Positions 1 to 63,016 are shown, numbered from the whole stretch's first letter. The stretch: DNA of 63,016 nt, filler included, from Nitrospirota bacterium (GCA_011620345.1; 9 parts of 9 records of this genome joined end to end with filler, not necessarily neighbours in it), one strand, 5' to 3'. Notes: generated by a model from the letters alone, not told the origin. Translations and numbers: made by a program.

Positions 1-96
1 GGGCTCAAGCAAAAGGCGGAAGTTTGGCGGCTTGCCAGGGTTGCTGCCCGCGGCTACACTAAAAGAAGACAAAGCCACTCAAAAAAGGAAACGACC

Positions 97-696
97 ATGA
101 ATGAAGCTCCCGTCATCCAAAGCCCGGATACGCAGCGCGAAGACAGGGTTCCGCCGGGCCAGAGGGTTACACAACAATGGCCCGTCTTGCATCACGGCGC
201 TGTCCCAATGATCGACCCGGCTGGGTGGAGCTTCAAGGCCTTTGGGCTCGTGGAGACCCCCAAAGAGTTGCGCTTCGAAGAATTTTTGGCACTCCCCAGG
301 GTTCGCGTTGCTTCTGATATCCACTGTGTGACTACCTGGAGCCGGCTGAACAACCTCTGGGAGGGCGTAGCCACCAAGGAGATTGCGAGGATCGCAAGGC
401 CCCTGCCCAATGCCCGCTTCGTCCTCGTGCACGCGTTTGGCGGGTTCAGCGCGAACCTCCCCCTGGAAGAGTTCTTGGCCGAGGATGTGCTCTTTGCCCT
501 CACTCACGACGGGAAACCGCTTACACCGGAGCACGGCTATCCTGTTAGGCTCGTCGTCCCGCGCCTGTATTTTTGGAAGAGCGCCAAATGGGTGACGGGG
601 GTGGAGTTTGTAGAGCATGACACCCCCGGCTTTTGGGAGTCGGTAGGCTACCATAACCACGGCGACCCCTGGAAGGAGGAACGCTATGGCCGCTAG
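97..696 (+). CDS. Sulfite oxidase-like molybdopterin oxidoreductase (YuiH/MsrP-like, no signal peptide)
   Basis: Motifs [15 protein letters not shown] (Mo-ligating Cys), [24 protein letters not shown] and [14 protein letters not shown]. Confidence 0.9.
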
Positions 697-2785
697 GACA
701 AACCGCCTCATACACGAAAAGAGCCCCTACTTGTTGCAGCACGCCTCCAACCCCGTGGACTGGTGGCCTTGGTGCGATGAGGCCTTTTTGGATGCCAAGA
801 GGCTCGATCGCCCCGTTTTCCTATCGATCGGCTATTCAAGCTGCCATTGGTGCCATGTAATGGAAAAGGAATCGTTTGACGACCCCGAGGTGGCCCAGGC
901 ACTGAACGATGCCTTCGTATGTATCAAGGTCGACAAAGAAGAGCGGCCCGACATCGATCAGCTCTACATGGGCGCTTGCCAGGCGTTTACAGGCTCTGGC
1001 GGATGGCCTCTCAGTATCTTCCTCACGTGGGACAAGAGCCCTTTTTTTGCAGCTACCTACATTCCGAAGCATACGAGCTTTGGTCGTCTTGGGCTTATTG
1101 AGCTCACCCAAAGGATCTCCGAGCTCTGGAAAAACGAAAGGGAAAGGCTGATTGCCCCAGCTAGGCAGGTGCTAGACGCACTCCAAAAAGGCCCCGAATC
1201 CAAGAGCGAGCGACTGCCCGGGCCAGAGCTGCTCGATTCGGCCTATCTTATGCTTGAACACGCCTTCGATCCTGAATTCGGCGGGTTCGGCCAAGCGCCA
1301 AAATTTCCCTCACCGACAAACCTGCTTTTCCTCCTTCGATACCATGCCCGGGCGGGCGAGGAAAAACCCCTTTTGATGGTGCTTGAAACGCTCAAAAAGA
1401 TGCGCTTAGGCGGCATCTACGATCATTTAGGGTTTGGGTTCCACCGCTACGCCACCGACAGGGCTTGGCGCGCCCCCCACTTTGAAAAGATGCTCTACGA
1501 CCAGGCGCTCCTTTCTTACGCCTATATCGAGGCCTTTCGAGTCAGCAAAGACCCTTTGTTTGCAAGGACGGCTCAAGAGACGATTTCCTACGTTCTCTCT
1601 TGCCTGACCTCGAAAGAGGGGGCTTTTTGGAGCTCCCAAGATGCCGATTCGGAAGGCGAGGAAGGAAAGTACTACCTCTTCGAAGCCTCCGAGATCGAAA
1701 AAGGCCTCTCATTAAGCGAGGCGGCCTTCATTAAGGAAATCTTTGGCATAAAAGAAGAAGGCAACTTCTTGGAGCCCGTCAACCAGGCTAGAACGGGCAA
1801 GAACGTGCTGGCCCTTCAAGGGCCGCCGGATGTCCTCGCAAAAAGACTCGACATGAGCTTGGAAGCCTTTTGGAAGACGCTAGAGGCCATCCGCCAAAAG
1901 CTGCTGGCCTTTCGGAACGGACGTACCCATCCAACGACCGACGACAAAATCCTTTTGGACTGGAACTCGCTGATGATCATCGCGCTCGCCAAAGGAGCAA
2001 GGGTGCTGAACGACGAAAGCCTGCTCAACGCTGCAAAGGCCGCGATGGGGTTTGCGTGGGAGCGCATGCGCAGTCCGGACGGAGAATTGTTCCATGCCTA
2101 CAAAGATAGGCCGCTCGCCCCGGGATTCCTCGATGATTACGCCTTCCTCGCCTGGGCGCTGATCGAGCTCTACGAATCGAGCTTTGAAGTGGCCTACCTG
2201 AAGAAAGCCAGGGAGGTACTAGATCGGCTGCTCGAGACGTTCTTCGATGCCCCGAGCGCAACCTTCTTCTTTAGCCCCAAAGGCCTCGAAGACCTTCCTG
2301 TTCGTACAAGAAGGCTTGAAGATTCGGCCCTGCCGTCTGGCAGCGCCGTGACCATTATGGCGCTGCTCAAGCTCTCCATGGCCCTTGCCGACCCTGGTTA
2401 CGAGCGCTTGGCAAAAGAAGCGCTCCAGGGGTCCGCGGCCTGGGTAGAACAGGCCCCGCACGCGTTTGCGTCTTTTTTGTGCGCCATGGATGTTGCGCTC
2501 GGGCCGAGTTCAGAGGTGGTTTTAGCCTCGACCGACCCTTCCAGCGAAGAAGCCCTGGCATTCCTGAGGGCGCTTTGGAGCGCCTACCTGCCTAGGACAA
2601 TCGTTCTTTTAAGGCCAACGGCCGAGGGCTTTTTTGAGCGTGACATCGCTACGCTCACCCCTTTTCGAAAGGGCCTTTCGCCGATCAGCGAAAAGCCTTC
2701 GGCCTACCTCTGCCGAGGAACGCGCTGCGAGCCCCCGACACACGACGTTCAATCCCTTATCGGCCGTATACGTTCCAACCCATAG
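686..2785 (+). CDS. Thioredoxin-domain protein of YyaL/SSP411 (DUF255) family
   Basis: [48 protein letters not shown]; overlaps upstream gene by 11 bp. Confidence 0.92.
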
Positions 2786-2869
2786 CCTTGAGGTACTCCT
2801 AAGGGCCATGCTAGTGTAAGAATACAAACCTAGCTACATTTTCTAACAACTTTACTGGGAGGGTTCTCG

Positions 2870-3307
2870 ATGTCCATGGCACAAAAACGCGTTTCCGATG
2901 AGCTTTTGGGCCTTCTCAACGAAGCGATCGCAAACGAGCTGCAAGGCTCCATCCAGTACATGTGGCAGCACGTGCTTGCGATGGGTATCAAAGGCCATGC
3001 CGTGAAAGGCGAGTTTAGGAAAATCGCGATAGTCGAGATGAAGCACGCCGAGGCGATCGCCGAACGGTTGCATTATCTGGGCGGCGTACCGACCACTCAG
3101 ACCACCCCAATCGTGGTCGGAGACTCGCTCAAGGCGATGATCGAGCAGGACAAGCGTGACGAAGAGAAGGCCATCGCGCTGTACATCAAGGTCCTCGAGC
3201 AGGCAGAAAAAGAGAACGACCCCGTCACGAAAAAGCTCTTTGAGGATATCCTCGAGGACGAACAAGAACATCACCATACGTTCACGATGCTCCTGGAGGA
3301 TCTCTAG
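2870..3307 (+). CDS. Bacterioferritin/ferritin-like diiron protein
   Basis: NELQGSIQY, EMKHAEAIAERL, EDEQEH ferroxidase pattern; GGGAGG upstream of ATG. Confidence 0.85.
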   Translation: MSMAQKRVSDELLGLLNEAIANELQGSIQYMWQHVLAMGIKGHAVKGEFRKIAIVEMKHAEAIAERLHYLGGVPTTQTTPIVVGDSLKAMIEQDKRDEEKAIALYIKVLEQAEKENDPVTKKLFEDILEDEQEHHHTFTMLLEDL

Positions 3308-3310
3308 CCG

Positions 3311-4480
3311 GTGCTAGACCTTTACCAAACGGAGGGACTCCTTCCGGAATCCTCACGTATATTACGGCATTCGGTTAGGGAGTTCCTCGAAAAGGAGGTC
3401 CGTCCCGGGATTCTCGAGGCCTTCCATACCGAGACGCCGCCCGACATGCGCGCGCTCGCGCCAAAAATGGGTGCGCTCGGGATGTTGGGCGCCTTCATCC
3501 CGGAGGAAGATGGAGGGCCGGGCGGGAGCTATTGCGATTACGGCGTCGTATGCCAGGAGGCAGAAAGGCTCGATTCAAGCCTAAGGAGCTTTATCGCCGT
3601 CATTTCGGCGCTCGTCATGTATCCCATCTGGCGTTTCGGTTCCGAGGCCCAAAAGCGGCGCTGGCTGCCCGCCCTAGCCAAGGGGGAGGCTATCGGCTGC
3701 TTTGGGCTCACCGAGCCCAACGCGGGCTCGGACCCTGCCTCGATGGAGACCAAGGCCAGGAAGGTCCAGGCTGGCTGGGTGCTCAAGGGACGAAAACAGT
3801 GGATTTCGGAGGCCTCGATTGCGGATTTTGCGATCGTTTGGGCAAAGACCGAAGAGGGTATAAGAGGGTTCTTGATCGAGCGTGGCACGGAGGGGTTCGA
3901 GACCAGCACAATCAAAAAAAAAGGCTCGATGCGCGCCTCGGACGTGGGCGAGTTGATCCTAGAAGACGCCTTCGTTCCCGATGAGGCGCTCCTTCTAAAA
4001 TCCTCGGGTCTAAAGACCCCGCTAAGCTGCCTTACCCAGGCCCGTTTTGGGATCGCTTGGGGAGCCTTGGGGGCTGCAGAAGATTGTTTTGAGGCCGCGC
4101 TGAACTATGCCAAAGATCGTAAGCAGTTCGGTGCCCCGATCGCCTCCTACCAGCTCGTCCAAAAAAAGCTTGTGGACATGTTTATCGGCATTACGCAAGG
4201 CAAGCTCCTCGTCGCCCGGCTTGCCAGGCTCATGCAGGAAGGCAAGGCAAGCTTCCAGGCGGTTAGCCTTGCCAAAAAGGTCAACGTGGCGCTTGCTCGA
4301 GAGTGCGCGGCTATCTCGCGCGAGCTTCTTGGCGCCAACGGGATCGCGCTCGAATACCCACCCATCCGCCACATGATGAACATCGAGAGCGTCTACACCT
4401 ACGAAGGCACCGACGACATGCATACGCTCATCCTGGGCGAGGCCTTGACAGGGATCGGCGCCTTTGCGAAAGAAGCCTAA
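3311..4480 (+). CDS. Acyl-CoA dehydrogenase, glutaryl-CoA dehydrogenase-like
   Basis: GCFGLTEPNAGSDP, RKQFGAPIASYQLVQ, LGANGI, ESVYTYEGT. Confidence 0.88.
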   Translation: MLDLYQTEGLLPESSRILRHSVREFLEKEVRPGILEAFHTETPPDMRALAPKMGALGMLGAFIPEEDGGPGGSYCDYGVVCQEAERLDSSLRSFIAVISALVMYPIWRFGSEAQKRRWLPALAKGEAIGCFGLTEPNAGSDPASMETKARKVQAGWVLKGRKQWISEASIADFAIVWAKTEEGIRGFLIERGTEGFETSTIKKKGSMRASDVGELILEDAFVPDEALLLKSSGLKTPLSCLTQARFGIAWGALGAAEDCFEAALNYAKDRKQFGAPIASYQLVQKKLVDMFIGITQGKLLVARLARLMQEGKASFQAVSLAKKVNVALARECAAISRELLGANGIALEYPPIRHMMNIESVYTYEGTDDMHTLILGEALTGIGAFAKEA

Positions 4481-4601
4481 GCGTGGCCAGGCCAGCTTCG
4501 GCTTGGCCCGTAATCCAAGAGGCCTCTTGCCTTCTGGCCGTAGGCGCGTTTGATGTTTGAACGTTCGATGGTGGGCGGCCAAGTTTGAATAGCACCCTTC
4601 G

Positions 4602-4955
4602 ATGAACCTTGCCCCTGCCCTGCTTTGGCTAGCCTGCGTTTCGCTGAACACGATCGGCCATCTTGCCTTCAAGCAAGCCGCGCTCCTAGGGACAAGACGG
4701 CCACTCGGACACGGGCCCCAGACATCGGGCAAGGCTTGGATTGGCGTTGGCGTGGCCTCGTTCATGTTTCGGTTTTTTAGCTGGCTTGCGCTTCTTTCCT
4801 TGGTCCCGCTTTCAAAGGCCATCCTAATCGTTTCGTGCGACATCGTGGCGGTCATGCTTGGCGGGAGGGTCTTCTTTGCGGAAGCGCTCTCAGTTCCGCG
4901 CATCGTGGCCGCCTTGCTCATCGGGGCAGGCGTGGCGCTCGTTGGGGTCAGTTAA
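4602..4955 (+). CDS. Small DMT (EamA/SMR-like) membrane transporter subunit
   Basis: 117 aa, about 4 hydrophobic segments, VPLSKA and FFAEALS..RI...LI..GV pattern. Confidence 0.7.
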   Translation: MNLAPALLWLACVSLNTIGHLAFKQAALLGTRRPLGHGPQTSGKAWIGVGVASFMFRFFSWLALLSLVPLSKAILIVSCDIVAVMLGGRVFFAEALSVPRIVAALLIGAGVALVGVS

Positions 4956-4956
4956 A

Positions 4957-5373
4957 GTGTTGCGGGCTTACCTACTCCTCGGGTTTTTTTTACTTACTTG
5001 CTTCGACACCACTGCACAAGTAGGGCTTAAGGTCGCCGCAGAGAGCATATCCCCAGCGCGCCTGGGTGCAGCTTGGCTGGCTCGCGTGTTTTTAGAGCCC
5101 GGTGTCTACTTGGCAATTGGTTGTTACTTGGGGGCGTTCGCGACATGGATTCGTCTTCTTAGGCATGTTCCCGTAGGAGTGGCGTTCGCTGCCTCCCACT
5201 TGGAAATAGTGAGCGTCCTTATCGTTTCGTACCTCTGGCTCGGCGAATCGGTAAGCCTGGCCCAGGCAGCCGGTGCGTTCCTAATCCTGCTGGGCGTTGG
5301 CGTGCTCGCTTGCTTTGAAAGAAGACCAGCCTCCCCCAAGGCCATCGGTTCGGCAGACTGCGAGAGAGCATGA
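4957..5373 (+). CDS. Small DMT (EamA/SMR-like) membrane transporter subunit
   Basis: GTG start 1 nt after the previous stop; about 4 TM segments, VPVGVAF and LGESVS...G..LILLGV pattern; paired with the preceding gene. Confidence 0.7.
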   Translation: MLRAYLLLGFFLLTCFDTTAQVGLKVAAESISPARLGAAWLARVFLEPGVYLAIGCYLGAFATWIRLLRHVPVGVAFAASHLEIVSVLIVSYLWLGESVSLAQAAGAFLILLGVGVLACFERRPASPKAIGSADCERA

Positions 5374-5556
5374 AGCATCCCACAATTTGTTTATGGGAGC
5401 CGACCTCCAGACTAAGAGCTACCTGGACAACTCCAGCGGGGAAACATTGCTTCCCGTAGGGGCCAAAGGAGGAAGCGAGGTGGTATCTAGGCCAATTTGA
5501 CGTCGTTTATGGGCTCGGTCACCCGTTTGTCAAGGACCTGAGAGCTCACGCGCAGG

Positions 5557-6915
5557 TTATAAGCTCTGGGATCGGAGGAGCTGCTCAAAGCGGTAGCGGA
5601 TGGTTCGGGCCTGGCCCGCTTCAAGCTCGAGCCGCCAAGTCAGCTCGGCCCCTTCCGTTTTGCTTGGCTTGGGCTCGGCCTCCAAGAGGTTTGCGCGGTA
5701 AGGAAGCGTCCTTACAATCTCCAGGACAACCCGCTCCTTTTTTTGATTCTTCGCTTCGATCTCGAGCGTGGACTCACTCGATTCAGGCTTTTCAACGACC
5801 TCTAGCACGCGCTCTTGCACCACGACATCCCTTGCAAACCGCGATGCAATCTCGGCCTCTTCGTTCGGCGCTACCCAGCCGAGGGCATCCTGGCCTACCC
5901 ACGCGCCCTGCTCGTAGAAATCGACCTTGCCCGGGGGAAGCGGAAACCCGAGTGTGTTGACAAACCGGTGCTTCAAGAGGACGCCGTCTCCCTCCCAGAA
6001 GTAAAAAGGCTCCAGGGCAAACGTTCCGGAAAACAACGGCAGCATAAGCGCTTCGTTCGGCCTCAACGCAACCGACCCTTCGTAGGGGAAATCCCATAGC
6101 TCTCCCTGCTCTTGTTGTGGGGCAAGGGCTTCTAGGGCCACTCCGGCAGGCTGCAGGCCCCTTGCGAACATAGGCGCCTGAACGAGCTTGGGCGATCCCA
6201 CTACAAGCGTAAGCCGTGTTTCGGGGAACCCCGTGGAAGAACGGAGCAAGCCCATCGCTTCGAGCAGCCCGGTTTGCGTTTCAAGCCTGTAGATAGGCTC
6301 CCAAGAAAGGGAATCGAAGGCTAAGTAGGACAAGGATGGGTTTGCTCCGCCGACATCGTGTGGGTTTTGAACGCGACCGATGATCGAGATCGCCAGCGGG
6401 TTCTCGAGCAAGCGCGTACGCTCGAAGGCTGGTTCCTTCGCAAATTCAAGGATTTCGACAGCGCCAATGTCTTCGTTCCTGACGACAAGTAGCTTCCCTT
6501 GCTCGATTGGCTCGAGAATCAAGGGGTCGGGGCTTGAAAAGCTCCAGCCGTCCAAGTTCTGCACGACCCCTTCGTAGGGCTTGGCGAGGTTTTTGATCTC
6601 CACACGAACACGGTCGCCAGAAAACAGCAACGGAACGCCATTCCCCTCCCCCGTCAGCGCCCTTAACGAGGCAAGCTCGATTCCCTCTACTCTAAGCGAA
6701 TCAAACCGCGCGCCTGGGGCCAGCAAGAACGTTTTCTCGATGGTTCCGCCTGGCGTTGCCGCAAGCGTTTCCCAGACGGCGGCCACGCCCGCCTGGAAGA
6801 CGCGGGTTTGCCTTAAAAGGCTCGCCTCTTTTGCCATAGTCAGGAAAGGCAGGCCCAAAAAGAGCGAAAGGACTGCGAAGATAACTAAGGGCTTCGAGTT
6901 TCTCACGCACTTCAT
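5557..6915 (-). CDS. Secreted DUF4139-like protein
   Basis: N-terminal signal peptide; SYL...LSWEPIYRL, NTLGFPLPPGKV, LTWRLELEAGQARTIRY. Confidence 0.65.
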   Translation of the reverse strand: MKCVRNSKPLVIFAVLSLFLGLPFLTMAKEASLLRQTRVFQAGVAAVWETLAATPGGTIEKTFLLAPGARFDSLRVEGIELASLRALTGEGNGVPLLFSGDRVRVEIKNLAKPYEGVVQNLDGWSFSSPDPLILEPIEQGKLLVVRNEDIGAVEILEFAKEPAFERTRLLENPLAISIIGRVQNPHDVGGANPSLSYLAFDSLSWEPIYRLETQTGLLEAMGLLRSSTGFPETRLTLVVGSPKLVQAPMFARGLQPAGVALEALAPQQEQGELWDFPYEGSVALRPNEALMLPLFSGTFALEPFYFWEGDGVLLKHRFVNTLGFPLPPGKVDFYEQGAWVGQDALGWVAPNEEAEIASRFARDVVVQERVLEVVEKPESSESTLEIEAKNQKKERVVLEIVRTLPYRANLLEAEPKPSKTEGAELTWRLELEAGQARTIRYRFEQLLRSQSL

Positions 6916-7035
6916 CCTTCTTTTTTATTTTGAAGGTTTTTTGGGCATAACCTACGTTTTTTGCATGAGCACGTTTATCCTATGGTACACTATCAAAGTC
7001 TAAATCGTCCACAAATTCCGGAAAAGGGGGTTCTC

Positions 7036-7665
7036 ATGACTTGCCGGGTGTCCATTGTTTTTTACAGCATGTACGGCCACATTTACAGGCTCGCAGAGGG
7101 ACAGGCTAAAGGGGCACGCGAAGTTCAGGACGCCGAGGTGAGCCTTTTTCAGGTGCCCGAGCTCGTCCCCGAGGACATCCTCGAAAAGAGCGGGGCCAAG
7201 AAGGCGAGGGAAGCGTTCGCGCACATCCCCGTCATGAGGCCCGAGCAACTTGCCGATGCGGACGCGCTCATCTTTGGTACGCCTACAAGGTTCGGTAACA
7301 TGTGCGCCCAAATGCGCAATTTCTTGGACCAAACAGGCGGATTGTGGATGAAAGGGGCGCTCGTGGGCAAGGTCGGCAGCGTCTTTACCTCGGCTGCCAG
7401 CCAGCACGGAGGCCATGAAACGACGCTGCTATCGTTCTATACCACCCTTTTTCACCACGGCATGATCTTGGCCGGTGTTCCCTACACCGAGCAAACCCTT
7501 TTGAGCCTCCAAGAGCCCATGGGAGGAACGCCTTACGGCGCCTCGACAGTGGTCGGAGATGGAAGCCGAATGCCGAGCGAACCCGAGCTTGCCATCGCCG
7601 GCACGCAAGGGAGACGTGTCGCCCGTCTTGCGTCGGCGCTGAAAGCCTCGAGCTACTCCGGATAA
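7036..7665 (+). CDS. wrbA: NAD(P)H:quinone oxidoreductase WrbA
   Basis: [41 protein letters not shown]; start placed at ATG after AAGGGGG. Confidence 0.93.
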
Positions 7666-7676
7666 TGCAAAAGATT

Positions 7677-7776
7677 NNNNNNNNNNNNNNNNNNNNNNNN
7701 NNNNNNNNNNNNNNNNNNNNTTAATTAATTAANNNNNNNNNNNNNNNNNNNNNNNNNNNNNNNNNNNNNNNNNNNN
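7677..7776. other. Artificial contig spacer
   Basis: 100 bp of N with a central TTAATTAATTAA linker. Confidence 0.99.
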
Positions 7777-7937
7777 CCAGTTCCCCGATCTGGAACGATA
7801 CTGTGTGCAACTAGATGTCCTCCGAGGAACCATTTGAATGCAATGCCCATGTGCTCCAGTGTCTCAGCCTATCCTTTTTTCTTGTCAAGTTCCAAATCTG
7901 CTGCAATTTGCTCTGGCTAGGATGGCTTCCTTCGTGC

Positions 7938-7967
7938 CCTCTAAACGACAGGCCTGTCGTTTAGAGG
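7938..7967. repeat. Perfect 30-bp palindrome
   Basis: CCTCTAAACGACAGGCCTGTCGTTTAGAGG equals its own reverse complement. Confidence 0.95.
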
Positions 7968-8166
7968 AGTCTTCTTCTGAGCTGCCCTTGAAAGGCCAGC
8001 AGGGTCTGGCCCCATCCTGCCATGACCAGGATGGGCACCCTGTGGGCATGGCTACCTGTAGGACAATAGAAAAACCTTAGTATAATACTCATGGAAAGAT
8101 GGCAAGCTCAAGGAAGCGCTTGCGCTTTAAGTCCTACGGAAAGCTGTAGACAACGGGAGGTGTGTT

Positions 8167-8970
8167 ATGTCTTACGAAGACATCCTGTACGAAATCAAGG
8201 AAGGTATCGCCACGGTCACGATCAACCGGCCAAAGGTGTACAACGCATTTAGGCCCAAGACGATCGAGGAGCTGACCGATGCGTTCACAATAGGGGGAGA
8301 CGACCCAGAGGTAGGCGTCATCGTGCTTACGGGCGCGGGCGAGAAGGCCTTCTGCACGGGCGGCGACATGGGAGAATGGCACGTTGGCGAGGGCTACACG
8401 GGGGCAAGCTGGACGGGGATCGGGCTGTCTATGGAGAGGCTGCACCGCATGATCCGTTCCGTCCCCAAGCCCGTGATCGCATCCGTCAACGGCTACGCAA
8501 TCGGCGGCGGGAATGTCCTTCAGGTGCTCTGCGATTTGGCGATTGCCTCCGAAACGGCCGTCTTTGGCCAGGTTGGCCCGAAGGTCGGAAGTTTCGACGC
8601 CGGCTTCGGTACGGCCTACTTGGCGAGGCTCGTGGGCGAGAGGAAGGCCCGCGAGATCTGGATGCTCTGCAGGCGCTACTCGGCCAAGGAGGCACTCCAA
8701 ATGGGGCTGATCAACCACGTCGTGCCCCAAGATCAGCTCGCCCAAGAGACCGAGAAGTGGGCCAAGGAGGTCCTCGCTTTGTCGCCCACTGCCCTTAAGG
8801 CGATCAAGTACTCCTTCAACGCGGACACAGAGCACATCGCGGGGCTAACCAACCTCGCCATGGCCTCCGTCGGGCTGTACTACCGCACGCCCGAGTCTGG
8901 GGAGGGCCACAACGCCTTCAAAGAGAAACGGCCCACGGACTTCATGCGCTATCGAAAGCCCGGATTCTAA
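8167..8970 (+). CDS. badI: Crotonase-family ring hydrolase, BadI-like 2-ketocyclohexanecarboxyl-CoA hydrolase (MenB-related)
   Basis: AFCTGGD, IGLSMERLH, YAIGGGNVL, FGQVGPKVGS, LARLVGERKAREIW; closer by eye to BadI than to MenB, and no men genes are adjacent. Confidence 0.75.
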   Translation: MSYEDILYEIKEGIATVTINRPKVYNAFRPKTIEELTDAFTIGGDDPEVGVIVLTGAGEKAFCTGGDMGEWHVGEGYTGASWTGIGLSMERLHRMIRSVPKPVIASVNGYAIGGGNVLQVLCDLAIASETAVFGQVGPKVGSFDAGFGTAYLARLVGERKAREIWMLCRRYSAKEALQMGLINHVVPQDQLAQETEKWAKEVLALSPTALKAIKYSFNADTEHIAGLTNLAMASVGLYYRTPESGEGHNAFKEKRPTDFMRYRKPGF

Positions 8971-8973
8971 AGG

Positions 8974-10152
8974 GTGCCCGGTTTGCTTTCGGGCCTTCGG
9001 GTGCTGGATTTTACGAACCTTCTCCCCGGCCCTCTTTGCTCGATGCTGATGGCGGACTCTGGGGCCGAGGTGATCAAGATCGAGCCCCCCATGAAGGGGG
9101 ATTTAGGAAGGCAGACCGAGCCTCGCGAGGGAGGAGTCTCGCTTCGCCACCTCCAGCTCAACCGGGGAAAGAAGAGCCTTACGCTCAACCTCAAAGACAA
9201 AAGGGGAAGGGACATTCTTCGAACGCTGGCCAAGGAAGCGGACGTTCTTCTGGAGGGTTTCCGGCCGGGGGTGATGAAAAGGCTGGGCGCGGATTTCCCT
9301 AGCCTTTTTGAGGCCAACCCGCGCCTCGTCTACGGCTCGCTCGCGGGGTTTGGCCAGGATGGGCCCCTTGGCCAAACCCCTGGCCACGACATCAACTACC
9401 TAGGGTATTCCGGCGTGCTTTCGCTCATGGGGCAAAATCCGGACGAAGTGGCCATTCCGGGCGTACAAATCGCAGACGTGGGCGGGGCGCTTCTTTTCTT
9501 CTCGGGTGTTTTGATGGCGCTTTTTGCCAGGGAGCGAACTGGCCGGGGCTGCCATATCGACACTTCCCTATTTGATGCCGCAGCCTTGTTCCTTGCGCCC
9601 GTCCTGCCCGAGGCGATGACGCTGGCCGGGGGGCCAAAGCGCGGGAAATTGCGCCTAAACGGCAAATGGGCCTGTTACGGCGTTTACCCCGCCAAAGACG
9701 GCAAGTTCTTGAGCGTTGGGGCGCTCGAGCCAAAGTTTTGGAAGAGGCTCTGCGAGGCTCTAGGAAGGCCCGAGTGGGTCCCCATGCAGTACGAGCCCGG
9801 CCAAACCCAGGCCGAGCTGAAAGAAGGCCTAAGAGGCGTGTTCCTTGGCCAAGACCGCGCCTACTGGCTTGAGCGCTTCAAAGGGGAAGACGTTTGCATC
9901 GGGCCGGTTTTGGAGCCCGAAGAGGCGATCTTGGAGCCCCAAGCGCGCTCAAACGGGCTTTTTTTGGAGCTTGACCACCCAAGGGCGGGCAAACTCATCC
10001 AGCTTGGCCTTCCTTGGCGTTTCAGCTCTTTGCCCAAGGCCCCTCCGTTCAAACCCGCACCCGGGCTCGGCGAGCACACTATGGAGATTCTAAAGGGGTT
10101 GGGAATCAGCCAGGCCAAGGCTGCACAACTCAAAAAAGAGGGCGTTGTGTGA
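8974..10152 (+). CDS. Family III CoA-transferase (CaiB/BaiF)
   Basis: LRVLDF..LLPGP, VIKIEPP, NRGKKS, EGFRPGVM, GHDINY, QIAD. Confidence 0.92.
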   Translation: MPGLLSGLRVLDFTNLLPGPLCSMLMADSGAEVIKIEPPMKGDLGRQTEPREGGVSLRHLQLNRGKKSLTLNLKDKRGRDILRTLAKEADVLLEGFRPGVMKRLGADFPSLFEANPRLVYGSLAGFGQDGPLGQTPGHDINYLGYSGVLSLMGQNPDEVAIPGVQIADVGGALLFFSGVLMALFARERTGRGCHIDTSLFDAAALFLAPVLPEAMTLAGGPKRGKLRLNGKWACYGVYPAKDGKFLSVGALEPKFWKRLCEALGRPEWVPMQYEPGQTQAELKEGLRGVFLGQDRAYWLERFKGEDVCIGPVLEPEEAILEPQARSNGLFLELDHPRAGKLIQLGLPWRFSSLPKAPPFKPAPGLGEHTMEILKGLGISQAKAAQLKKEGVV

Positions 10153-11300
10153 TGGATTTTTCGCTCCCAGAAAGCATCCTAGAGATGAAGAAGGTCGTTG
10201 CCGCGTTCGTGGCCAAGGGGGTGGACCCGAGGGCCAAGGAAATCGAAGAGGCGGACGCCATTCCTGAGGACATCGTTGCCAAGTGCAAGGATATGGGGCT
10301 TTTTGGCCTTGGCATTCCAGAAAACTACGGCGGGCTTGGGCTTGGCATGGTGGGCCGTGCGGCGATTTTAGAAGAGCTCGGCAAAACGATCAACGGGTTC
10401 ACGACGTTCATCGGAGGGCATGTGGGAATCGGAACGGTCGGCATCGTCGCTTTTGGTTCCAAGGACCAAAAGCTGCGCTATCTCCCAAAAATGGCCTCTG
10501 GCGACTGGATCGGGGCGTTTGCCCTAACAGAGCCGGATGCAGGGTCGGATGCGGCATCTCTCAAGACCACGGCCGTAAAGAAAGGGGAGCGCTACGTTCT
10601 AAACGGCTCGAAGCACTTCATCACGAACGGCGATGTCGCCCACGTCTTTACCGTCATGGCCAAAACCGACCCCAAGGCGGGGCCTAGGGGGATCAGCTCA
10701 TTCCTCGTCGAAAAGGGCTTCCCCGGGCTTCGTGTGGGCAAGCTCGAGAAAAAAATGGGGCTTAAAGGCTCGCACACGACCGGGCTGTCCTTTGAAGACT
10801 GCGAGGTTCCTGAAGAGAACCTTCTTGGCAAGGAAGGGGAAGGGTTTGTAAACGCGCTTAAGGTGCTCACGAACGGGAGAGCTGGCCTGGCCGCGAGGAA
10901 CCTGGGTTCCTGCCAGAAGCTTTTGGAGCTAAGCCTAGCCTACGCAAGCGAGCGTGTGCAGTTTGGCAGGCCCATCCTTGCCCAGCCGGCCATTCGTCAC
11001 TACTTGGCCGAGATGGCCACGGAAGTCGAGCTGGTGCGCTCGATGGTATACCGCGTGGCCTGGATGGTGGATCAAGGTCAAAACGTGATCAAAGAGGCGG
11101 CCATGGTCAAGCTGTTCGCCTCCGAGGCGTACAACCGCATCGCGGACAAGGCGCTCCAGGTCCACGGCGGGATGGGCTACATGTGCGACATGCCCATCGA
11201 GCGCTACTACAGGGACGCCAGGATCACCCGCATTTACGAGGGCACTTCCGAAATTCAAAAGAACATCATCGCCCGGGAGCTCGAAAAGGGGCTTGAATGA
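10152..11300 (+). CDS. Acyl-CoA dehydrogenase
   Basis: ALTEPDAGSD, GSKHFITNG, RVQFGRP, QVHGGMGY, RIYEGTSEIQ; TGATG overlap with upstream gene. Confidence 0.93.
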   Translation: MDFSLPESILEMKKVVAAFVAKGVDPRAKEIEEADAIPEDIVAKCKDMGLFGLGIPENYGGLGLGMVGRAAILEELGKTINGFTTFIGGHVGIGTVGIVAFGSKDQKLRYLPKMASGDWIGAFALTEPDAGSDAASLKTTAVKKGERYVLNGSKHFITNGDVAHVFTVMAKTDPKAGPRGISSFLVEKGFPGLRVGKLEKKMGLKGSHTTGLSFEDCEVPEENLLGKEGEGFVNALKVLTNGRAGLAARNLGSCQKLLELSLAYASERVQFGRPILAQPAIRHYLAEMATEVELVRSMVYRVAWMVDQGQNVIKEAAMVKLFASEAYNRIADKALQVHGGMGYMCDMPIERYYRDARITRIYEGTSEIQKNIIARELEKGLE

Positions 11301-12553
11301 TGCAAAGATGGGTCAGCCCCAGCCAGGCGATCGCGCGCATCGGCTCGTTCCAGAGCGTGGCCATGGGTGCGATGTGCGCGGAGCCCCCGGTGCTCGCACT
11401 CGAGCTCGCCCGTCAGGCTCCAAGGCTTGAGGGCGTCGCGCTGTACATCTCGGCACTAGGAAGCCCCTGCCCTTACGCAACGCCAAGCTTTCGAGGAAGC
11501 TTCAAGATTCGGCCCTTGCTTTCCTCTTTTGCCCTAAAAGAAGCCTCAGAGGCGGGCATGGTGGAATACCTGCCGGTCAACTTCAGCGAGGCCCCAAGGC
11601 TTTTTGAGACGCTCAGGCCGGATATCGCCCTCATCCAGGCAACCCCGCCCGATGAAAAGGGGCGCTTTGGCCTTGGGTTGGCCTGTGATTACACGCTTGC
11701 TTTGGCAAGAAGCGCAAAATGCGTGATCGTCGAAGTAAACCCCGCCATGCCGCGGGTGTTCGGCGAAGGATCGCTGGGTGAGGAAGAAATAGACCTTCTC
11801 GTGGAAGGGGGCGAACCCCCCTACGCGCTCCCTAAAAAGCCCCCCAGCAAGGAAGAGGCTATGATCGCCCTCCATGTGGCGGGGCTCATCCCGGACGGGG
11901 CGACAATCGAAATAGGGATCGGGGCTTTGGCGGGCGCGATTCTTAAGGCGCTCGAAGGCAAGAAAGACCTAAGCCTTCATACGGGCACGTTTCCCGAAGA
12001 GGCCTTCTTGCTTATCGAAAAAGGCGCCGTTCAGAACACGAGCAAAGGCAGGGACTCAGGCAGGATCGTGGCCAGCAACTTGGCTGGCACCGAGGCGCTG
12101 TATGCGTGTGCCAAAGAAAACCCCCTCGTAGAGCTAAGGCCCACGGATTACACCCACCATGCCCGGACGCTTTCGACAATCCCAAAGTTCTTCGCCATCA
12201 ACCAAGCGATTGAGGTGGACCTCGCGGGACAAATCAACGCCGAGAGGCTTGGAGGCCTTATGGTTGGGGGCGTGGCGGGCCAGGCGGATTTCATGCGGGG
12301 GGCCGTGGCCTCTCATGGAGGGGCCTCGATCGTTGCGCTCCCTTCCACCGCCAAAGGGGGTTCGGTTTCAAGGATCGTCCCAAGCTTAGCGCATGTGACC
12401 TCGGCCAAATCCGACGTGCACGCGATCGTCACGGAGTTCGGCGTTGCCAGGCTCTTTGGCCAAACGCTCCCCAAGAGGGCCGAAGCGCTCATCGGCATCG
12501 CCCATCCCGCGTTCCAGAAAGGGCTCGAAGAGGCCCTCAAGGCGATACACTGA
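11297..12553 (+). CDS. Acetyl-CoA hydrolase / 4-hydroxybutyrate CoA-transferase family protein
   Basis: EVNPAMP, IPDGATIEIGIG, INQAIEVDLAGQ, GVAGQADF, SRIVP, VTEFGVA. Confidence 0.88.
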   Translation: MMQRWVSPSQAIARIGSFQSVAMGAMCAEPPVLALELARQAPRLEGVALYISALGSPCPYATPSFRGSFKIRPLLSSFALKEASEAGMVEYLPVNFSEAPRLFETLRPDIALIQATPPDEKGRFGLGLACDYTLALARSAKCVIVEVNPAMPRVFGEGSLGEEEIDLLVEGGEPPYALPKKPPSKEEAMIALHVAGLIPDGATIEIGIGALAGAILKALEGKKDLSLHTGTFPEEAFLLIEKGAVQNTSKGRDSGRIVASNLAGTEALYACAKENPLVELRPTDYTHHARTLSTIPKFFAINQAIEVDLAGQINAERLGGLMVGGVAGQADFMRGAVASHGGASIVALPSTAKGGSVSRIVPSLAHVTSAKSDVHAIVTEFGVARLFGQTLPKRAEALIGIAHPAFQKGLEEALKAIH

Positions 12554-12565
12554 AAGGAGTTTGCC

Positions 12566-13969
12566 ATGCCAGGCATCGTTCGGATCGGTACCTACCTTCC
12601 CCGCCATCGGCTTTCGGCGGCAACCCAGGGCTGGCCCCATGCCAGCTCCCGCGCCGTAGCCTACCACGACCAAGATAGCCTAACGCTTGCCATAGAGGCT
12701 TCGAGGCGCTGCCTTATGGGGTTTGATCTAGACAAAGTGGACGCGGTGTTTTTTGTGAGCACCTCCTCGCCCTTCTTAGAAAAGCTCTCAAGCGCCTTCC
12801 TTGCGGCAGGGTTGGGGCTACGAAGCGATGTGCTTGCGCTCGACATTGCCGGATCGCCCGCAGGCCTTGGTGCCGCGCTCGAGGCGGGGCTTGGGATGAT
12901 CGCCTCGAACAGGGCTCGCTACGTCCTGATCGCCTCGGGCGATTGCCGGGACGCCATGCCCTTTTCTTCGATCGAGGCGCTAAGCTCGGATACAGGAGGG
13001 GCCGTGCTGCTCGGCCGGCAGGGCGTCATCGCAGAGCTTGAAGGATCGAGTTTTCTTACGCTCCCCATCCTCGATACCTGGCAGTTACGCCATGAGCGCT
13101 ACTTAAAAGACACCGAGGAGCGCTTTATCCAAGAGAAGGGCTATCTAAGCGCCCTTCCAAAGGCAATGGAAGGCCTGCTTCAAAAAATGGGTGCCGGGGT
13201 ACATGACTTTGCCTATGCAGGCATCGCACAACCCGACCCAAGGCGCCTTGGCCAGGCGGCCAAGGCGTTGGGGCTTGGCCAAAAGGGCCTTCTAGGCGAG
13301 CGCCTGTACAAGGAGCTTGGCTACCTCGGCTGCTCTACGCCCGCGTTCTTGCTCGAGGAGGCGCTTCAAACGATGACCTCTGGAGAGCGAGCACTCCTTT
13401 TGGGTTACGGCGACGGGGCGTTCGCGATCGCGCTCAAGGCCGCCCAAGGGCTTGAAAAAGCAAGGCCAAAGAATGCGTCCTGGCTCTTTAGGGACGTGGC
13501 GCACTACACGGACATCTTAAAATGGAAAGAGCACGTGCTTTACGCCCCCAGGGCAAGAAGGCCGTCTTTAGACCCGTCCTCCCCGATCTCTCTTTTTCGT
13601 GAGCGCCAGCAGAATTTGGCGCTCGTCGGCGTGCGCTGCAAAGGTTGCGGCTACCCTCAGTATCCAGCTCAACGGCTGTGCACTCGCTGCAGGGGGACGG
13701 ATTTTGCCCCCGAGCCCTTTGCCGAAAAACGCGCCACACTCTTTACTTATTCGCTGGACACCTTAGGCCCAACGCCCGACCCACCCTTGATCGTGTGCTT
13801 CATCGATTTTGAGGGCGGAGGAAGGATGCAGTGCCTGATGACGGATGCCGACCCCAAAGAGCTAAACATCGGGATGCCGCTTGAAATGACGTTCCGGAGG
13901 CTATTTGTGGCGGATGGCATCCCCAACTACTTCTGGAAATGTACGCCCATGAGGGAGGGCAAGTCATGA
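12566..13969 (+). CDS. HMG-CoA synthase-like protein fused to DUF35 Zn-ribbon/OB-fold domain
   Basis: GTYLPRHRL, DQDSLTLA, GYGDG; C-terminal CKGC..PQYP....CTRC and GMPLEMTFR. Confidence 0.8.
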   Translation: MPGIVRIGTYLPRHRLSAATQGWPHASSRAVAYHDQDSLTLAIEASRRCLMGFDLDKVDAVFFVSTSSPFLEKLSSAFLAAGLGLRSDVLALDIAGSPAGLGAALEAGLGMIASNRARYVLIASGDCRDAMPFSSIEALSSDTGGAVLLGRQGVIAELEGSSFLTLPILDTWQLRHERYLKDTEERFIQEKGYLSALPKAMEGLLQKMGAGVHDFAYAGIAQPDPRRLGQAAKALGLGQKGLLGERLYKELGYLGCSTPAFLLEEALQTMTSGERALLLGYGDGAFAIALKAAQGLEKARPKNASWLFRDVAHYTDILKWKEHVLYAPRARRPSLDPSSPISLFRERQQNLALVGVRCKGCGYPQYPAQRLCTRCRGTDFAPEPFAEKRATLFTYSLDTLGPTPDPPLIVCFIDFEGGGRMQCLMTDADPKELNIGMPLEMTFRRLFVADGIPNYFWKCTPMREGKS

Positions 13970-15153
13970 GCGGGATAACGGATAAAATCGCCATCGTCGG
14001 GATGGGATGCACGAAGTTTGGAGAGCACTGGGACAAGGGTCTCGAAGACTTGATCGTCGAGGCCGCGCTCGAGGCCTTTTCTGATGCCCAAATCGAGGCC
14101 AAAGACATCGAGGCCGCGTGGTTTGGGATGCAGTACGCCATCGGCACGGCCCGTGGCACCCCCTTGGCGCACGCCTTGAAGCTCGATTACATCCCGATCA
14201 CGCGCGTCGAGAACGCCTGCTGCACGGGAACGGACGCCTTTCGCAACGCCTGCTTCGGTGTGGCCAGCGGGATGTACGAGACCGCACTCGTCGTGGGCGT
14301 CGAAAAAATCAAAGATTCGGGGCTCTCTGGCCTGCCCGTCTCGTACGCCCCCATCTGGGGCTCGCGGGTTGAACCGCCCGTACCCGCGCCCGTCCAGTTC
14401 GCGCTGGCCGCGACGCGCTACTTTGCAACCTACGGCCTGAGCTACGAGGAGGGTAAGCGCCTTTTGGCCAAAATCGCCGTAAAGAACCACAAAAACGGCG
14501 TGAAGCACCCCAAGGCACACCTGCGCCGCGAAATCAGCCTCGAAGACGCCTTAAAGGCCCCGCTTGTGGCCTGGCCCTTGGGGCTTTTCGACTGCTGCCC
14601 GGTAAGCGACGGCGCGGCCGCCGCCATCATTACGACCCCCGAGAAGGCAAGAAGGCTTGGCCGCCCTTACACGCTCGTCAAGGGGATAGGGCTTGCCTGC
14701 GGGGCAAGGCAAGCCCTCTTAGACGATGCCTACGATATGGTCCACTTTGAAGAGACCGTCCGCGCGGCCAAACAGGCCTACGACCAGGCGGGCATCAAAA
14801 ACCCGCGCGAGGAAATAAGCCTGGCCGTCGTTCACGATTGCTTCACGATCACCGAGCTCATCATCTACGAAGACTTGGGGCTCAGCTCTAGGGGCAGGGC
14901 CAAGGAGGACATCGATTCGGGATTCTTCGAGATTGACGGGGGGCTTCCTGTCAACACGGACGGTGGCCTGAAGTGCTTTGGACACCCGATCGGGGCCTCG
15001 GGCCTGAGGATGCTCTACGAGGTCCACAACCAGCTCCTTGGAAGGCCCTTGGGGCTCAAGGTTGAAAACCCAAGGCTCGGCCTGACCCACAACCTTGGCG
15101 GCCATCCGGGGCATTTCACCTGCGCGGTGTGCGTACTGGGGCAAGGAACGTGA
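13966..15153 (+). CDS. SCP-x-type thiolase (acetyl-CoA acetyltransferase)
   Basis: RVENACCTG nucleophile, DCCPVSDGAAA, HDCFT, GHPIGASG, HNLGG; ATGA overlap. Confidence 0.9.
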   Translation: MSGITDKIAIVGMGCTKFGEHWDKGLEDLIVEAALEAFSDAQIEAKDIEAAWFGMQYAIGTARGTPLAHALKLDYIPITRVENACCTGTDAFRNACFGVASGMYETALVVGVEKIKDSGLSGLPVSYAPIWGSRVEPPVPAPVQFALAATRYFATYGLSYEEGKRLLAKIAVKNHKNGVKHPKAHLRREISLEDALKAPLVAWPLGLFDCCPVSDGAAAAIITTPEKARRLGRPYTLVKGIGLACGARQALLDDAYDMVHFEETVRAAKQAYDQAGIKNPREEISLAVVHDCFTITELIIYEDLGLSSRGRAKEDIDSGFFEIDGGLPVNTDGGLKCFGHPIGASGLRMLYEVHNQLLGRPLGLKVENPRLGLTHNLGGHPGHFTCAVCVLGQGT

Positions 15154-15317
15154 ATCAAAAGGGGAAGCTAAAAAAGAAGGGCAAAAAAGTTCGCTACCTC
15201 TTGAGCTTTTCGATCGAGATCGAGGCAGAGAACCGCTTCAGGATGACGGAGAACTAGGTTATCCTAGGTAATGTGTCCAATAGCCCGAGCAAAGGGTGTT
15301 TTGAAGCTAAGAGGATA

Positions 15318-15412
15318 ATGGCCGTGCTGATTTCGGAACATTTCACGCCTGTATCCGCGCTACTTGGCGGGGTCATTCTTGGTTTGGCCGCTTCGCTGGC
15401 GTGGGTTTTGCT
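15318..15412 (+). CDS. YeeE/YedE-family membrane protein, N-terminal part cut by contig end
   Basis: HFTPVSALLGGVILGLAASL matches the typical N-terminus; GAGG upstream. Confidence 0.6.
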
Positions 15413-15512
15413 NNNNNNNNNNNNNNNNNNNNNNNNNNNNNNNNNNNNNNNNNNNNTTAATTAATTAANNNNNNNNNNNNNNNNNNNNNNNNNNNNNNNN
15501 NNNNNNNNNNNN
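15413..15512. other. Artificial contig spacer
   Basis: 100 bp of N with TTAATTAATTAA. Confidence 0.99.
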
Positions 15513-15519
15513 GTTGAGG

Positions 15520-15969
15520 CTATACGCCGCGCTTGATGTCCTGAATTATCTGGTCGAGGTTCTGCAGGAACCGGGAACGATCCCGCTTTTGGAAGGGCGG
15601 AGGCCCGCCGGACATGACCCCTGCCCCGCGGAGTTCGGACAAAAGGTTCCTTGTCGCCAGCATCGGCCCGATGTTGGCATCGCTGATCACCCTGCCCGTT
15701 GGAGTGAGCACCCGTGCACCTTTCTTGATGCACCTCGAAGCGAACTGGATGTCTGCGGTCACCACGATGTCGTTTGCAGAGGCACGTTCGGCGATCCAGT
15801 CGTCCGCGGCGTCGAACTGACCCTTGACGACGACCCATTGCGCCGCCGTATCGCCTGGAAGGCGCATCAAGGCGTTGGATACGAAGATCACTCCAAGGCC
15901 GTAGCGCTTGGCTACCTTCAGAACTTCCTGCTTCACCGGGCAGGCATCGGCATCGACGTAGACCTGCAA
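15520..15969 (-). CDS. YaiI/YqxD (DUF188) family protein
   Basis: VDADACPVK, DAADDWI, VVTADI, GGPPPF..RDRSRF; TTG start inferred. Confidence 0.88.
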   Translation of the reverse strand: MQVYVDADACPVKQEVLKVAKRYGLGVIFVSNALMRLPGDTAAQWVVVKGQFDAADDWIAERASANDIVVTADIQFASRCIKKGARVLTPTGRVISDANIGPMLATRNLLSELRGAGVMSGGPPPFQKRDRSRFLQNLDQIIQDIKRGV

Positions 15970-15973
15970 CTGG

Positions 15974-16819
15974 CTATCCGATTGCCGCTTTGAGCGCCTG
16001 CTCCAGCGTGGCGAAGGTAGGAACGTCCTTGAGGTCGACTCCGAGCCCCGTAAGAGTCCGGGACAACTGAGGCTTGATCCCGCAAAGAAACGTTTTTGCT
16101 CCAAGCAGCCGGAGCGCCTGGATGAGGCGGATCACCTCGGAGGCCACCTGGGTGTCCACGTGCGCCAAGCCAGACAGGTCCAGAAGAACGGCCCTGGGCT
16201 TTTGCCCGGCCACGGCCGCCAGAAGGCGCTCGCTCAAGTCGTGCATGCGCATCGAATCGTACCCGCCTAGCATCGGGACCATGAGCACCCTGCTCCAGAC
16301 GGGGATGACGGGCGTAGAGAGCTCCTTGATCGTCTCATTTTGGGCTTCGAGGGTCTCTTCGAGCATCGCCTTGGTCTTGGAAAGCTCGTCCCTGGCTTGC
16401 TGAAGGATCGCGTCGTAGCGGAGGGATGTCTCCACTGTAAGCCTTTGTAGGTTCCTTTGAAAACGCCTGAATAAGCTTTCGGACACCTCGGCACGGGCCA
16501 GCTCCATGATCTCGAAAGCGCCTTCGAGGAACGTTGCCGTTAGCACGTGAGCCCTGTAATGTGCGCGGGCCTGCCCCTCGGCAATCCTGGCAATGTCGGG
16601 CTCGTCCACGCTAAAAAATTCAAAAAGAAGGTCTCTCAGTTTTTCGATGAGTGCGTGGAACTGCGGATGCTCTCTTACGGCGCCTTGTCCTCGGACGCCG
16701 TATAGCGTCTCCAAGAATTGCAGCCTAGCTGGGTTCCGAACGTTGCCCAGCTCGAACGCCTCGGCCAGCTTCGCGGCAACCGTCTTCAAATGGGTTTCAT
16801 CCGATATGCCTGCTTGCAT
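15974..16819 (-). CDS. RsbR-like STAS-domain protein
   Basis: IKELSTPVIPVW, DLSGLAHVDTQVA, LLGA....GIKP, TLEQAL; GGAGG before the ATG at 16819. Confidence 0.82.
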   Translation of the reverse strand: MQAGISDETHLKTVAAKLAEAFELGNVRNPARLQFLETLYGVRGQGAVREHPQFHALIEKLRDLLFEFFSVDEPDIARIAEGQARAHYRAHVLTATFLEGAFEIMELARAEVSESLFRRFQRNLQRLTVETSLRYDAILQQARDELSKTKAMLEETLEAQNETIKELSTPVIPVWSRVLMVPMLGGYDSMRMHDLSERLLAAVAGQKPRAVLLDLSGLAHVDTQVASEVIRLIQALRLLGAKTFLCGIKPQLSRTLTGLGVDLKDVPTFATLEQALKAAIG

Positions 16820-17102
16820 TCCGATCCTCCTGTTGCTGCGGGGGTTGGCCTTGGAAGCGCTCTTTAAGGGGCGATGGGGCGCTTGCGTTTTTGATGTAGA
16901 AAGGCATAATACTGCCTTTACGTTAGCCTTTTTGGGAATTTTTTTCAAGCGTTTTCATTCCTTGGCGGACAAGGGGCAAGTTGGCCTTGGGAACCAAAAG
17001 AATATTGTCGCTTTTGGCCTGCTTGGGGGTAGCTCTTGTGCAACAAGCTTCTGAGGTAGAGCCAAAAAAAGGCCGCCGGACGGGGAGGCTTTTGGCGTTT
17101 AT

Positions 17103-18263
17103 TCAATACTCCTCGATGCGGTCTTTGTAGCGATCGAGACGCTCGATTAGCTCGCCCAGCGTGTCGCCGCCCAATTTCTGCAGGTATGCATCCGCCAAAA
17201 CGAAGGCGACCATTGCCTCGGCCACGACGCACATCGCGGGCACGGCGCAGGTATCCGAGCGTTCGATCTCGGCGGGTTCCGGCTGCTTGGTTCTGACGTT
17301 CACGCTTGGGAGAGGGTTCATGAGGGTGGCGATCGGCTTCATGAAGGCGCGTACAATCAGCTCTTCTCCCGTCGTCATGCCGCCTTCGAGACCACCGGAA
17401 CGGTTTGTCTTCCGATAAAACCCATTCTTTTTATCAAAGAAGATCGCATCGTGGACCTCCGACCCCTTTTTTTCGGCCGCTTCGAAGCCTTCACCGATCG
17501 CGACCGCCTTGATGGCCGGGATACTCGTCAGCGCCTGGGCGAGCCGGCCATCGAGCTTCAAGTCCCACTGGACATGGCTGCCAAGGCCTGGCACGAGGCC
17601 GAGCACCCGGACTTCGGCCACCCCGCCCAGCGTATCGCCGCCTTTTTTGGCCTGCTCGATCGCCTCGATCATGTCCGCCTCGGCGTTTGGGTCTATGCAG
17701 GCTACCTCCGAAGCAAGCGCCCTTTGCCAGTCGGCCTCATCTAGGCTTTGCTTGCTTGGGGCCTTTGCCTTTCCGATCGACAGAACATGGCCCAGCACGC
17801 GAACGCCGAGCGCTTGAAGGAGCAGCTTGCACAAAGCGCCGACGACGACCCTCGCGGCCGTCTCCCTTGCCGAGGCCCGCTCTAAGATGTCGCGAAGCTC
17901 GTGCGTGTGGTATTTGAACCCGCCCGCTAGGTCTGCATGGCCTGGCCTTGGACGGGTAACGGCCCTTTTGTCAGTTTGTTCGCCGAACGGGGCCATGACA
18001 TCCTGCCAGCTCTGGAAGTCTTCGTTCTCGATGCTTACAGCGATCGGGGATCCTAGCGTTTTACCGAACCGGACGCCCGAGAGGAAGTTGGGCGTGTCCG
18101 ATTCGATCTGCATCCTCCGGCCCCTTCCGTAACCCCCCTGTCTGCGTTTGAGCTCGGAGCGGACGCGTTCAACCTCGATGGGCAGCCCTTTAGGCATTCC
18201 ATCCAAAATGACGACGAGCCCCTTGCCGTGCGATTCTCCGGCCGTAAGAAACCGAAGTCCCAT
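17103..18263 (-). CDS. aroC: Chorismate synthase
   Basis: LTAGESHG, RRQGGYGRG, RPGHAD, ERASARET, MKPIATL, ERSD. Confidence 0.97.
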   Translation of the reverse strand: MGLRFLTAGESHGKGLVVILDGMPKGLPIEVERVRSELKRRQGGYGRGRRMQIESDTPNFLSGVRFGKTLGSPIAVSIENEDFQSWQDVMAPFGEQTDKRAVTRPRPGHADLAGGFKYHTHELRDILERASARETAARVVVGALCKLLLQALGVRVLGHVLSIGKAKAPSKQSLDEADWQRALASEVACIDPNAEADMIEAIEQAKKGGDTLGGVAEVRVLGLVPGLGSHVQWDLKLDGRLAQALTSIPAIKAVAIGEGFEAAEKKGSEVHDAIFFDKKNGFYRKTNRSGGLEGGMTTGEELIVRAFMKPIATLMNPLPSVNVRTKQPEPAEIERSDTCAVPAMCVVAEAMVAFVLADAYLQKLGGDTLGELIERLDRYKDRIEEY

Positions 18264-18265
18264 GC

Positions 18266-20131
18266 TTAGAGCGAGCCCCCCGTTTTGATGATTCGGGGAG
18301 TGATGAAGATGACGAGCTCCATCGTTGTTTTTTGGAAATCGTGGCGCTTGAACGCGTATCCTAAGATCGGGAGGTTCGAAAGAAGAGGGATGCCCCCCTT
18401 GTTCTTCTGATCGGCGAGCTGAAACACCCCGCCGATCACGGCCGTCTGGCCGTCGTCCACGATCATCTGCGAGCGCGCTTCCTGCTTATCGATGCCGTAA
18501 TCGCCCGTCTCGGAGAGGTAGGTCGGCTGGTCGTTTGTGACGTGGAGCTCCATGATGACCCTGCCGTCCGGGAGGATGTGTGGCAATACCTCAAGGAGCA
18601 GGTTTGCGTCTTTAAACTCCGTCTCGTACACGCTCTGCGTTTCAGGGGAGAGGTTCCTCACGGGCAATTGAACGCCCTGCTTAATCATCCCCTGCGTGTG
18701 GTTGACGACGATGATCCGGGGCTGCGAGACGAGCTTGGCCTGGTTTTTTTGCTCGAGTGCCCGGATAATGGCATCGACCGTGACGGTATTCGAGATATCG
18801 GTCAACCCGAACGTGAACACGCCCCCTTGGTAGCCCGGCATTTGGCTTCCGCCGAAGCGCCCCAAAGAGCCCTGAAGCCCTTGCCCGCCGCCTTGCTGCT
18901 GCGGGGTGAACGAGATGTTCGAGTCTGTCGACATATCGTGGGGAAAGACCGAGCCGAACGCGTTGCCGTGAGCCCTGTCGTTCCAGGTTTGCACCCTCCA
19001 GTCGATGCCGATGCTCTTTAGGGCATCGAAGCGCATCTGCACAATGCGCGATTCGATCAGACACTGCTGGGTTTCGATATCGAGCGCCCTATCCAAAAAC
19101 CCTCGGATCGTTTCGATTCTTTCTGGCGTGTCGTGGATGATAAGCGCGTTTGTCCGCTCATCGAACCCGATGTAGGCATCCTCGCGCCGGCTCTTGAGGT
19201 TTGCCAGCTTCTTGGCGAGGTCGGAGGCGTTTCCGTACTTGACGGGAACAACCTCGATGTTCAAGGGCTTTTTCAAGTCTTCTTGTTTGAGCGCATCCCA
19301 GCTCGAGATAAGGATGACCCCATTTTGCCTCTTCATGGCCAGGCCCTTCTGTTGCAAGACGACGTCCAGCGCCTTTTCCCAGGTCACGTTTCGCAGGTAG
19401 AGGGTAATCGTCCCGCCCACGTCCTCGCCCACGACGATATTCATCCCCGAGACGTCGGCCAGCACCCTGAAGACGTCCTTGACGTCCACGTCCTTGAAGT
19501 CGAGCGTGACAGGCTTGCCCACGTACTCTTCGGGCAGGACGTACTCGGCGGAAGGAACGAGGTCTTTGTTTTCCGGCGCCCGGAACCGCTCGGGTGCCCG
19601 GGTAGGCGGCTTGGGGATCTCTTTTTTGTAAAGCTCCTTAGGGGGTTGTTGCTCTATCGCGAAAAGCGCCTCCCTAGGCCATAGAGCGGCTTCTTCTTCC
19701 TTGCCTTGCGTCTTGGCGATCTTGTAGGGCTTTCCCTTTACAGGAGAAAGGGGTATCTGCGTAGGAGAAGGGGAGTCAAGGGCTATTTGGAGCGGCGGCA
19801 TTGCTCGCAATGCTTCTTCTTTTTGGTCAGGGCTGGGGTCAATGCCCTCTGGAGGGGCCGGTAAAGGATTCTGCTCCTGGACGGGCCGTTCGGACGATGA
19901 AACGGGGGCCGCCGGCTGGAGTAAAGGGCTAGACAGCCCCTTTTTGAGGATTTCGTTGGCGTAGGATTCGAAACTCCGCCAGTTCAGCAGGTAGGGGGGA
20001 GAAAGGGGAGGCTTGAGCAGTATCGTTTGGCTAGGGTCTATCGCCTCGATAGCGCTTGCGTCGTACGCCCCAAGCAAGGCCAGGATGCAGCAGGCCGCCC
20101 CTAGGGCGTGGCGGGTCAGCAAGGCGCTCAT
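18266..20131 (-). CDS. pilQ: Type IV pilus secretin PilQ
   Basis: Signal peptide, VTLDFKDVDVKDVFR, DERTNALII, IESRIV, GIPLLSNLPILG..F, ELVIFITPRI; start moved to 20131. Confidence 0.92.
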   Translation of the reverse strand: MSALLTRHALGAACCILALLGAYDASAIEAIDPSQTILLKPPLSPPYLLNWRSFESYANEILKKGLSSPLLQPAAPVSSSERPVQEQNPLPAPPEGIDPSPDQKEEALRAMPPLQIALDSPSPTQIPLSPVKGKPYKIAKTQGKEEEAALWPREALFAIEQQPPKELYKKEIPKPPTRAPERFRAPENKDLVPSAEYVLPEEYVGKPVTLDFKDVDVKDVFRVLADVSGMNIVVGEDVGGTITLYLRNVTWEKALDVVLQQKGLAMKRQNGVILISSWDALKQEDLKKPLNIEVVPVKYGNASDLAKKLANLKSRREDAYIGFDERTNALIIHDTPERIETIRGFLDRALDIETQQCLIESRIVQMRFDALKSIGIDWRVQTWNDRAHGNAFGSVFPHDMSTDSNISFTPQQQGGGQGLQGSLGRFGGSQMPGYQGGVFTFGLTDISNTVTVDAIIRALEQKNQAKLVSQPRIIVVNHTQGMIKQGVQLPVRNLSPETQSVYETEFKDANLLLEVLPHILPDGRVIMELHVTNDQPTYLSETGDYGIDKQEARSQMIVDDGQTAVIGGVFQLADQKNKGGIPLLSNLPILGYAFKRHDFQKTTMELVIFITPRIIKTGGSL

Positions 20132-20637
20132 CTCGTCCCCCCGATCAGTGTGCGTTGCTCGTCTTGCGGCATATGAAGCTCTCTTTGAATTTCTTTGATC
20201 TTCCGGTCGTAGGTATAGTAGCGCTCGGTGATGACGAGCTTTCCTCTCTCGATTGCCGTGACGATCCCGCCAAAGGGCCCTATCGGTTCTTTTGGTCGCA
20301 CGATATAGGAATTGCCGTCCGGCGTAGCCACAATGGCCATCGGCTGGCTTGCCACGAACGTCGCCTTGAGCCTGAGCTCGCGGATTGCGAAACGCTGCAG
20401 GGGCGATGGAGGCCCTTCGGCATGTATCGGATAGAGCATTCGCTCTCTGGCCGGGATCGAGAAAAAAATGTCCGGAATGCTTTCTTTTTTCACGGATGCA
20501 AGCGCATTTTTTAGGCGTTGAAGGTCCGATGAAGGCGATTCGTCTTGCCCTAAGACGGGCGCCCAAAGGGCCGAAAGGCATACAGACAAGGCCCCTAGTA
20601 ATCCAAAAATGCCGGGCCTTCTAAAGGCCTTTCCCAC
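20128..20637 (-). CDS. pilP: Type IV pilus assembly protein PilP
   Basis: SPLQRF...L.L, AIVATPDG.SYIV, IG..GG.V..I; position in operon; GGAGG before GTG. Confidence 0.8.
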   Translation of the reverse strand: MGKAFRRPGIFGLLGALSVCLSALWAPVLGQDESPSSDLQRLKNALASVKKESIPDIFFSIPARERMLYPIHAEGPPSPLQRFAIRELRLKATFVASQPMAIVATPDGNSYIVRPKEPIGPFGGIVTAIERGKLVITERYYTYDRKIKEIQRELHMPQDEQRTLIGGTR

Positions 20638-21274
20638 GGGCACCTCCTGCAACGTCCTCTGGAGCGGTTCCCTCCGAAAGGACCCGAATGAAGCCAACTT
20701 TCCCCTTGAGCGGGATTTCCGTGTAGAGCTCCCCAGGCTTTGGCTGCGCAGATGGTTTGAGCGCAAAATTCTCCGGGATGTAAGCAAGGCCCTCTAAGGG
20801 AAGCCTCGCAAGGGTCCAGGCAAAAGAAGGGTAGCTCGTCTCGATCGAAGCGCTGAGGCGCTCGAGTGGGGCCGGGTACTCTCCTTTTCCGGCCGGCTCG
20901 ATGGAGGGCTCCTCTATAAGGACAATCCCCCCTTCCTGGAACATCTTATCTAGGGCTGTTAACGAATCGTCTTTTTTGGGGCCTTTGAGGCGGCCGAGCG
21001 TCTGTTCGAGCCTAGCTTGGAGGGCTTTGGCTTGGAACTCTATGTGCCCCCCTTCTCGAATTTCTTCGCGGACACGCACCAGCCTGGCACGCGTCGTTCG
21101 TTCCTGGATGGATAGAAGGCTATAGTCTTGCATTTTCGGGCGGATCAAGAGAACCTCGAGCGCGAGGACGATCGCTACTGCGGGAAGGACGCCGAGCGCG
21201 ACCCTTCCTATAGGTGGGAGGGCAAGGAGCAGACTATCGAGGGCTCCTTGAAAGCCTTGCCGATTATTCGCCAT
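20621..21274 (-). CDS. pilO: PilO-like pilus assembly protein (divergent)
   Basis: Single N-terminal TM plus coiled coil; lies between pilN and pilP. Confidence 0.65.
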   Translation of the reverse strand: MANNRQGFQGALDSLLLALPPIGRVALGVLPAVAIVLALEVLLIRPKMQDYSLLSIQERTTRARLVRVREEIREGGHIEFQAKALQARLEQTLGRLKGPKKDDSLTALDKMFQEGGIVLIEEPSIEPAGKGEYPAPLERLSASIETSYPSFAWTLARLPLEGLAYIPENFALKPSAQPKPGELYTEIPLKGKVGFIRVLSEGTAPEDVAGGARGKGL

Positions 21275-21824
21275 CTCGCCCCTCCTTCAGGCCGAGCTCT
21301 ACTTCCAAGGAGGTCCGAAGGAACGAGCCCCCATCGGTTTGAATGCCCTCCGGCTTGGAAAGGCTGACGCTCACGACGCAGGGGTACTTGTCGATTTTCT
21401 GCCGAAGGCTGGAAGCCGCCCCCGCGGAGGAAACGAGGACGTTTGCCCTAAGGCGGTTCTGCTCCAGCCTAAGCTCCTCAACCCACCCGTAGGGGAAAAG
21501 GTCTTTGGAGAACGAAGCCATGAAGTGCGGGACGCAGACGCGCCTTTGCTCGAGCCGATTTAGGGCCGTAAGGCGCTTCTGATCTTGCTCGATCGTCCTT
21601 CTTGCACTGCGGATGGCTCTTACCCTGGGTTCGAGTTTGGAAAGCTCTATATTGAGCGAAGCCAGGCGAGTCCTGGCTGCCCGTGATTCTCGCGTCGTGA
21701 AAAAGCCGTGCAGCCCGGCTAGGAGAAGCCCGATCATAAGCGATGCGAACAGCGCCCGTGCGGCTTCCCTTCGGGCGTCCGCGCTTAGTTTGTCTTTGAG
21801 GGGCAGCAGGTTTACTTTGATCAT
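21264..21824 (-). CDS. pilN: Type IV pilus assembly protein PilN
   Basis: MIKVNLLP motif, TM helix, coiled coil. Confidence 0.85.
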   Translation of the reverse strand: MIKVNLLPLKDKLSADARREAARALFASLMIGLLLAGLHGFFTTRESRAARTRLASLNIELSKLEPRVRAIRSARRTIEQDQKRLTALNRLEQRRVCVPHFMASFSKDLFPYGWVEELRLEQNRLRANVLVSSAGAASSLRQKIDKYPCVVSVSLSKPEGIQTDGGSFLRTSLEVELGLKEGRDGE

Positions 21825-22894
21825 GCTCGGATCCTAGCAAGGACCTCTTTGATCTCGTGCAAGCCAAGGCCAAAGGCCACGCTGAACAAAGGGGCCCTTT
21901 CCTTTAGCTCGCCCAAGTCGAACCTGTCTCTTTGGACGCCAACCCTGGCAAGCGGGTTCAGGGCTAAGATGCGGGCGGGCGTCCGTCGCTGAAAAGCCTG
22001 TCGAAAAGGCTCAAGGCATGCAAGCCCTCCAGAGAGGTAGATGGGCGTTCCTGGGTCCGTCAGCCTAACCCCTTCCCTGCCGAGGGTAAACTCGAGCGCT
22101 TCGAAAAGCTCCCCTAGGAAGGTTTCAAGCGCTCCTAGCGCTTGCTCGGTAGGCGGCCCTGGGGCTTCGAGCATGTCGGCCGCCTCGATGGGGCCGGTTC
22201 CGGTTGCAAGCTGGATCCGTTCGATGACGCCTTTGCCCCCAAGGGGGAAATCCTGGACAGTAAGCGGTCCTTCCTTGTCCGCGACAACGACCAAAGTTCG
22301 GCTGTGGCCCGTGTGTACGACAATGGCTTGCCCATCAAAGTCCGGCCCCTGACTGTGCTGGAAGGCGTTGTAGAGGGCGAGGGCATCGAGGTCCACGGTG
22401 CGCACCTTCAGGCCGGCAAGCTCGACCACGCGCACGTATTCGTCGACAAACTCTCGTTTGGCTGCCGCCGCGGAGATCTCCACCTGTGCCAGCCCGCGCT
22501 CGTTGAGCCTAAGCGCGGCGAAGTCGAGGTAGACGTCATCGAGCCTAAAAGGAAAGGCGCTCGCGAAATTCTCTTTGATATAGCTTGGGATGTTCTGCTC
22601 GGGCATGAAGGGCACCTCGAAGAGCCTAGTCATTACCTTCGATCCGGACACGGAGATGGCCGTTTCCTTGTGGCTTGGCTTGATTTCGGCAAAAAGAGAC
22701 CGGATTTCTCGTGCAACCTGCCTAGAATCAATGATGTCTTTTTCAACGATGCACTCTGGGTTTAAACGAACACAGCCGATCTTGCCAAGAAGGAGCCCTT
22801 TGCGTCCCCGCGTAAGCTCAAGGACCTTAATATAAGACGAGCCTATATCGAGCCCGACTAGGTACGGGCGAATCCTAAGGATGCTGCCGAGCAT
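21821..22894 (-). CDS. pilM: Type IV pilus assembly protein PilM
   Basis: VGLDIGSSYIKV, DVYLDF, VDLDALAL, IYLSGG, VAFGLGL. Confidence 0.92.
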   Translation of the reverse strand: MLGSILRIRPYLVGLDIGSSYIKVLELTRGRKGLLLGKIGCVRLNPECIVEKDIIDSRQVAREIRSLFAEIKPSHKETAISVSGSKVMTRLFEVPFMPEQNIPSYIKENFASAFPFRLDDVYLDFAALRLNERGLAQVEISAAAAKREFVDEYVRVVELAGLKVRTVDLDALALYNAFQHSQGPDFDGQAIVVHTGHSRTLVVVADKEGPLTVQDFPLGGKGVIERIQLATGTGPIEAADMLEAPGPPTEQALGALETFLGELFEALEFTLGREGVRLTDPGTPIYLSGGLACLEPFRQAFQRRTPARILALNPLARVGVQRDRFDLGELKERAPLFSVAFGLGLHEIKEVLARIRA

Positions 22895-22995
22895 CTGCTT
22901 ACCTTCTTTGCTGTGGGCGGCTTAAAACGTACTTCGATCATTACGCAGGCCAGACCATTTGTCAATTCATCGAACAAACAACCGCTCTGATAGCC

Positions 22996-23095
22996 NNNNN
23001 NNNNNNNNNNNNNNNNNNNNNNNNNNNNNNNNNNNNNNNTTAATTAATTAANNNNNNNNNNNNNNNNNNNNNNNNNNNNNNNNNNNNNNNNNNNN
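22996..23095. other. Artificial contig spacer
   Basis: 100 bp of N with TTAATTAATTAA. Confidence 0.99.
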
Positions 23096-23170
23096 AAGCC
23101 AAGCCTTTGGATTGTTTTGTGCGTTGGAGTCTTGCTACTTAGCCCATTCACCAAAGAAAGGTGTGAAGCC

Positions 23171-23689
23171 ATGGCAAAAGAGCGTTCCGGGGCAGTCACG
23201 TTCTTGGGGAAGCCCGTCACGTTGCTGGGGGAAGAAGTAAAAGTAGGGGAAAAGGCGCCGGATTTTACGGTCCTTGACGTTAGCCTTCAACCCTTTGTGT
23301 TCTCCAAGACCCAAGGAAGGGTTCGGGTTATTTCCTCGGTTCCATCTTTGGACACGCCCACTTGTGATGCACAAACAAGGCGGTTTAACGAGGAAGCCAG
23401 CAAATTTTCGAACGTGGAAATCCTGACGATCAGCATGGACCTTCCGTTTGCGCAGAAACGTTTTTGCCAGCAAGCAGGGATCGATCACCTCAAGACGCTT
23501 TCGGACCACCGGGATGCGAGCTTTGGGCTTGCCTACGGCGTCCTGATCAAAGAGCTCAGGCTTGACGCGAGAGCCGTGTTTATCGTAGATACCGACGACA
23601 CGGTCCGCTACGTCGAGTACGTAAAAGAGATCAGCAACCCGCCCGATTACGAGGCCGCACTTAAGGCGCTTCGAGCGCTGGTTCCGTAG
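23171..23689 (+). CDS. tpx: Thiol peroxidase Tpx
   Basis: SVPSLDTPTC..QTRRFN, ISMDLPFAQKRFC, YVEYV.EI..PPDY. Confidence 0.93.
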   Translation: MAKERSGAVTFLGKPVTLLGEEVKVGEKAPDFTVLDVSLQPFVFSKTQGRVRVISSVPSLDTPTCDAQTRRFNEEASKFSNVEILTISMDLPFAQKRFCQQAGIDHLKTLSDHRDASFGLAYGVLIKELRLDARAVFIVDTDDTVRYVEYVKEISNPPDYEAALKALRALVP

Positions 23690-23736
23690 AGAGCCAAAAG
23701 GTTTCAAAAGAAACGGAAGGGCAGGAGCTTGAGCCC

Positions 23737-23982
23737 GTGAGGATCACCATCAAGGCCATGGGCCAGGTTGCAGAGGTTTTAGGGGAGCGAGAGTTCGAGC
23801 TCGAGCTAAAAAGAGGGAACGCGATGTCTTCGGTTCGCGACGCCCTCTGCCGGGAGCACCCCGAACTCACCCCCCTTTGGCCGTCCTTGGCCGTAGCGGT
23901 GAACGGAGAGTTCATCGACGGAGGCTGCCCGCTCAAGGGCGGGGATGAAGTCTTGCTCTTGCCCCCGATCAGCGGCGGCTAA
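23737..23982 (+). CDS. moaD: MoaD/ThiS-family sulfur carrier
   Basis: 81 aa, VAVNGEF, C-terminal LLPPISGG. Confidence 0.85.
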   Translation: MRITIKAMGQVAEVLGEREFELELKRGNAMSSVRDALCREHPELTPLWPSLAVAVNGEFIDGGCPLKGGDEVLLLPPISGG

Positions 23983-24728
23983 GCCCTTCGCTTAAGGGAC
24001 GCCTTGAGGAACGCCCTGTTGAGGCGGGCGATCGTTTCCACTTGGATGCCTTTGGGGCAGACTGCCTGACACTCGAAGTGGTTGGAGCACGCCCCAAACC
24101 CCTCTTCTTGCATGACCTCTGTCATGGAAAGCGCCCTCTTAGGCTCTTCCGGCATTCCTTGGGGGAGGGTGCCCAAATGTGCGATCTTGGCCGCGACAAA
24201 GAGCATCGCCGAAGAGTTCGGACAAGCGGCCACGCAGGCCCCGCAGCCGATGCAGGCCGCCGCGTCCATTGCATACTCTTGGTCGTCTTTTGGCACGAGA
24301 ATGGCGTTGGCGTCCGCGTGCGTTCCGGTATAGGCAGAGGTGTACCCCCCCGCTTGGATCACCTTGTCGAGCCCGGCGCGTTCGACAAGGAGGTCTTTTT
24401 GAACCGGGAAGGCCGCCGCCCTGAATGGCTCGATCGTGATGGTTTCTCCGTCTTGAAAGTGCCGCATCCGGATTTCGCAGGTGGTCGTCTTTGGTTGCGG
24501 GCCGTGAGCCGAGCCGTTCACGACCATCCCGCAAGTGCCGCAAATTCCCTCCCTGCAGTCGCTCTCGAAAACGATCGGCGGGGTGCCCTTTTTAATCAGC
24601 TCCTCGTTTAGCTTGTCGAGCATCTCCAGAAGGGACATCTCCGGGATGACGTCGTCCACGTCGTAATCAAAAAACCTGCCGGGCGCCTCTGGCCCTTCTT
24701 GCCGCCAGACTTTCAAATGAAACCGCAT
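23979..24728 (-). CDS. sdhB: Succinate dehydrogenase/fumarate reductase Fe-S subunit
   Basis: DCREGICGTC, CIGCGACVAACP, CSNHFECQAVCP. Confidence 0.95.
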   Translation of the reverse strand: MRFHLKVWRQEGPEAPGRFFDYDVDDVIPEMSLLEMLDKLNEELIKKGTPPIVFESDCREGICGTCGMVVNGSAHGPQPKTTTCEIRMRHFQDGETITIEPFRAAAFPVQKDLLVERAGLDKVIQAGGYTSAYTGTHADANAILVPKDDQEYAMDAAACIGCGACVAACPNSSAMLFVAAKIAHLGTLPQGMPEEPKRALSMTEVMQEEGFGACSNHFECQAVCPKGIQVETIARLNRAFLKASLKRRA

Positions 24729-24740
24729 GTAATGATGCTC

Positions 24741-26654
24741 CTATTTATAGCTTCGTACCGTTGGCTGGACGACCTCGAACGTAAGGGGCTCTTTGTGCAT
24801 CTCTGGTTTTTCGCCTTCGCCTTTGTATTCCCATGCGGCTACGTAGGTGTATTCCGCATCGTTCCTCAGGGCCTCCCCGTCGGGGGTTTGGTGTTCTACC
24901 CTAAAGTGGGCGCCGCATGATTCCCGGCGTTCTCGGGCGTCTAAGGTGAGAACCTCGGCGAAATCGAGCGCCTCTGAAAGCCTCCAGGCCCTTTCGAGCT
25001 GCTGGTTCAAGTCTTTTTCGGACCCTGTCAGCTTCAAGTCGCTCCAAAACGCCTCCCTGATTCGCGGGATTTCCTCGAGCGCCTTGGTCAAGCTTTCCTC
25101 GCTCCTGGCCATCCCGACGTTTTCCCACAGAAGACGACCCAGCTCTATCCTGAAATCGAGCACGGTCCGAGAGCCCTTAATCGAAATGAGGCGATTGATT
25201 CGAGCTTCGTCTTCCTCTTTTACCTTCTGAAACTCTAGGTTGTCGGGCTTGACTTTCCCGGGCTGAGTCGTAGCCAAGTAATCGCCGATGGTATAGGGCA
25301 ATACGAAGTACCCGTCCGCAAGGCCCTGCATGAGCGCGCTCGCCCCGAGCCTGTTGGCCCCGTGGTCGGAGAAGTTGGCCTCCCCGATGACGAACAGCCC
25401 CGGGATGTTGCTCATCAGGTTGTAGTCCACCCAAAGCCCGCCCATCGCGTAGTGGGAGGCGGGGTATATCTTCATCGGCTGGGCGTACGGGTCTTCGCCC
25501 GAGATGTGGTCGTAGAGCTCAAAGAGGTTTCCGTAGCGCTCCTCGATCACCTTACGGCCATGACGCTGGATCGCATCCCGAAAGTCGAGATAAACGGCAT
25601 AACCGGATGGTCCGACGCCTCTGCCGTCGTCGCAAGCCTCTTTGGCCGCCCTGGAGGAAATGTCACGCGGGGCCAGGTTGCCGTAGCTAGGGTACTTGCG
25701 CTCCAGGTAATAATCCCTGTCTGATTCCGGGATCTCGTTTGGGGGGCGTTTATCGCCTTTCTTTTTGGGGACCCATACCCTGCCGTCGTTTCTCAAGGAC
25801 TCCGACATCAAAATCAGCTTCGACTGGAACCATCCCGCAAACGGGATGCATGTGGGATGAATCTGGGTATAGCACGGGTTGGCCATCAACGCGCCCTTCT
25901 TGTAGCAGCGCATGATCGCCCCGACGTTCGAGCCTACGGCGTTGGTGGAGAGGTTGAAGACGCTGGCGTAGCCGCCCGTGGCTATCACGACCGCGTCGGC
26001 CGCGTATGCCTCGTACTCGCCCGTCGTGAGGTCGCGCACCAAGATTCCCTTCGCCTCGCCGTCTACAAGCACCAAATCGAGCATCTCTTTTTTGGGGAAG
26101 ACCTTCAGCCTTCCTTCGGAGGCCTGACGCATCATCGCCTGGTAGCAGCCAAGCAGCAGCTGCTGGCCCGTTTGTCCTCTGCAAAACAGGGTTCTGGAGA
26201 CGAGCGCGCCTCCGAACGAGCGGGTCGAAAGCTCGCCCGAGTATTCCCTTTGGAACGGGACGCCCTGGGCAACGCACTGATCTATGATGTTTCCGGATAG
26301 CTCTGCCAGCCTGTACACGTTGGATTCGCGCGAGCGGAAATCTCCCCCCTTGACCGTCTCGTAGAAGAGCCGGTAGACGCTGTCTCCGTCGCCGACGTAG
26401 TTCTTGGCCGCGTTGATCCCGCCTTGGGCCGCAATCGAGTGCGCCCTCCTGGCAGAGTCTTGATAGCAGAACGCGAGCACGTTATAGCCTAGTTGGGCGA
26501 GCGTTGCCGAAGCCGACCCCCCGCCAAGCCCCGTGCCGACGACTATGACCGTGTAACGGCGCTTGTTGGCGGGGCTGATGAGTCGCAAATGATCCCTATG
26601 TCTGGCCCACCTTGTTTCGATCGGGCCTGAAGGGACTTTTCCGTCGAGCGTCAC
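24741..26654 (-). CDS. sdhA: Succinate dehydrogenase/fumarate reductase flavoprotein
   Basis: [46 protein letters not shown]. Confidence 0.96.
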
Positions 26655-26666
26655 TTGGAAATCCTC

Positions 26667-27350
26667 CTAGAGGTTGATCCAGCCGGTCAAAACTGCCACG
26701 GGTACGAGGGCGAATCCGGCGGCCAACAAGGTCGCCAGCACTTGACCGGCCCGTTTGAGTACAGGGAGCGAAGCCTTTCCCGGAAGGCCGAGTGTTTGTA
26801 GAGAGCTAAAAACGCCGTGAAAGGTGTGCAGGCATACGATTGCCATGGCCAAGAGGTACGTCCCGGCTATGCCGGGCCGTTGAAAGCTCAATGCAATAGA
26901 CCTGAACAAATCGGGCCTTCCTTCGGCATCCGGGGGAAAGGCAGACACGCTGAGGCTTGTATGCACCGAATGGAGCGTGAAGTGCAGCAAGTGGTAAATC
27001 AGATAAGCAAGGATAAGCAGCCCGGTGTAGAACATCGTCCTTGAAGAAAGACCTGCCTCTTTGTAGGTAACGAACGTTCCTTTAGTCGGCGCGGCCTTCG
27101 TGTTTTCGAGAAACAAAAGCGTACCCAGGGCGATATGAAGACCAAGACATGCAAGCAGTACCACCCGGGCAGCCCACAGAAGCGGCGCAAACATGGCCGA
27201 ATGGATGTGTTCGGCATAGGCGTTGATCCAGCCCGGGCCGCCTAACACGGTGGTGTTGCCCAACAGGTGGGCTACAAGAAACAAAAAAAGGATAACCCCC
27301 GTAAGGGCCATGAGCATTTTTTTGCCTATCGGGTTCGAAAGGAAGGCCAT
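26667..27350 (-). CDS. sdhC: Succinate dehydrogenase cytochrome b subunit
   Basis: IGKKMLMALTG, HLLGN, HLLHF, HTFHG...SLQTLG; about 5 TM helices. Confidence 0.9.
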   Translation of the reverse strand: MAFLSNPIGKKMLMALTGVILFLFLVAHLLGNTTVLGGPGWINAYAEHIHSAMFAPLLWAARVVLLACLGLHIALGTLLFLENTKAAPTKGTFVTYKEAGLSSRTMFYTGLLILAYLIYHLLHFTLHSVHTSLSVSAFPPDAEGRPDLFRSIALSFQRPGIAGTYLLAMAIVCLHTFHGVFSSLQTLGLPGKASLPVLKRAGQVLATLLAAGFALVPVAVLTGWINL

Positions 27351-27421
27351 GCGCGCTTCTCCAAGGCTATGTTGCTTGCCGTACGAATCAAAAATAAACC
27401 CCCGCCGGGGGAAGTTGCCAT

Positions 27422-27450
27422 AGTATATACGTATACTTTCAAGAATGCAA
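27422..27450 (-). promoter_or_regulatory. Putative sigma70 promoter of sdhCAB
   Basis: TTGCAT-N17-TATACT on the minus strand. Confidence 0.5.
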
Positions 27451-27545
27451 ATGGCGGGCGTGGTTTTAGAGGTTGGGCGTAAGGCGTTACAATGAAGCAG
27501 GAAGGCCAGGAAAAAAGTTCTGCGAGAGCGAGAGGTAGATAGATA

Positions 27546-28784
27546 GTGAAAGCGATCGTTTTGCACGTAGAGGATATTGCGCTCAAGAAGGGGAACCGGC
27601 CGTATTTTTTTCGGCAGCTCATGGCTTCCATCCGGCCAAGGCTTTCGGACATCGGGGACTTTCGCGTTTTCGTGAAAGACAACCGAGTGTTCGTAGTTAC
27701 CGACGACGAACGCTCGCTCGAGCGCGCCTTTCGTCTTGCGCCGTGTTTTATGGGGGTTGCGCTAGCAAGGAAGTCTACGGCGGTGCAGCCCGACATCGGG
27801 GCCATCGCTGGGGCGGCTCTTGCGCTTGCGGAGCGAGCGGCCTTTGCCTCTTTTAAGGTAGAAACGCGCCGTTCGAGCAAGAAGCACCCGTTCACGAGCC
27901 CGGAAGTGAACCAAGCGGTAGGGGCGGCCATCCAGGCCAAAACCTCCGCACGGGTCGATTTGACCAAACCGGAACAGACTTTTTGGGTGGACGTGCTCCA
28001 AGACGAGGCGCTTGTCGCCTCGGAACAGCTCAAGGGGTTTGGAGGGCTTCCCGTGGGAAGCTCCGGCAGGGCGCTATGCCTGTTTTCAGGCGGAATAGAT
28101 TCTCCCGTAGCGGCGTTTTTAGCGATGCAGCGCGGCCTTAAGGTTGACCTCGTTCATTTTAGCGCCTTCCCCTATGTTCGGTTCGTGAACGAAGAAAAGC
28201 AACGCTTGCTCGCAGAAAGGATTGCGTTGTTCCAAGGGGCGACCCACGTCTACCGTGTCGGTATCGGAGAGGTGCAGCAAAGGCTTGCCGCCCACGTCCC
28301 CAAGAGGCTGCTCGTTGTGTTTACCAGGCGTACGATGTTGCGCATTGCGGCAACGCTGGCTCAGCGCTTTGGGTACGGGGCGCTGCTTACGGGCGAGAGC
28401 TTGGGTCAGGTGGCATCCCAGACGCTCGAAAACCTGAAGGTGATCGATCAGGCCAGCCCCATGCTGACGCTTCGTCCGCTGATCGGCCTAGGCAAGCAGG
28501 CCATCGTCGGCATCGCAAGGCAGATCGGGACGTTTTCCGTCTCTATTCAGGCAGACGAAGATTGTTGCCAGCTTTTTTTGCCCCGCCACCCGGAAACGCG
28601 TGCCGGCTTGGAAGAGGTTCTTGCCGTTGAATCCGGCCTGCCCGTACGCGCTTGGGAGGCAGAAGCGCTGGAAGCCCTCGAGTCTTACGACGTCTTCCCC
28701 GCGCTTCAAGGGGCGTCCCTCGAGGGTAGCGACGGCACCCCTATAAATGAAGATCGGCCGCTTGTTTACGGGAGCGTGTCGTAG
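27546..28784 (+). CDS. thiI: tRNA 4-thiouridine synthase ThiI (no rhodanese domain)
   Basis: IALKKGNR, THUMP region, SGGIDSPVA, GESLGQVASQT, EDCC. Confidence 0.92.
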   Translation: MKAIVLHVEDIALKKGNRPYFFRQLMASIRPRLSDIGDFRVFVKDNRVFVVTDDERSLERAFRLAPCFMGVALARKSTAVQPDIGAIAGAALALAERAAFASFKVETRRSSKKHPFTSPEVNQAVGAAIQAKTSARVDLTKPEQTFWVDVLQDEALVASEQLKGFGGLPVGSSGRALCLFSGGIDSPVAAFLAMQRGLKVDLVHFSAFPYVRFVNEEKQRLLAERIALFQGATHVYRVGIGEVQQRLAAHVPKRLLVVFTRRTMLRIAATLAQRFGYGALLTGESLGQVASQTLENLKVIDQASPMLTLRPLIGLGKQAIVGIARQIGTFSVSIQADEDCCQLFLPRHPETRAGLEEVLAVESGLPVRAWEAEALEALESYDVFPALQGASLEGSDGTPINEDRPLVYGSVS

Positions 28785-29821
28785 CGCTTCACTCCATCTA
28801 TCTTCAAAACAAAATCCTCCCCAAACGCCAGCGCCGGAGTAAGCGCCCCCACCGGCTTCAGGCGGAAGAGTTCCTCTAAGCTTGCCAAGCAAGAAAGCGC
28901 CGTGAATCGGTAGGTTTCCGGCGTTTCGAGCCAAGCCTCTAAGGCTTTCCCATCGCCTCGCTCGATCTTTGCGTAGACATAGCCGTGCCCCGTTTGCATC
29001 GTCTTTTCATTGGGGCCTTCCGGAAGAAGGCGCAAGGCCGACATCAGGCCTTTTTGAAGAAGGCCTGATTTTGCCGCCTTTTGGGATAGCCTGATTCCTG
29101 GGCCGCCCAGCCCCATCAGGGAACCTGGAAGGGCCATGTAGGTCGTGATGTTGGGAATGCCGGTCGTTCGCCATGCCGTTTCCAAGTCTCCCCAGGGAAT
29201 GGGGTAGGCATCGAGCGTTTTGAGGGGAAAGCGGATTCGCTCCTTGCCTTCTCCTAGCGGGAACGCTTCGAGCTGGCCGTTCTTTCGTACCCATCCGCCT
29301 TGGGGGAGGAACCCGAGCATCGTTTTGAGCGTACCCCTGCTTGGCCTGAGTAACCCGGCGACAGCGAGCTTCAAGCGGGAAGCGCCCGGCAGGCGTTGGT
29401 GGACGTGAGCGGCAAGGCAATCTGTAGGTACGACATCGAACCCTACGCCCGGAATGAGCGCCACGCCCCGCTCCCTTGCCTCTCCATCGAACTGGAAGGC
29501 CTTCTGAAAAACCGGGATCTCGCCCGTAATGTCGAGGTAGTGAACCCTTTTCTCGAGGCAGGCCTCGATCAGCGGCCCTGCTGTTTGGACAAACGGCCCT
29601 GCCGTGTTCAACACGGCTTGGATGCCCTCGAGCGCGGTATCCAAGGCCTTTGGGTCGTCAAGCGCCGCGACGCGAAAGGGCAACCCGAGCCTTTCGGCAA
29701 GGGAGCGAAGCTTTTTAGGGTCTCGTCCGGCAAGGATAGGCTTGAGCCCGCGTTTGGCGGCTTCTTCGGCCACCAGCCGCCCCGTAAACCCGTACGCCCC
29801 GTATAACAGCCATGAATCCAT
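28766..29821 (-). CDS. Saccharopine dehydrogenase-like NAD(P)-binding oxidoreductase
   Basis: YGAYGFTG, AGPF, HYLDITGE, GFDVVPTD, SRGT. Confidence 0.88.
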   Translation of the reverse strand: MDSWLLYGAYGFTGRLVAEEAAKRGLKPILAGRDPKKLRSLAERLGLPFRVAALDDPKALDTALEGIQAVLNTAGPFVQTAGPLIEACLEKRVHYLDITGEIPVFQKAFQFDGEARERGVALIPGVGFDVVPTDCLAAHVHQRLPGASRLKLAVAGLLRPSRGTLKTMLGFLPQGGWVRKNGQLEAFPLGEGKERIRFPLKTLDAYPIPWGDLETAWRTTGIPNITTYMALPGSLMGLGGPGIRLSQKAAKSGLLQKGLMSALRLLPEGPNEKTMQTGHGYVYAKIERGDGKALEAWLETPETYRFTALSCLASLEELFRLKPVGALTPALAFGEDFVLKIDGVKRYDTLP

Positions 29822-29924
29822 AGCCGCCTCCCCCTCTCGTTTTTCAGCAAAGCGCCTCTGGCTCGATGGTCGCGAGCGTCAAGAATAGCACGGATCCTGG
29901 CTTGCGGGGCGCAAGGCCAAAGGG

Positions 29925-30254
29925 CTAGACGCCAAAGCTCGACCCGCAGCCGCAGCTTTTCTTCGCGTTAGGGTTGTTGAACACGAACCCGGATTCGATC
30001 AGGCCCGAGACATAATCGAGCCTAAGCCCGTCCAGCAGGGGTGCGCTCGTGGGGTCGACAAAGACCTTGACGCCATCGCTTTCAAGCTCGAGGTCGTTCG
30101 AGTCGGGGACATGGACGAGATTCATGCTGTACTTGTAGCCGGAGCAGCCGCCTGCATCTACTCCGATACGGATACCGGCAAAACGCTCTTTGCCCTCCGG
30201 CTGAAGAAGGCTGACAACCTGCTTTTTGGCCTCTTGGGAAATCTGGATGTTCAC
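29925..30254 (-). CDS. iscA: A-type Fe-S carrier (IscA/HesB family)
   Basis: GGCSGY, F.NPNA..SCGCGSSF. Confidence 0.92.
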   Translation of the reverse strand: MNIQISQEAKKQVVSLLQPEGKERFAGIRIGVDAGGCSGYKYSMNLVHVPDSNDLELESDGVKVFVDPTSAPLLDGLRLDYVSGLIESGFVFNNPNAKKSCGCGSSFGV

Positions 30255-30316
30255 CTTTTGCCCCCTTTTAAGGTATAAGATTAATTAGGCCGATTATATC
30301 ACTATGAGCCCTTTTT

Positions 30317-30416
30317 NNNNNNNNNNNNNNNNNNNNNNNNNNNNNNNNNNNNNNNNNNNNTTAATTAATTAANNNNNNNNNNNNNNNNNNNNNNNNNNNN
30401 NNNNNNNNNNNNNNNN
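30317..30416. other. Artificial contig spacer
   Basis: 100 bp of N with TTAATTAATTAA. Confidence 0.99.
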
Positions 30417-30458
30417 CATCCGGACGAACTATCGTCAAAAGGCCCATCGCCCCGGGAG

Positions 30459-30824
30459 TCACGAGGGGGTCGTTTTGCAAAGCGAGCGTGCTAGGGGGGC
30501 TGAACGTGTCCGTTTTCTGGTCAAGTAGGCGCCCAGCACCATTTCGACCTGGGCGTTGCGAAAGCGAAAATCCGGCATGAAAGTAACAGGAGTCTCCAGG
30601 CTTTCATGGAGCGCTTGAAACGCTTGGTGCGCGATCTTTTTGTTACGGGTGCGCTCGTTCCCCCCATGGCACTTCGTGCAGGCTAAATCGTGGCTTGAAG
30701 AGGTGGGTTCAATGCCCTTATGGCAGGAAAGGCAGCCTTGCTTTTGGATAGAGCCAACACCAAAGGCAAGCCCAAGCACAAGGGCAATGCCCCCTAAAAC
30801 GGTCAGCCGATGCCAGCCTGCCAT
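30459..30824 (-). pseudogene. Short c-type cytochrome ORF, probably an internally deleted multiheme cytochrome
   Basis: Signal/TM, CLSCH and CTKCH, then an abrupt jump to a TFMPDFRF class-I-like tail. Confidence 0.5.
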
Positions 30825-30982
30825 AAGCGACTGAGAAGGGGGGCTGAAAGCCCTTGGAGTCCTAAACCTTGATCGTTACCTCGTTACCCTGCGCCGATAA
30901 CCTCGACGACCTCGTGGCTAGCGGGTTCGTCGTGCCTATCTTTCGGGTTTACGACATTCCCGATGTTATACACTACAGCCCG

Positions 30983-31201
30983 TCCAACGAAAACCTTACG
31001 CCGCCCGAGACCCACTACCGGCCCGTAAAAGAAGAAGAAATGGGAGAGTTCCCGAACGTAACCGTGAGGTTTTTGCCAAGGCCTTGCATGCAGTGCGAGA
31101 ACTCTCCCTGTACGAAGGTCTGTCCCGTCAAGGCCACCTACCATAGGCCAGACGGGATCATCGCCATGGACTACGAAAAATGCATCGGCTGCAAGTACTG
31201 C
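30983..31201 (+). pseudogene. Fragment of DmsB/NrfC-type 4Fe-4S protein
   Basis: [19 protein letters not shown]...CIGCKYC; first Cys cluster is missing and homology ends in mid-motif, just before the convergent gene. Confidence 0.75.
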
Positions 31202-31210
31202 ACCTATTTC

Positions 31211-32710
31211 CTAGGCCTTTGCTATCACTTCCTGGCTAGCTCGGCTCCTCCCGGCCCTGTCTATGACGCGGACCTGGTAGGTATGGGCGGTTTCCTTGGC
31301 AAGCGCGTCCGTCACGAAGAATGATTCCAGGCTGGTTTGAGGGACAGCCTGAACCCGCTTGAAAGGCTTGCCGTCTTTTAGGATCTCGTAGAAAGCGAGC
31401 GGCTCGTCACCGGCGTATGCGGTATTCCAAAGAATGCGTACATCCAGGTCTTTCTTGCCGTAGGGCATGTCCAGCTCGACCCTTGCGTTCTTAGGCGCGC
31501 TAAGCCCTTCGTAGGGCCTTTGGAAGTAGTTCGTCGCATTGCCCAGCGCATCTTTGGCCCGGCCCTCGATTGAGCGCAGTTCGGCTTCGGAGAGCGGACC
31601 TTTGAGTTGCGCGGCCTGGATGTTGGCCAGCAGTTGCCGCTCGTTGCCGATCCCCATGATCGCCGTATCCACGCCGGGGATGCTCAAGGAATACCGAACG
31701 GCGAGCTTCGAGGGAAAGGCGTCAGATCCGATTGTGTGGACGACGTCCGAGGGCGCGCTGGAAAATCTTGGAGTCTTGCCGTAAAACGCCCCGTCCGCAA
31801 ACACCTTCATAGCGATGACTCCCATCCCCTTGGCCTTGGCAAGCGGAATGGCGTTGTACTGGTGGTTAAAGTAGAGCCTGTCGTTTGCGTTGATCGCGAC
31901 AAGGAGCGTATCGAGAATCCCTCGGGAATCCTTTTGAATGGCGTACATATGGGCGGGCGAATTCCAGTGCCCCGTAATGCCTATATGCCCGATTAATCGC
32001 TCGTTGCCAGGGTTGAACCCCGTGCGGTTCGTCCCGTCGCGCAGGTCTAAAAGCCCTGCGAGCGCGCCAACAGGCCCTGCCTTGGGGTCTGGGTTCTCCA
32101 AGCCGGCATAGATCGCATCGACATGCTCAAAGCTCTGGATGTTATGGATCTGGACAAGGTCCAGGTAGGCACCTTTAGGGTAATCGCCCCTGCCATCCCC
32201 GAAGATCAAAGAGAGCGAACGCTTGACATCGTCTATGGCGCCCCTGACGCCTTCTCCGTTCGAGCGCGAGCCCGGGCCCAAATCGCCTTCGAACGGCGCC
32301 GTATAGCGCATCATCGTCTTACTTGCCAAAAAGATCTTGCGTCTCAGGGGTTCGTTGTAGACTGGCTCACCGGGGATCAGATCGAGCTTTTGAAAGGCCT
32401 TGCCGAAGTTTGCCTGGCTTGGACCGTAGACGTTCGAGGTGTCGAGGTAGGTCGTACCGAGCATGATCGCCTTCGCGATGAGCGCCACGGGGTCGATCCC
32501 CTCGGGCGTCCACTGGAGTGAGGCTTGGCCGCCCAAACCAAATGTCGTAACGGCTCGGTTCGTTTTTCCCAGCGTTCGGGTAACTAGCGCCCTTGGCCCC
32601 TCTGTCGCCGAGGCAATTCCCCCGAAGAGGTCCCATGGCCTAGCGACCAGGACCGTTCCCAGTCCCAAGCCGTATCCAAAAAACTTCCTCCTTGGCATTC
32701 CCTTGTCCAT
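31211..32710 (-). CDS. Tat-signal aldo/keto reductase with C-terminal FN3-like domain
   Basis: PRRKFF twin-Arg; [28 protein letters not shown]; tail W..AY....Y...[12 protein letters not shown]. Confidence 0.78.
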
Positions 32711-32719
32711 GGTGCTCTC

Positions 32720-33568
32720 CTATGGAGTTGGATCGTAGGCTTCAAAAGCGACGACGACGAGCGTGATGTTGTCGTGTCCCCCCCGGGTGTTGGCCATGTT
32801 TACAAGCTCCGTGGCGATAAGGGGAGCAACCCTGAGCCTGTTGGCCACGTCGGCAACCTCGCCCGGAGGAACGAGATCGCTAAGGCCGTCCGAACAAAGG
32901 ACCAGGCAGCCCTCTCTAGGGATCTCGAACACGCCCGTTTCGGGCTCGATCGTATCGGGGGGCGAGATGCCGAGCGCCTGGAGAAGCACGCCCGTCGCCG
33001 GGTCTTCCTGCTCGTGGGCTAGCTTTGTAGCCCCTGTTTCGTCTACCCAAAGCATGGCAGAATCTCCGACGTTCAAAAAAACGACCGCATCGCCAACGAC
33101 AAGCGCCAACACGAGCGTCGTCCCCATCATCCAAGCAGGCCTTCTGCGCCCCAAAGCAAGGTTTTCTTTGTAAATCTTGTAGGCAAGCCCAAAGCAAATC
33201 CTTCGGATGCGGTTACCCACGCAGGCTGGAAGGCCCGACTCTGGGCCTTTGAATACATCGAGGGGCTTAAGGAGGGCATCGAGCAAGTGACGCTGAAGCT
33301 TGTCCGCTACCAAAGGCCGGCTTGGTTCAGTGTCACCGAGCAGCGGGAACACCTCGGAAACCGGAAGGCCCTCTAGGTACTCCTGCCCCAGAATGGCGGC
33401 GCGCTCACCCTCTGGGTGCCCCCCAAGCCCGTCTAGCACGGCGTAGAGCCCAAGCGGCAGGATACGGCTACCGTCGTCGAGCGTTCGAATGACGTATCGG
33501 TCCTCATTTTTAGCCCTGCGCTTGCCTTGGTCTGTCAAGCAGCTCGTCTGGATGCGAAACCGTTTCAT
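32720..33568 (-). CDS. PP2C-family Ser/Thr phosphatase
   Basis: RAKNED, DGLGG, MGTT, NVGDS, LCSDGL, GGHDNIT. Confidence 0.9.
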   Translation of the reverse strand: MKRFRIQTSCLTDQGKRRAKNEDRYVIRTLDDGSRILPLGLYAVLDGLGGHPEGERAAILGQEYLEGLPVSEVFPLLGDTEPSRPLVADKLQRHLLDALLKPLDVFKGPESGLPACVGNRIRRICFGLAYKIYKENLALGRRRPAWMMGTTLVLALVVGDAVVFLNVGDSAMLWVDETGATKLAHEQEDPATGVLLQALGISPPDTIEPETGVFEIPREGCLVLCSDGLSDLVPPGEVADVANRLRVAPLIATELVNMANTRGGHDNITLVVVAFEAYDPTP

Positions 33569-34560
33569 GCCTGGAGTGGGTCAAGCCCGAGCGCCCGAAC
33601 CATCCGAAGCGTCCTTGAGCCCTCTTGCCCCTTTGCCGTAAGGTAATCACCCAAGAAGGCCGAATCGGCAACTAGAAACCCAAGAGGTTCGAGCACGCCT
33701 AAGTGCAGATCCCTTCCCGCCGCCAAACGAACCTCGGTAGCAGGCAAAAGAAGGCGGAGAACGCAGAGCACGCGAAGGCATTGTTCTGGCTTAAGAGACG
33801 GCGCACCCTCCAGCGGCGTTCCCGGGATGGGGATCAAAAAGTTCACGGGGATCGCGTCCGGCTTGAGTTCTGCAAGGTCTTGTAGCAACCCCGCGAGCTC
33901 TTTTAGGCTCTCGCCTAGCCCCACGATGAACCCGCAGCACAGCTCGAGCCCTCTTTCCTTGACGCGCCTTGCCATTTGGAGCCTGTCTTCGTAGGTATGG
34001 CTCGAGCAGATCCTTGGGTAGACCTCTCTTGGGGCGTTGAGGTTGTGGTTGATGCGGTCGAGCCCGCAGGCCTTTAAAAAATCGAGCGCGGCATCGTCTA
34101 GGAAGCCCGAGGAAAAGCAGGTCTTGAGGTCGAGATCGCGCGCCATGAAAGAAACGGCCTCCCCAATCGCTCGCAAATCAGCCTCTATGGCACCCCGCCT
34201 GGCGATCGCCATGCAAAAACGGTAAGCTCCGCTTGCCTGCGCCTCTTTGGCGCTAGCGATGAGCTCGCTTGCCTTGAGCGGCGCCGAGGGCATAACGACC
34301 GTAGGAAACTTGGAAGACTGGCCGCAGTAGGAGCAATCCTCGCTGCAACCGCCCTTCTTGGCGTTTTCTAAGACATGGAGCTTGAAGCTGTTCCCAAAAT
34401 GCGCCCTCCTTAACCGGATAGCCTCTTTGAGGATGGGCTTGAGCGGCGTTTTTGGGTCCAGGAGGGCTTCGATAAAGCTGGTGCCGAGGGCCGGAATCGA
34501 ACCGGCACGGAGGAACCCTCCGAGGGATTTTAAGTCCCTTGCGTCTACCTGTTCCGCCAC
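33565..34560 (-). CDS. bioB: Biotin synthase (start codon lies inside tRNA-Leu)
   Basis: NAKKGGCSEDCSYCGQS, RFC, NHNL, CCGFIVGLGE, PVNFLIPIPGTPL, RLAAGR, GDYLT; product confident, start uncertain. Confidence 0.85.
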   Translation of the reverse strand: MAEQVDARDLKSLGGFLRAGSIPALGTSFIEALLDPKTPLKPILKEAIRLRRAHFGNSFKLHVLENAKKGGCSEDCSYCGQSSKFPTVVMPSAPLKASELIASAKEAQASGAYRFCMAIARRGAIEADLRAIGEAVSFMARDLDLKTCFSSGFLDDAALDFLKACGLDRINHNLNAPREVYPRICSSHTYEDRLQMARRVKERGLELCCGFIVGLGESLKELAGLLQDLAELKPDAIPVNFLIPIPGTPLEGAPSLKPEQCLRVLCVLRLLLPATEVRLAAGRDLHLGVLEPLGFLVADSAFLGDYLTAKGQEGSRTLRMVRALGLDPLQA

Positions 34561-34566
34561 CCCGGC
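34479..34566 (-). tRNA. tRNA-Leu (anticodon TAA)
   Basis: 88 nt; acceptor GCCGGGG/CCTCGGC-A-CCA, anticodon arm AGGGA-CTTAAAA-TCCCT, variable arm CGGAGG/CCTCCG, T arm GCCGG-TTCGATT-CCGGC. Confidence 0.96.
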
Positions 34567-34567
34567 A

Positions 34568-34574
34568 ACCTCCT
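34568..34574 (-). promoter_or_regulatory. Shine-Dalgarno-like AGGAGGT immediately 5' of tRNA-Leu
   Basis: 7-nt complement of the anti-SD; GGAGG ends 8 nt before the GTG at 34560. Confidence 0.6.
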
Positions 34575-34585
34575 GTTTTGTTTGT

Positions 34586-36028
34586 CTACACGGCGGCGTA
34601 TTGGAGCCTGAGCCCCTTTTTGGCCACGAGATAGTCGTGAATCCCCTTGGCTGCGACCTTTGCCTGCCCCATTGCAGAAATAACGGTCGAACCTCCCGTG
34701 ATGACGTCCCCCGCCGCGAACAACCCGGGGATAGAACTCATGCCCGTTTCGGTGTTCACGACGACGATGCCGCTTTTGGTCAGTTCGAGCCCGGGCGTCG
34801 AGCGGGTAACCAAGGGGTTGATATCGCAGCCGAGCGCTATGATCGCCGTATCACACTCTATGGTCCAGTTGGAACCCTCGATCGGGATGGGCCGGCGCCT
34901 ACCCGAGCTATCCGGCTCCCCCAATGCCATTTCCATGACCTCGATCGCCTTGAGCTTGTAATGGCTATCCCCGATGAATCGAACAGGGCTTGTCAAAAAG
35001 CACGTCTTGACGCCCTCTTCTTCGGCGTGATGGAGCTCTTCTACCCTGCAGGGCGCCTCGGCCCGTGAGCGCCTGTATACGAGCGTGACCGCCTCGGGCT
35101 GAAGCCGGATAGAAGTTCTGGCCCCGTCCATGGCCGCGTCGCCAGCGCCGATGACGACGATGTTCTTTCCGTACTCGATCGGCGTTGCATAGGCCGGGAA
35201 CAAATCCGCTCGCATGAGGTTGAGCCTCGTGAGCCATTCATTGGCCGAGTAGACGCCCACAAGGTTCTCGCCCGGGATTCCGAGCATTTTTGGAAGCCCC
35301 GCACCCGTTCCTAGCAAGATGGAATCGTAGCCCATCTTAAAGATATCTTCGATACTCAGGGCCTTGCCGATAACGGCGTCTTTAAATATCTCCACGCCAA
35401 GGTATTCGAGCGCCTTCAGCTCGGACTCGATGACGTCCGAGGGGAGGCGAAACCGCGGGATGCCATAGTAGAGAACACCGCCAGGCTTGTGCATCGCTTC
35501 AAAAAGCGTCACCCGATGGCCCAAGCGGGCAAGCTCGAAGGCACCCGTGATGCCGGCCGGGCCGGACCCCACGATTGCCACGCTGCAACCGGTCGAAGCC
35601 CCCGGCTTGGGGAGCTCCACACGCCCGGAGAGCCTCTCGAAATCGGCCACGAACCGCTCGATCTTACCGATGCTTACGGGCTCGGTGCGCCTTCCGATCA
35701 CGCAGCTCTGTTCGCATTGCTTTTCTTGAGGGCAGACCCTTCCGCATATGGCGGGCAAGATGTTCTTTTCTTTCAAAACGTGGGCCGCCTCGAGAATCGC
35801 GCCTTCGCCCACCAATTTGACAAACCTAGGGATGTCGATGCCGACAGGGCAGCCCGCAACACAGGAAGGCTTCGGGCATTCGATGCAACGGAGCGCCTCC
35901 TCCTTGGCCTCCTCGAGGCCAAACCCAAGGCACACCTCCTCGAAATTTCGGCTTCGAACCCCTGGCGATTGCTCTGGCGCCTTGTGGCGCGGAATCTTGA
36001 TGCGATCTTTTATGCTTAGGCCTGACAT
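34586..36028 (-). CDS. nfnB: NfnB/SudA (GltD-like) subunit of NADH-dependent ferredoxin:NADP oxidoreductase
   Basis: RCIEC....CVAGCP, CGRVCPQEKQCE, GSGPAG, YGIPRFRLP, YRR, FAAGDV. Confidence 0.88.
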   Translation of the reverse strand: MSGLSIKDRIKIPRHKAPEQSPGVRSRNFEEVCLGFGLEEAKEEALRCIECPKPSCVAGCPVGIDIPRFVKLVGEGAILEAAHVLKEKNILPAICGRVCPQEKQCEQSCVIGRRTEPVSIGKIERFVADFERLSGRVELPKPGASTGCSVAIVGSGPAGITGAFELARLGHRVTLFEAMHKPGGVLYYGIPRFRLPSDVIESELKALEYLGVEIFKDAVIGKALSIEDIFKMGYDSILLGTGAGLPKMLGIPGENLVGVYSANEWLTRLNLMRADLFPAYATPIEYGKNIVVIGAGDAAMDGARTSIRLQPEAVTLVYRRSRAEAPCRVEELHHAEEEGVKTCFLTSPVRFIGDSHYKLKAIEVMEMALGEPDSSGRRRPIPIEGSNWTIECDTAIIALGCDINPLVTRSTPGLELTKSGIVVVNTETGMSSIPGLFAAGDVITGGSTVISAMGQAKVAAKGIHDYLVAKKGLRLQYAAV

Positions 36029-36861
36029 GGGCTCTGCTCCTTTTGTTTGAGGTACTCCTCCAGCGCCATACGCTCTTTTCCGGCGTACATCCGCTGCCTG
36101 GCAACAAGCTCGTCGTAGTCTACGTCATGGCCGCTGAATTCCGGCCCGTGGATGCATGAAAACTTCGTCTCCCCGCCCACCGTGACCCGGCAGGCCCCAC
36201 ACATGCCCGTACCGTCCACCATCAGCGTGTTGAGGCTGACCATCGTCGGGATTCCGATAGGTTTTGTCATGTCAGAAACGGCCCGCATCATCGGAACCGG
36301 CCCGACGGCGACGACGTAATGCACCGGCTCATCCTCGAGAATGCCCTTCAGCGCGTCCGTTACGAGCCCTTGCATGCCGGCGCTGCCGTCGTTGGTCGTA
36401 ATAAGCAATCTATCAAGAGCCGCTTCAAGCCTGTCCGCGAAGATGAGCAACTCTTTCGTTCTGGCCCCGACGATGCCGTAAACCTTGTTGCCTAGCTCTT
36501 TGAGCTTCCTTCCCATCGGGAGGATCGCCCCGGACCCATAGCCTCCGCCGATCAGAACGCACGTTCCAAACTTTTCGGCGTGGGTTGGAACCCCCAAGGG
36601 CCCTACGACGTCCAAAAAGCTATCCCCTGCTTGCAAGTCGTAGATCTCGTAGCTCGTCCTGCCGACGGCCTGTACAATCAGCTCGAGCGTGCCGGCCTCG
36701 CGGTCAAACCCGCAGATGGACAGGGGAATCCGCTCGCCCTTTTCGTCCACCCGGACGATTACGAACTGGCCCGGCTGCACCTTTCGGGCAACCAACGGGG
36801 CCTCAATTTTAATATGGACCGTTTTTGGTGCAATCTCTTGGCGTGTAAAGATTTGGAACAC
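36016..36861 (-). CDS. nfnA: NfnA/SudB subunit
   Basis: PGQFVIVR..EKGERIPL, VVGPLG, GPVPMM, MVDGTGMCGACRV; GTG start after GAAGGAG. Confidence 0.9.
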   Translation of the reverse strand: MFQIFTRQEIAPKTVHIKIEAPLVARKVQPGQFVIVRVDEKGERIPLSICGFDREAGTLELIVQAVGRTSYEIYDLQAGDSFLDVVGPLGVPTHAEKFGTCVLIGGGYGSGAILPMGRKLKELGNKVYGIVGARTKELLIFADRLEAALDRLLITTNDGSAGMQGLVTDALKGILEDEPVHYVVAVGPVPMMRAVSDMTKPIGIPTMVSLNTLMVDGTGMCGACRVTVGGETKFSCIHGPEFSGHDVDYDELVARQRMYAGKERMALEEYLKQKEQSPCQA

Positions 36862-37020
36862 CGCATGGACTCCTTCTGGCGGGTTTGGTTCAAATGGGGT
36901 AGAATGAACTGCCCTATTAAATAAAGAAACGATGGCATTGGCCTTTGCAATATTTTGAGATTTTGAGTTTATTGTAGCAGGTCTGTCCAACCCTTGACAA
37001 CGCGGTCGTTTTACTATGGC

Positions 37021-37049
37021 TTTACAAGGGCGCTCGATCGGGCTACATT
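37021..37049 (+). promoter_or_regulatory. Putative sigma70 promoter of the tRNA pair
   Basis: TTTACA-N17-TACATT, 22 nt before tRNA-Glu. Confidence 0.5.
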
Positions 37050-37071
37050 AAAAGGGCAACCGCTACATCTC

Positions 37072-37148
37072 GTCCCCATCGTCTAGACGGCCCAGGACAC
37101 AGGCCTTTCAAGCCTGAAACGGGGGTTCGAATCCCCCTGGGGACGCCA
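37072..37148 (+). tRNA. tRNA-Glu (anticodon TTC)
   Basis: GTCCCCA/TGGGGAC-G-CCA; anticodon arm CAGGC-CTTTCAA-GCCTG; GGTTCGAATCC. Confidence 0.96.
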
Positions 37149-37152
37149 TTTT

Positions 37153-37227
37153 GGGCCGTTAGCTCAGTGGCAGAGCATCTGCCTTTTAAGCAGAGGGTCG
37201 CTGGTTCGAATCCAGCACGGCTCACCA
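37153..37227 (+). tRNA. tRNA-Lys (anticodon TTT)
   Basis: GGGCCGT/ACGGCTC-A-CCA; anticodon arm TCTGC-CTTTTAA-GCAGA; GGTTCGAATCC. Confidence 0.96.
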
Positions 37228-37241
37228 TTCTCTTTTTTCAT

Positions 37242-37341
37242 NNNNNNNNNNNNNNNNNNNNNNNNNNNNNNNNNNNNNNNNNNNNTTAATTAATTAANNN
37301 NNNNNNNNNNNNNNNNNNNNNNNNNNNNNNNNNNNNNNNNN
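37242..37341. other. Artificial contig spacer
   Basis: 100 bp of N with TTAATTAATTAA. Confidence 0.99.
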
Positions 37342-37526
37342 CCTTGAGCCCGGCTTAGCGGCATCCTCTTTGGGCCCGGGATACAGGTCGGTCAACTCTA
37401 TGGCCTAGGATAGCCCGCATTGGGTGTGCTTGGGCTTTTTGGTCGAGGCCTGGTAAAGCGCTATGTATGAGGCCAGGTCTTCGGTGTGCCTCCAAGCCTC
37501 TATCGCCGCCTTCTTTAAAGCCTCGT

Positions 37527-39143
37527 TTATACGATTCCGCTCAGGTAGCGATCTCGCAGGATCCTCTTGGAAAACTTTCCCACAGATGTTTTTGGAATCT
37601 CGCTGACGAAATAAAACGCTCCAGGAATCCAGAAGCTTGCCACGCGATCTTTTAAGAAGCTTGCGAGCTCTTCTTTGGTCAGGCTCCCTTGAAAGCCCTT
37701 TCGTGCGACTATGTAGGCAACGGGACACTCCCCCCATTTTTCGTCCGGCACACCGATGACGCACGCCTCGGCGACTTTTGGGTGGGCCATGAGCGTGTTT
37801 TCCAAATCGAGGGAAGAAACCCACTCTCCGCCCGACTTGATGAGGTCTCGTTCCCTATCGACTATGAGAATGTAGCCTTCTTCGTCCACCGTGACGATAT
37901 CCTGCGTCCGGAACCAACCGTCCGCAGTAAAGCTTGCCTTGGTCATCTCGGGGTCCTTGAAGTATTCTTTCGCAATCCATGGCCCTCGAAACTGTAGCTC
38001 GCCGATCTCTTTGCCGTTCCATGCGATTTCTTTGCCGTCCGGCCCGACGACGCGGAAATCCACGCCAAAAAGAGGGAGCCCTTGCTTGGCCTTGATGCTC
38101 AAAAGCTCATCGTAGGGAAGCTCTCTAAGGCCGCTCTTAATCCAGCCCACCGTCACGATCGGAGAGGTCTCCGTCATCCCATAGCCTTGCATGATGGGTA
38201 CGCCGATCTTTTTTTCGAACGTTTCGATCAGGGCCTTTGGAATAGCCGCCCCGCCGTTCACAATGACCCGGAGCGAGGAAACGTCGTGCCGCTCGTTCAA
38301 AAGCGTATCGGCCATGCCCACCCATACCGTTGGCAGGCCGGCCACTGTCGTGACTCGTTCGGCCTCGATCAGCTCCACGAGGTCTTTGGGTGTAGGCTTA
38401 GGGCCCGGCAGGACGATATTGGCGCCGACCCCCACTGCGGCGAACGGGATCCCCCAGCCATTCACGTGGAACATGGGGACGACGGGCATGACCACGTCCG
38501 ACTCCGAGAGCCCGGCCGAGTCCACCATTCCGGTGGCCATCGAGTGCAGGAAAAGCCCCCTGTGCGTGTAAATCACCCCTTTGGGGTTGCCCGACGTGGC
38601 CGTCGTGTAGCACAGCCCGCAGGGCGTCCACTCGGAGAGGTCCTGCCTTGGTTCGATGGGTCCTGCCGTTTCAAGCAGCGTCTCGTAGTTGAGAGCGCCC
38701 TCCAAGTCTTCCGGAACCGCATTCTCTTTTTCGGCCAATACGACGAACCGCTCCACGTTGGGCAGTTTGTCTATGAAGGGCTTGAGCAAGGGCAAGATAT
38801 CGTCCCCCACGAAAATCACCTTGTCTTCGGCGTGATTGATAATGTAGGCGAGCTGGTCGGGGAACAGTCGGAGGTTGATCGTATGGAGGATGGCGCCAAG
38901 CATGGGTACGGCGAAGTAAATCTCCAGGTGCCTGAAGTCGTTCCAGGCGAACGTCCCGACAACATCGCCCTCCTTTACTCCCATGCCTTTGAGCGCCCCC
39001 ATCAAACGAAGCACCCGCCCGGCGAAATCGGCGTAAGTATACCGGAAGACCCCTTCAAGCGTCCTGCTCGCGATTTGTTTTTTGGCAAAGAGCTTCCGGC
39101 CGCGATTAAACAAATGACTCAAAAGCAACGGGTACTCCATCAT
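37527..39143 (-). CDS. Medium/long-chain fatty acid-CoA ligase
   Basis: [51 protein letters not shown]. Confidence 0.93.
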
Positions 39144-39655
39144 GATTTATTCCTCCCGTGTTGTATGCATAACATAATTCTTATTGTATAAGCTTTCAGC
39201 AGCGCATCAAAGCATTCCAAGGTCTCGATATTCATCCCTGCGAAGCTTTAAATCAAGGACGCCGTTTGGTTTGCAGAGGGCTACAGGCAACGTTCGGCAA
39301 GAAACCGGAGCAATGAGCCGCTCGATCCGAGCTCGAGCGCTGGTGGATCGAGGAAGTAGAGCAAGAATGGAAGCTATGCTTTGGTCGCTACAATGCTCCA
39401 GGCGATTGCATCGTGACATCAACTGGCATTATTATTCATGTTGTTGGCAAGATGGGTGTGGCCATCAAGCCCATCATTGAAGAGGCATCGACCCATGGGT
39501 ACCCAGCGATCCACGGCTTTGAGCCAACATCAAGGGGTTTTACAAGGGCTGGCTTGGCCTTGAGGTGCCCGAACGCAACAATGGATAGAATGGCAGGGTG
39601 CATAGATTTGCCAATGTATACTCTTGACCCACGTAATCAACAGGGCGGTTGAACG

Positions 39656-40351
39656 ATGAACAAGGTTTACAGCACGGCTGCCGAGGCTATCGCCGACATC
39701 CCGGACGAGGCGACGATCATGGTCGGGGGGTTTGGCCTCTGCGGCATCCCCGAGAACCTGATTTTGGCGCTCCACGACAAAGGCGTCAAAGGCCTCACCG
39801 TCATCTCGAACAACTGCGGCGTCGACGACTTCGGCCTTGGCATCCTGCTTCAGGCCCGCCAGATCAAGAAAATGGTCTCAAGCTACGTCGGGGAAAACAA
39901 AGAGTTCGAGCGCCAGTACCTCTCTGGCGAGCTGGAGCTCGAGTTCAACCCTCAAGGCACGCTGGCAGAACGCATCCGGGCCGGAGGGGCGGGCATTCCC
40001 GCGTTCTTCGTGCCCGCCGGTACGGGCACGATCCTTGCCCAAGACAAGGAAACAAGGGCGTTTGAAGGCAAAGAGCACGTGATGGAGACGGCCCTCAAGG
40101 CCGACTTCGCGCTCGTCAAGGCGTTCAAGGGCGATAAGGAGGGCAACCTGATCTACAAGAAGGCGGCCAGGAACTTCAATCCCATGATGGCCGCGGCGGC
40201 AAGGGTGACGATCGCCGAGGTGGAGGAGCTCGTAGAAATCGGCGAGCTCGACCCGGACTTCATCCACACGCCGGGCATTTATGTCCGGCGGATTCTTAAG
40301 GGCGAGCGCTACGAGAAACGGATCGAGAGGAGGACCCTAAGGTGCGCTTAA
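39656..40351 (+). CDS. scoA: 3-oxoacid CoA-transferase subunit A
   Basis: [38 protein letters not shown]. Confidence 0.93.
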
Positions 40352-40995
40352 CGCGCGAGGGGATCGCCAAAAGGGCGGCCAAGGAGCTTAAAGACGGGAT
40401 GTACGTAAACCTTGGGATCGGCATTCCTACGCTCGTTGCCAACTTTATCCCCCCGGGCATGAAGGTCATGCTCCACTCTGAAAACGGCGTGCTAGGTGTC
40501 GGCCCTTATCCCACAGAAGGCGAGCTCGACCCGGACTTGATCAACGCCGGCAAAGAAACCATCACGGTCGTTTTGGGGGCGAGCTTTTTTGACAGCGCCG
40601 AGTCGTTTGCGATGATTCGAGGTGGCCACGTTGACCTCGCTATGCTTGGCGCGATGGAGGTCTCTAAAGACGGCGATTTGGCCAACTGGATGATCCCTAA
40701 AAAGATGGTCAAGGGGATGGGCGGGGCCATGGATTTGGTCCACGGGGCCAAACGCCTGATCGTTTTGATGGAGCATGCAAGCAAGGACGGTATGCCAAAG
40801 ATTCTGAACTCCTGCGCGCTCCCTTTGACGGGCAAAAAGGTTGTGCATGCGATCATCACGGACATGGCCACTATCGAGATCACGGCCGAGGGGCTTGTGC
40901 TGAAAGAACTGGCCGAGGGAGTGAGCCTTGAAGAAGTGCAAGCGCTTACCGAACCAAGGCTTATCGTTCAAGGCGAGATCGGCAAGATGGCTTAA
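40342..40995 (+). CDS. scoB: 3-oxoacid CoA-transferase subunit B
   Basis: [13 protein letters not shown] catalytic Glu, [17 protein letters not shown]. Confidence 0.93.
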
Positions 40996-41018
40996 GGAGG
41001 GCATACCCAAAAGGCATC

Positions 41019-41056
41019 ACGCCCCGGGGGTCTTGGCCCTCCGGGGCGTTTTCTTT
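41019..41056 (+). terminator. Intrinsic terminator after scoB
   Basis: ACGCCCCGG...CCGGGGCGT hairpin followed by TTTCTTT. Confidence 0.75.
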
Positions 41057-41087
41057 CGGCTTGCCTTTATGTTAAAGGCAGTGCGGC

Positions 41088-42095
41088 CTACCCCTTGGCG
41101 GCGCCTTCTTTCTTTTCCCTGGCCAGGAACCTTGCCAGCCGATCGAGCTTGAAGATCGTGACGAACTCGATGTTCTTGCTGATCCAGAGCTTTCTTTTAA
41201 CGATGGCGTCCGTGATGGCGCCTTTGTAGTTGAGTCCGTCCAAAAGCACGCGAATGTCTTCTGTCGCCATCACGAAATCCGAGCTCTTAGGCCTTCCTTT
41301 TTCAAGCCATATCCGCCCGTTGTCGATGATCAGCCCAAACTCTACGGCAGGCGTCTTGACGGCGATCGTTCGCTTCCAGTTTTCGATCGCTTTGCTCGCC
41401 CTTTTGGAGGCGTTCATTTCTTTGAGCAGCGACTCTAGCTCTACAAGCGCCCCTTGGGAGACCCGCTTGGCCTCCTCGGTCGCCTGGCCGAGGTCGGGCT
41501 CTTTTACGGCCGCCCAGTTAAGCTCGCTCGTCAAAAGCCCTGGTTTTTGAACCTGCTCCGGGGTGAGCTCGGATGTGGGTACGCCAAAGATGTCGGAGAT
41601 TTGGCCGGTGCGCTCGTCTTGAAAGACAACCTTGATCTCTGTCCCCTTTTTCATGATGCCGGGCGTCAAGATCCCCGTGGTTGTGTAGAGCATGATCGAA
41701 AGGGCCGTGTCCGCGCCCTCCAACACCACCCGTCCCCGGCCGAACGGTGCCTTGTCCAAAAACATCGAGGTGGCGAAGTACGTGATCGGAGGGGTGGAAA
41801 GAAGCTTGCCCGTTTGGCCGACTTCGATGGGCTCGGTAGGGGCGAAGGCGCAGTCCGGGCAGTGGGTAAGCATAGGGGGGCAGCGCACGATCCCACAGGC
41901 GCTGCACCGGCACCCCAAAATCTTTTTCTCGTCCCTCAACGCCATGAAAAACTGCGAGAATTCGCCCATGCTCCGCTCGTAGAACGTGTACATCGCATCG
42001 TTCATGAGCAAGTAGTCTTTGCCCTCCAGCCGCAAGGTTCGCGAGGCCTCGATGGGTATGTAACTCTCCGGGATGACTTTTTTTCTTTGCTCCAT
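41088..42095 (-). CDS. DUF35 Zn-ribbon/OB-fold protein with C-terminal SCP2-like domain
   Basis: ILGCRCSAC..V..PP...CPDC, OB-fold region, then an SCP2-like tail; AAGGA before the ATG at 42095. Confidence 0.75.
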   Translation of the reverse strand: MEQRKKVIPESYIPIEASRTLRLEGKDYLLMNDAMYTFYERSMGEFSQFFMALRDEKKILGCRCSACGIVRCPPMLTHCPDCAFAPTEPIEVGQTGKLLSTPPITYFATSMFLDKAPFGRGRVVLEGADTALSIMLYTTTGILTPGIMKKGTEIKVVFQDERTGQISDIFGVPTSELTPEQVQKPGLLTSELNWAAVKEPDLGQATEEAKRVSQGALVELESLLKEMNASKRASKAIENWKRTIAVKTPAVEFGLIIDNGRIWLEKGRPKSSDFVMATEDIRVLLDGLNYKGAITDAIVKRKLWISKNIEFVTIFKLDRLARFLAREKKEGAAKG

Positions 42096-42117
42096 ATCCT
42101 TGGTGCTCCTCAATTTT

Positions 42118-43338
42118 TTAGTCCTCGTGTTCCAGGATAGCCACGCCGCCGTACTGGCAGATCGTCGAGCCTGTCCCGTGGACGAGCGCCCTGTGCTTGC
42201 CCTTGTCGATGAGCTCGTTGCGCGCGGCCCAGGCACTCATGATGTTGGAAGCGCCGACCGCGTGTCCACAGTAAAGAAGCCCTCCTGAAGGGTTGACGCT
42301 GATCGGACCGCCGTCTAGCATGAGGCCGTCATCTATCAGCGCATCCGCCCTGCCCATCGGGACGAACCCCATCTCGGCCATCGAAATCTCGAGCTGCTGA
42401 ATGAAGGCGTCGTGGAGTTCTATCACCTGAATTTCCTTGGCAGGGTCCGTGATGCCAGCCATCTCGTAGGCCTGCTGGGCGGCCACGTGATGCGAGTAGA
42501 TCCTGCCCCAGTGGTTCATGCCCTTTCCTGCGAAGCTCCATTCGTTGGAAAGCCCCACGCCCGTGATCCAAACGACGGGACGGCCCGTGTTCTTGGCGAT
42601 CGCCTTGGCGGTCTCTTCCTCGGCCAGGATAAGGGCGGCCGCGCCCTCCGAGTACACGCAGATCTCCATCTCCTTCAAAGGGTAGACGATGTAGCGGGAG
42701 TTCAACACTTCCTCCGGCGTAACCTGGTCGAACTGACGCTGGGCGTAGGGGTTCGTCTTGACGTGCTCAGAAAGCACGCTCGAGATTTTGGCCGTCACTT
42801 CGGGCTTCAAATCACCGGGATGCTCGTCCATGTAGGCCAAGATGACCTCGGCGTAGCTGTCCGAAGCCGTCCAGCCGATCTTTTGCTCGAAGAACGAATC
42901 GCCCGACCAGGCGATCGTCTTGATCACCTCGGGTGTGGCCGAGCGCGAGACAAAGTCGTAGCAGTCGGTCGCCTTCTCGACGCCGAGCACCAGGGCGGTG
43001 TCGTACATGCCGGATGCGACGAACGCGAACGCCGAGGCGATCGTGTAGATTCCGGTCGCCCCGCCGTTCGTCACCCGGATGCCCGGCTTGTTGGGCAACC
43101 CGATGATGCCCTGCAAGGGGTGTTCTGGAATGGCGGCCCGCTCGAAGATGTCGTTGTAGATGCCGTAAGCGACGGCGTCCACCTCGGCAGGCGAAATCCC
43201 GGCGTCTTTCAGGGCATCGCGCGTCGCCCACTGGGCAAGGTCATAGAAGGTTTTTTCTACCCACCGGCCTTTGAACGGCGTTACAGACGCCCCGACAATT
43301 CCTACTTTCCTCGCGGCGAACGACTTCTTCTTGGCCAT
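42118..43338 (-). CDS. SCP-x thiolase-fold protein lacking the nucleophilic Cys
   Basis: RVTNGGATG in place of RVEnAC.tG; SEGAAA, ELHDAF, VNPSGGL, GHAVGA. Confidence 0.85.
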   Translation of the reverse strand: MAKKKSFAARKVGIVGASVTPFKGRWVEKTFYDLAQWATRDALKDAGISPAEVDAVAYGIYNDIFERAAIPEHPLQGIIGLPNKPGIRVTNGGATGIYTIASAFAFVASGMYDTALVLGVEKATDCYDFVSRSATPEVIKTIAWSGDSFFEQKIGWTASDSYAEVILAYMDEHPGDLKPEVTAKISSVLSEHVKTNPYAQRQFDQVTPEEVLNSRYIVYPLKEMEICVYSEGAAALILAEEETAKAIAKNTGRPVVWITGVGLSNEWSFAGKGMNHWGRIYSHHVAAQQAYEMAGITDPAKEIQVIELHDAFIQQLEISMAEMGFVPMGRADALIDDGLMLDGGPISVNPSGGLLYCGHAVGASNIMSAWAARNELIDKGKHRALVHGTGSTICQYGGVAILEHED

Positions 43339-43613
43339 TGGCACCCCTCGTTGGTTTTTTGGTGTTAGATTTTAGAAATGTATCAAAAAAACAAAAGAAA
43401 GCCCATGTTTTGTATGCCGTGAGTTAGAATACACTGCATTGGCTTAGCGGACAAGTGTTCGAGGTTGTGCCAAATTAGCAGGCAAGGGCTTTGTATCCTC
43501 GATCCACACAGACCGGCCGCATTGGAGAATAAAAAGCCATCTTGACGCCTTGCAAAGCTTTTCGCGGCCGTATTACAATAGACCGACAAAATGCAAATAA
43601 AGAGGAAGCCCCT

Positions 43614-43808
43614 ATGCGCCCCAAGCCCCGCATTGTTCCATGCCAGATCGTTGTAGTGGTTGGGTTTTTCCTGGCGATGGCCGGTCTAGGAACTATAAAA
43701 CCAGGTTACGCTAAAGAAATTCCGATCAAATTAGGTTCGCTGGCTCCTGCCGGTACGTCCGTCGCCGTGGCCGTAGGGACGTTTTTGGACGGGCTAAAGA
43801 CTTTCTAA
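43614..43808 (+). pseudogene. Truncated TRAP (DctP-like) substrate-binding protein
   Basis: Signal peptide plus IKLGSLAPAGT, then a stop after 64 aa. Confidence 0.5.
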
Positions 43809-43916
43809 GGGCTTCAAGCCACATGAGCGAAATCAAAAAACTCTTTGGGACAAAGGAGGATATCAAAACCAGGGCCCAGGAGTGGCTTTCCTACATCGAG
43901 AGCAAAAAATACAAGG

Positions 43917-44016
43917 NNNNNNNNNNNNNNNNNNNNNNNNNNNNNNNNNNNNNNNNNNNNTTAATTAATTAANNNNNNNNNNNNNNNNNNNNNNNNNNNN
44001 NNNNNNNNNNNNNNNN
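43917..44016. other. Artificial contig spacer
   Basis: 100 bp of N with TTAATTAATTAA. Confidence 0.99.
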
Positions 44017-44018
44017 TC

Positions 44019-44561
44019 TACAGGGACGGCTCTAGGGAAACCCAGGTGCTCGAGACGGGCAGGACGCAGGTTGTACGAGAGGCCAGGCAAGCACCACCAG
44101 TTCAAGCCAAGCCAACCAAGCGCAAGCGCCCCAAGGTCCTCAAGGGGACGACGATCCAGATGGATACGGGCTGCGGACCGATGTACGTGACGATCAACGA
44201 AGACAAACGGGGGCTGTTCGAGCTGTTCAACACGATCGGAAAGGCGGGTGGCTGCGCGGCATCACAGTCCGAGGCGATCGGGCGCCTGGTATCGCTCGCC
44301 TGGCGGAGCGGGATTCCTGCGGAAGAAACCACCAAACAGCTTATCGGAATCCGCTGCCACAAGCCCGTCGGGTTTGGGGACAATCAGATTACCTCGTGCG
44401 CTGATGCTATCGCAAAGGCCGTTCTTACGCACTTGGGGGAAGACAGGCGCAAATATCAAGACCCCCCATCCTACGGCGCCTGCCCCGAGTGCGGAGGGGC
44501 GCTCGAGCCAAAAGAAGGCTGCGCGACTTGCAAAGAGTGTGGCTATTCTGAGTGCGAATAG
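44019..44561 (+). CDS. nrdJ: Class II (B12-dependent) ribonucleotide reductase, C-terminal part cut by contig start
   Basis: YRDGSR..QVL, TGCG.MYVTIN, GKAGGC, TSCAD, CPECG...EGC..C..CGYSEC. Confidence 0.88.
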   Translation, partial: YRDGSRETQVLETGRTQVVREARQAPPVQAKPTKRKRPKVLKGTTIQMDTGCGPMYVTINEDKRGLFELFNTIGKAGGCAASQSEAIGRLVSLAWRSGIPAEETTKQLIGIRCHKPVGFGDNQITSCADAIAKAVLTHLGEDRRKYQDPPSYGACPECGGALEPKEGCATCKECGYSECE

Positions 44562-44576
44562 GAGAGCCTAAAAAGG

Positions 44577-44614
44577 AAGCCCCCGAGGAGGAGTCCCGAC
44601 TTCCTCGGGGGCTT
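44577..44614. terminator. Hairpin between convergent genes, likely terminator
   Basis: 13-bp inverted repeat AAGCCCCCGAGGA / TCCTCGGGGGCTT. Confidence 0.7.
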
Positions 44615-44627
44615 GGCTCCTTCGCCG

Positions 44628-44924
44628 TTAGCGGGAGCGTGAGAGCGATACGACGTAGCTCGAGACAAGCTCTAGTTCGGTGTCGTTCAACTCGGGAGCG
44701 ATCGGGCAACGGTCCATCGCCCTGGCAAACGACGTCCATGTTTTGTAGTGGTTGATGGGCGGAGCTTGCGAATCCCCGGCACCATCCGTCTTATGGCAGC
44801 TTGCGCAACGCCGCTCGTAGAATTCTTTGCTCACAACGGGGGAACCCTGGGCATGGGCGAAGCAGACGCTTAAGAATGCATATCCCCCTATTGCTAAGGC
44901 GCTTATCCTACGTATCCCACCCAT
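44628..44924 (-). CDS. Monoheme cytochrome c (atypical distal-ligand region)
   Basis: Signal peptide ending AHA, YERRCASCH, L...EL..V..YV..L. Confidence 0.78.
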   Translation of the reverse strand: MGGIRRISALAIGGYAFLSVCFAHAQGSPVVSKEFYERRCASCHKTDGAGDSQAPPINHYKTWTSFARAMDRCPIAPELNDTELELVSSYVVSLSRSR

Positions 44925-44938
44925 GGAATTTTTCGCCT

Positions 44939-45268
44939 TTATTTCTTTAGCGTGACAATGTAGGATGCCAACGCTTCGAGGTCTGCATCCGACTTACCTT
45001 TGGCGTAAGGCTCCATGACGGCCTTCATATCGCCGCCCTTGCCTTCACGGTAGCCTTTGAGCTTTTGGACTATCTGCTCTTTTGAAAGGGAAGCAAGGGG
45101 TGGGTAGATACCTTGGCCTTCAGCGTTCTGCTGATGGCAGGCGGCGCACTCCTTTGCGTAAAGCTCCTTTCCCTTCGCCGTGTTGTCGGCGGCAAAGAGC
45201 GAAGACGCCCCAAAAGCCCCCAAAAAACAAATACTCCACAGAGCCCTTCTTGGAAAGTCCCTTGACAT
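44939..45268 (-). CDS. Cytochrome c553-like protein
   Basis: Signal peptide, CAACH, LKGYREG.GG.MKAVM, SDADLEALASYI. Confidence 0.88.
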   Translation of the reverse strand: MSRDFPRRALWSICFLGAFGASSLFAADNTAKGKELYAKECAACHQQNAEGQGIYPPLASLSKEQIVQKLKGYREGKGGDMKAVMEPYAKGKSDADLEALASYIVTLKK

Positions 45269-45280
45269 GCACACTCTCCG

Positions 45281-45610
45281 CTATTTTTTTAGCGTTGCCA
45301 TGTATGCGGCAAGCGCCTCGAGTTGCTGGTCTGTCTTGCCTTTGACGAACGAGGCCATAACCGATTTCATGCTTCCGCCATAGGTGCCGCCCTTGTAGCC
45401 TTTGAGCATTTCCAGGCCTTTTTCTTTGGAGAGGTTGTTGACGGCGGGGTAGATCCCGGAGCCTGAACCGTTGGCCATGTGGCAGCTTGCGCATTCTTGC
45501 TCGTACATCTTTTTGCCCTCTGCAACCGGGTCTTGCCCAATGGCCAATCCGGTAAGAGAGAGGGTGTACAGCGCGGTTAAGCCCGCAAGCCCTACAACCG
45601 TCTTTTTCAT
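45281..45610 (-). CDS. Cytochrome c553-like protein
   Basis: Signal peptide, CASCH, LKGYKGGTYGGSMKSVM, TDQQLEALAAYM; GGAGG upstream. Confidence 0.9.
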   Translation of the reverse strand: MKKTVVGLAGLTALYTLSLTGLAIGQDPVAEGKKMYEQECASCHMANGSGSGIYPAVNNLSKEKGLEMLKGYKGGTYGGSMKSVMASFVKGKTDQQLEALAAYMATLKK

Positions 45611-45648
45611 GCCGTCTCCTCCTTCTAGGTTCATCGGTCCGCGTACGC

Positions 45649-45682
45649 AAAAAAAACCCGCCGCTATTATACTACGGCAGGG
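45649..45682 (-). terminator. Intrinsic terminator overlapping the cytochrome promoter
   Basis: CCTGCCG-loop-CGGCGGG followed by T8 on the minus strand. Confidence 0.55.
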
Positions 45683-45694
45683 CGTGTCTTTCAA
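45666..45694 (-). promoter_or_regulatory. Putative sigma70 promoter of the cytochrome c trio
   Basis: TTGAAA-N17-TATAAT. Confidence 0.65.
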
Positions 45695-45857
45695 GCATGC
45701 CCATCGCGCGTTATCGCTTTGAAGCGATCAGGGCCCACGCCTCCTTCTTTGGCGGGCAGCTTGGCCAAACTTTGGTGTTTTGTTTTTGACTCATAACAAA
45801 ATATAGAGGGTTCTCTTTGGTAAATTTTAAGATGCGACTGCCTATAAATCCCGAAGA

Positions 45858-46805
45858 TCAAAGGCATCCTTCAGTGTCAGCCATTGCTCCATATGCCGGG
45901 CGGCCTTGGGTCAGTTGCGGGGGCACGGCGCCCCTGCCCTGGGATTTTCTTTGTCCTCCTGCCCAAACCGTTACAAGCCCTAAAGCCCAAAGCAGGGTCA
46001 ATCCAGCATAGACCAGCGGTATCGCCCTGTCTGGCAGCACCTGGAAGGTGCCTAAGAGTGTCCTGGCATTGGTAAACAAGATAGCAGCGCCCACAGAAAT
46101 GCCAAGAAAGCGTCCAGGGGCTACCCGGACCAGCCATGCTGCCAGAGGGGCCGCCGCCACGCCGCCGGCCATGAGGGCGAAAACCCAGAATCCGTTGACC
46201 CCTTTCCACCCTAAAAAGAAGATAAACCCCAGCGTGGCGGAGAGTGTAACGATAAACTCGCTAGTATCCACCGTTCCAACAGCCAGGCGCGGCTCTACCC
46301 CTTTGGTCAGAATGAGCGCAGGTGTGGCGATTGGTCCCCACCCTCCGCCACCAGAGGCATCGGCAAAGCCAGCTAGCAACCCGAGCGGCACAAGGAAGTG
46401 TCGGCTAGGCTTGTTGCCGCCCGGCAGCGCGGAAACCCGGCGTGGAACGAGAAACCGGACAAAAAGGTATCCGCCGAGAAAAAAGAGGAACAGGGCCGTA
46501 AAGGGCCTGGCCATCCCCGCAGGAACCCGACTGATCAGGCAGGAGCCTAGAAAAGCCCCCAAGGCCCCGGGAAGGGCCAGGCTCAATGCCGTTTTTTTGT
46601 CAACATTGCCGAAGCGCAGGTGGGATATGCCGGAAGCCGCCGTCGTCATGATCTCCGCCATGTGTACCGAAGCCGAAGCCACGGCCGGAGCGACACCAAA
46701 GCCAAGCAGCAGGGTGCCCGAAGTCATTCCGTAACCCATCCCCAACGACCCATCGATGAGCTGCGCCACAAACCCGATAAGCGTGAAAACGATCAGCCGT
46801 TGCAC
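45858..46805 (-). CDS. TSUP (TauE/SafE) sulfur-compound transporter
   Basis: AQLIDGSLGMGYG, ASASVH, HLRFGNVD, DASGGGGWGP, GTVDTSEF. Confidence 0.9.
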   Translation of the reverse strand: MQRLIVFTLIGFVAQLIDGSLGMGYGMTSGTLLLGFGVAPAVASASVHMAEIMTTAASGISHLRFGNVDKKTALSLALPGALGAFLGSCLISRVPAGMARPFTALFLFFLGGYLFVRFLVPRRVSALPGGNKPSRHFLVPLGLLAGFADASGGGGWGPIATPALILTKGVEPRLAVGTVDTSEFIVTLSATLGFIFFLGWKGVNGFWVFALMAGGVAAAPLAAWLVRVAPGRFLGISVGAAILFTNARTLLGTFQVLPDRAIPLVYAGLTLLWALGLVTVWAGGQRKSQGRGAVPPQLTQGRPAYGAMADTEGCL

Positions 46806-47071
46806 TATTGCTCCCCTCCCGCAACCCTAGCGTGAAACGTAACTCCTAAATCTACAGACAAATCAGGCGAAGACACGGCACCCTCCTGTACGCTGGATTT
46901 TTTGTATGCCCACCCATTATTGCAAAGGCCGGCCCAATAGTCAATATTATATATGGGTAGTAACGTTATTAAATGAAGGGCTTGTGTCAACGGCCTAAGG
47001 GTGGTTTCCTAATAAGGAAGGCTCTTTTTATAACGCAACCGACCGGCATGATCCAAGGAGAGACAAAGCCC

Positions 47072-48760
47072 ATGCGCAAGGATGCCCCCCCTTCGAAAAT
47101 CGAGATGGCCAAGGAAAACAGTTTCTACCTTAGACGGCCAATTTTTGAGGAGCTAGGAAACCAAGAAGAGGCTTTTTCGGACGAGGGCGCCCAGGTTATA
47201 AAGTTTCACGGGGTTTACCAGCAAGACGACAGGGACCAAAGGAAGTCAAGGAGGAACGAGGGCCTGGAACCGGCCTACCGCTTCATGGTCCGAGTAGGCT
47301 CGGCGGGCGGGGCTTACACGGCCGAGCAGCTCCTTGCAATGGCCAAGTTTGCCGAAGAGTACGCCAATGGAACGCTTAGGCTAGCCTCCAGGCAAAGCGT
47401 GCAGCTTCATGGTGTACTCAAAGGCGGCCTGAAGCCGCTTTTGTCCGGGCTCTCGAAGCATCTGTTGAGCAGCTTCGCCAAGTGCGGTGACGTCGTAAGG
47501 AACGTGACGCTTTGCCCGGCCCCCCCTGAAGGAGCCCTTTCTAAGACCCTGCTCGATATTGCAAGGACGATCGAAGCCCACTTCAGGCCAAAGTCCAGCG
47601 CCTACCTTGAAGTTTGGCTGGACGGCAAGCTAGCGGCGAGCACGGAGGGCGAGGAAGAGCCCCTCTACGGCAGGGTTTATCTCCCCCGTAAGTTTAAGAT
47701 CGGCATCTCTTCGCCTTTTGACAACTGCATCGACGTCTATGCGAACGACATCGGCATCGTTCCTGTCGAGAACGGCCGGCTCGAAGGGTTTGTTCTTTTG
47801 GTAGGAGGCGGAATCGCCTTTAGCCATGGTGAGCGTAGCACCTACCCCAGGCTTGCAGAACCGCTGGGGTTCGTCGTGCCAGATGACCTGCTTGCCGCGC
47901 TCGAGGCGATCTTTACGATCCAGCGGGATTTCGGCGACAGGTCCAAGCGAAATCACGCAAGAACGAAGTACACGCTCGATCGCCTTGGGCTTTTGGGGTT
48001 CAAAGACGAGCTCGAAAGAAGGTTCGGCAAGCCTCTTGCCCCGGCGCGTAAGCCTGTCTGGAAGGCTTCCCATGACCATCTGGGCTGGCAAACGCTTGAA
48101 GACGGCAGGCTCATGCTCGGGCTTCCCATCCCATCGGGGAGAGTCCAGGATACGCCCGGACATCGTTACAAAAGCGCCGTAGTGGCGCTGCTCGAGGCCT
48201 TCCGGCCGGATGTCCGGATCACCCCGCAGCAAAACATGCTGCTTGTTGGCCTCCTGCCAGGAGACAAGCGTAAGGTCGAGGAGTGCCTAAGGGATTTCGG
48301 GGTGCCTTTGGCCGAAAGTCTCAAGCCCTTAGAGCGCGCCGCGATGGCCTGCCCCGCTCTTCCTACCTGCGGGCTTGCGATTGCCGAGGCCGAACGGGCC
48401 TTTCCAGGCCTTCTTGAAGAGCTGCTAGCGGTTCTGGAAGAGCTCGGGCTTCAAGACGAGCCGCTTGCCGTAAGAATGACGGGCTGTCCGAACAACTGCG
48501 TAAGGCCGCTTTTGGCGGAGGTAGGAATCGTGGGCAGGGGCCTTGACTCCTACAACATTTACCTTGGCGCCAGTCATCTTGGAACGCGCTTAGGGGCGCT
48601 TTTTGCGGAAAAGGTGTCGAAGAAAGAGATCGCGGAAGCCCTAAGGCCCGTGCTTTACCTCTGGAGCCGGGCCAAGCTCGAAGGCGAGCGCTTCGGGGAC
48701 TTCTACAACCGCGTCGGGCTCACGCCTCTTCGAAACCTAGCCGTCAGGGAGGTCGTTTAG
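47072..48760 (+). CDS. cysI: Assimilatory sulfite reductase hemoprotein (CysI/Sir family)
   Basis: KFHGVYQQDDRD, CGDVVRNV, YLPRKFK, ACPALPTCGLA, RMTGCPNNC. Confidence 0.9.
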   Translation: MRKDAPPSKIEMAKENSFYLRRPIFEELGNQEEAFSDEGAQVIKFHGVYQQDDRDQRKSRRNEGLEPAYRFMVRVGSAGGAYTAEQLLAMAKFAEEYANGTLRLASRQSVQLHGVLKGGLKPLLSGLSKHLLSSFAKCGDVVRNVTLCPAPPEGALSKTLLDIARTIEAHFRPKSSAYLEVWLDGKLAASTEGEEEPLYGRVYLPRKFKIGISSPFDNCIDVYANDIGIVPVENGRLEGFVLLVGGGIAFSHGERSTYPRLAEPLGFVVPDDLLAALEAIFTIQRDFGDRSKRNHARTKYTLDRLGLLGFKDELERRFGKPLAPARKPVWKASHDHLGWQTLEDGRLMLGLPIPSGRVQDTPGHRYKSAVVALLEAFRPDVRITPQQNMLLVGLLPGDKRKVEECLRDFGVPLAESLKPLERAAMACPALPTCGLAIAEAERAFPGLLEELLAVLEELGLQDEPLAVRMTGCPNNCVRPLLAEVGIVGRGLDSYNIYLGASHLGTRLGALFAEKVSKKEIAEALRPVLYLWSRAKLEGERFGDFYNRVGLTPLRNLAVREVV

Positions 48761-50400
48761 GGCGTTTGCGCAAACTGCTGGGCGAAAAATTCGGGAGTTA
48801 AAGGCTGGCCTGTCGCTTGCTTGATCAATTCATCCCAGCGGTACCTGGCACCGTGCCTAAAGACCTTTTCGATCAAAAACCCCTTAAGCCTAGGCTCGGC
48901 CACGAGCGAGGGCTCGGCATCCTGGTTGGCCCCTAAAACGTCGTTCAGGAGAGTAGCGTAGAGCTGGCTGGCCAAAAGCTCGCCCAGCAGGTAGTTGTGG
49001 TAGTACGCTGGCGAGGAGCTGAAGTGGATCTTGGCCGCCCAGTCGGGGTTCTTTCGCTTTGGGGGCTTGAGGCCTTGGTAGTCATGAACGAGCCGCCACC
49101 AAAGGGCGTCTAAGTCTTGGCTGGGGTCTTCATACAGCTGGCGTTCGAAGCGGGCCATGACCATGTCCCAGCGGGCAAAAACGAGCTCGTCCGCCCGAAG
49201 CGATGCCTTGAGGCTGGGGGCAAGCCTTTTTGCCCCGCTCGGGTCAAGAAGGCCCATGTCCAGAAGCCAGGCGGCAGACTTGGGAAGCCGTTCAAAGAAC
49301 ATGGCGATCGCCTCGGTCACGAACGTATGGGCCGCGGTACGGAGCGGGTAGGGCAGTTCTGGGTCGATGTAACGGTCGTAGATCGCATGGCCGAACTCGT
49401 GTAAGAGTGTGTCCATCCAGTAGGCGTCGTTCTCGACGTTCAAAAAGACCCTGATGTCGCCCAATCGGTCGATGTCGATCGTGTAGGCGTGAGGGTTCTT
49501 GCCTGGCGCAGGCGTGATCGGCTGGGATCTAGCTAGGATGTCATAGACCGGGATTCCAAGGCTTGCGTAGTAGAATTTGGTCAGCTCGACGACGTCCTTG
49601 CCCTTGAAGAGCGCCTCGGTTCCGGCGCCGAACACGTCCGGGGCGGCCTGGAAGAAGGGGTCTTGGTAGTGCCAGGGCATGAGTGCATCCTTTTGGATGC
49701 CGTAGCGGATGGCGAGCGCTTGGTCGAGCGTTTCTTTGAGGGCCTTGTAAGGGCCGTCCGTAAGCGCCTTGAGCTCATCAAACAGCGCATGAACCTCGCT
49801 TGCGTCCTGCTCGTCGAGCTTGAGGCTCATCGTGTAGTAATCGGGAAACCCAAGGTAGTTTGCCGCTTCGTTCCTTAGCCTGACGAGCTCCAAAAGCTCG
49901 GGGGCCACGGCCTTCCCCACGGCCTTCTGCGCCTCGTAGGCCTTTTCCAACCGTGTGGAGTCGGTCTCTTCTTTGAGGATGCGGTTGATCTCGTTGTTGC
50001 TGACGCGCTGCCCGTCGATTTCGTAGGGGAACGTGTTGAAGGTCTCCTCGACGCTCGCTTCCTTGCGAGTGATGCGTTCAAGGAGCTCGGGCGGGATCTG
50101 GTTTGCCAAGAAGGCGTTGTACAAAAGGGTAAGCTGCCTTGCAAGGATCGGGTCTTGAACCTTGCCCGTGTCCTTTAACGCCTTGATGCGTCCGAATGCC
50201 TCCGGGTCGGCGTAGATGAGCCTTTCTACGAGGCTTAAGTCGGCGTAGCGGTCGTAGGCCTCCTTTTTGCCCGTCTGGGTCGCTTCGAAGTAGGAAAGCG
50301 CGGCTTGCTTGCTCAAAGGGGCAATCAGGCGGTTGTGGGTATCTAGAAAGGACTGAAAGGCCATTTCGTCCAGGTTTTGGGCGGACGCGCCATGAGACAT
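48757..50400 (-). CDS. M3/M2-like zinc oligopeptidase
   Basis: HEFGH, TEAIAMFF, WAAKIH, YYHNYLLG. Confidence 0.85.
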   Translation of the reverse strand: MSHGASAQNLDEMAFQSFLDTHNRLIAPLSKQAALSYFEATQTGKKEAYDRYADLSLVERLIYADPEAFGRIKALKDTGKVQDPILARQLTLLYNAFLANQIPPELLERITRKEASVEETFNTFPYEIDGQRVSNNEINRILKEETDSTRLEKAYEAQKAVGKAVAPELLELVRLRNEAANYLGFPDYYTMSLKLDEQDASEVHALFDELKALTDGPYKALKETLDQALAIRYGIQKDALMPWHYQDPFFQAAPDVFGAGTEALFKGKDVVELTKFYYASLGIPVYDILARSQPITPAPGKNPHAYTIDIDRLGDIRVFLNVENDAYWMDTLLHEFGHAIYDRYIDPELPYPLRTAAHTFVTEAIAMFFERLPKSAAWLLDMGLLDPSGAKRLAPSLKASLRADELVFARWDMVMARFERQLYEDPSQDLDALWWRLVHDYQGLKPPKRKNPDWAAKIHFSSSPAYYHNYLLGELLASQLYATLLNDVLGANQDAEPSLVAEPRLKGFLIEKVFRHGARYRWDELIKQATGQPLTPEFFAQQFAQTP

Positions 50401-50422
50401 AAGAACTCCTCCTAGAAAAAGC

Positions 50423-50522
50423 NNNNNNNNNNNNNNNNNNNNNNNNNNNNNNNNNNNNNNNNNNNNTTAATTAATTAANNNNNNNNNNNNNNNNNNNNNN
50501 NNNNNNNNNNNNNNNNNNNNNN
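50423..50522. other. Artificial contig spacer
   Basis: 100 bp of N with TTAATTAATTAA. Confidence 0.99.
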
Positions 50523-50524
50523 TG

Positions 50525-51418
50525 GGGAAAGCCCTCGTCTTTGCGGTTGTGCTGTGGGGGGCGGCCTGGGGGCTCCAACCTCGCCTGGCGGCGCTGGACG
50601 CCGCCAGGGCTCACGATTCTTCCTTTTTCTTTTCCGGCCCCCCCTTGTCGCTGCTCGATGCGCAGCTCAAGCCTCTTGCCGCAGACACGCTCTGGATCCG
50701 TACGGTTCAAGCCCTTGGGAGGCTCGACGTGCAGCAGGCAACGGCGCCTCAAAAGCAAGGCCTTTACCGGGCGGCCCTTGCCGTGAACGAGGTTGACCCC
50801 AGCTTTGTGTTCCCTTTAGAGGCGATGGGCGTGGTGTTGTCTGCATGGATGAACGAGGATAGGCTTGCCGGAAAGCTCTTTCTAAGGGGGCAGTTCTTGG
50901 CGCCGGAAAGCTGGAAATTCCCGTTTTTTTTGGGGTTTCTGGCCTATTTCTACGAGGGCGATGCCGGCAGGGCGGCCAATTATTTAGGGTTGGCCGCGCT
51001 TAAGCCCGGATGCCCTGTATACGTTTCCAGGCTTGTGGCCAAGCTCTACGCGTTTTCGGGTAGGCCCAAAGAAGGGCTTAGCTTCCTCGATTCCGTCATG
51101 GGCCTTGAGAGCCTAGCCGACTTTCGGCCTCAGATAGAAAAGCGAAGGAAGGAGATCGTGCTCACCGCGGCCTTTCAAGAGATCCAGGGCGCGATAGAAC
51201 ACTACAGGACGCGTTTCGGCAGGCCCCCAAAAAACCTTGGAGTATTGACGGCCTTGGGGTTGCTTGATGAGATCCCCAAAGACCCGTTTGGGGGTCAGTT
51301 CCGGATTGACCCTGAAACGGGCCTGGTATTCACGACCTCGGGAGCAACCCCGCTCAAGCCCAAAGAGCACTTCAAGCGGCCTGGACTTTCACCGCTTGGT
51401 AGGACAAAGAACCCATGA
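50525..51418 (+). CDS. Pilus-associated TPR-like protein (Myxococcus PilG / Geobacter Xap-like), 5' cut by contig start
   Basis: LAADTLWIR.VQ, WKFPFFLGF..YF, GspG-like tail GRPP..L..L...G....IPKDPFGG; precedes the ABC pair and pilD. Confidence 0.6.
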   Translation, partial: GKALVFAVVLWGAAWGLQPRLAALDAARAHDSSFFFSGPPLSLLDAQLKPLAADTLWIRTVQALGRLDVQQATAPQKQGLYRAALAVNEVDPSFVFPLEAMGVVLSAWMNEDRLAGKLFLRGQFLAPESWKFPFFLGFLAYFYEGDAGRAANYLGLAALKPGCPVYVSRLVAKLYAFSGRPKEGLSFLDSVMGLESLADFRPQIEKRRKEIVLTAAFQEIQGAIEHYRTRFGRPPKNLGVLTALGLLDEIPKDPFGGQFRIDPETGLVFTTSGATPLKPKEHFKRPGLSPLGRTKNP

Positions 51419-52344
51419 GAGCGGAACTTGAAGCGATCCGCGTCGCTAAACTCTGGGTGGGGTTTCGGGTCGGGTTTTGGGGGAAACGCTTCTTTGCCCT
51501 CCAGGAGGTGAATTTAGGGCTCGAAAAGGGCAAGACGTATGCCTTGATCGGGCCGAACGGAGCGGGGAAGAGCACGCTCATCAGGGCAATGCTTGGATTT
51601 TTGAAGCCAACCAAGGGTACGCTCGCGATCTTGGGCGGCTCGCCCAAGGAGGCCGTACTGTCCGGAAAAATTGGTTATACGCCCGAAAACCCGGGGCTTT
51701 ACCCCCATTTGAAGGGCCTGGAGACGCTCATGCTGGCAGGAAGCCTGCTTAAACTAGGCAAAATAACGGCCCGTACGCAGGCCATGAGGCTGATTGAACG
51801 CCTGGGTCTTTTGGGGCACGAAACAAGGGAGGTAAAAGGGTACTCCAAGGGCATGCAGCAGCGGCTTGCGCTCGGGTTTTCGCTAATGGGTACACCGGAG
51901 CTGCTCATCTGGGACGAGCCGATGAGCGGGCTCGACCCCGTAGGGCGTGGGGTTGTGCGTAACCTGATGGCCGAGCTCAAGAGTGAGGGGAGAACGCTTG
52001 TCTTTTCGACCCATATCATTCCCGACATCGAGGAGACCTGCGACGCGATTGTGTTGATCGACAAGGGAAAAAAAATTTCCGAATTCTCCCCCAAGGCCTT
52101 CCTTGACGAGAGCACGCGCGGCTATATTTTGAAAGGCTTGGGCCAGCTTGCACCCAATGGCCTCGGAGCCGATGTCCGGGTTCTGGAGGCCCAAGAAGGG
52201 GGCTGGGCGCTCGAGGTCCCAAAAGGCTCGCTTGGCGAGACGATCAATCGGCTCACCCAAACGGGCGGTGCGATCGAAACTCTGGAGCCCATCCGGCCTT
52301 CTTTGGAAGAGCTTCTCGTCGATCGGTTTTTGAATCATGGCTAG
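51415..52344 (+). CDS. ABC transporter ATP-binding protein (PilH-like)
   Basis: GPNGAGKST, YSKGMQQR, DEPMSGLDP, STH. Confidence 0.92.
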   Translation: MRAELEAIRVAKLWVGFRVGFWGKRFFALQEVNLGLEKGKTYALIGPNGAGKSTLIRAMLGFLKPTKGTLAILGGSPKEAVLSGKIGYTPENPGLYPHLKGLETLMLAGSLLKLGKITARTQAMRLIERLGLLGHETREVKGYSKGMQQRLALGFSLMGTPELLIWDEPMSGLDPVGRGVVRNLMAELKSEGRTLVFSTHIIPDIEETCDAIVLIDKGKKISEFSPKAFLDESTRGYILKGLGQLAPNGLGADVRVLEAQEGGWALEVPKGSLGETINRLTQTGGAIETLEPIRPSLEELLVDRFLNHG

Positions 52345-53101
52345 GCTCGCGCTCGTTACGGCCAAAGAAATCACCCGGCAAAAGCTCTTCTACGCGATTG
52401 CGCTCGTTGCGCTCGTGCTGATCGGGGTGGGGGTGCTGTTTGGTACCAGCGCGCTCTACGACCCAAAGCGGTTCGTCTACGACGCAGGCCAAGCGAGCAT
52501 GTACCTGTTTGGCTGCTTTACGGCCATCCTGTTTGGGGCAAGCATGGTCCCAAAAGAGCTCGAGCGCGGCTCAGCGTACCTTTTGCTCGCCAAACCCTTG
52601 AGCCGCTCCGGGTTCGTGGCGGGCAAGTTCTTCGGCCTCCTGCTCGTAGGCGTCCTTTTGGTGTTTGGGCTGCTCATCCCGTTCGCGCTCGTCTACGGGC
52701 TTGTTTACCAAGGAACGTTGAATGCCGCTTTCTTTTTGGGCGCCATGATCGACGTAGGAAAGCTAGGCGTTTTGGGAAGCCTTGCGCTCGCCCTTGGCAC
52801 GTTCAGCACGCCCACGCTGTCTGTCATGCTCACCGTGTTCGTTTGGCTTATCGCAACGGGCCTTGAAGCCGCCGCCACGAGCGCGAGGTTCATTGAAATA
52901 GGCTGGATGCGCGCCGTCGTTCCTGCTTTGTACAGGACCCTCCCCAATTTTGGCATCGTGGCCGCCGACCTAGAAACGGTGTTGATTTTAGGCGTTCCAT
53001 GTCCAGTATGGCTTTTGAGCCTTTTGTACCTTTCGCTGTGGTCGACTGTTTTCGTGCTGCTTGCCTGTATCGCGTTCGAAAGACGGAACCTGGTGAGGTA
53101 G
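52337..53101 (+). CDS. ABC-2 permease (PilI-like)
   Basis: About 6 TM, KELER...Y.LLAKPLSR..F..GKF, FERRNL. Confidence 0.85.
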   Translation: MARLALVTAKEITRQKLFYAIALVALVLIGVGVLFGTSALYDPKRFVYDAGQASMYLFGCFTAILFGASMVPKELERGSAYLLLAKPLSRSGFVAGKFFGLLLVGVLLVFGLLIPFALVYGLVYQGTLNAAFFLGAMIDVGKLGVLGSLALALGTFSTPTLSVMLTVFVWLIATGLEAAATSARFIEIGWMRAVVPALYRTLPNFGIVAADLETVLILGVPCPVWLLSLLYLSLWSTVFVLLACIAFERRNLVR

Positions 53102-53104
53102 GGG

Positions 53105-53869
53105 ATGGAGCAAGTAGTGATTTATTTCTACCTTTTCATCCTGGGCGCTTGCTTGGGAAGCCTTTTTGGGGTTCTGATCGAGCGGCTGCCCAAAAACGAG
53201 CCCGTTTTGATGGCCCGCTCGCGATGCAGAGCCTGCAACGGGCAGATTCCCCTCTACGAAAACATTCCGATCGTTAGCTACCTGCTGCTTAAGGGGCGAT
53301 GTCGGTCCTGCAAGGCCAAGATTCCACTTTGGGTCTGGCTGATCGAGATTGTCACGCCGGCCATTCTGCTTGCGCTTTTTTCTCTTCACGGACCGAGCCC
53401 TTTGTTTGTCCACGTCGCCGTGCTCTCCATGTTTTTGATCCCAATCGGGCTGATCGATTTGACAAACTGGATCATCCCAGATGCCCTTACCTACCCTGGC
53501 ATGGTCTTGGGCCTTTTTCTTGGGCCGTGGCTTGGCGTCGTCCCCCTCAAGGCCGCGCTTTTGGGCGGCATCATGGGGGCGGGTAGCTTCCTTTTGATCA
53601 GGCTCGTCTACGGATGGATTCGAGGGCACGAGGGGATGGGCCTTGGCGATGTCAAGCTCATGGGGATGGTCGGGGTGTTCTTGGGGCCGTTTGCGCTCGG
53701 GAGCATTGTCTTGTTTTCTGCGCTGCTCGGCCTTCTTTTTGGGGTCACTGGCATTATCAAAGAAGGGAAAGGCCTCAAGGCGGCCGTCCCGTTCGGCTTT
53801 TGCATAGCCTTAGGGACGATCGCATTCCTTGGCGCCCTACCCTTGGGAAGAATGCCATGGCAAGCGTAA
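53105..53869 (+). CDS. pilD: Prepilin peptidase
   Basis: RSRCRAC, NIPIVSYLLLKGRCRSC, IIPD, GMGLGDVKL, VPFG. Confidence 0.94.
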   Translation: MEQVVIYFYLFILGACLGSLFGVLIERLPKNEPVLMARSRCRACNGQIPLYENIPIVSYLLLKGRCRSCKAKIPLWVWLIEIVTPAILLALFSLHGPSPLFVHVAVLSMFLIPIGLIDLTNWIIPDALTYPGMVLGLFLGPWLGVVPLKAALLGGIMGAGSFLLIRLVYGWIRGHEGMGLGDVKLMGMVGVFLGPFALGSIVLFSALLGLLFGVTGIIKEGKGLKAAVPFGFCIALGTIAFLGALPLGRMPWQA

Positions 53870-54837
53870 GGGGCCAAGATTCGGGGTTTATTGTGGGGCT
53901 TGCCCTCATCGTGCTGTTTTTTTTGGGTATCGTGGCCTACGGAACGCTTTTGATCGCCGGGCGGGAGTCTGTGGCGCCCGTCATTGAAAAGCGCGCCTAC
54001 GAAGGGCTTGTCATGGCCGAGACGGGTCTCAAGCAGGCGATGTTCGGGCTTTTGGACGAAACGGCCCCGCCGATCGGGGATGAGGCCGGAGCGTTCACGC
54101 CGGGTATCGACGTCTCGCTAGGGTCTGCCGAAGCCCCCACTGACCTGCTCGCGGGGGACCCCGAAAAAATGCAGGGAAGCTTCGAGAATGGCTGGGTGGA
54201 GGCCAACAAGGGCTACATCGAAAGGCTTGGGCAGATCAAGGCGATGAAAGAGAACCTTCCAGAAGCCTACCGATCCTTGCCGTTCATGCTCGCCGCGCTT
54301 TTTTTGGACAACACGCAGGACCCTGCCAATCCAAGCCTGCAAACCCCCACGGGTAGGCGAATCGAGGTGAGCACCCTTCAAGAGGGCCAGGTCAAAAACC
54401 TTCTTACGGCGATTGAAGGCAATTCTGCCCTCCAGGAGGTCGTAGGGAGAAATACGGCTTACATGAGGCGCTGGGAGTTCATCCGGCTATCGAACATGAG
54501 GGAGGAAGACGGCAACGAGGCCGACTGCTACGATTTCGCGCAGGAGACGGGTATCCAAGCGCCGGGCATTGCCAAGGTCTACATCGCCCGGGGCGTGCTC
54601 GTAAAGGCCTCTACCTACGAAAGAGACCTCAAGAACCACCCGAGGCTGTTGGCCGTGGCCTTCTTTGGGCCCAAAGAGAGGCTGGGCATGAAGGCGGTTT
54701 CTGTCGAGCTGATGAGCTACGAAGCCACTGGAACGGGTACGCTCAAGCGTGCAAGCCTCCAAGAAAGCGAAGAACCGCTTCAAAACGGCGTATGCTGGTT
54801 CGGAAGCTTTAGGGAGGAGCTATTTGGAATCAATTAG
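53857..54837 (+). CDS. PilX-like minor pilin (divergent)
   Basis: G|FIVGLALIVL without Glu5, followed by AETGL. Confidence 0.55.
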   Translation: MASVRGQDSGFIVGLALIVLFFLGIVAYGTLLIAGRESVAPVIEKRAYEGLVMAETGLKQAMFGLLDETAPPIGDEAGAFTPGIDVSLGSAEAPTDLLAGDPEKMQGSFENGWVEANKGYIERLGQIKAMKENLPEAYRSLPFMLAALFLDNTQDPANPSLQTPTGRRIEVSTLQEGQVKNLLTAIEGNSALQEVVGRNTAYMRRWEFIRLSNMREEDGNEADCYDFAQETGIQAPGIAKVYIARGVLVKASTYERDLKNHPRLLAVAFFGPKERLGMKAVSVELMSYEATGTGTLKRASLQESEEPLQNGVCWFGSFREELFGIN

Positions 54838-55414
54838 GGAAAAAACCAAAGAATCGGGCTTCTCGCTGATGGAGGCCATGGTTGTCCTTGCCCTGTTGGG
54901 GCTTCTGGCTGCGTTCGCCGGGCTTTCGATGGCCTGGTACCCGGGCGCCCAACAAAAAGAGCGCGCCCACCAGGCCGCCTACTTCCTGTTTGCAGCCCTG
55001 GAAGAGGCAAGAAAGCTCGAGCGCTTCTACGGCAGGGATGTCTTTCTTTCCTGGGAGACGGACGGCTCTGGTGCAATCGTGAAGGTTTCGCTTTTTAGGG
55101 ACGACGATTTGGGCGGATCTCTGGATGAACAAAAAGACGCGCTGATCGATTCTTGGGATTTTTTGAGCATGTTTAAAGACGCCCGCGTCGTGGCCGACAT
55201 GGGAGTCACGACGCAGGCGTACCTTTCATTGCAGACAGGCCCTAGGCCTACGTTTGCGAGCGGCGCGGGGGTGTTTTGGGTGTTCACTGAACGCGATTTC
55301 GGCCGCAGGGACTCCAGGACCAACCCTGGCCAGGTTGCAAGCTACGGCGTTGTCGTGAGCAACACAAGCAACATGGGAGCTAGGATTTGCCAGCCCGGGC
55401 TGGATTGCCCATGA
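54824..55414 (+). CDS. FimT/FimU-like minor pilin
   Basis: G|FSLMEAMVVL prepilin motif; TTG start after GGAGGAG. Confidence 0.7.
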   Translation: MESIREKTKESGFSLMEAMVVLALLGLLAAFAGLSMAWYPGAQQKERAHQAAYFLFAALEEARKLERFYGRDVFLSWETDGSGAIVKVSLFRDDDLGGSLDEQKDALIDSWDFLSMFKDARVVADMGVTTQAYLSLQTGPRPTFASGAGVFWVFTERDFGRRDSRTNPGQVASYGVVVSNTSNMGARICQPGLDCP

Positions 55415-56019
55415 AAGACATGGGCGGGAAGGAGGGCGCAAAGGCGAGCAGGCTAACGCCCAAGGGCTTTAGCCTGCTCGAGGTGATCGTGGCGATTGCG
55501 CTGATCGCGCTCTGCGCGATGCTTCTTTTGCCCTTTCGCGCCTCGAGCGAGAGGGTGTTGGCCCAAAGGCTTCGGACCTACGAGGCACTCTGGCTTGCCC
55601 GTTCGCAGGCCGAGAGCTTTGGCGCCCTTCCCTATGAAATGGAGACAGACGAAAGCTTTGGAGGGCTTCGGTCGGGCCTAGGGCTCGTTGCGCCCGGTCA
55701 AAGCGCTGGGGTCGTCAGACGAAAAAAAGAAGGCCAGGACGACCAGCGGGATTACCTAGTCGTGGACAAAAAGGCGGAATTCGTGGAATACCTAATCCAG
55801 CCTGACGAAATCCCGCAGAATGGCAGCCTTTTCGCGATCCGCATCCAATGGGTGCCGTTTGGGGGGGCGGCATCCAAAGAAGACCTTCGGCAAAAGTTGA
55901 ACGAGACGGGAAATGGCTCGCTCACCCAAGGGGGACTTCTTACGCTAGGGGCTTGCAACCCGGACCTCGGCTGGGCAAGGAACCCTGGAGCCTGGGTAGG
56001 CGCGCCAACATCGCCATGA
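55411..56019 (+). CDS. PilV-like minor pilin
   Basis: G|FSLLEVIVAIAL; ATGA overlap. Confidence 0.7.
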   Translation: MKDMGGKEGAKASRLTPKGFSLLEVIVAIALIALCAMLLLPFRASSERVLAQRLRTYEALWLARSQAESFGALPYEMETDESFGGLRSGLGLVAPGQSAGVVRRKKEGQDDQRDYLVVDKKAEFVEYLIQPDEIPQNGSLFAIRIQWVPFGGAASKEDLRQKLNETGNGSLTQGGLLTLGACNPDLGWARNPGAWVGAPTSP

Positions 56020-56032
56020 AGGAGGACGCGCC

Positions 56033-56909
56033 TTGAAACCTTACCAAGCAAGGGGTTCCGATCGCGGGTTCACGCTCGTAGAGCTGCTCGTGGGCGTGGC
56101 CGTCTCCGGACTCGTTGCGCTGTTCCTCTTCTGGATGGTAGCCCAGGACGCCCGCTTCAAGGCGCTCGAGCGGGCAAGGGCGGGCGTGCGCGATAAGGTC
56201 CAGTTGGCCATCGACCTGTTTCAAGAGGACTTCCGAGGGATCGAGAGCACGGACGGCCTCGAGGCGAGGCCTGGGTCTTTTTACGTGCAATCGGACAAGG
56301 GGTTGCTTACGCTCAACTGGGGCGTTCGCTTCAAGCGCTGGCTATATTTAAGCGAGAGCGGCAGGCCGGGCTTCCAGCCTCTCTGGGTTGTGTGGGGGGC
56401 AAAGAAGGGCTCGCGCCCCGATCCATACTGGACGCTCTACCGGATCGTGCACCGGGAAGCCTACGGGCGCATGATCGAGGTATCCCGTCTTGAACTCAAG
56501 CCTTTGACCAGAGCCGAGTTGCACCTCTTTGGCCTGAACGAAAGGGCCGAGCCAGGCCCTGGCGCCCTTGTCCGGCTGGATAAAACCTACCCCTATAGCG
56601 TTCCATCCAGTAAACTCGAGCGCCTGGCCTACGCCGAGCTAGAGATCGATGCGCTAGCCCAGACGGGAGCAAGCCAAAGGATGCTCGGGACGTTCGGGCA
56701 GAACTACCGCCCCTACCGGTTCGTCGCACGTGCCCAGCCAAGGAACATCGACGCGGCGTTTATCAACCCAAAGCCTCTGTCAGGGGTTTCGTTGCCCCCG
56801 CCCAAAGCGGAGAGTGATGCCATGGATAGGGTGGACTACATCGCAGAGGGGGTGAAAACCGTCACCATCGAGGCGCTGCAGGCCGGCCTTCAGGTCATCC
56901 AGTTGGCCG
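56033..56909 (+). CDS. PilW-like minor pilin, 3' cut by contig end
   Basis: G|FTLVELLVGVAVSG; AAGGAGG upstream. Confidence 0.7.
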
Positions 56910-57009
56910 NNNNNNNNNNNNNNNNNNNNNNNNNNNNNNNNNNNNNNNNNNNNTTAATTAATTAANNNNNNNNNNNNNNNNNNNNNNNNNNNNNNNNNNN
57001 NNNNNNNNN
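56910..57009. other. Artificial contig spacer
   Basis: 100 bp of N with TTAATTAATTAA. Confidence 0.99.
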
Positions 57010-57011
57010 CT

Positions 57012-58733
57012 TCAGCCCTCCAACGGCCCCGTCGATACCCTAATACGGACGTGTGAGGCCGGATTCTTTGCGTCAATCAGCTGGATCGAGCAGGCCAAGC
57101 ACGGGTCGAACGAATGGACCGTTCTTAATATCTCAACAGGCCGTTCTTGGTCTGCCACCGGAGTTCCCACAAGGGCGGCCTCGTAAGGCCCCGATTTTCC
57201 GTCGGCATTTCTGGGGGCCGCGTTCCATGTTGTCGGAGCAATCGCTTGATAGTTTTGAATCTTTCCGCCCCTTATCACCACCCAGTGGGAGAGCATGCCG
57301 CGTGGGGCCTCTAAAAAACCAAACCCCTGAATCTCGCCCTTGGGGAAGTTGGGGGCGTTAAACGATGCTGTATCGCCTTTGGCAATGTTGGCCACAAGCA
57401 AATCCATCGAACGGCCGAGTTCTTCGTACATGAGGCCGCAGCGCAAAGCCCTGGCCAAGTGGCGGCCCAACGTGGAATCCAGCGCGCCCGGGGGAACATC
57501 CTTCCCGAGCAATGCCTGAAGGAGGCCAACCGCGCCGTTGAGCCGCTTTTTTGCCGGCTCGTATCCGGACGCCAGCATGGCCCGAAGGTGCGACAAGGGG
57601 CCCACCTCGGCAGGATGCCCTTGAAACGTGGGCGATTTGATCCAAGAGTAGCGCTCTCCGCCGTCCTCTTGGGTAAAGTTGGGATCCGTGTCTTCTTTGT
57701 AGGGATGGTTTGCGCCGCGGCCCTTGTACCACGAATGGTCAACGGCCTCCTTGACGTTCTCCTCGAAAAAGGCGTCCTGAAACGAACGGATCGGGATGAA
57801 TTCCGCCTTATCACCCTTGGGGATATACCCCCCTGGCATGGCAAATGCGCTACCTTTGGAGTTCGTCGGCATCTCCGGGACGCTCAAGAGCGGCAGGTTC
57901 GTCTTGCCTAGTTCGAGCCACTCTGGGTACCTCGAGGCAATCACGCACACGTCGGGGATGTAGACTTGCTCGATGAATGCGCCCAACTCATCCACCAACG
58001 TCTTCATGAACGCGATCCGTTCCATGTTGAGCGTGCTTTGGTTCTCTAAATTGACAGCGTTAGCCACGCCGCCAACCGCAAGGTTCTGGATGTGCGGAGT
58101 TTTACCGCCTAAAATGGCAACGATCTGGTTGGCCTTCCGCTGGATTTCGAGCGCTTGAAGGTAGTGGGCCACGGCCAAAAGGTTAATCTCCGGCTCGAGG
58201 CGCATGGCCGGATGCCCCCAGTACCCCCCCGAGAAAATCCCTAGCCGGCCGCTTTCCACGAGCCCGCTTAACCGGTCCTGAACAATCTTGAGGTCCGCCC
58301 TTCCATTCAACGGCCAAGGGGAGAGCCCAAACGCCAACCGCTCGGCCTCGGCAGGGTCTGCCTTGAGGGCTTGAGTGACGTCTACCCAGTCGAGCGCGGA
58401 GAGGTGGTAGAAATGCACGATGTGGTCGTGGACGGCATGCGCTGCCGTAATGATATTGCGGATATGCTGGGCGTTTTCTGGAACCTCCAGTTTCAGCGCG
58501 TTCTCGACGGCACGAACAGAGGCAATGGCATGCACCGTGGTGCACACGCCGCATATGCGTTGCGTGAAAATCCAAGCCTCTCTCGGGTCTCGGCCCTTCA
58601 AAATGGTCTCAATTCCTCGAAACATTTGACCCGAAGCACGCGCCTCGGAAACGTTGCCGCCTTCCATCGTGCATTCGATCCTAAGGTGCCCCTCGATTCG
58701 CGTGACGGGGTCGATCACGATACGTTTGGCCAT
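57012..58733 (-). CDS. hybC: Group 1 [NiFe] hydrogenase large subunit (Hyb-type)
   Basis: DPVTRIEGH, QRICGVC, HFYHL.ALDW, EAPRG.L.HW, SFDPCLAC. Confidence 0.95.
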   Translation of the reverse strand: MAKRIVIDPVTRIEGHLRIECTMEGGNVSEARASGQMFRGIETILKGRDPREAWIFTQRICGVCTTVHAIASVRAVENALKLEVPENAQHIRNIITAAHAVHDHIVHFYHLSALDWVDVTQALKADPAEAERLAFGLSPWPLNGRADLKIVQDRLSGLVESGRLGIFSGGYWGHPAMRLEPEINLLAVAHYLQALEIQRKANQIVAILGGKTPHIQNLAVGGVANAVNLENQSTLNMERIAFMKTLVDELGAFIEQVYIPDVCVIASRYPEWLELGKTNLPLLSVPEMPTNSKGSAFAMPGGYIPKGDKAEFIPIRSFQDAFFEENVKEAVDHSWYKGRGANHPYKEDTDPNFTQEDGGERYSWIKSPTFQGHPAEVGPLSHLRAMLASGYEPAKKRLNGAVGLLQALLGKDVPPGALDSTLGRHLARALRCGLMYEELGRSMDLLVANIAKGDTASFNAPNFPKGEIQGFGFLEAPRGMLSHWVVIRGGKIQNYQAIAPTTWNAAPRNADGKSGPYEAALVGTPVADQERPVEILRTVHSFDPCLACSIQLIDAKNPASHVRIRVSTGPLEG

Positions 58734-58768
58734 TATGCTCTCCTAATGACTATAGTTACCGCTTGAAT

Positions 58769-59956
58769 TTATTTCTCCGAGGAAGCCAATACAGGCCTCG
58801 AGGCCGGCAAGATGGGGAAGAAATGGATAGCGGCGAGGTACAGCACGACCTCCATCCCAATCAGCCCGATGACGACGAGGATCTCCAAGAAGGAAGGGAA
58901 GTAACGCCAAGGAACATGCGCATTGTAGGCAAACCAGTACGTGTTGAACCGGTAGAGGGCGCTCGCGGCAATGAACAGTATGGCGGCCACGAACTGCCAA
59001 CCAGCATTGTTGCGACGCTCCTTGTTTGCAACGATCCATATAGGGGCCACGTACAACGCATTTTCTACGACGAAAAGCATTCCGGGCCATCCCTCGAGCG
59101 CTTCAGCCCATAGGCCTCGAAACGTGAGGTCTTCCAAGCGCACAAAAAGGTAGAACAGGGACAACCATGCCGCGATTCCGCTCAAGCGCCCCAACGTCCG
59201 CACCTCAAACGGGGTACCATACAGGCTTGATGTAAGATAGCACTCGATCACCACGGCTCCGTAACCCATAAGGATGGCTGAAATGAGGAAATAAGCGGGG
59301 AATAATATGCTCTGCCAGAGCGGATGCACCTTATGACCCGCGATAATCAACAAAGAACCAAGAGAGCTTTGGTGCATAATGGGCAAAAGCATACCCAGAG
59401 CTAGAACAACGAAAAGCAACCGATAGAGCCAACGCTCCAAGATATTTGGCCTGATGCGGTACCCTAGGATCACCTTCCGCTCCAACATAGCCGGCACGAG
59501 CTCGATCCAAAGGATCAGCGTATACGCCATAATGCAAAGTGCCACCTCGAAAAGCACGGAGTTGAACTGCCAATGGCTTGGCATAAACAAATGGTACACG
59601 TTGCCGTAGCGGCCGAGGTCCAAGATAACGGAAAAACCGGCGAACGAATACCCAAGGGCACCCGTCAAGATGGCGGGACGCATCAGGGAGGAAAACTCTC
59701 GCTTGTCTAAAGCATATACAAGAAGTGCCAACCCAAACCCTCCGCAGCCCAAGCCCGTACCGACGAGAACATCCCAAGTAATCCAAAGCCCCCATGGATG
59801 GCCATCGTTGAGGTTTGTCGAAAACCCAAGGCCAAAGAAAAGCCGCAATAAAATCGCAAGGGCCCCCGTAGAGGCTATGGCCAAGGCCGCAGCAAAAGCC
59901 TTGTTCCAAAGTGGGCCAGGGCTAGGTTCGTAGCTATAAGTCGCGCCTTTTTGCAT
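58769..59956 (-). CDS. hybB: HybB (NrfD-family) membrane subunit
   Basis: TNLNDGHPWGLWI, DLGR, NSVLFEVA.C, MHQSSLG. Confidence 0.9.
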   Translation of the reverse strand: MQKGATYSYEPSPGPLWNKAFAAALAIASTGALAILLRLFFGLGFSTNLNDGHPWGLWITWDVLVGTGLGCGGFGLALLVYALDKREFSSLMRPAILTGALGYSFAGFSVILDLGRYGNVYHLFMPSHWQFNSVLFEVALCIMAYTLILWIELVPAMLERKVILGYRIRPNILERWLYRLLFVVLALGMLLPIMHQSSLGSLLIIAGHKVHPLWQSILFPAYFLISAILMGYGAVVIECYLTSSLYGTPFEVRTLGRLSGIAAWLSLFYLFVRLEDLTFRGLWAEALEGWPGMLFVVENALYVAPIWIVANKERRNNAGWQFVAAILFIAASALYRFNTYWFAYNAHVPWRYFPSFLEILVVIGLIGMEVVLYLAAIHFFPILPASRPVLASSEK

Positions 59957-59958
59957 AG

Positions 59959-60825
59959 TTACTCCTCCTTGCCCTTTTGAAGATTCCTTCGTGCTATAAA
60001 GGCAAACAGCGCGAAAAGAAAGATGGGCATGCCAAACCCTTTGTAGGTGGTATGCATGATCGTCTCGGACAGGGTTGCCGAGGAAACATCTGGAAGGTCG
60101 GGAAGTCCCAGCTTCTCAAAAGGCAGGGCCGACAAAAAGATGACCTGCGTACCCCCGCCTTCCTTCTCGCCGTATACCTTTGGATAGTATGCGCCAGGAG
60201 CCGCTTTGAGTCGTGCGTGGGCCTCTTGAAGGAGTTTTTGCACCCCGCCAAACTGGATCGCCCCGGTTGGACAGGCGCTGCTACAGCCAGGTTTTTCGCC
60301 TTTTGCAAGAAGATGGTCGCAGAGCTGGCATTTGACAATCTTGCCGTAAGCACTCCCCCATTCAAACTTAGGGACGTTGAACGGGCAAGCGACCATGCAG
60401 TAACGGCAGCCGATGCAAGTTCCGGCGTCGTAGTGGACAACCCCCGTTTTCGGCTCTTTCGTTAAAGCCTTTACCGGACAAGCGGAGACGCATGCCGGGT
60501 CAACGCAGTGCATACACGATTGTCGAACAAAGGAATGGCGGCCCCCCTCCTTGTAAAGCGCGATGACGTTGCGCGTGCTTGCGGACAGCCCAAGGGGGGC
60601 ATCCCAAAGGTGGTCCGGGTCGCTGAACTCTGGAGGCATGCCGTTGACCTCTTTGCAAGCGATCACGCAAGCCTGGCAACCTACGCATTTCGTCGCGTCG
60701 TAAAGCAGGCCGAGCGCCCCTGGAGAAAGAGCCTTGTCCTGCCTGGCATTGGCAAAACTCGGTGCCGATAACGCACCCCCTCCGATGGCCAAAGTCTGTA
60801 AAAACCCTCGCCTATTCATCCTCAT
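59959..60825 (-). CDS. hybA: HybA 4Fe-4S subunit
   Basis: NRRGFL Tat motif, four Cys clusters, YGEKEGGGTQ, C-terminal TM. Confidence 0.92.
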   Translation of the reverse strand: MRMNRRGFLQTLAIGGGALSAPSFANARQDKALSPGALGLLYDATKCVGCQACVIACKEVNGMPPEFSDPDHLWDAPLGLSASTRNVIALYKEGGRHSFVRQSCMHCVDPACVSACPVKALTKEPKTGVVHYDAGTCIGCRYCMVACPFNVPKFEWGSAYGKIVKCQLCDHLLAKGEKPGCSSACPTGAIQFGGVQKLLQEAHARLKAAPGAYYPKVYGEKEGGGTQVIFLSALPFEKLGLPDLPDVSSATLSETIMHTTYKGFGMPIFLFALFAFIARRNLQKGKEE

Positions 60826-61972
60826 GCGCACCGCCCCCCTTCGGTTTATCCGCGCCCTCTTTACCATCTGTTGCTTTGAAGAGGCGATTAGTCAGCGCAT
60901 AGCCGGCACCTATCGCCCCGCCAAATGCTACCCCCCCGAGCGCGGCAGTCAAGGGTGTCACCCCTTCGCCCCTCGGTTCAAAGACATGGGGATAGAACGC
61001 AGGAGGGGTAAAGCGTTGGATATCCGCCCTCTGGAACATGGGCTTCTCAAACCCTACGCCCGATTCCGTACACCCAAAGCAAGGATGGCCGATACTAATG
61101 GGGGATGCTTCAACATCGCCAAACTTGACAACCTGGCAGTTGGCGAACGTCTCCGGCCCTTTGCATCCCAGCTTGTACAGGCAAAACCCTTTCCTGTGGC
61201 CATCGTCCCCAAAAGCCTTGGCAAACCTGCCGGCATCAAAGTGTGGCCTGCGCTCGCAGTTCTCGTGAATAAGCCTGCCATAGGCGAATTTTGGCCTATT
61301 GTGCGCGTCAAGCTCCGGCAGCTTCCCAAACGTCGCAAAATAAAGAACGGTCGACAAAAAATTGTAAGGATTGGGCGGACAGCCTGGAATATTCACGACC
61401 GGCCTTCCCTCCAGAATCGAGCCGACACTCTTAGCCCCCGTAGGGTTCGGGCCTGCTGAAGGAATGCCACCCCACGAAGCGCACGAGCCGATGGCGATAA
61501 CGGCCAGCGCCTTGGGGGCAACCTCGTTGAGCAAGTCCACGCCCGCTTGCTCGTTGATGCGAACGTAAACCCCCTTGTCCGCAAGGGGGATAGCCCCCTC
61601 GGCAACCAGCACAAACCGGCCCGCGTCACGGTTGAGCGTCTCTTTCAGCGCGGCCTCGGCCTGAATTCCCGCGCCGGCATTCAGCGTCTCGTGGTACTCG
61701 AGCGAGATGATCTCAAAAATCAGCTTTTCGAGCGTCGGGTGGGTTGATCGAAGGAGCGACTCCGTGCAACCAGTACATCCCTGAAAAGAAAGCCAGACAA
61801 CGGGTAATCTGCCTCCTTGCTCGATGGCACGGGCTATTTTAGGAGCCATCGAAGCGGGCATTCCTAACGCAGCCGCGACACATCCGCAAAACTTGATGAA
61901 CTGACGCCTGGAAAGGTCGGCAAGCGGCTTGCCACTGCCTGAGTTGTAAGAAAATTTTTTCGCTGTAGCCAT
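60812..61972 (-). CDS. hybO: [NiFe] hydrogenase small subunit
   Basis: SRRQFIK Tat motif, CTGCTES, GSCASWGG, PGCPP, HENCERR, CLYKLGCKGP, C-terminal TM. Confidence 0.94.
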   Translation of the reverse strand: MATAKKFSYNSGSGKPLADLSRRQFIKFCGCVAAALGMPASMAPKIARAIEQGGRLPVVWLSFQGCTGCTESLLRSTHPTLEKLIFEIISLEYHETLNAGAGIQAEAALKETLNRDAGRFVLVAEGAIPLADKGVYVRINEQAGVDLLNEVAPKALAVIAIGSCASWGGIPSAGPNPTGAKSVGSILEGRPVVNIPGCPPNPYNFLSTVLYFATFGKLPELDAHNRPKFAYGRLIHENCERRPHFDAGRFAKAFGDDGHRKGFCLYKLGCKGPETFANCQVVKFGDVEASPISIGHPCFGCTESGVGFEKPMFQRADIQRFTPPAFYPHVFEPRGEGVTPLTAALGGVAFGGAIGAGYALTNRLFKATDGKEGADKPKGGGAHEDE

Positions 61973-62092
61973 GCGTGCCCTCCTACGAATGCAAATCAAA
62001 GCGTTTTTCCGCGCCTTCCAAAACGACCGATACGCCGTAGCATTACGGACCGCTGGAACCGAAAGTCGACCACAGGGGACCTTGTCGATTCT

Positions 62093-62563
62093 TCATAGGG
62101 CCTTCATGAGCCACCCCCTAAGAATCCCTACCGCTTTCTCAAGAACCTTTTTCAATCCCAGTCGAACCTCTTCACTCAAGGGGTCTCCAAGCCTAAGGCT
62201 CTTGGGTTGTATCCCCAAAAGAACGGCTTCTTTTGGAACATGCCCCAACAGCTCGAGCAACCCTAAAACCTCTTCAAACCCTGCCTGGTGGGGGGATAGC
62301 TTTGGCCCAACGCCTAAGGGGATGCACATCGGGTCGAACGTACCCACCTCGCCCGGCCTTTCCCCAAAGTCTACGGCATCGAGTATGAGCAGTTTTTCCT
62401 TGTTTTCCAGGTAAGGAAGGAGATATACCCCTTGAGTGCCTCCGTCTATGAACTCAACCTCTTCTTGAGGCCCCACGACTTTCTCGAGTTGCCCTAAGAC
62501 GACAAGGCCTGCTCCGTCATCGCCCAAAAGAGGGTTGCCAAGGCCCAGGACAAGGATACTCAC
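62093..62563 (-). CDS. hybD: Hydrogenase maturation endopeptidase
   Basis: LGLGNPLLGDDGAG, IDGGT, ILDAV, SPHQ, GIQP. Confidence 0.92.
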   Translation of the reverse strand: MSILVLGLGNPLLGDDGAGLVVLGQLEKVVGPQEEVEFIDGGTQGVYLLPYLENKEKLLILDAVDFGERPGEVGTFDPMCIPLGVGPKLSPHQAGFEEVLGLLELLGHVPKEAVLLGIQPKSLRLGDPLSEEVRLGLKKVLEKAVGILRGWLMKAL

Positions 62564-62841
62564 GCCTGTTTGGCCAAATGGAGCCTAATGGGCTTCCAGC
62601 CTGCACACTGCGTTCTTGGATCTCCTTATGCCAAGGTTAACTCGCATGGTATTACTCCTCATCTTGCATAAAACCCATAAAAGGTATCCTACCCGTACAA
62701 AAGTTCGGAGCATACCCCCTAGTCGGGACATGCCTCGCTAAAGAGCTAAAGGGCCCTGATAACATGGCCTCCCTCCCTAGCTTTTTTAGAGGACACCCCA
62801 GATGCCGAGCTTATGATTTTCAAGTTAAAAAGTATTTTAAA

Positions 62842-62870
62842 GATATACACTGAACTCCACTTTTTGTCAA
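62842..62870 (-). promoter_or_regulatory. Putative sigma70 promoter of the hydrogenase operon
   Basis: TTGACA-N17-TATATC. Confidence 0.55.
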
Positions 62871-63016
62871 TGCATAAAATACGTATACCTTTCTCCTTTT
62901 CGCGACCAAGGCGACAACGGTAAGTCTGAATCTAAAGATCCGTGTAAGACTTCATCTGGACCTGTGTTTTACTCATGTTTTTTAGTAATCTACTAATATC
63001 TCGACAATGCAGGAAA

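Follow-up and report, generated by a model that had tools for sequence, protein, structure and literature searches.

A biotin synthase gene that may be translated from a start codon inside an intact tRNA-Leu(UAA) gene in a Nitrospirota bacterium

The window, that is, the whole stretch of DNA analyzed here, comprises 63,016 nucleotides, filler included, from a Nitrospirota genome (GCA_011620345.1). It contains a putative minus-strand operon with the gene order nfnA-like, nfnB/gltA-like, tRNA-Leu, bioB, and PP2C (Table 1). The stop codon of the nfnB/gltA-like gene lies 19 nt from the 5' end of the tRNA and 25 nt before a GTG formed by tRNA nucleotides 7 to 9, from which the bioB frame is open. 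At its other end, the TGA of bioB overlaps the start codon of the PP2C-like gene, and no Shine-Dalgarno (SD) sequence was found ahead of that ATG, so that both observations of an earlier note on this DNA are confirmed. This stop-start coupling was counted in favor of an expressed bioB and against a pseudogene. In consensus scans, the DNA ahead of the tRNA lacked a promoter-like site, and terminator-like sites were absent between the operon genes. A single transcript may span the tRNA and the flanking coding sequences, and the absence of separating sites in these scans was counted in favor of a start inside the tRNA on operon transcripts.

Table 1. Positions of the features discussed in the text, counted from the first letter of the window
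Feature	Position	Strand	Evidence or remark
Promoter-like site ahead of the operon, the sole strong one of this strand	37000-36971	minus	10/12 matches (consensus scan); overlapped by a 9/12 site
Upstream NADPH-dependent glutamate-synthase-like (NfnB/SudA-type) subunit gene	34586..36028	minus	TIGR01316, 550 bits (cut-off 472)
TAG stop of the upstream gene	34588-34586	minus	
Spacer from upstream stop to tRNA	34567..34585	minus	19 nt, holds AGGAGGT
AGGAGGT	34574-34568	minus	8 nt from GGAGG to GTG
tRNA-Leu(UAA), class II, long variable arm, encoded CCA	34479..34566	minus	ARAGORN and Rfam
GTG, tRNA nt 7-9	34558..34560	minus	favored initiation codon (proposed)
bioB ORF from GTG	33565..34560	minus	331 aa
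ATT, codon 22, in the tRNA T-loop	34495..34497	minus	
bioB coding part 3' of the tRNA, codons 29-331	33565..34478	minus	TIGR00433
Codons 30-34, directly 3' of the tRNA	34459..34473	minus	
ATC, codon 30	34473-34471	minus	
CCUCCUG	34465-34459	minus	codons 32-34
CTG, codon 34	34461-34459	minus	candidate near-cognate start
ATGA, bioB stop and PP2C-like start	33568-33565	minus	
PP2C-like phosphatase gene	32720..33568	minus	Stp1 model, 103 bits (below cut-off 230)

The tRNA was called by ARAGORN as tRNA-Leu with the anticodon taa and reaches 57.1 bits with the Rfam model RF00005, which has a gathering score of 29. As read from the sequence, its acceptor stem is paired at 7 of 7 positions, including one G-U, the discriminator is A73, and CCA is encoded, which bears out the intact tRNA described earlier. 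The cloverleaf, recovered by the minimum free energy (MFE) fold of the region, the long variable arm, the UAA anticodon, A73, and the Rfam score agree with a class II elongator tRNA-Leu. The MAG UBA2233 (genome G001, contig L001), whose BioB is 95% identical at the amino acid level, served as a stand-in for the window's own genome. Its tRNA-Leu(UAA) is 98% identical to that of the window, and no other of the 37 tRNAs detected in this 1.9-Mb assembly, the completeness of which is not established, is a Leu tRNA with the anticodon UAA. In the distant relative G022 the tRNA is 91% identical and is preceded by the same upstream gene. This single copy and the shared synteny are as expected of a functional gene, and by the sequence criteria used the resident, essential tRNA is intact.

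The full BioB core continues from the tRNA with no gap and no frame break; the earlier note had BioB-like sequence begin almost immediately after the CCA. Model TIGR00433 is matched with 311.2 bits (cut-off 225), with residues 35 to 326 on profile positions 14 to 306 of 307 and positions 1 to 13 unmatched, and the alignment to E. coli BioB (PDB 1R30) starts at residue 38. The radical-SAM CxxxCxxC motif (C72, C76, and C79) is invariant in 81 sequences, as are C116, C148, C208, and R278; the latter four align with Cys and Arg residues of the E. coli enzyme, which we take to be its 2Fe-2S ligands. What is missing is a complete N terminus with a start codon of its own, and tRNA sequence appears to have taken the place of about 7 ancestral N-terminal codons. 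Since tRNA genes are common sites of recombination, bioB could be a 5'-truncated remnant that is untranslated or useless in a cell that scavenges biotin, and the closest outside homologues are planctomycete-like (45 to 48% identity, as compared to at most 39% in the genomes taken as relatives), which hints at acquisition. However, the dN/dS of bioB is 0.19 (25 synonymous versus 16 nonsynonymous changes; p = 7e-7 against neutrality), the frame contains neither a stop nor an indel down to 86% identity, the catalytic residues are conserved, and the downstream gene is coupled to bioB. UBA2233 also carries bioA (539 bits) and bioD (162 bits), and no second bioB-like match was found in it, so the gene at this locus is its sole bioB. 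Given this purifying selection, bioB is very unlikely to be a pseudogene, the alternative offered in the earlier note, and its sequence is that of a working gene; a useless remnant is highly improbable.

The junction between tRNA and bioB is not an assembly artifact, because another public contig (L081) has the identical junction, the UBA2233 contig conserves it, and it is bridged by Logan contigs, in which the 3' junction of the tRNA was crossed in two of four runs (X3 and X20) and the 5' junction likewise in two of four (X3 and X6); it also recurs in Logan contigs from other studies. Logan contigs break inside the tRNA, where the depth reaches hundreds to thousands, since its words occur in other organisms too. 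No single Logan record covers leader, tRNA, and bioB, and records 17 and 23 of run X3 overlap by 30 nt. The frame is kept without an indel in every full-length member seen (the window, UBA2233, P0001, P0002, P0129, P0130, and P0132 to P0135), and within the protein cluster frame and junction persist in relatives down to 86% amino acid identity, in line with the conserved in-frame junction expected earlier. The DNA of the 86% (P0002 and P0135) and 54% (P0004) relatives was not among the contig matches listed, conservation of the SD sequence and covariation of leader and trailer rest on two haplotypes, and a single genome represents the phylum in the comparison. A search with residues 1 to 40, a query that is weak in a large database, retained 2 of 12 candidates, both of which were known clusters, and returned no other family fused to the tRNA-encoded peptide.

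Codons 2 to 72 contain no ATG, GTG, or TTG, which extends the earlier statement on the segment between tRNA and radical-SAM motif, so the GTG inside the tRNA is the sole canonical in-frame start ahead of that motif. The first later ATG lies past the radical-SAM cysteines in both cases; it encodes M90 of the window's BioB and M117 of that from UBA2233. The only near-cognate codons among codons 2 to 72 are ATT22, ATC30, CTG34, ATC43, and ATC48. One haplotype (run X6, record 30), which matches P0001 and P0129, has GTC at codon 30; this codon thus encodes an internal I/V residue and is not a start, and the change removes the nearest near-cognate start after the tRNA. The positions of ATC43 and ATC48 are occupied by Leu in P0002. 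In the A53V haplotypes P0002, P0123, P0134, and P0135, a GTG at codon 53 lies next to AAGGAGG. Neither the window nor UBA2233 has this GTG, it directly follows GGAGG with zero spacing, and its use would delete a confidently modeled helix (residues 40 to 55); for these reasons it was rejected as a general start. The absence of an ordinary downstream start in relatives, on which the earlier note had made its proposal depend, therefore holds for those with the window's residue at codon 53 but not for the A53V haplotypes. Frameshifting or readthrough from the upstream gene was dropped, as the frames differ and nothing was found in support.

Public records differ in where they begin this protein. 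P0124, a record of 310 amino acids from NCBI, begins at ATT22 in the T-loop of the tRNA. The alignment places the first residue of P0004, a 54% relative of 309 amino acids, at codon 23, one position further on and, at the present locus, inside the tRNA. With initiation at AUU22, BioB would have 310 residues and an N terminus as long as that of P0004, and extrapolation of TIGR00433 from position 14 at residue 35 places profile position 1 near residue 22. The codon itself is fixed because it forms tRNA nucleotides 58 to 60. AUU starts are rare and weak, though, and this one is buried deep in the folded tRNA and has no usable SD sequence, as the nearest GGAGG precedes it by 19 nt in the window and is not kept in UBA2233. 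The start of P0124 most likely reflects an automatic annotation choice, and we regard initiation at AUU22 as improbable.

The features that surround the GTG differ in their weight. Among 28 tRNA-Leu(UAA) genes from UBA2233 and relatives, nucleotides 7 to 9 are GTG in 19 and ATG in another 4, and 23 of the 28 can be read through in this frame without a stop. The GTG and the open frame reported earlier are thus present but generic to tRNA-Leu(UAA) and provide no evidence for a start there; besides the SD sequence, only the 1-in-3 match of the frame is specific. A different picture emerges for the AGGAGGT just 5' of the tRNA, reported earlier together with its 8-nt spacing and confirmed here. UBA2233 has GGGAGGT at this position, and an SD sequence at most 15 nt upstream was found at 1 of the 28 tRNA-Leu(UAA) loci and is absent from the other 27, including that of G022; within UBA2233, 1 of 37 tRNAs has one within about 12 nt and 36 do not. 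The frequency of GGAGG is about 1.6 per kb per strand, and of the 50 long ORFs in the window, at least 20 have a strong SD sequence. By this comparison the SD sequence upstream of tRNA-Leu(UAA) is lineage specific. The synonymous nature of both tRNA changes between the window and UBA2233 (2/2) was considered as evidence and rejected: of 15 single changes that the variable arm tolerates, about 7 would be synonymous when counted by hand, and the outcome has a probability of about 0.2 by chance.

Alternatively, translation may start after the tRNA, at the near-cognate CUG34 or another noncanonical codon, with the SD-like leader being a helix strand or the result of chance. The window, UBA2233, and the X6 variant all contain CTG34, and every full-length member has Leu34. 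The matches to TIGR00433 and 1R30 begin downstream of it, at residues 35 and 38, and the AF2 model, which gave no discrimination between start sites as such, is confident from about residue 31 (pLDDT of at least 94 for residues 31 to 100, as compared to 40 to 52 for residues 1 to 20). Residues 29 to 33 are more variable than the remainder (F29S, I30V, and A32N/S), as would be expected of an untranslated or unconstrained stretch. Furthermore, CCUCCUG at codons 32 to 34 is complementary to CAGGAGG of the leader, and in MFE and centroid folds of the window and UBA2233, CAGGAGG or CGGGAGGUU pairs with CCUCCUG or AACCUCCUG; the leader could have been selected as one strand of such a leader-trailer helix instead. 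However, these folds are no more stable than those of shuffled sequence (z = -1.1 and -0.04), and no haplotype has an indel across the 18 nt from CCA to CTG34. No purine-rich SD sequence occurs in the 15 nt before CTG34, whereas the other genes of the operon have an SD sequence or stop-start coupling, and in those bacteria in which it has been examined, CUG is a very poor initiator without an SD sequence. A start at this codon also fails to explain an SD sequence that is perfectly spaced and lineage specific. As cells require very little BioB, a weak near-cognate start might suffice; nevertheless, we consider a start after the tRNA unlikely.

We favor translation from the tRNA-embedded GTG on unprocessed operon transcripts and assign it a probability of about one half. 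The observations counted in its favor include the lack of a canonical start in codons 2 to 72, the well-spaced, lineage-specific SD sequence, the selection on bioB, the in-frame, indel-free junction in all full-length members, and the GTC variant of codon 30. Others count against it: cleavage by RNase P would part the SD sequence from the GTG, the acceptor stem would hide this codon, and in the predicted nascent RNA it pairs with the last part of the upstream gene. The tRNA-encoded residues, which are poorly modeled, are not needed for the fold, and a shorter product would suffice, given the onset of 1R30 homology and the start of P0004. No RNA run was among those listed with the locus, and the four RNA data sets contained almost none of the words sampled.

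For initiation at the GTG, the following course of events can be proposed. On joining the 3' end of tRNA-Leu(UAA), bioB would have lost its first few codons and its start, and an SD sequence serving the GUG would have evolved in the spacer 5' of the tRNA. Initiation would take place on RNA that is still uncut by RNase P and not yet folded into a cloverleaf, most likely during transcription and possibly with help from ribosomes that terminate 25 nt upstream, by termination-reinitiation coupling. The first 28 residues would form a floppy, tRNA-encoded extension ahead of a normal BioB core. The same RNA would then fold, with the leader SD sequence pairing with CCUCCUG, and the segment would be processed to mature tRNA-Leu. 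Of this account, the analysis shows the anatomy of the locus, its conservation, the selection on bioB, and the lineage specificity of the SD sequence, whereas the point of initiation, its coupling to upstream termination, and the succession of events are inferred. The earlier note had suggested that one transcript would give either tRNA or mRNA, and such a switch is hypothetical. More tentatively, the outcome might be a kinetic partition, in which ribosomes arriving from the upstream ORF start at the GUG on nascent RNA, while ribosome-free RNA undergoes SD/CCUCCUG pairing, tRNA folding, and RNase P cleavage, so that a single promoter would supply much tRNA and a trickle of BioB.

Our literature search retrieved no bacterial start codon inside a same-strand tRNA. 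If initiation at the GUG is true, this would be, within the literature searched, the first functional elongator tRNA of a bacterium that is also translated in a conserved enzyme, and competition of RNase P and tRNA folding with the ribosome could be tested on a natural substrate. The host belongs to an uncultured, small-genome lineage, and dual tRNA and protein use of one DNA stretch would be rare. If CTG34 is the start, the locus would offer a clean natural case of an essential-pathway gene on a noncanonical start without an SD sequence after 5' truncation. The locus also exposes an annotation blind spot. Public records for this same bioB gene give products of 331, 310, 279, 242, and 215 amino acids, and since the two shortest are without the catalytic motif, reconstructions could wrongly score biotin synthesis as broken in a candidate phylum.

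Several known systems resemble this arrangement in part. In the E. coli tufB operon, tRNA genes are co-transcribed with mRNA. Another tRNA gene reported to be co-transcribed with mRNA in a bacterial operon is that of secG-leuU (PMC2241853). As in systems of this type, the tRNA at the present locus would lie within a transcript carrying protein-coding genes and would be freed by RNase P and 3' processing. In those operons, however, each coding sequence has its own SD sequence and start outside the tRNA, whereas here the sole canonical start and its SD sequence lie within or flank the 5' end of the tRNA, with the result that processing would compete with initiation for the same nucleotides. Animal mitochondrial genomes contain same-strand overlaps of tRNA and coding sequences and use tRNA punctuation; there, too, one DNA stretch feeds a tRNA and a coding sequence, and tRNA excision sets the mRNA ends. 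These genomes are organellar and lack SD-led initiation, and their overlaps usually span a few nucleotides. At the present locus, in a free-living-type bacterium, the overlap would comprise as many as 82 of the 88 nucleotides of the tRNA, translated as 27 and a third codons.

The phage T4 genes 38 and 25 have split ribosome-binding sites in which RNA structure bridges the spacing between SD sequence and start. The present locus is similar in that a stable structure lies between the SD sequence and the coding region, and SD sequence and trailer meet at the base of the acceptor stem, but the predicted pairing sequesters the SD sequence rather than presenting it. We know of no evidence that a whole tRNA can loop out of a ribosome-binding site. 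Finally, tmRNA, SgrS, and RNAIII combine a structural or adaptor role with an encoded peptide, and the small RNA RyhB/RyhP reportedly has a dual function and also encodes a peptide. As in the proposed arrangement, a single RNA serves both as a messenger and in a structural or adaptor capacity, but their functions reside in separate segments or act in trans, whereas at this locus the elongator tRNA itself would be translated.

The bioB frame that opens within the tRNA-Leu(UAA) gene encodes a recognizable biotin synthase. Residues 35-326 of its product, counted from the GTG within the tRNA, match the NCBIfam BioB equivalog TIGR00433 at 311 bits, above the cut-off of 225, and homology to the solved E. 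coli BioB (1R30) begins at residue 38. Across 81 aligned sequences there is no variation at the radical-SAM cysteines C72, C76, and C79, nor at C116, C148, C208, and R278. The frame contains 5 TTA and 6 TTG codons, and its stop codon shares bases with the ATG that opens a PP2C-like gene. As the earlier note had stated, there is no canonical start between the tRNA and the radical-SAM motif, since codons 2-72 lack ATG, GTG, and TTG altogether; the first ATG after that, M90, lies past the catalytic cysteines.

This layout had also been considered as a 5'-truncated pseudogene left by recombination at the tRNA, a reading that is highly improbable given the dN/dS of 0.19 and the status of this gene as the sole bioB of a genome that also carries bioA and bioD. 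After the tRNA, the window and the corresponding locus of the metagenome-assembled genome UBA2233 differ at 25 synonymous and 16 non-synonymous positions, and neutrality of bioB is rejected with a binomial p of 7e-7. UBA2233 has one bioB-like match, a second match being a radical-SAM relative with 24% identity, and its bioA (539 bits) and bioD (162 bits) each exceed their own cut-off. Judged from its pattern of substitutions, bioB is functional. The tRNA was likewise found to be intact, with an ARAGORN call, a score of 57.1 bits against the Rfam tRNA model (threshold 29), an acceptor stem paired at 7/7 positions with one G-U, a discriminator A, and an encoded CCA, the last three read from the sequence. 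The leucine tRNAs of UBA2233 carry the anticodons UAG, CAG, and a single UAA, among 37 tRNAs called by ARAGORN in stretches around 38 Rfam matches.

Features of the tRNA-Leu(UAA)-bioB locus and its surroundings
Feature	Position	Strand	Basis or remark
bioB open frame, 331 codons	GTG 34560-34558 (tRNA nt 7-9) to TGA 33567-33565	minus	ORF reading
tRNA-Leu, anticodon UAA	34479-34566	minus	ARAGORN
Shine-Dalgarno (SD) motif AGGAGGT	34574-34568	minus	8 nt upstream of GTG; within 19-nt spacer
Spacer, 19 nt	between TAG of NfnB/GltA-like upstream gene and tRNA	minus	contains AGGAGGT
Candidate start GTG1	34560-34558	minus	inside tRNA; strong SD, ideal spacing
Candidate start ATT22		minus	inside tRNA; without SD; start of NCBI-sourced P0124 (310 aa)
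Candidate start CTG34		minus	after tRNA; without SD
Promoter-like site, 10/12 matches, with TG	37000-36971	minus	ahead of operon; only strong one on minus strand (consensus scan)
NfnA/SudB-like gene	36016-36990	minus	listed TTG start; family match from residue 45
Last gene of apparent operon	31211-32710	minus	499-aa product
tRNA-Glu(UUC) and tRNA-Lys(UUU)	37072-37227	plus	4 nt apart; divergent from tRNA-Leu/bioB operon

Misassembly of the junction is contradicted by the same layout in a second public contig and in UBA2233 (contig C54, here L001; BioB 95% identical), together with run contigs that bridge the 5' and 3' junctions separately. The public contig, which may not be independent of the assembly behind the window, has an identical junction. 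Of the 4 sequencing runs compared, X3 has contigs across each of the two junctions, X20 across the 3' one, and X6 across the 5' one; none of the run contigs crosses the whole locus, because tRNA words are common to other organisms. The stretch or part of it is present in 20 run rows from 12 studies of oil-field, tailings, soil, and sediment metagenomes. Junction and frame are also kept in relatives: an 18-member protein cluster at 95% identity and a 2-member cluster at 86% both include full-length 331-aa calls, in which the first 28 tRNA-encoded residues are identical and the junction has no indel. UBA2233 alone represents its phylum among the genomes searched, which makes the comparison shallow. 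The tryptic peptide expected from the frame across the junction (residues 19-37) is AGSIPALGTSFIEALLDPK.

The features that had suggested translation from within the tRNA differ in their specificity. The GTG at tRNA nucleotides 7-9 and the open frame are both present, but they carry little weight as evidence: among the 28 tRNA-Leu(UAA) loci of UBA2233 and relatives, these nucleotides are GTG in 19 and ATG in 4, and in 23 no stop interrupts the corresponding frame within the tRNA. On this comparison both features are generic, with no sign of adaptation. The two tRNA differences between the window and UBA2233 are both synonymous in the ORF frame, which is not significant, as by hand count about 7 of 15 single changes that the tRNA would tolerate in its variable arm are synonymous. 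The SD, unlike the GTG and the open frame, is specific as far as these loci tell, and the ideal spacing claimed for it holds: only 1 of the 28 loci has such a motif within 15 nt upstream of the tRNA, and of the 37 tRNAs of UBA2233 only tRNA-Leu(UAA) has one within about 12 nt, while in three others a motif stands 15-30 nt from the tRNA. The 63-kb window has 99 GGAGG occurrences per strand, and of 50 long ORFs at least 20 follow a strong SD, among them the remaining uncoupled genes of the operon. A naive ORF scan covered 16 other loci followed on the same strand by 80 or more open codons (L227 and the masked L252 left out, the nearer frame taken where two were listed); there the first canonical start falls between +2 and +186 nt past the tRNA, and in UBA2233 it falls at +266.

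Near-cognate codons within codons 2-72 are ATT22, ATC30, CTG34, ATC43, and ATC48. In an X6 haplotype (record 30, 13 differences), ATC30 is replaced by GTC and TTT29 by TTC, in agreement with the proteins P0001 and P0129, and ATC30 thus acts like an internal codon that can be Ile or Val; P0002 has Leu at the positions of ATC43 and ATC48. Two of the three remaining candidates, GTG1 and ATT22, fall within the tRNA gene. Translation from CTG34, just past the tRNA and lacking an SD, is somewhat improbable, and translation from ATT22, which is the start of one database protein and equally lacks an SD, is clearly improbable. AlphaFold2 (AF2) structure did not discriminate among the candidates: pLDDT is 40 for residues 1-10, 52 for 11-20, 71 for 21-30, and at least 94 for 31-100, and in this model the residues encoded by the tRNA would form a flexible extension. 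IMG-sourced products of 279, 242, and 215 aa have later starts, which we infer to be due to tRNA exclusion during gene calling; the 242- and 215-aa versions miss the radical-SAM motif. In P0002, P0123, P0134, and P0135, Ala53 is changed to Val, creating an in-frame GTG directly after AAGGAGG (codons 50-53, 34402-34413). This GTG53, the start of the 279-aa P0123, has zero spacing to AAGGAGG and is absent in the window and UBA2233.

Consensus scans found no promoter-like site before the tRNA and no terminator-like site between the operon genes; a 9/12 promoter-like site overlaps the strong one ahead of the operon. The listed start of the NfnA/SudB-like gene overlaps this site (region 36960-37000), and its true start is probably about 40 codons downstream. 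The last gene of the apparent operon has, read from its translation, an RRKFF stretch near the N-terminus resembling a twin-arginine signal. The divergent tRNA-Glu/tRNA-Lys pair is kept in UBA2233 (L001 3323-3478). The window also contains 16 runs of 44 N (704 N in total), arranged as pairs at intervals of about 7.3 kb (7677-7720, 7733-7776, and 14 further, e.g., 37242-37285 and 37298-37341). One pair lies just past tRNA-Lys; the runs resemble masked or withheld stretches, not biology.

Minimum free energy and centroid folds of leader, tRNA, and trailer recovered the cloverleaf in both the window and UBA2233. In the predicted closing helix, the leader CAGGAGG pairs with CCUCCUG at codons 32-34 in the window, and CGGGAGGUU pairs with AACCUCCUG at the same codons in UBA2233, where the leader reads GGGAGGT at the SD position; fold energies against shuffles were unremarkable (z = -1.1 and -0.04). 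In the fold predicted for the nascent RNA (34558-34598, minus strand; z = -1.7, weak), CGCCGCC in the final codons of the upstream gene is paired with a part of the tRNA 5' strand that includes the GTG, and the SD region is mostly unpaired in the hairpin interior. We propose, with a probability of about 0.5, that bioB was joined to the 3' end of the tRNA with loss of its original start, that this junction was by chance in frame with the generic GUG, and that the SD evolved later in the spacer. Ribosomes ending the upstream ORF would melt the pairing with the tRNA 5' strand and reinitiate at the GUG on nascent RNA, when the 3' acceptor strand is not yet made; the cloverleaf and leader-trailer helix would then form, RNase P would cut off the SD, and the tRNA would mature.

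The origin of such a fusion can be approached through a distant relative, G022, in which the same glutamate-synthase-like gene precedes a tRNA-Leu(UAA) that is 91% identical. This shared arrangement indicates that the upstream gene-tRNA pair is old and that bioB is the newcomer on its 3' side. In G022 (contig C34; L191 2156-2260), pheS comes next after the tRNA, with its ATG 8 nt past the CCA and no purine-rich SD between them; tight packing of tRNA and coding sequence, with a ribosome site in the tRNA 3' end, may be commoner than annotated. The 309-aa relative P0004 (54% identity) begins with a Met of its own where codon 23 aligns, which suggests that the tRNA 3' end took the place of about seven ancestral N-terminal bioB codons. 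Outside the lineage, BioB has its closest homologues in planctomycete-like sequences (45-48% identity), and those of genomes offered as UBA2233 relatives reach at most 39%, which hints at horizontal acquisition of bioB, landing beside the tRNA.

No case of a bacterial start codon within a same-strand functional tRNA was found in full-text literature searches. Among known systems, the locus comes closest to tRNA-mRNA co-transcripts, such as secG-leuU (PMC2241853), to mitochondrial tRNA/CDS overlaps, to tmRNA, and to dual-function small RNAs.
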